The notes under the pieces are model-generated. The model saw only the letters and a program-made list of their open reading frames with translations. It was not told the origin of the DNA and did no database searches. Below, in pieces: positions 1 through 20,000 of a DNA stretch of 20,000 bases. Source of the DNA: an uncultured virus (IMG/VR IMGVR_UViG_3300009093_000007). Taxonomy: Duplodnaviria > Heunggongvirae > Uroviricota > Caudoviricetes. The stretch lies in the IMG/VR virus record IMGVR_UViG_3300009093_000007; one strand, written 5' to 3'. Position 1 is the first letter of the stretch, and every line of letters starts with the position of its first letter. The translations under genes were made by a program, and so were the position numbers.

Positions 1-20
1 TAAAGCCTGATTTTACCCTC

Positions 21-49
21 TTGACTGGGTCGCAACCCACTGATAGGCT
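21..49 (+). promoter_or_regulatory. sigma70-type promoter, probably leaderless
   Basis: TTGACT (21-26), 17 bp, TAGGCT (44-49). The ATG at 56 lies 6 nt after the -10 box with no SD. A small inverted repeat TGGGT-cgca-ACCCA (26-39) overlaps the spacer. Confidence 0.75.
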
Positions 50-55
50 CTAACC

Positions 56-316
56 ATGGCAACCAACGTACACGGCTACGTCTACCACAGCGGCGCCATC
101 GACCACCGTACCGTCTATACCCCTACCCCTTGGCAACGTAACCCGCTCAACATTCGCACCGACGCCGACGAGCCTATCCAATACTGGCGCGACGGCGATA
201 TGATTACAGCTGTATCATCGGCCGCCGCACAGGATCTAGTCCGTCGTGGCAAAGCGTTCGTTATCACATCGTACGCCATCGGCGCGCTAGACGAGAAAGG
301 AAGGTTGGCGTCATGA
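56..316 (+). CDS. hypothetical phage protein (86 aa)
   Basis: ORF directly follows the promoter and has an ATGA overlap with the next ORF. Confidence 0.75.
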   Translation: MATNVHGYVYHSGAIDHRTVYTPTPWQRNPLNIRTDADEPIQYWRDGDMITAVSSAAAQDLVRRGKAFVITSYAIGALDEKGRLAS

Positions 317-579
317 CTGATTTCACCATCGGCCCCACAGGCTACACACTACTCCCTAGGTCCACCGGCCACGTCGCCTTTGATGGTCCGCACGAATACT
401 TCATTTCACTCGGTGCAATCTACCGCGCACATACGTCCGACAGTGTCATCGGCGGCTCCGGCTACCGTCCAGCGCAATACGTCTGTACCACAGCCGACGT
501 CTACTACGACCGCCCTAGTGCAAATAGACTACCGCCTGAAACGATCCTCGAAGTCATCCGCCGCACGATGGACGTCTAA
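313..579 (+). CDS. hypothetical phage protein (88 aa)
   Basis: ATGA coupling to the upstream ORF and a GGAAGG SD-like sequence. Confidence 0.7.
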   Translation: MTDFTIGPTGYTLLPRSTGHVAFDGPHEYFISLGAIYRAHTSDSVIGGSGYRPAQYVCTTADVYYDRPSANRLPPETILEVIRRTMDV

Positions 580-615
580 ACAAGAGCTAACCACACTTAC
601 GCTCCACTTAACCTA

Positions 616-644
616 TTGACACTCTAACTGCCATGGTATACACT
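616..644 (+). promoter_or_regulatory. sigma70-type promoter
   Basis: TTGACA (616-621), 17 bp, TACACT (639-644), followed by CTAACCAT as in the first promoter. ATG at 654. Confidence 0.7.
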
Positions 645-653
645 CTAACCATC

Positions 654-977
654 ATGAGAACCGAGACCAAATCCGGCTGCTCCACCGTCACCCGCACGTC
701 TACCCCGTCCTCTTCGTGGATCTCCTCTCTCGTCTACGTCCGCGGCGGATCTCGCGGCCAGGACCGCTATCTTGCCATCATCCCATCCGACTGTGACGAC
801 TGTGTCCTCCTCTACGGCGGGCCTACGACCCCCATTCCGCCATGGCTGCCGGGGTTAATCGCTGCTGGGACCGGACGCAGATCTCCCGGTCTCGCTTACA
901 ACCGCCTAGTAAAAGGCAAATACGACTATACACGCGTGGACCGTGCGCAGTTTGAACGCGCATTGATGCACGTGTAG
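654..977 (+). CDS. KTSC-domain-like protein
   Basis: SSSWISSLVY...LYGG...SPGLAYNRLVKGKY matches the KTSC pattern (SS.I..vgY...S.G.y.n..ikg.Y). Start moved from 633 to 654 because 633 lies inside the promoter. Confidence 0.55.
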   Translation: MRTETKSGCSTVTRTSTPSSSWISSLVYVRGGSRGQDRYLAIIPSDCDDCVLLYGGPTTPIPPWLPGLIAAGTGRRSPGLAYNRLVKGKYDYTRVDRAQFERALMHV

Positions 978-1010
978 AGAAGTATCGAAACGGATTGAAG
1001 GAGAATAAAG

Positions 1011-1235
1011 ATGGAAGTCTACGACACAGGCCATTGGGCCTACCTCAGACATGACGGCGTGACACTCTTAGCAGTCACTCTGGACGGCGATTCTATCGAA
1101 GGCAAACGCGCACCGGATGCGGACGCCCGAGTAGCCCTACTCGCCAAACTCGGCGCGCTCTTAGTGGACTACGGTCACTTCGAGCCACTGTCCACAATAC
1201 CCATACAACGCAGTCCGGGACACTACTCGTCTTGA
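1011..1235 (+). CDS. hypothetical protein (74 aa)
   Basis: Strong SD AAGGAG upstream of the ATG. Confidence 0.7.
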   Translation: MEVYDTGHWAYLRHDGVTLLAVTLDGDSIEGKRAPDADARVALLAKLGALLVDYGHFEPLSTIPIQRSPGHYSS

Positions 1236-1292
1236 CATCGAATTAGACGGCCAAACAAACACAAAACCACGTTTATAGAGAGGTGTACGACA

Positions 1293-1856
1293 GTGTCAAA
1301 AATAAACCACGTCACCCGCGCCAAACTCCCGACCACATGTGACAAGTGCGGTGCCGACATCCCACCCGGCTCCCCTTATCAATGGATCAAACTTCGCTCC
1401 GGTAACAAACGCGCGCGGTGCGTCAAATTCTCTTGCCGCTTCCGTCCCACCGATCTCAGTACAGCCAAAACGGCCGTAATAAAGGAAGCTATCGAGGACG
1501 CTGAAGATCTAATCGCTACAGCGTCCGACTACGAATCTATCCAATCCCACCTCAACGACGTAGCCAGTATCGCTCGTGACGTAGCCATTGAGTACCAGGA
1601 CGCTAGCGGCGCATGGGCGAGCGGATCGAACGATGCCTTTGACGAAAAGGCCGACATATGTGAGAGTTTCGCCGATGACTTGGAGAGCTGGGAGTACACC
1701 GGTCCATGTGACGAGGACGAAGCGAGGAAATGTGCGGCTGAATTCGGTGAAGATGATGAGGACGAGATGTGGGATATTGCGCTAACGGAAATGAGAGAGG
1801 AAGCTATTAGCCTTCTCAAACGAGTTCTCAGTATAAAACCTGCATTTTGTGTATAA
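1293..1856 (+). CDS. phage protein with N-terminal Zn ribbon and acidic helical C-terminus
   Basis: CDKC...C-x4-C motif and a GAGGTG SD before the GTG start. Confidence 0.75.
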   Translation: MSKINHVTRAKLPTTCDKCGADIPPGSPYQWIKLRSGNKRARCVKFSCRFRPTDLSTAKTAVIKEAIEDAEDLIATASDYESIQSHLNDVASIARDVAIEYQDASGAWASGSNDAFDEKADICESFADDLESWEYTGPCDEDEARKCAAEFGEDDEDEMWDIALTEMREEAISLLKRVLSIKPAFCV

Positions 1857-1869
1857 GGGGGGTGGATGA

Positions 1870-2118
1870 ATGTTAGCGGAACATTTCTGGGCGGGTGTGG
1901 CTCGACATGGGCAGAATCCGGTTCGGCATGCCGTCGATACACCGATGATCCACGGTCTAGGCTATAAGGCATTATGTGGGGTACTTGTCGCCGGCTTGAA
2001 CGGTCAAAGGTTCGGAGAGAACCATCCGCGCGCATGTCCCAAGTGTATACGTCTCACACGCGGAGCTGTACAATCTACAACGCCCACATCCGGTGGCGAC
2101 GAATTCGGCAAGTTCTAA
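1870..2118 (+). CDS. small putative Zn-finger protein
   Basis: H..., ALCG..., CPKC ligand pattern. The ORF fills the gap between its neighbours. Confidence 0.6.
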   Translation: MLAEHFWAGVARHGQNPVRHAVDTPMIHGLGYKALCGVLVAGLNGQRFGENHPRACPKCIRLTRGAVQSTTPTSGGDEFGKF

Positions 2119-2151
2119 AGCCATAAAGGTGTGTCAAAAGGAGTGCTACCC

Positions 2152-3021
2152 GTGTGGAATTACATTCTCGGCTTCATCGTCACCATCACCATACTCCTAT
2201 TCGTCTGCTACCTCGCCGCTCTCTTCACCAGTCTACCTAGCCGTCTGCGATCTCTCTCTATAGCTGCCGACAACCACGACCAATCCACCCTAGCCGAGTG
2301 CCTTGTCCGTCTAGGGGCGCTATGGGAAGTAGGACTAGTCGACAATGCATTAGAAGCGTTGAACCGTGTAGATACAACAAATGAACCTGCCACGTATATC
2401 GACAATAACACCGTAGAATACCCTGTATTCCGTGACGGTTGCTTGGTCGGTTATCTATCCATTGTGCCGACCGAGTACCCTTCAATAGACCTCAGTGATA
2501 AGGTCAAGGTACAGCGTAATCGCTCGACGTGGAGAACGAATGCCACGGATGACGCCCTAGCACAACTTTCATCACACATCTTCCGGCTGGCTACCTTACT
2601 ACTCGCTATATCGTTTCTAAGCCCACCGGCCACATCCCAGGCGCAACAAATATTCACCCCATCCTCTCTCAGCCAGTACGGCCACATTGCCAGCCACATC
2701 GCCATACGCCCGGGCTCTTCCGTCTGTTCCATCGGCTATGTCGAATCCATTCACAACGAACGTGACGGCGACATTCATGTATGGCTGTGTGAGTCTCTAC
2801 CACCTCCTTCATCTGTCAAACTCACAATGGCCGACCGTCGCCACAATTGCATCTTAGGTGAGATAGTTCCATCTAATCCAATCCCACGGCCGACCAAACG
2901 CTCTCACGTCCTCATGTGCGGCAATTGGATCGATGAAGACATCGCGCACAAATGGACAGAGCTACACCCGGTTACGTCTATCGAATCCATCGCACCACAA
3001 CAACCAGCTAAACTCCGCTAA
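2152..3021 (+). CDS. membrane-anchored protein with C-terminal OB-fold-like domain
   Basis: SD AAAAGGAG before the GTG at 2152. N-terminal TM helix, a second hydrophobic segment (LATLLLAISFLSPPATSQA), and a C-terminal DGDIH...EIVP...G.W..D..H.W.ELHPV motif. Confidence 0.65.
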   Translation: MWNYILGFIVTITILLFVCYLAALFTSLPSRLRSLSIAADNHDQSTLAECLVRLGALWEVGLVDNALEALNRVDTTNEPATYIDNNTVEYPVFRDGCLVGYLSIVPTEYPSIDLSDKVKVQRNRSTWRTNATDDALAQLSSHIFRLATLLLAISFLSPPATSQAQQIFTPSSLSQYGHIASHIAIRPGSSVCSIGYVESIHNERDGDIHVWLCESLPPPSSVKLTMADRRHNCILGEIVPSNPIPRPTKRSHVLMCGNWIDEDIAHKWTELHPVTSIESIAPQQPAKLR

Positions 3022-3041
3022 TTATAAGGAGATTAAAATCC

Positions 3042-3383
3042 ATGCCACAGTCACACCCTGTCTCAAACCCAACCCCGTTCCGGCCGTTAAACGAGATCGA
3101 GTGCAATGCTATCCTACAGTGGGTCGACCGAGACAGCCACTTTCCGTATGAATACTTCAGAGACACTTGGTTAGACGAGATTTCTGTCTCATACCGCCGT
3201 CATCGCGGCAACTTCACCATTTGCACGTTATCATTCACCTACTGGCATCCCACTCGCGGCCTATGCCACGAAATCCGTACCGGTGCATCTCGCCGCCACG
3301 ACAAGGATTCGCCTAATCCACTCCGTGGCGAGTTAGAATCATTGCACCGCGCTATCGTCGCTAAACCGATTACGCTACCGTAA
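3042..3383 (+). CDS. hypothetical phage protein (113 aa)
   Basis: SD TAAGGAG and tight gene packing. Confidence 0.75.
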   Translation: MPQSHPVSNPTPFRPLNEIECNAILQWVDRDSHFPYEYFRDTWLDEISVSYRRHRGNFTICTLSFTYWHPTRGLCHEIRTGASRRHDKDSPNPLRGELESLHRAIVAKPITLP

Positions 3384-3397
3384 GGAGATCACATATC

Positions 3398-3787
3398 ATG
3401 ACACGTAACGAACGCCGATACGACTTAGCCAAAATGTTCGCCGCCGAATTCCTCCATATGGTCACACCTGGCACTGAGATACCGGAGTCTGATCTAGCTA
3501 AGGTATTTGCTAAGGAATCCGTGATCTACGCGGATGCCTTAATCGAGGCACTAGAAATGGAACCTACGACACCAACAATACAGGAGACGACACCGCTGCC
3601 AGTGGCCGCTATACTCGCTGACGTCTCTGTCGTACTAGACGGGTTCGAAAAAGGTATATTCATACGTGATACTTCACACGACAATGAACTAGGTTGGACC
3701 ATTAACCTATTACCGTATATCGTCGCCATGGCTAGGCTGTTTGATGCCGTAGATAACAACATACAAATAAAGAAAGTAGAGCCATGA
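3398..3787 (+). CDS. hypothetical phage protein (129 aa)
   Basis: SD TAAGGAG and an ATGA overlap with the next gene. Confidence 0.75.
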   Translation: MTRNERRYDLAKMFAAEFLHMVTPGTEIPESDLAKVFAKESVIYADALIEALEMEPTTPTIQETTPLPVAAILADVSVVLDGFEKGIFIRDTSHDNELGWTINLLPYIVAMARLFDAVDNNIQIKKVEP

Positions 3788-4254
3788 CGCCATTTGAGCT
3801 GTGGCTGGCAGGTAAAGGCCCGGAGCCTACAATCTATGCGCCGGATACCAGTATGGGCGACTATGAGGAAGACGGATTGGGTAACTTGGTACGTCGGTTT
3901 TGGCGCTGGAGACGCTACCGCCTTGACGAACCGGCCCCATCAGTCCCGAAGATCGATTGGATCACCCGGGAACGCCGTCACTGCCTAGAGCAGGCCGAAG
4001 CCGCCGAGGAGCAGCGGGCGGCGTTGGCACAGGCGGTCTACGCTCTCCCATTTCTTAGCGGCCGGCACCCGCTCCCGGATGAGTTCCGTTGCTTTATGTG
4101 CGGCGTGGAGTGCGCTACAAAACCGGACGACGGCTTAGCGGTTTGCGAAGAACATTGCCCTGATCACGATTACGTCTACGACCCCGATGAGCGACGTAAA
4201 TCGTGCCACTATTGTAACAAGCCGATACCGCTCGACTGGTACGACTGTGAGTGA
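3784..4254 (+). CDS. Cys/His-rich putative Zn-binding protein
   Basis: CFMC, CEEHCPDH and CHYC motifs, with ATGA coupling. Confidence 0.7.
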   Translation: MTPFELWLAGKGPEPTIYAPDTSMGDYEEDGLGNLVRRFWRWRRYRLDEPAPSVPKIDWITRERRHCLEQAEAAEEQRAALAQAVYALPFLSGRHPLPDEFRCFMCGVECATKPDDGLAVCEEHCPDHDYVYDPDERRKSCHYCNKPIPLDWYDCE

Positions 4255-4265
4255 AGGAGATCTAA

Positions 4266-4508
4266 ATGCGTTGCGCGCAAGTCATGGAACCTAATCCAAA
4301 TGGTACTAATGGTACTGTCGACCGCGAGGTCGACCAGACCATCCTTATCGTCAACGACAAGGAAACGGAAATCATCATCCGCGCGCTACATCTATATACC
4401 ACGTCTAACAAACGCTCAAAATTAGCACAACGTCTTCTAGCTGACACTGCTATCATACCAATGTCGCCGTCAACATATAGTCGTCTAATAGTAGACAAGA
4501 TTATATAG
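4266..4508 (+). CDS. hypothetical protein (80 aa)
   Basis: SD AAGGAG upstream. Confidence 0.6.
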   Translation: MRCAQVMEPNPNGTNGTVDREVDQTILIVNDKETEIIIRALHLYTTSNKRSKLAQRLLADTAIIPMSPSTYSRLIVDKII

Positions 4509-4545
4509 CTGTGTCCTCTAACAACTATTCACGATAGAGGAAAAA

Positions 4546-4674
4546 ATGGACGCTGCACACCCTAATATAGCTTACGACAGCAAACGTACTAAGTGGCGTA
4601 ACGATGAGCTGCGCAAGGCCGGCTACACGAAGGACGAAAATCAACGCTATGCGCACTGGAGGAAAAAGTCATGA
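4546..4674 (+). CDS. small basic hypothetical protein (42 aa, MDAAHPNIAYDSKRTKWR...)
   Basis: Not in the ORF track. SD AGAGGA, ATG at 4546, and its TGA overlaps the ATG at 4671 (ATGA). Confidence 0.55.
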   Translation: MDAAHPNIAYDSKRTKWRNDELRKAGYTKDENQRYAHWRKKS

Positions 4675-5063
4675 CGCTGCACGACAACGAGCACACGGCA
4701 ACTGCATCTCCTCTCAATTCCACAGATATCAAGTTCTATGCCATCCGACAGAAGAGTACAGGATACTTCCTCCCACACCACTTCCGGGAGTTATCGGGGG
4801 CCTACACGAAAGACAAGCCGCTCCCCAACTGCATGCCCCGTCCGTTTAAGACTGCGGCAGCTGCTAGGATAGCTCTCACGGCTTGGCTTAAAGGTAAATG
4901 GGTGCAGACAGAAGAATCTATCTATGACTCGTGCTATGATCCTCCCGAAAGAATCGAAAGAATATATATGCCGTCTCCCCCCAATCAATGGGATTTCAGT
5001 AGAAAGCCGTCTGATATGGAAGTTGTCGAGATTAGATTAGGCTCTATCCGTCCCGCCCCTTGA
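4671..5063 (+). CDS. hypothetical phage protein (130 aa)
   Basis: SD GGAGG. The FYAIRQKSTGYFLP-type N-terminus is typical of small phage proteins. Confidence 0.75.
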   Translation: MTLHDNEHTATASPLNSTDIKFYAIRQKSTGYFLPHHFRELSGAYTKDKPLPNCMPRPFKTAAAARIALTAWLKGKWVQTEESIYDSCYDPPERIERIYMPSPPNQWDFSRKPSDMEVVEIRLGSIRPAP

Positions 5064-5117
5064 CCCTAATGCCAACCCGTTCACACTCTCGTCCCACTCT
5101 CGCCGCGTCCACGCCTA

Positions 5118-5494
5118 ACTTATTCCTTATCCAGTGCCAGACAGAATACCCTACTCCATCTTCACAGCGATTGCCAATGTACTCTCTCACGTCCTGTTCT
5201 CGTCGGATTACCGCCTGTTGCGGCTTACTTATGCCTTATCGAGTGAATCGTCACGTGCGCTATCTCTTAGCGAATCGTAAGCGCGGCGGGCGGGAATAGG
5301 GCGATTTACGCCTTACTTACTTCGAACCATAGCTGAAGACTCATAACTACTGCGGTAGTAGGACAGACAGACTATAGGGGTGCTTGTCTTCTACTTAAAC
5401 ATGGTTTCCGCGCCGCACTTACGACTTATCCAGCGGACTACTGAATGCTGCTAGCAAGGCGTAAGTGGGTGGGGTCAGAGTGAGGGGCGTAAGT
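5118..5494. repeat. cluster of ~14-bp ACTTA-N3-CTTATC-like repeats (4 forward, 2 reverse)
   Basis: Forward copies at 5118-5131, 5227-5240, 5304-5317 and 5417-5430. Reverse copies at 5453-5466 and 5481-5494 are more degenerate. Confidence 0.6.
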
Positions 5495-5533
5495 TGTAAG
5501 AATTGCAAACTTGTAAAGCCTCAAAGTCACATC

Positions 5534-5563
5534 TTGACACATACCGTCGCCGCGTTGTAGGAT
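5534..5563 (+). promoter_or_regulatory. sigma70-type promoter for the AlpA gene
   Basis: TTGACA (5534-5539), 18 bp, TAGGAT (5558-5563). Confidence 0.55.
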
Positions 5564-5592
5564 TTGGATCGGAAAGAAAAGGAGACGATACG

Positions 5593-5784
5593 TTGTCTAT
5601 TTCACCGATAATCCGTCCCAACCGGGCCGCTAAATTGCTAGGCATTTCTCGCCCGACCCTATACCGCTGGGAACGCGAGGGGCGATTGGCTCCGAGAGTA
5701 ATACTAGGCCCACGTGTCAGCGGTTGGAAAGAGGAAGATCTCGCCGCCTTTATCGACGCGGGCGTTAATAGGAAAGGAAAGTAG
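5593..5784 (+). CDS. AlpA-family HTH regulator / excisionase-like protein
   Basis: IIRPNRAAKLLGISRPTLYRWEREGRLAPRVILGPRVSGWKEEDLAAFI is a classic AlpA pattern. SD AAAAGGAG precedes the TTG at 5593. Confidence 0.88.
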   Translation: MSISPIIRPNRAAKLLGISRPTLYRWEREGRLAPRVILGPRVSGWKEEDLAAFIDAGVNRKGK

Positions 5785-5894
5785 AGGTAACGTCTATGTC
5801 GCTGTCTGTGACGTAGCGTTTCGTGCAGGGTAACGTGACTAAGCAGCGTGGGAAATGTCCCGCGTTCGCTATTTTAAAAGAAAGGTGTAATTTC

Positions 5895-6179
5895 ATGGCA
5901 AAGATTCGTTTCGTATTAACGGCCGTCGTTCCGTCGCTCTTTGTGCTCGGTTTGTCGTCCACGGCGCACGCCAACTGGTATGACAACTGGTATTGCAGGG
6001 TGATCTCGGAGAACTGTCTCTCCTGTTGTATTCATAACGAGGAATCCTGTGAAGGCGCGGCGGCGAACCAGGTACAGAAGGATGCGTGCGTCGACTCTGA
6101 AAGTACATGTCTCGCGAGTTGCCCGACCGAGGGCGGTAGTCGGTGCGTGCCTGGCGTTGATCCGGGTTGCGGCGGCTAG
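5895..6179 (+). CDS. secreted cysteine-rich peptide (signal peptide plus 10 Cys)
   Basis: SD AAAGGTG before the ATG at 5895. Signal peptide MAKIRFVLTAVVPSLFVLGLSSTAHA ends in an A-x-A site. The 68-aa mature part has 10 Cys. Confidence 0.75.
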   Translation: MAKIRFVLTAVVPSLFVLGLSSTAHANWYDNWYCRVISENCLSCCIHNEESCEGAAANQVQKDACVDSESTCLASCPTEGGSRCVPGVDPGCGG

Positions 6180-6184
6180 ATATA

Positions 6185-6224
6185 GGGGTTGCTGCTGGGA
6201 CAAATCGCCCCGGCAGCAAACCCC
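6185..6224. terminator. GC-rich stem-loop after the Cys-rich peptide gene
   Basis: GGGGTTGCTGCTGGG pairs with CCCGGCAGCAAACCCC. There is no clear U-tract, so a terminator role is uncertain. Confidence 0.4.
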
Positions 6225-6319
6225 CTGGTCCGGTGGAACTAACGGCTATCGGTTGTGGTCGAGGTGTCTCACCGAAAACCGCTATAAGGAGGGTAAAGGT
6301 AAAATGATAGGCGACCGTA

Positions 6320-6733
6320 TTGGGTGTACGCCCGCCCGGCATAAGCAATTTCGACGTGCGCGTTTCGAATACCGCTCGCGGAATCGCTGGCACCGCTTAC
6401 ACTAAGGGTTCCAGCTACCACGATCGCGCATGTCCTTTTGTGGTGCTGAGGATCGGTAAAACAGGGTGGCCATCTGGCGAATTGCCCCCCCATCGCCCGG
6501 GCTATAGGGGCGTACCGTCTCTAGCGAATAAAGTGGAAGCGCTGGTGTTTTTGGCAGCGCACGAACTCCGGCATCTGTGGCAAGCGAGGGGGGTACGACG
6601 GGGTAGAGCGAAGGGATCGAGGGGCAGCGGAATGAGTGAATGGGACGCGGATACTTACGCATATGAAAAACTTGCCGAATGGAGAGCGGCGACTACCACA
6701 TCACCTCTGTCCTTACCCCATCTACTCAAGTAG
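6320..6733 (+). CDS. zincin-like (HExxH) metallopeptidase-fold protein
   Basis: LVFLAAHELRHLWQ followed by SEWDADTYA (downstream E..AD.YA). The start codon is uncertain. Confidence 0.7.
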   Translation: MGVRPPGISNFDVRVSNTARGIAGTAYTKGSSYHDRACPFVVLRIGKTGWPSGELPPHRPGYRGVPSLANKVEALVFLAAHELRHLWQARGVRRGRAKGSRGSGMSEWDADTYAYEKLAEWRAATTTSPLSLPHLLK

Positions 6734-6867
6734 TAGAATAGCAAATATTTGAAGGCAAGAGACAAATTGCGCTATCTCCGCGTGTCCGGCACAGCACAGT
6801 ATAAAATATATAACCCAGATAACGAAAGTAAAAACAAATGCGCGCTTTAGGTCCTTGTGTCTAGTGT

Positions 6868-8385
6868 CTACCACATCACCCCCGCCCTTATCCCGCTAAT
6901 ACCCAGCGTCAATTCATTATAAGCGATTGCGCTGGCGTCAACCCATTCGTCCTCGTCTTCGTCATCGCCTACAAAGTCGCACATTAGATCTATATATCTA
7001 GCGTTCCAAGGACCTCTCACTATCGCCACATTCCCGGCTTCACACTCGGCTCGGAAAGCACTCGATTTCGTGACCTTATCCGTCATGGCTACAGTCCACA
7101 TATAATCCCACCCAGCAAACGACCGCTTCCGACTCTGCACCACAGCGTCTCCGCTAGCGCCGGGTTCCCTTTCCTCTCGAATAGCACAGGCCCGGCCGTC
7201 TAGCTCCGCTAATTGATGCATGATCATATCGACGCCGAGGTCTGTCAGCCGTTCATCTTCATCACGGAACGCGTCCTCGATGTAGAATCTAGGGCTAGCT
7301 TTCGGATCGATTGTCATAGCGATTTTAACGCTACCGGTGTGGTCTTTCGCTTTCCCTGTCGCGGTGTCCCACCCTCTCACTCTCCGCACTCGATACGGCA
7401 CTTGATTGGCGTCTACGAATTGCTGGAAATACGACCGTTTGAATAATCCGCCGGCCAGTGGAATAGGATGTTGCTGTAATTGTGCGGCAGACCCGTATGG
7501 GCCTAGCTCTATCTCTAGTTCCCGCACCTTTTTCTCATCAAATACGCCTGGAAATAATAGCTCACCATCTACCGTTCGCCAGTCGCGCTTATCTGGTAGA
7601 ATAATTCGTGCCTTATCTGGATCGGTCGGGTCTATCCTTGCCGGCTCAAATCGCATAGGTAGGACTAATCGTTCCCACCCACCTTTGCTCATTAAATGTC
7701 CGCTGGGATCATCTTTATGTAGCCTCTGTCCAACGTTCAATACGACCGGGTTTAACCTTTGTCTTGTTGGCAGTGTGAAGTCCAGAAATCCATGCACCTT
7801 CTCGCGTGCCTTTTTCGATCTCGCTTCCTGCGCCTTCAACAAATCGTCTAGGATAATCCTATTAGGATGCTCGCCGGTAATGGCCCCTCCGACCGATGAC
7901 GCTATACGATATCCACCGGCCGAGTTCATGAACTTCTCTAACGCATTAGTCCCACGTGCCAATCTCACATCAAGGCTATCCCACCCGGCCGATTCCCTCG
8001 CGGATTTAATCCAAAACGATTCTCTATACCAGTCGGATTGGACTATCGCGCGTGAACAGGTATTATCCCGGATAGTATTGTCCGGTGCGTACGCCACGGA
8101 GATGTAGCGATATTGTGGCCGCTTAATCCATTCCCAGCACGGCCAGAAGACGTTAATGATCGATGACTTGCCACAGCCTGGTGGGATGTTGATATCCCAC
8201 TTGCGAGGGAGTTCTCCGGCCGATATGGACATTAATAGATCGCATAATACGTCTAGATGGCGACCCCATTCAAGTTTGCGGCCTTGTGAGTAGGGGTAGT
8301 ATTCCCAGGCACCGTGAATGAAATCGGGTAGCGAGTCCGCATACAGTGACGTGCGGAGCGAGGAGAGGGAGAGAGAGACAGGCAT
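6868..8385 (-). CDS. terL: terminase large subunit
   Basis: Walker A INIPPGCGKS, Walker B IILDD, QRLH..D motif, and RNase H-like nuclease motifs RGWDTA..DHTG and DEWVDA. Confidence 0.95.
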   Translation of the reverse strand: MPVSLSLSSLRTSLYADSLPDFIHGAWEYYPYSQGRKLEWGRHLDVLCDLLMSISAGELPRKWDINIPPGCGKSSIINVFWPCWEWIKRPQYRYISVAYAPDNTIRDNTCSRAIVQSDWYRESFWIKSARESAGWDSLDVRLARGTNALEKFMNSAGGYRIASSVGGAITGEHPNRIILDDLLKAQEARSKKAREKVHGFLDFTLPTRQRLNPVVLNVGQRLHKDDPSGHLMSKGGWERLVLPMRFEPARIDPTDPDKARIILPDKRDWRTVDGELLFPGVFDEKKVRELEIELGPYGSAAQLQQHPIPLAGGLFKRSYFQQFVDANQVPYRVRRVRGWDTATGKAKDHTGSVKIAMTIDPKASPRFYIEDAFRDEDERLTDLGVDMIMHQLAELDGRACAIREEREPGASGDAVVQSRKRSFAGWDYMWTVAMTDKVTKSSAFRAECEAGNVAIVRGPWNARYIDLMCDFVGDDEDEDEWVDASAIAYNELTLGISGIRAGVMW

Positions 8386-8731
8386 AGGATAAGTGGATCT
8401 TATATTTTTAATCTACTGCCTTGTAAGCGCACGACTTCAAGCATAGCCGCGGACAAGATATAGCAAGCGTCTTTTCTGATTTTTAGTGGTATGTCACGAT
8501 GCAATACAGTTGCGTCATGAGCATGTAGCAGAATTACAAAAGCGCTAGGTATAGTCATGTCTAACCTCAACTCAATATTTGTTATTCGCGATGCAGTAAG
8601 TAGTAGGCTGGTAAGAGAATTTGTTTTATCCAGATAGTTACTTCCTCTAGTCGTCTATTGTATTCGTCCGCACCGCGTTCGACGTAAGCTTTCTAGCGCG
8701 TCTAACACAGGATGTTTAGGCTTAATTTTAG

Positions 8732-9095
8732 CCGACATAATACACCTTTATCCTTAGAGGGAGTGTACAGATCATCTTTAGACTATAACGCGCGATCTTA
8801 TTAGACGGTCTGCGTAAATGCGCTCACTTAGTTGTAATATGACTTTCGAAGCCTGTATTATGACTGACTGATCGCTCTCTGTGTCTTCGATCCTATATCC
8901 AGCCTTGTGCAATGTAGTACGAAGTCTATCTATCGGAGCTAGCACGCTGTGCATGTAATCGATTATCTTGTCTAATTTATCCGGAAAATCTAAATTGGTG
9001 TCACTGTGCGCTAATACTGAACGTACCTCTTCGAGTTCTTCTAGTGCCGACCTGATTGGATTATCATATTCGTCCGACATAATACACCTTTATCC
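8732..9095. repeat. perfect 22-bp direct repeat CCGACATAATACACCTTTATCC
   Basis: Copies at 8732-8753 and 9074-9095. On the - strand it reads GGATAAAGGTGTATT-ATG-TCGG (SD plus start codon). Confidence 0.9.
8778..9080 (-). CDS. helical hypothetical protein (100 aa)
   Basis: SD AAAGGTG. Overlaps the 3' end of the SLOG gene. Confidence 0.7.
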   Translation of the reverse strand: MSDEYDNPIRSALEELEEVRSVLAHSDTNLDFPDKLDKIIDYMHSVLAPIDRLRTTLHKAGYRIEDTESDQSVIIQASKVILQLSERIYADRLIRSRVIV

Positions 9096-9486
9096 CTTTC
9101 CTTATCGCCCGCCTGATACAATCCTCTGTCCCGGTTCCGCCCGGGAACGCCACCCACCCCACCGGATGCGGCTCCTTATTAACCATTCTACCGTTACGAT
9201 TATTTCCAGCGTAGTGCCAGCTAGGACCGTCAATATTAATATCTATCGGCACGGGGTCGAGCGCAAAGCCGTGATCTTTTGCATATTCAGACGCGGTTGT
9301 ATCCACACCGCGGGCGGCGACATGGCGGATAGTATTGGCGTTTAACGACTTGGCAATTGATATGAACGCGCGTAATTCGTCTTCGGTCGGGCGGTAGTCA
9401 CGACCGCCTGTAATGCCTATTACGACAGGAGTTATATCAATCATACTGTCGCACACTGTCGCACACTGTCGCACACTGTCGCACAT
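9064..9486 (-). CDS. SLOG superfamily protein (DUF2493/YspA-like)
   Basis: VIGITGGRDY, ARGVDT.A, AG..RN.RMV and VAFPGGTGTEDCIRRA motifs. The start is the ATG at 9486 or 9444. Confidence 0.85.
   Translation of the reverse strand: MCDSVRQCATVCDSMIDITPVVIGITGGRDYRPTEDELRAFISIAKSLNANTIRHVAARGVDTTASEYAKDHGFALDPVPIDINIDGPSWHYAGNNRNGRMVNKEPHPVGWVAFPGGTGTEDCIRRAIRKGIKVYYVGRI
9445..9484. repeat. tandem repeat (ACTGTCGCAC)x4
   Basis: Four perfect 10-bp units read directly from the sequence. Confidence 0.95.
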
Positions 9487-9495
9487 AGTCACATT

Positions 9496-9684
9496 TCATA
9501 TCGCGTAGCAATAGTTTATATGTCCACAGTCTGGGCACGTATCCATATATTGTTCGCCCAGCGTTCGTGTAGGTAACTTAGGGTGCGAACAAATTGCTTG
9601 CCTTGCCTTTAACTCCGCTATTAATTCTCGCTCTGCGGCATGCACTTTATCCAAATCACGTCTTATCTCACTGTAGGCGCACAA
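9496..9684 (-). CDS. small coiled-coil plus Zn-ribbon protein
   Basis: CSH...CPDCG motif and SD AGGAG. Confidence 0.65.
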   Translation of the reverse strand: MCAYSEIRRDLDKVHAAERELIAELKARQAICSHPKLPTRTLGEQYMDTCPDCGHINYCYAI

Positions 9685-9722
9685 TTCGTTCTCCTATCAC
9701 CGGTCCGTGGGGGAGTGGGTTG

Positions 9723-9908
9723 TCACCTGTAATCGTCCCATGCTATGCCGCGCCGGTGACGTTCGTTATGAATCTCGCGGCGTGAGTATAAATCATAATC
9801 GTTATCCAACCGGTCTAGTGTCCATTTCGGCGCATTAGGCGGAGTGGGCTCCGGTGGCGGATCGTTTGAGAGATTACGCCTAGACGGCGACTTACGTTTA
9901 TTTGCCAT
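9723..9908 (-). CDS. hypothetical protein (61 aa)
   Basis: Starts 2 nt after the stop codon of the deaminase gene. Confidence 0.55.
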   Translation of the reverse strand: MANKRKSPSRRNLSNDPPPEPTPPNAPKWTLDRLDNDYDLYSRREIHNERHRRGIAWDDYR

Positions 9909-9909
9909 T

Positions 9910-10227
9910 TTATATCATCGCTCTTTCAATCGTCACGCCGAGTTTCTCCGCTATTCTCGCGCACGTCGCGCATGGATCGATTGGCAACAACTCACCGCAA
10001 CTCCCCACCCTAACTATTACTATTCTCGTTAGCGACCGCGGCAACCTACGCATTAACACTTCCTCGGCGTGATAGCCGCGCATAGGTAGGCGCGGAGAGT
10101 TGACAGCGATGCCGATTATACGTCCGCGATAGTCAATGCCAGCGGCGGCAACTCGATACCGACATGAGGTGACACGTAATGCCGCACGGATCAGGCGCGC
10201 GTGAAGAGTGGAAGGGTGGGATTTCAT
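9910..10227 (-). CDS. Zn-dependent cytidine/dCMP deaminase-fold protein
   Basis: RVAAAGID..G.II..AVN, HAEE and PCATC give the HxE/PCxxC signature. Confidence 0.85.
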   Translation of the reverse strand: MKSHPSTLHARLIRAALRVTSCRYRVAAAGIDYRGRIIGIAVNSPRLPMRGYHAEEVLMRRLPRSLTRIVIVRVGSCGELLPIDPCATCARIAEKLGVTIERAMI

Positions 10228-10415
10228 CGCCCTATGGTATCTTACTAGAACAGCTTATAGAGATCTTTACTATGATTTGATATGGCACATTGAATCGCTC
10301 GCACAACATGCGTATCACGCGCTTGCGCTAAGTTCTCCGCGCACTAATTGCGGAAGATAGCCATAACGTTCTATATGGTCGAAGAATTCAAGTACTGAAT
10401 CGGTAGTGGTGGCCA

Positions 10416-10685
10416 TTATGACGACTCCTTTTCCTGTATAGCAGCACCGAGCGATTGAAGCCACGGCACAACCTTACTGTGGAAACAGTCGGTACACAAA
10501 TCCACTTTATACGTTGTGACACTAGGCCCTTCCGGCCATTCATCGCCTTCACGGAATTCGATATAGCCCTCATTAATACTACAGCCGTATCTAGTGATTT
10601 CACTTTCGCAAATGTCGCACGTTTTCCATGTACGAACAACAGTGACGACTTCTTTAGTTTCTTTTTTGGTTTCTTGACGATTCAT
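10416..10685 (-). CDS. small Zn-finger phage protein
   Basis: TCDIC...DLCTDC motif and SD AAAGGAG. Confidence 0.75.
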   Translation of the reverse strand: MNRQETKKETKEVVTVVRTWKTCDICESEITRYGCSINEGYIEFREGDEWPEGPSVTTYKVDLCTDCFHSKVVPWLQSLGAAIQEKESS

Positions 10686-10703
10686 TGGTATACTCTCCTT
10701 TGC

Positions 10704-10991
10704 CTATTCCGTCCTCTTAACTTTTCCCGTCAACCCAGGTGCGTACCTTTCCCCTCTCGCTCTCCACCGCGGCAGTAACGCTATTAAACTCCCATTCCCG
10801 CCTGTGCAATCCCAGCACTCCCTATTGTCGTGTGGGAGGTATCCTATTCCCGGTGACGGCGCCGGCTCGTTAAGGTCGCGCCAGTCCCAAGTAGGGCGGT
10901 CGTGTGAGAGATAGAATAGACAGGCGATGATCATCGAGGCTATGACTAATACGAATACGGCTAAGCCTATTATTAGATCCAGTGTCTCCAC
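10704..10991 (-). CDS. membrane protein with N-terminal TM helix
   Basis: Hydrophobic residues 6-28 and SD AAAGGAG. Confidence 0.65.
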   Translation of the reverse strand: METLDLIIGLAVFVLVIASMIIACLFYLSHDRPTWDWRDLNEPAPSPGIGYLPHDNRECWDCTGGNGSLIALLPRWRARGERYAPGLTGKVKRTE

Positions 10992-10993
10992 GT

Positions 10994-11164
10994 TTATTCT
11001 CCTTTCTCTGCGGCGCTCGTCAACGTCACGACTTTTCCGCCGTCCGTACGTACTATTATTCTATCACCTATTTGAAGTCCAGCGATGTCCAGTATCCGCC
11101 GCGGGATAGAGATAACGACGGAGCCACCGACGCGGCGGAGCTTGGATGTGGTGATTTCGGTCAT
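10994..11164 (-). CDS. AbrB/MazE/SpoVT-family DNA-binding protein
   Basis: SKLRRVGGSVVISIPRRILDIAGLQIGDRIIV is the swapped-hairpin signature. ATG at 11164. Confidence 0.85.
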   Translation of the reverse strand: MTEITTSKLRRVGGSVVISIPRRILDIAGLQIGDRIIVRTDGGKVVTLTSAAEKGE

Positions 11165-11171
11165 GTGCCCG

Positions 11172-11378
11172 CTAACTGTCCCGATCAAATTCGCCTGTAG
11201 CAAGAAAGCAGTGGAGAGCGTATCGTAGCTCCTCGATACAGTCGCGATCTACAACAGTAGAGTTGCTGCCGTATAATTTCGTTATTTGTACGGCGTCGCC
11301 TGATAATCTGGTTATCAGTATATCGGTTTTACCGTTGTCTTTGATCGCTACGGTATCGGATGTTGTGTTTACGTACAC
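11172..11378 (-). CDS. hypothetical protein (68 aa)
   Basis: SD AGGAGG before the GTG start. Confidence 0.65.
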   Translation of the reverse strand: MYVNTTSDTVAIKDNGKTDILITRLSGDAVQITKLYGSNSTVVDRDCIEELRYALHCFLATGEFDRDS

Positions 11379-11404
11379 CGGTAATCCTCCTAATTTGTCG
11401 CCAG

Positions 11405-11605
11405 TTAGACGTTAGGGTCGTCTACTATAACTTGCGACAGTTTATTGCCTACTATTTTCTCCGCACGACCGAATAGGCATTCAACGATGGTGGCGTTGCC
11501 ATTATCATCTGGCATTGTGTAGACCACGGTTAAATTACCGGGATAGCTACAAACGAGGACAGGGGAGACGGAGACAGGCCGGCGTTTCCTTGTTATTTCG
11601 TCCAT
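11405..11605 (-). CDS. hypothetical protein (66 aa), probably leaderless
   Basis: The ATG lies 7 nt downstream of a TAGGCT -10 box. Confidence 0.6.
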   Translation of the reverse strand: MDEITRKRRPVSVSPVLVCSYPGNLTVVYTMPDDNGNATIVECLFGRAEKIVGNKLSQVIVDDPNV

Positions 11606-11612
11606 GGCTTGC

Positions 11613-11642
11613 AGCCTACCACATATCCCGCGGATATGTCAA
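11613..11642 (-). promoter_or_regulatory. sigma70-type leaderless promoter for the leftward operon, with an internal palindromic operator
   Basis: On the - strand: TTGACA, 18 bp, TAGGCT with an extended -10 TG. The palindrome ACATATCC-cgc-GGATATGT (11621-11639) overlaps the spacer and the -35 box. Confidence 0.7.
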
Positions 11643-11691
11643 CATATCCGTACATATCTCCCACATATCTCACATATATCTGGACATACCT
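11621..11691. repeat. phased ACATATC repeat array
   Basis: Copies start at 11621, 11632 (inverted), 11642, 11652, 11663, 11672 (ACATATA) and 11684 (ACATACC). Confidence 0.8.
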
Positions 11692-11821
11692 CTACCTGCC
11701 TAGGCCTCGCCCGATCTTGCCCGATCCTCTCGACCTCCCCGGGCCGTCCCCGTGCTACCCTTGGGACAAAATACCTCGACCGCCCCAAAATGCCCCATAC
11801 CGCTATCGTCACTGAGACCAA

Positions 11822-14023
11822 ATGACCCAACCGGCTAGGCCTATACTAGATGATGTCAGCGGCCGTCAAGCTGGCGGCAGTGGGGCTGTCTCGGGCAACG
11901 GTGGCGGCGATCCGGCCGGCCCGGCAGCCGGCCTCCACACCCCTCTCGGCCCCTCTGGTCTGCCCGGCCCCGACTCTGCCCTAGTTCGTCTCCTCTCTTC
12001 GGCCCTGGTCGAGCGCCAGCGCTTCCGGGCGTACGGCCCCGGCCCCAACCTCTACGGTGGACGGCGCGACCTCTATGGCGCGGTGGGTTATCCTAGACAG
12101 TTAACGAGTGACGATTACCGCGACTTTTACGAACGTGGCGACGTGGCGGCGAGACTAGTCGAATTCTATCCGCAATCAACATGGCTTCCGGCTGTCGCGG
12201 TGAATGAGATAGACGACCCGGATACACAGACGGAATTCGAGCTTATATGGATAGACTTTGATCGTCGATTAAACGTGATAGCTGATATTTTCATGCGCGC
12301 CGATATCCTAGCGTGCACGTATCGCTATTCCGTCATCGTAATCGGCGCACCCGGTGACCTATCAACCGAGTTGCCGCGCGGCAATGGTCGGCCGGATGCT
12401 ATCAAATATCTAACCGTACTAGGCGAGGACAGGGCGGCTGTTACTAGGTTAGTCGGCCAAGACGACACCGATGAGAATGGTCTATACCCCGGTGCGACTG
12501 GCTATATAGACCCGGTATCAAGTCCGCGCTTTGGCCTACCGTTAACCTATCGCTGTAAATTCGGCGTTGCCATTAACTATTTCACTAGCGATGGATCAGT
12601 TAACTCATCAACCGGTTCTCTGATCGAGCGCGATGTCCACTGGTCGCGCGTCTGGCATATGGCTAACGGCACGCTAGACAATCGCGTCTATGGCCAGTCT
12701 ATGTATCGGCGCGTGGCTAATGCGTTAATAGACTACCAAAAACTACGTGCGGCCTACGCGGAGTCGGCATGGAGGACGGCGAGCCCCAAGATTCATGCCA
12801 ATATGGACCCGACGATGATGATGTTGCCGGGCGAGGAAGAGCAGTTAAGGGAAGCTATCGATAGGCTACGCCACGATATGGAAGATGTGGTACGTACCCG
12901 TGGTGTGGATATTAAGATGTTGTCATCGCCGGTGGGGTCTATGGAGGCTAACGTCCATACCCTATTACGTGTTATATCGGCGGCGTGGGGTATTCCGGCG
13001 CGCGTGATGACTGGATCGGAAGAGGCTAAAGCTGCCGGGACGCAAGATGACAGACACACGAATGACAGGCAGACGGAGCGGTGGGGATATTACGCTACGC
13101 CACAGCTAGGCGGGTTTATTGGTCGTCTAGCTGATTACAATTACGTGCCGCGGCCGAAGGATTTGACGATTGTGTGGCCGGAGATTGAGGAACATACGGA
13201 ATCTGAAAAAGCGACGATTGCCGGTCAGATTGCGTTGGCTAACTCCAATCAAACTAAAGCCGGCGACACGCCGATACGTACGTCGGCGGAATTGAGAGAC
13301 GAATTATGGGGATTGAGAGATCCTATTATTATGCCAGATACCGTGCCAGATCCCAGCCAGAACGATCCTAATCCGAGCGATCCAGCAGCCGGCAATCCGA
13401 CTGCCGATTTAACCCGTTCTGCTAGTCTGTCTTCCGATAGCCGCGTGATCATCATTGGCGGTCCACGGCGTGGGAAATCCACTCTCGCCCGCGAACTTCG
13501 TGCGGCATCGGCGATTCCAACCTATTGCGGCGATCCGGCCAACCTAGTCAAGGAACCGGAGGACGGTGTCACGTATCTCCCCGCGAATCTATCGTGGTCG
13601 GAATCGTCGGCGTATATCGCTGAGAATTGGTTGACTCAGCCCGGCCCGTGGTGCTGTGAAGGGGTGGCAATGGCCCGGGCGGTTAGAAAGTTAGTCATGG
13701 CGGGGAAGACTGCGGCGCTAGACGGTGTGGATATTGTCGTGTTGACGGAGCCGCACGAGGGGGCGACGGAGACGACAGGGCAAGCGATTATGGCTAAGGG
13801 GGTAATGACAGTGTGGGCGGAAGTGGCTGACTTATTCCCACAAGCCAGAGTCGTATCAACGGTGAGTAATCCTGCTAGATATCCTATAATTGCCGTTGCA
13901 GCTAATCGTAAGCTTGATAGTAATCTCGACACGTGGCCAGTGACGATGCCAGCCGGGCGCCGTGCGATAGCGTCGAAAAAGAATCACAAATCTAGCCCAC
14001 GGTTTAGTTTTAAGGTGTGGTAA
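11822..14023 (+). CDS. phage portal protein (DUF1073-type) fused to a C-terminal P-loop kinase-like domain
   Basis: YERGDVAARLVE, SPRFGLPLTY, VHWSRV and ISAAWGIPARVMTGSE motifs, positioned before the protease and capsid genes. A Pro/Asp linker precedes RVIIIGGPRRGKSTLA (Walker A at 13457-13480). Confidence 0.88.
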   Translation: MTQPARPILDDVSGRQAGGSGAVSGNGGGDPAGPAAGLHTPLGPSGLPGPDSALVRLLSSALVERQRFRAYGPGPNLYGGRRDLYGAVGYPRQLTSDDYRDFYERGDVAARLVEFYPQSTWLPAVAVNEIDDPDTQTEFELIWIDFDRRLNVIADIFMRADILACTYRYSVIVIGAPGDLSTELPRGNGRPDAIKYLTVLGEDRAAVTRLVGQDDTDENGLYPGATGYIDPVSSPRFGLPLTYRCKFGVAINYFTSDGSVNSSTGSLIERDVHWSRVWHMANGTLDNRVYGQSMYRRVANALIDYQKLRAAYAESAWRTASPKIHANMDPTMMMLPGEEEQLREAIDRLRHDMEDVVRTRGVDIKMLSSPVGSMEANVHTLLRVISAAWGIPARVMTGSEEAKAAGTQDDRHTNDRQTERWGYYATPQLGGFIGRLADYNYVPRPKDLTIVWPEIEEHTESEKATIAGQIALANSNQTKAGDTPIRTSAELRDELWGLRDPIIMPDTVPDPSQNDPNPSDPAAGNPTADLTRSASLSSDSRVIIIGGPRRGKSTLARELRAASAIPTYCGDPANLVKEPEDGVTYLPANLSWSESSAYIAENWLTQPGPWCCEGVAMARAVRKLVMAGKTAALDGVDIVVLTEPHEGATETTGQAIMAKGVMTVWAEVADLFPQARVVSTVSNPARYPIIAVAANRKLDSNLDTWPVTMPAGRRAIASKKNHKSSPRFSFKVW

Positions 14024-14163
14024 AACTAATGCGAGCGACCCATCAACAGAACGCCAACGGCACTCCTCCGGGTCGCCCGCGCGCTCCGTCAACGGTGTCG
14101 GCCGGGGAGAACCGGCCGCGTCGACGTCTCCGAGCTGGAATGAGTAGACCATAGATAGAAGCC

Positions 14164-15564
14164 ATGCACAAGAGGGCAAGTAAGGCGGTAGTTGCGAGAG
14201 GGTCTGGGGGCTTATCCCATCCCGTCGCCATTCCCTCGTCTATTCGCTCGGCTACCCGGTCGCTGTCCTTCCGCTTATCCTCGGCCAAATGCCGCGAAGA
14301 GATCTATCTAGGCGAATCTCATCTAGTCGTTCCCGTAATCCCGCTAGTCGGCAATATCGTATTCTGGCCTACTGGTGCCGAGGGTTATGAATGGGTGCCG
14401 GATTACGTTCTCGCGGCGGCTCCGGTCGGGTGGAATAATCGCCCGGTTGTACCAATCCACCCGGATATATCGCTGCCGACCGCTAACACCCCGGAATTCT
14501 TGACAGCCTATTGTTTTGGTCAACTATTCAATACTCATTACGGTGCCGATGGCAAGCTGCATACCGAAGCGTGGCTGAATCGTACCCGTGCGGCGCAGGT
14601 GGGGGCGATGGCAACCGATGTACTAGCGAAGTGTGAATCCGGCGAAATGGTTGAGGTTAGTGTAGGCGCACAGATTCAATTTGAAAAGCGCGCCGGATCG
14701 TTCAACGGACAATCGTACGTCGGCGTTTGGCGGGGATTGGTGCCTGATCATTTAGCTGTCGGATTGAACGGTTCACCCGGCGCATGTTCGATTGAAGACG
14801 GCTGCGGTGGGCCGCGGACGGCAGTGACGAAGAGGGCGGCAGCAGAGACGGCGACGAAAGCCGCTAAATCCAAATCTAAATCCAAATACGTATTCCTTGA
14901 ATCCAATCGTCCACGATCAATAGGAGCTACCGCTATGCCATCTCTCCGTGAATCTATCACCGGCTTATTAACCGCTCTTCGTCTATCTGGCACTCCCGCC
15001 GAGGACGCCGAGGAAGCGGCTGAGCTAATCGCCTATGGATCAATGCGAGATCTAGTCGATAATGCTATCGCCAAACTCCAAGCGGCGAAGGTAGATATAT
15101 TGTCGTTAATCTCAGCTGAGACGGAATCGCCGACCGAAAGCGCGGAAGCGGAATCAGCAGAGGAGACGATAGAGCTAGCGCAGTATTCGCGGATTAGAAC
15201 GCTACTCTATTCCGCTGGTGATGAAATCTATGCTGCGTCGAGTGTGGTGTACGATCTCTACCGCGAGCACATGGCCGATAAGATAGAGGAAGAAGCGGCT
15301 AATGACGGCGCGCTACCGGTTGTGATCGTTGGCGATACGCGGTATTACGCCGATGGTAATGGTGGCAACGGACGGTCGGCGGCTGGCGCGCGGCATAGCA
15401 AGGAGGATATGAAGATGATTCAAAACACTCATGATACGACTGTTAAACTCGGCGCGACGTGTGCGACCGAGGAGACGAAAGCGGCAGCTAAGGCGACAAT
15501 CGCGACCACGGCGGCAGCGACTGTTAAACCGTGCGGGTGTCACAATACAGCGTCATTGTTTTAA
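14164..15564 (+). CDS. prohead (capsid maturation) protease, DUF2213-like, with a C-terminal scaffold-like region
   Basis: WNNRPVVPIHP, EVSVG and PDHLAV..GACSIEDGCG motifs, an acidic helical C-terminal half, and synteny with portal and capsid genes. Confidence 0.85.
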   Translation: MHKRASKAVVARGSGGLSHPVAIPSSIRSATRSLSFRLSSAKCREEIYLGESHLVVPVIPLVGNIVFWPTGAEGYEWVPDYVLAAAPVGWNNRPVVPIHPDISLPTANTPEFLTAYCFGQLFNTHYGADGKLHTEAWLNRTRAAQVGAMATDVLAKCESGEMVEVSVGAQIQFEKRAGSFNGQSYVGVWRGLVPDHLAVGLNGSPGACSIEDGCGGPRTAVTKRAAAETATKAAKSKSKSKYVFLESNRPRSIGATAMPSLRESITGLLTALRLSGTPAEDAEEAAELIAYGSMRDLVDNAIAKLQAAKVDILSLISAETESPTESAEAESAEETIELAQYSRIRTLLYSAGDEIYAASSVVYDLYREHMADKIEEEAANDGALPVVIVGDTRYYADGNGGNGRSAAGARHSKEDMKMIQNTHDTTVKLGATCATEETKAAAKATIATTAAATVKPCGCHNTASLF

Positions 15565-15594
15565 ATGTACCGACTTTAAATAGGAGACCGTTAT

Positions 15595-15849
15595 ATGGCC
15601 CAACAAGATAAACCACAAGAGCACATTCTACAGTTTTTCGCTTATGATCACTTGCCGCCTGCACTAGCTGCTATTTCGCGCCCGTTCTGTGAACTAGCAA
15701 ATGCACTAGTATCAGGCGATAATGTACCAGAATCCGGAACTGTCACTATCGGCGAGGGTCTGCCACGTAACCCCGAACGCACCGTTGCGTTGCGTAAGTT
15801 GTTAGAATCCAAAGACGCCGCTGTACGAGCCAAGATAGCTAATGGATAA
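15595..15849 (+). CDS. small helical-hairpin phage protein (possibly Acb2/Tad1-like fold)
   Basis: SD TAGGAG and the sequence ILQFFAYDHLP...LPRNPERTVALRKLLESKDAAVRA. The gene is clearly real but the functional call is tentative. Confidence 0.7.
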   Translation: MAQQDKPQEHILQFFAYDHLPPALAAISRPFCELANALVSGDNVPESGTVTIGEGLPRNPERTVALRKLLESKDAAVRAKIANG

Positions 15850-15881
15850 AAACTTTTAAACGTTAGGAGGATTTTTTCACC

Positions 15882-16493
15882 ATGGCAAACGTAGAGGAAC
15901 TAGTAACCCGGGCTGGCAAGACCGGCCTATACACCGAAGATGAATTGACGGCGTTCCGTGCGGCACTCGGCCCGGGCGCCAAGCCCGAAGAGAAAGAAAA
16001 GGCGCTTGACGGGTTGATTGCGAAACTGGAAACGGCAGCAGATAAGGCACGGACGGCGGCACAGCCGGCCACGACGGCCAATCCCGCGACGGCTAATCCA
16101 GCCACTAACCCAACGGCAGCGACTCCCGCCCCGGTCATCCAAACGGTCGACGAATGGCTCGCTACCGCCCCCCCGCTCGTACAGGGTGTGGTGCGCAAGG
16201 CGATGACTGCGGAAGCGGCTGCACACGACGCTATTCTAGCGACCGTCCGCACTGCCGCTATTGCCGCTGGGTATACAGACGTGGAGTTGACGGCGATGTC
16301 AACCGATGATCTACAACGTCTCGCCAAGCTCTCTAACGTTACCACACCGAAGATGGATTATTCAGGGCTCGGTCTCGTCACACATGGAACGGTCCCGGTG
16401 GAAGGTAGAGCGGCGGTTACGCGACCGGCGGATGCTTGGGAGGACGAAATCGGCGGCGGGAAGAATAAGGGGAAGTCGGCAGGGACGAATTAA
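15882..16493 (+). CDS. capsid scaffolding-like protein
   Basis: SD AGGAGG, Ala/Thr/Pro-rich helical sequence, a C-terminal DYSGLG motif, and position upstream of the decoration and capsid genes. Confidence 0.7.
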   Translation: MANVEELVTRAGKTGLYTEDELTAFRAALGPGAKPEEKEKALDGLIAKLETAADKARTAAQPATTANPATANPATNPTAATPAPVIQTVDEWLATAPPLVQGVVRKAMTAEAAAHDAILATVRTAAIAAGYTDVELTAMSTDDLQRLAKLSNVTTPKMDYSGLGLVTHGTVPVEGRAAVTRPADAWEDEIGGGKNKGKSAGTN

Positions 16494-16571
16494 GGCGCAA
16501 GTGGGATAAAGATAAGTCAATCTGACCTTCTAACTTTTACACAGACAAATCCACACGGAGGCCACTTTCAC

Positions 16572-17033
16572 ATGCCCAACAACCCAAACAAGATCCTCCT
16601 GTCCACGCGGCGCGAGGAACTTATCGTCAACCGTTACCCGGCCGGCGAGGACGGGCTCATCAAGCCAGGCCACCTGATCGAGCAGTTCAACCATAACACG
16701 CTAGGTATGGCATGGCAGAGGAATTCGTCGGCTACCAATATACCGCAGATGATGGTGGCGTTGCCGATGGATATCGTAGGCCAGGGTATCGACACGCCAT
16801 ATGTGCTGGGCGATAATCTAGTCGCGCATCCGCTGCACTCGGGAATGGTGTTCTATGGGATCTTGCCGTCCGGCCAGAATATCACCCGCGGCGATAAGCT
16901 CCAGTCGAACGGTGACGGCAATTTGAAGGTAGCGACGTCTAACGCCGCGTCTGCCGGAGTCGCCAAGTTCATTGCACAGGAGACTATCGGGCCGATCAAC
17001 GTGGCTACGCGCGTACGGGCAATGGTGCTGTAG
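16572..17033 (+). CDS. head decoration / capsid cement protein
   Basis: IKPGHLIE...GQNITRGDKLQSNGDGNLK beta-rich pattern, located just before the major capsid gene. Confidence 0.75.
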   Translation: MPNNPNKILLSTRREELIVNRYPAGEDGLIKPGHLIEQFNHNTLGMAWQRNSSATNIPQMMVALPMDIVGQGIDTPYVLGDNLVAHPLHSGMVFYGILPSGQNITRGDKLQSNGDGNLKVATSNAASAGVAKFIAQETIGPINVATRVRAMVL

Positions 17034-17133
17034 GCCGCCGAGCGACGAAATATTATACTATACTATATCAAACTACACTACAGATAGAAAGGGTTTTACC
17101 GTCATAGCTATCTGCTCTTAGGAGATTTCACAT

Positions 17134-18258
17134 ATGCCACTCGCCGCCGGAGTCACGGGTCCTAACCCGTCATTTACTGCAAACCCGAACGGTACAATCT
17201 TAGAGGGTGTGCCGTCTGAATACTGGCATAACCCTATCGGGTATATTCGTTCATGCACGCCGCCTATGCCACAGTCGCGCAACCCAGAGTACGAAATCCG
17301 CAACGGCGCACCTATCCCTCTTCACGCAGAGGAACTGATCGATCGCGCTATCAAGTCAGTGGGGCTGAAGCGCTTGAAGATCCTAGCCGATCTATTGAAT
17401 GCCGGGCTGAAATTCGTAGTCCCAGATTGGCTCGGCGTCATGGCCGTGCGGTGGCAGCGTGAAGGTGTCGTTGGTAATCCGCAGTTCTCCATGCTGCCTA
17501 ACACACAAATGGAGGATTTCGGCCTGGACCTCGATTTAGTATCACTGCCGATGTATTGCCTGTCGAACGGATTCAATATCCACCCGCGGCTGTTTGAAGA
17601 GTGGCAGCGGTATGGTACGCCGTTGGATCTTCGCAGCGCCAAGCAAGCGGTACGCCGGCAGAATGAATTCCTGGAGCTTTCTATTATCTGGGGCGCGCCG
17701 ATTCAGTCGATGGGCCTGCCGGTGCCGGGCATCCTCACTGCGCCGCATGCCAACTTCGTACCGCTCACTGGTGCGCTTTCGTGGTACGATGCTAATAAAA
17801 CCGGCCAACAGATCATTGGCGATATCAGCACCATGATCGACGCGGAGAACGCCAATAACCACTACGGACCGTTTTGGCTGTATGTTGGTACTAAGGCAGG
17901 TAATCACCTCCAGAGTCTGGACTACAAGACTGCGGCATCCGCGTCGTCAATGTCTACGTGGGAGCGGATCGCGGAGATGCCGTCGATCGGTCGAATCGAG
18001 ATCGCCGACTATCTCCCGGCCGACAATCCGGTCATGATCGACCCGGACGATAGCGTTATCGATGTGCTCTACGGGCAGGCGCCTACACAGTTGAGCTGGA
18101 TGACCGGGCCGAATGGGTTACAGACACGGCACTTCATGGTGTTAAGCTCGATCGTGCCGCGGATCATCGAGAGCCAGACGAACCAGTCGGGGATTGTTGT
18201 TGGAAAGTTGAACCAAGGCGATGTGCTTACCTCGCCGTGGCAGTCGTTACTGGTGTAA
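17134..18258 (+). CDS. major capsid protein (HK97 fold, encapsulin/Linocin_M18-related type)
   Basis: 374 aa with PLDL...A.R...E.LE...IWG, GILTAP, NHYGPFWLYV and C-terminal VPRI...SGIV motifs. SD AGGAG and synteny support the call. Confidence 0.9.
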   Translation: MPLAAGVTGPNPSFTANPNGTILEGVPSEYWHNPIGYIRSCTPPMPQSRNPEYEIRNGAPIPLHAEELIDRAIKSVGLKRLKILADLLNAGLKFVVPDWLGVMAVRWQREGVVGNPQFSMLPNTQMEDFGLDLDLVSLPMYCLSNGFNIHPRLFEEWQRYGTPLDLRSAKQAVRRQNEFLELSIIWGAPIQSMGLPVPGILTAPHANFVPLTGALSWYDANKTGQQIIGDISTMIDAENANNHYGPFWLYVGTKAGNHLQSLDYKTAASASSMSTWERIAEMPSIGRIEIADYLPADNPVMIDPDDSVIDVLYGQAPTQLSWMTGPNGLQTRHFMVLSSIVPRIIESQTNQSGIVVGKLNQGDVLTSPWQSLLV

Positions 18259-18312
18259 ACGGAGAGTAAAGTACCGTACATATATAAATAGACTATACGG
18301 AGGAAACCATAC

Positions 18313-18603
18313 ATGCAAGTCCGTGTGATGCATGGGCCAAAGGCGACAGACTATACGACATATCACAACTGCCGCGGTGTAGTCGTGAGCCGGCAAGGGG
18401 ATGAGATCATCGCTAGATGGAAGTCTGGCGATGATGAGGATAGGGGTGTGCCGTACATAGAAAAACGTATCCCGTATGACGGTCACGAGATATTTGTGAT
18501 GGGGGATAACGGAAAGACCATTACAGGGTACCGTATTAAGGGGCAGAATGGTGGGTATAGTGGCAGTACCGCCAACGGAGGCGACAACAATGGAAACGCT
18601 TAA
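18313..18603 (+). CDS. hypothetical protein (96 aa)
   Basis: SD GGAGG. Confidence 0.7.
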   Translation: MQVRVMHGPKATDYTTYHNCRGVVVSRQGDEIIARWKSGDDEDRGVPYIEKRIPYDGHEIFVMGDNGKTITGYRIKGQNGGYSGSTANGGDNNGNA

Positions 18604-19078
18604 CCAGCCGGAAGTTGTTAAGCCGAAATACCTATACCTTATAACCGCTGGCGTTGTCGTCATTCCGGGGTTTGTTGGGCCGGCGCCTGATTACATTTGG
18701 AACAAGGGGGAGGTATTAGGTGTAGGAAGTACGGTAGAGTTGACAGAGGAAGACGCACGTGGGATCGGCGTGCACAGGGTTAGGAGGGTGGATACGACCA
18801 CACATACGCCCGTGTCCGTGCCTGTGTCGCCTACAACTATGCCTACACCAGTGCCCGCACCGATCCCCACCGTAGCCACTACGGCGGTGGCTGTGGATAC
18901 GGATTGGACGTTCGTCTCCACGATGACAGTGCCGGATGTCGTGGCATTGATCGACAGCATAAACGACGTCGATTCTCTCTCTTCCATCTATGAAGCGGAG
19001 AAAGGCAGCCTAGGTCGTAAAGGTGTGCTTAACCGTGCGCTATCCCGTATCGCTACACTGAGAGGGGGTGAGAAGTAA
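18590..19078 (+). CDS. post-capsid protein with Pro/Thr linker and C-terminal helical (HeH/Rho-N-like) domain
   Basis: SD GGAGG before the ATG at 18590 and a C-terminal MTVPDVVALI...YEAEK...RKGVL motif. Confidence 0.7.
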   Translation: METLNQPEVVKPKYLYLITAGVVVIPGFVGPAPDYIWNKGEVLGVGSTVELTEEDARGIGVHRVRRVDTTTHTPVSVPVSPTTMPTPVPAPIPTVATTAVAVDTDWTFVSTMTVPDVVALIDSINDVDSLSSIYEAEKGSLGRKGVLNRALSRIATLRGGEK

Positions 19079-19084
19079 TTGTCT

Positions 19085-19678
19085 ATGCCTATTACTATCG
19101 ATGCGACTGTTAACGGTGCCAGTGCCAATTCTTACGTCACGGCGGACGAATTCATGTCCTACTGTGCCGCACGTGTACCCGTCGTGATATGGCTGGCGAC
19201 TGCCGCAGCCGACTTCATAGCGGCGTGTATGATCACAGGAACTAGACTATTCGACGCTTCGTTTGATTGGACAGGCGCCGCTGCCACGCCTACTCAGCGG
19301 CTAGCATGGGGTCGCAATGGAATGTCGACACGGAACGGGTATGGTATAGACGGCGCGACTATTCCCGGCGATCTCAAAGCTAGTGTATGTGAATTTATTA
19401 TCGCTGTTGGGGATTCGGCTGTGCAAGGCGCTAACCGTGCCGGAGATGATCAAGCGGCTAGGGCTAACGTTGCGGGGGTGAAGGCAGGACCGGTGGAAGT
19501 GCAATTCCAGGCAGTTAATACGTTTACGAGAGAATCTGCGGATGTGACGATTAGGCGAACGTGGCCGGAGTTGAACTATGCTAGTTTAACGGTGCCGGAT
19601 ATCGTAAGGTATTTGCTGCCGGAGTCGTGGTATAGACGGGCTAGTGTACTGCAAACGATACGGTTCGATGTGTTCTAA
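19085..19678 (+). CDS. head-tail adaptor (DnaT-like family)
   Basis: ANSYVT.DE, WTG...TQRLAWGR and IP.DLK..VCE motifs, positioned after the major capsid gene. Confidence 0.8.
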   Translation: MPITIDATVNGASANSYVTADEFMSYCAARVPVVIWLATAAADFIAACMITGTRLFDASFDWTGAAATPTQRLAWGRNGMSTRNGYGIDGATIPGDLKASVCEFIIAVGDSAVQGANRAGDDQAARANVAGVKAGPVEVQFQAVNTFTRESADVTIRRTWPELNYASLTVPDIVRYLLPESWYRRASVLQTIRFDVF

Positions 19679-19927
19679 GTAAGGAGCAGATTTTAAGTCT
19701 GTCGCATAGTTTCGCCACACACTGCGCTGAATACGTTGCTTTAAAAATGGTTTGTACGCTCAATGACCTCGACAGGCTCGGTTGGCATGCTATTTATCAG
19801 TACATCTAGACGTAGAAGTATTTGGAATAACAATAGCACTTGTGCGTCCTCAGGCGGTATGCCATGTATCTGTCTATCTAGATCGATTGGCGAAATAATA
19901 TCCACTATTGACTCCAATATGTATAAA

Positions 19928-20000
19928 TGGGTCCACCTGGATTCGAACCAGGGACCTGCCGGTTATGAGCCGGACGCTCTAACCGCTGAGCTATGGACCC
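19928..20000 (-). tRNA. tRNA with CAT anticodon (likely tRNA-Ile2, alternatively elongator Met), CCA not encoded
   Basis: The reverse complement GGGTCCA-TA-GCTC-AGCGGTTA-GAGC-G-TCCGG-CTCATAA-CCGGC-AGGTC-CCTGG-TTCGAAT-CCAGG-TGGACCC-A folds as a 73-nt cloverleaf. Confidence 0.93.

Follow-up and report, generated by a model that had tools for sequence, protein, structure and literature searches.

A phage portal protein with a C-terminal P-loop kinase-fold domain, a candidate enzyme cargo of the phage head

Fusions of enzymatic domains to the MuF or portal proteins of phages have been described by Iyer et al. in 2017 (PMC5512222) and 2022 (PMC9503650), who, in the available passages of both papers, report 2H, Nudix, PBECR and InPase domains in this position and read them as packaged in the head. 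An earlier note on the DNA studied here had named this precedent, including the 2H phosphoesterase, and the same passages bear it out. Enzymes fused to MuF or portal in phage heads are known; a P-loop kinase-fold module there is undescribed in the literature searched. Our search returned no description of a portal-P-loop fusion, though one could be among the architectures in the supplement to Iyer et al. 2017. Here we analyze such a fusion in a window (the whole stretch of DNA under analysis) of 20,000 nucleotides from a soil phage.

Architecture and neighbourhood of the portal fusion

The fusion gene was compared with that of a complete relative, G001 (92% identical, 89 ORFs). The relevant features of the window are as follows:

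6868..8385, minus strand: large terminase, divergent from the portal gene (phrog_38, E 1.5e-56; Terminase_6C)
11822..14023, plus strand: complete gene of the portal-P-loop fusion, 733 aa and a stop codon, a single open frame (G001 shares the architecture at 92% identity)
11822..11983, plus strand: aa 1-54, a Gly/Pro-rich extension at the N-terminus with predicted disorder (pLDDT <50 in the full-length model)
11984..13318, plus strand: portal domain proper, aa ~55-499, PF06381 / phrog_146 (HMM matches; last portal helix 488-496)
13319..13435, plus strand: disordered Pro/Asp/Asn-rich linker, aa 500-538 (pLDDT <50 over 500-535)
13436..13855, plus strand: P-loop kinase-fold domain, aa 539-678, ~140 aa (AF2 pLDDT 96.7, pTM 0.91)
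13457..13483, plus strand: Walker A motif at aa 546-554, GGPRRGKST (all of 101 aligned sequences have G551 and K552)
13520..13534, plus strand: TYCGD, aa 567-571, closing strand 2 (>=90% of 101 family members have D571)
13649..13690, plus strand: WCCEG strand 3 (aa 610-614; E613-G614 Walker-B-like) and the next helix with R619 and R622 (RAVRK), >=90% conserved as judged from columns E75, G76, R81 and R84 of alignment A1
13781..13783, plus strand: Q654, a nearly invariant Gln at the helix start after a short lid loop (Q116 of alignment A1)
13856..14020, plus strand: basic, predicted-disordered C-terminal tail, aa 679-733 (pLDDT <50 over 681-733)
14164..15564, plus strand: next gene, encoding a 466-aa phrog_760 protein, DUF2213-like, a probable prohead protease/scaffold (phrog_760, E 6e-10)

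The uninterrupted 733-aa frame from which the earlier note started translates without a stop from 11822 to 14023 on the plus strand. Its portal part matches PF06381 Phage_portal_3 (DUF1073) over aa 230-471 with 39.5 bits, above the gathering cut-off of 33.8, and phrog_146 'portal protein' over aa 80-527 (E 1.2e-41); with the last helix at 488-496, the portal ends at about aa 500, as had been proposed. All of the motifs quoted previously (linker, Walker A, TYCGD, WCCEG) are found in the translation, and the motif check placed PDTVPDPSQNDPNPSDP at aa 505-521, within the linker, and IIIGGPRRGKST at aa 543-554, spanning the Walker A. The compact C-terminal domain also stands, with its size corrected from the ~150 aa first given to a folded part of ~140 aa (539-678). 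In the full-length monomer model the mean pLDDT is 65.

The 55-aa basic tail that follows the P-loop domain does not appear in the earlier note. Its final ~30 aa are the same in the alignment with G001, and the majority of the 14 listed DUF1073 fusions have similar basic tails, with an alternating hydrophobic/basic motif at the end.

The portal gene heads the morphogenesis operon. Its stop lies 140 nt from the next ORF, and the genes 3' of it encode the phrog_760/protease-like protein, a phrog_766 decoration protein, a DUF6260/phrog_771 capsid protein and a phrog_477 adaptor; the product of 14164..15564 also gave weak matches to DUF2213 (E 0.0027, below the cut-off) and to the protease phrog_12864 (E 0.0059). 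No MuF was detected by Pfam or PHROG among the 12 window proteins and the 89 ORFs of G001, in agreement with the claim that no separate MuF gene lies between portal and protease. Nor does an immunity-like gene adjoin the fusion, the next gene being the one for the 466-aa protease/scaffold-like protein.

None of the metagenome contigs compared has a stop or frameshift in the linker. The contig from run X1, possibly the source of the window DNA, spans 12900-14200 with 0 differences. Contigs of a relative from three other rhizosphere runs carry replacements of 85 letters by 79 and of 74 by 71, as well as an insertion of 3 letters, and keep the frame throughout; the 79 letters stand in place of the linker. 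The dN/dS against G001 is 0.074 for the P-loop domain, 0.052 for the portal and 0.26 for the linker, which is only 50% identical and whose indels are all in-frame. By these sequence comparisons, the fused state is under purifying selection. Chance read-through is excluded because dN/dS is low and the linker indels are in-frame only.

Fold and conserved residues of the P-loop domain

The model of the C-terminal domain (pLDDT 96.7) has a P-loop fold, with strands at 541-546, at 567-572 (ending in D571) and at 610-613, as had been placed from the sequence. A Foldseek search against the PDB, the check suggested at the outset, returned kinases as the leading matches, with gluconokinase the best (E 8.9e-4). 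The best structural matches in VIA were all P-loop kinases at Z ~8-10, a range that is middling: gluconate kinase 1knq (Z 9.8), AK6 3iij (9.7), 1aky (9.1) and 4gp6 (8.8). Nearly all of the best 50 VIA rows (Z 7.2-9.8, where values below 8 can reflect a common arrangement) were P-loop kinases or transferases of the kinase fold. The HMM matches to PF06381 and phrog_146, the AF2 model and these fold matches together uphold the description of the protein as a portal with a C-terminal P-loop domain of kinase-type layout.

At the sequence level the domain falls below every gathering cut-off of the named Pfam kinase-like families (AAA_18, AAA_28, AAA_33, SKI), with AAA_28 at 15.2 bits against 27 and AAA_18 at 13.3 against 29.4, both on the Walker A only, and PHROG gave no above-threshold match. 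Searches of PDB sequences, whether started from the domain or from a profile of the family, gave chance or Walker-A-only matches, which were set aside. The BFVD fold search found nothing at E<=1e-3 (best 1.1e-3), and in the ESM Atlas the domain matched solely viral clusters, 'hypothetical' or tagged AAA_18.

The P-loop kinase fold class is reportedly characterized, by Leipe et al. in 2003, by a Walker A, a Walker-B-type acid with an Asp after strand 2, and LID arginines after strand 4. The Walker A pattern GxxxxGK[ST] is present as GGPRRGKST at aa 546-554, and the acidic Walker-B-type residue E613 and the Asp after strand 2, D571, are each modelled at the end of a strand. No canonical LID arginine is conserved in the 101-sequence alignment of the loop 642-651, which precedes the helix 652-671; conserved instead are Q654 and, elsewhere, R619/R622 after strand 3. 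The Walker A Gly-Lys is invariant among the 101 family members aligned, and the acidic and Arg residues are at least 90% conserved. The residues K552/S553, E613, D571, R619/R622 and Q654 make up a complete set for nucleotide binding and catalysis, similar to the sets of small-molecule, nucleotide and polynucleotide kinases. We therefore read the domain as a putatively active phosphotransferase that depends on ATP, or at the least as an NTPase; because no Arg is conserved in the LID loop, a kinase reaction is not certain.

The missing LID arginine, together with a basic tail that could bind DNA without catalysis, would suit a non-catalytic appendage, such as a structural or DNA-binding plug or a decoy, and the domain might also be an artefact of a lost stop codon or an assembly error. 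We consider this very improbable in view of the conservation of the Walker A, acidic and Arg residues over the 101 sequences, the dN/dS of 0.074, the intact frame in independent contigs and the occurrence of the same fusion in at least 13 representative clusters.

The P-loop family and its fusion partners

In a set of 1.84 billion proteins the family has 530 representatives (clusters at 50% identity) that match at E<=1e-3; most are standalone phage genes of 125-190 aa. The family has no name in Pfam, PHROGs or the source records examined. Its members come from phages and from MAG contigs assigned to Polyangiaceae, Nocardioides, Planctomycetes and Oligoflexus. A homologous-protein search with the P-loop domain gave 15 matches, none informatively named, and a related-locus search with the single domain found two viral loci and no genome loci. 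As DNA patterns, the Walker A is unspecific (5 family members among 120 stretches) and PWxxEGxxxxRAxRK is usable for finding members. When 101 members were scanned against PHROG, any single family ('ATPase', 'thymidylate kinase', 'kinase') was matched by at most 7.

Fusions were found with five kinds of head or packaging protein. At least 13 fusions to PF06381 portals occur among the 150 representatives listed, and the domain is also fused to a PF04860 portal (P0008), a PF06074 Mu portal (P0138), a MuF protein (L173), the scaffolding protein phrog_206 (P0076, P0091, P0123) and TerL (P0035, P0037, P0115, L162), where both N- and C-terminal positions occur. The three portal families concerned (PF06381, PF04860 and PF06074) are mutually unrelated. 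A tree of 221 P-loop domains requires several separate origins of the fusions; the four TerL fusions lie apart on it, with 4 label changes, at least 2 of them forced by well-supported branches. P-loop domains fused to DUF1073 portals fall to ~47% identity and retain the catalytic residues, and this clade is old.

The C-terminal slot of the portal was compared in 24 close homologues, as the earlier note had proposed, and is indeed swapped among different enzymes: 7 carry the P-loop domain, 2 MuF, 2 a 2H/Acb1-like domain, 1 ParB_N and 11 nothing, with 2 unknown extensions, one of which overlaps the 2H set through a ParB-like end. The P-loop domain is one among several interchangeable enzymatic modules in the C-terminal slot of this portal lineage.

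Among the standalone members, the upstream neighbour (n=72) is TerL in 9 cases and the portal in 8, and the downstream neighbour (n=71) is TerL in 6, the portal in 2, MuF-like in 4 and a protease in 3. This census rests on crude ORF calling, and the association with the head module depends on a minority of loci because most neighbours (47 of 72 upstream, 54 of 71 downstream) have no PHROG match. In the relatives L147, L155 and L190 the gene order is portal, P-loop, MuF; a complex prediction for the L190 portal and its standalone P-loop protein scored 0.01, which is evidence in neither direction. There are also split relatives, such as MW202476.1, in which the portal and P-loop ORFs overlap in different frames. 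Programmed frameshifting was considered for these; most cases are accounted for by start/stop overlaps of the kind usual in translational coupling.

Some of these data would suit a metabolic or DNA-modifying kinase that is co-expressed late and whose fusions are tolerated accidents of gene adjacency; candidates are a nucleoside/NMP, nicotinamide-riboside-type or polynucleotide 5'-kinase, or an enzyme like the 5-hmdU DNA kinases. Weak PHROG matches to thymidylate kinase or 'kinase' (5 of 101 each) point in this direction, as do the affinities to AAA_18/AAA_28, which are sub-threshold except in the member P0129, which reaches the AAA_28 cut-off with 28.9 bits. DHH, MazG-like and radical-SAM genes are among some neighbours, and the ORFs of G001 include those for a thymidylate-synthase homologue and for a nucleoside deoxyribosyltransferase. 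In P0029 and P0043 the domain is followed by a HAD-like DxDGT module, with a weak 'polynucleotide kinase' PHROG match (E 7.7e-6), which we take to be the domain order of T4 polynucleotide kinase-phosphatase (Pnkp). The 5-hmdU DNA kinases are themselves P-loop kinases, according to the available part of PMC8989533. On the other hand, no aGPT-Pplase-type partner is named among the 89 ORFs of G001 (in a PHROG scan that left most of them without a match), the old DUF1073 fusion clade retains its catalytic residues, and twelve copies locked on the lumen side of a portal would be poorly placed for bulk metabolism. We regard such a kinase as an improbable explanation of the fusion.

Proposed role and comparison with known systems

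Portals, the rings by which DNA passes into the capsid, are dodecamers, and, as far as is known, the C-terminus faces the capsid interior in every solved portal. The DUF1073-type portal continues C-terminally into the ~39-aa flexible linker, the 140-aa P-loop NTPase domain and the basic tail. In the proposed arrangement, because portals are dodecamers, twelve enzyme copies would be tethered in the capsid lumen round the inward opening of the DNA channel. The kinase-like domain probably travels inside the virus particle. A filled head, to our knowledge, contains no ATP, and the enzyme would likely act in one of two settings: the procapsid, while packaging is pending or under way, or the next host cell, once the enzyme has been released. 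For the domain we infer the lumen location, the copy number, catalytic activity, encapsidation and release.

The known effector class is characterized by an enzyme appended after a portal or MuF domain, at a position where homologues carry other domains, and the interchangeability of the C-terminal modules leads us to place the P-loop fusion among the portal/MuF-fused, head-packaged enzymes. Our main reading, to which we give a probability of about 0.5, is that the domain is a phosphotransferase cargo of the capsid lumen and a new module in that class. As long as it remains covalently attached to the portal, it could not be injected. If the domain is an injected kinase, perhaps cleaved off and with an anti-defence role as the earlier note supposed, phosphorylation by a nucleotide-kinase-type fold would be a new chemistry for first-strike phage effectors.

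The main alternative is that the domain is an accessory NTPase for packaging or assembly, which would work at the portal vertex while still in the producing cell, rather than as an injected effector, and might regulate procapsid nucleation, terminase docking, scaffold release or the local nucleotide supply of the motor. Adenylate kinases are tethered to other motors, and both adenylate kinases and the assembly ATPase AK6/Fap7 are among the best fold matches. The TerL fusions, at either terminus and apart on the tree, fit a packaging-stage role better than cargo, the large terminase being no virion protein and leaving the particle after packaging. In six cases a standalone gene immediately precedes TerL, in the usual small-terminase slot, and in seven it immediately follows TerL; the scaffold fusions put the domain in procapsids at high copy. 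However, established portal structures have the C-terminus of the portal on one side of the shell and TerL on the other, so that one geometry could not suit both types of fusion. The family is missing from most phages, including 11 of the 24 close portal homologues, and is therefore not a core part of the motor; the 2H, MuF and ParB_N modules of the same slot are not motor parts either. We hold this explanation possible, though on the unlikely side; if true, it would add a component to a motor thought well inventoried.

It is conceivable, if quite unlikely, that the phosphotransferase is an unrecognised component of the portal vertex, stationed on portal, terminase, MuF or scaffold and acting on DNA or on packaging and head proteins while the genome is threaded, rather than passive injected cargo. 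Such an enzyme would, for example, modify or mark encapsidated DNA only, or phosphorylate vertex proteins sensed by host Avs-type sensors. The repeated fusion to five head and packaging proteins offers a testable handle on an ATP-using enzyme at or inside the capsid.

Comparison with known P-loop kinases (1knq; AK6/hCINAP/Fap7, 3iij and 4cvn; 1aky; shikimate kinase; the kinase domain of Clostridium Pnkp, 4gp6) shows the same five-stranded parallel sheet, Walker A, Asp after strand 2 and acid after strand 3, with Z 8-10 over 113-130 residues. The window domain differs in its identity of only 12-17%, its very short lid loop without a conserved Arg and its RxxR after strand 3 and GQ motif, which the family keeps, and it has no close structure in the PDB or BFVD (best Foldseek E 8.9e-4 and 1.1e-3). 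T4 Pnkp shares the P-loop kinase fold, whereas the window protein has neither a phosphatase module nor a sequence-level match to Pnk families.

SPP1 gp7 and Mu F are portal-associated internal head proteins encoded just 3' of the portal, a position matched by the P-loop genes of L147, L155 and L190; their fold is unrelated to the P-loop, and a MuF was detected neither in the window phage nor in G001. The MuF polymorphic toxins, as presented in the available part of Jamet et al. 2017 (PMC5576092), have an N-terminal MuF domain and a cognate immunity gene downstream; the portal fusion of the window has neither.

A further likeness is to the portal/MuF-fused effectors (2H/Acb1-like, Nudix, PBECR RNase, InPase and ARTs; PMC5512222, PMC9503650 and PMC5576092). 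The window module differs from them in being a P-loop kinase-fold NTPase, which is not among the domains described in the available passages of these papers, in belonging to a family that is also found on TerL and a scaffolding protein, and in its extra conserved basic tail. It shares with them, as far as those passages describe the class, the position of an enzyme after the portal or MuF domain. The gene likewise lies in a terminase-portal module, a MuF-P-loop fusion exists in L173, and the DUF1073 homologues bear 2H/Acb1-like, MuF and ParB_N domains in the very slot that the P-loop domain occupies.

Fold and integrity of the C-terminal domain

The portal gene of the window (11822-14023, plus strand) is one uninterrupted open frame of 733 aa, as the earlier note had described, and all the motifs that it quoted were found in place. 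The N-terminal two thirds of the protein correspond to PF06381 Phage_portal_3 (DUF1073; 39.5 bits against a Pfam cut-off of 33.8), and aa 80-527 match phrog_146 'portal protein' of PHROGs (E 1.2e-41), which confirms the portal assignment. The window matches G001, a complete virus record of 69.2 kb with terminal repeats; its portal shares this architecture at 92% identity. The claim that a separate MuF gene is missing also holds, as neither the window nor G001 gave a MuF match. AlphaFold modelling of the whole protein (mean pLDDT 65, from an alignment of 19 rows) gave the following division.

Parts of the 733-aa protein in the full-length model
aa 1-54: disordered N-terminus
Portal body, with its last helix at aa 488-496
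aa 500-535: disordered linker
aa 540-678: confident alpha/beta domain (block pLDDT mostly 77-92)
aa 681-733: disordered tail

Modelled alone with a 101-sequence alignment, the P-loop domain gave a five-stranded alpha/beta core (pLDDT 96.7, pTM 0.91). Among 101 family members the Walker A Gly-Lys (G551, K552) is invariant, and conservation extends to D571 closing strand 2, W603, E613-G614 closing strand 3, R619, A620, L/V621 and R622 on the helix after strand 3, and Q654 at the first position of the helix that follows a short loop. D571 and E613-G614 are reminiscent of the catalytic Asp and the 'EG' of uridine-kinase or nicotinamide-riboside-kinase type enzymes. The Foldseek comparison with the PDB that the note had suggested returned weak matches (best E 8.9e-4), all of them P-loop kinases (gluconokinase, GMP kinase, shikimate kinase, thymidylate kinase and Fap7). 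In an exhaustive structural comparison with 48,161 chains, the scores were Z 9.8 for gluconate kinase and for an isopentenyltransferase, Z 9.7 for human AK6/hCINAP, Z 8.8 for a polynucleotide kinase and Z 8.2-9.1 for adenylate kinases; no match was outstanding, and identities were 9-19%. Sequence searches against Pfam and PDB sequences recognised Walker A alone, and BFVD held nothing close. Because the structural matches are almost all to kinases or kinase-fold transferases, none of them outstanding, and sequence methods reach no further than Walker A, the domain falls in the P-loop kinase fold class and in no named family. One defining feature of the class is missing, in that the family conserves no arginine in its lid loop. 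The kinase-like character proposed at the outset stands for the fold, the Walker A, D571 and the WCCEG strand and falls short at the lid; kinase chemistry is likely but not assured.

Comparison with G001 gave dN/dS values of 0.052 for the portal, 0.074 for the P-loop domain, 0.26 for the linker (50% identity, in-frame indels) and 0.24 for the tail, and we consider it very improbable that the domain is a non-catalytic appendage or an artefact. A contig from sequencing run X1, which may be the source, spans 12900-14200 with 0 differences, and contigs of a relative from three other runs bridge the region with frame-keeping changes throughout; none of these contigs shows the stop or frameshift in the linker that the note had named as a refutation. 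Synonymous divergence is 0.72 in the P-loop domain, 1.5 in the linker and 0.30 in the portal body (13322-14020 vs 11984-13318); since that of the P-loop part exceeds that of the portal, it hints at a mosaic, with a different recombination history for the C-terminal module.

The tail (13856-14020, aa 679-733) is K/R-rich and predicted to be disordered, and its last ~30 residues (…MPAGRRAIASKKNHKSSPRFSFKVW) are identical in G001. Most DUF1073-P-loop fusions carry a similar basic tail with an alternating hydrophobic/basic end motif; neither standalone members nor fusions to other partners have such a tail. DNA binding, docking and a targeting signal are candidate roles.

The domain family and its fusion partners

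With the P-loop domain as query, phmmer run exhaustively against 1.84 billion representatives identified 530 proteins at E<=1e-3, of which 153 reach 1e-10 and 23 reach 1e-30. Standalone proteins of 104-195 aa are the majority among the 150 matches listed, and none of 15 relatives in a named collection has an informative name or a Pfam domain. The window and its relatives occur in rhizosphere metagenomes. In GTDB genomes, 7 of 18 pattern matches were family members, on MAG contigs of Polyangiaceae, Nocardioides, Tepidisphaeraceae, Planctomycetales, Phycisphaerales and Oligoflexus. The single match in the phage database, MW202476.1, encodes the domain as a separate gene (5920-6426), whose ORF overlaps the 3' end of the portal by about 60-115 nt in another frame; its label, 'ADP-ribosylation factor-binding protein', looks like a mis-transfer.

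Two other architectures were observed. P0057 (a 482-aa metagenome protein) has a LAGLIDADG/Hom_end intein-like insert adjoining Walker A, which precedes the sequence after the Walker A Lys (…HN/SSFARALR…) and resembles terminase inteins (phrog_36964, phrog_15); no N-extein with GGPxxGK was seen in the predicted protein. P0029 and P0043 (278-282 aa) carry, after the P-loop domain, a HAD-like DFDGT (DxDGT) module with weak Hydrolase_6/Hydrolase matches and a match to phrog_415 'polynucleotide kinase' (E 7.7e-6); this kinase-then-phosphatase order is that of T4 Pnkp.

A census of the 150 listed representatives (P-numbers) and of fetched loci (L-numbers) revealed fusions to several head and packaging proteins.

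Fusions of the P-loop domain
PF06381 portals, domain at the C-terminus: at least 13 representatives among the matches listed
PF04860 portal: P0008, with a second example, L199, by C-terminal sequence
PF06074 Mu-type portal: P0138
MuF, domain at the C-terminus: L173 (PF04233 E 3.8e-15; phrog_324)
Head scaffolding protein phrog_206, domain at the N-terminus: P0076, P0091, P0123
Large terminase (TerL), domain at the C-terminus: P0037, P0115, L162
Large terminase, domain at the N-terminus: P0035

On a FastTree of 221 domain sequences (local support only), DUF1073 fusions require 2 label changes, scaffold fusions 2, HK97-type portal fusions 1 and TerL fusions 4, of which well-supported branches force at least 2. 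By these counts, the fusions have several separate origins.

With the portal part only (aa 61-500) as query, 24 proteins passed a threshold of E<=1e-10. The P-loop domain is present on 7 of them, including that of the window, and 11 are plain portals of 433-575 aa. P-loop, MuF, 2H and ParB_N modules all occur among these homologues, in agreement with the predicted swapping of the C-terminal slot.

Other C-terminal extensions of homologous portals
P0170, P0171: MuF at aa ~686-792
P0176: 2H phosphoesterase (PF13563 E 4.2e-12; Acb1 model 26.6 bits against a cut-off of 27)
P0180 (944 aa): 2H module with a weaker PF13563 match, and a ParB-like end
P0182: ParB_N and weak GNAT matches
P0172 (1102 aa): long extension without assignment; a unit with GGPGSGNFGH(A/S)GR… occurs three times, and the end (DGHHRW) is ParB-like
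P0186 (877 aa): long C-terminal extension without assignment

In sequence, P0172 and P0180 look like portals with polyvalent-protein-style cargo.

Genomic surroundings

The portal-fusion gene is the first of a rightward head operon.

Features around the portal fusion
Directly 3': probable protease-scaffold, 466 aa (phrog_760/DUF2213-like)
Downstream: head-decoration homologue
Downstream: capsid protein (DUF6260/phrog_771)
Downstream: head-tail adaptor
6868-8385, minus strand: large terminase, diverging from the portal
9064-9492, minus strand: SLOG/YAcAr-like protein (phrog_289 'GTP-binding domain')
9910-10227, minus strand: cytidine/dCMP-deaminase-like ORF (weak match)

Between large terminase and portal, small minus-strand ORFs take up about 3.4 kb, and no small terminase was identified in 6868-11821. 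A 137-aa ORF with a TTG start and an HExxH-type motif (AAHELRHLW; 6320-6733, plus strand) may encode a small zincin-like peptidase or else be a spurious frame. G001 looks like a siphovirus; it encodes a tape-measure protein of 2007 aa and has replication genes of its own. Just past the window's right end, its structural gene block encodes a 1343-aa protein (3892-7923 of the fetched stretch L221) with glycosyltransferase matches (phrog_2170, E 2.9e-23, aa 1052-1326; phrog_854, aa 138-188), possibly a second enzyme associated with the virion.

Viral DNA matched a pattern for PWxxEGxxxxRAxRK in 93 stretches. Together with other fetched loci, these gave 76 non-identical loci of at least 3 kb that contain a family member. 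On either side of it, the closest ORF on the same strand (crude ORF picking) was scanned against PHROGs. Upstream neighbours (n=72) were 9 TerL, 8 portal, 2 DHH phosphoesterase, one each of MazG-like, endolysin, tail fibre and RNase-E-like, 2 PHROGs without assigned function and 47 without a match. Downstream (n=71) we found 6 TerL, 2 portal, 4 MuF or head morphogenesis, 3 protease or phrog_760, 1 ATPase, 1 radical SAM and 54 without a match. The order DUF1073 portal, P-loop, MuF was found in L147, L155 and L190. Most neighbours have no match, and TerL or portal adjoins about one third of standalone loci vs ~8% for a random position (a rough estimate for a ~50-gene phage), an adjacency well above random expectation. 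A purely metabolic or DNA-modifying kinase, with an incidental location, is in our view improbable. A role in the producing cell, at the vertex where DNA is packaged, is somewhat less doubtful, and stays viable because TerL, no virion protein, is fused to the domain in four places apart on the tree and because the small-terminase slot, just upstream of TerL, holds a standalone gene in six cases; we nevertheless regard it as unlikely.

Possible role inside the head

Our preferred reading, to which we give a probability of about 50%, is that the domain belongs to the class of head-packaged enzymes, a placement by analogy that is based on the scaffold and MuF fusions and on the polymorphic slot. 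Those two fusion partners belong to the procapsid interior and have very different copy numbers, which favours cargo over a stoichiometric structural part. In solved portals, a ring of twelve subunits, the C-terminal crown points toward the capsid interior; twelve P-loop domains on flexible linkers would therefore surround the channel mouth on the lumen side, each with its basic tail. The 13 DUF1073-fused representatives listed share about 47-68% identity with the catalytic set kept, and the lineage is, judged by its sequences, old; since an old lineage retains this set, the enzyme's job must tolerate confinement inside the shell. As a filled head holds no ATP, it would act in the procapsid or while DNA is being packaged, or else in the next cell once delivered there. 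To be released from the portal, it would have to be cleaved off in the linker, and a protease-like gene adjoins the portal.

In the literature covered by our search, which did not extend to the external supplementary lists of the 2017 paper, we found no description of this P-loop family, its size, or its portal, MuF, scaffold or terminase fusions. The effector-fusion idea of the earlier note is accordingly published for other domains and, in those sources, not for this one. The principle of an enzyme fused to a portal as presumed head cargo is already in print: passages of Iyer et al. infer head-packaged enzymes where 2H, Nudix, PBECR, InPase and ART domains are joined to MuF or portal (PMC5512222, PMC9503650), and the account of MuF toxins by Jamet et al. 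is in a similar vein (PMC5576092).
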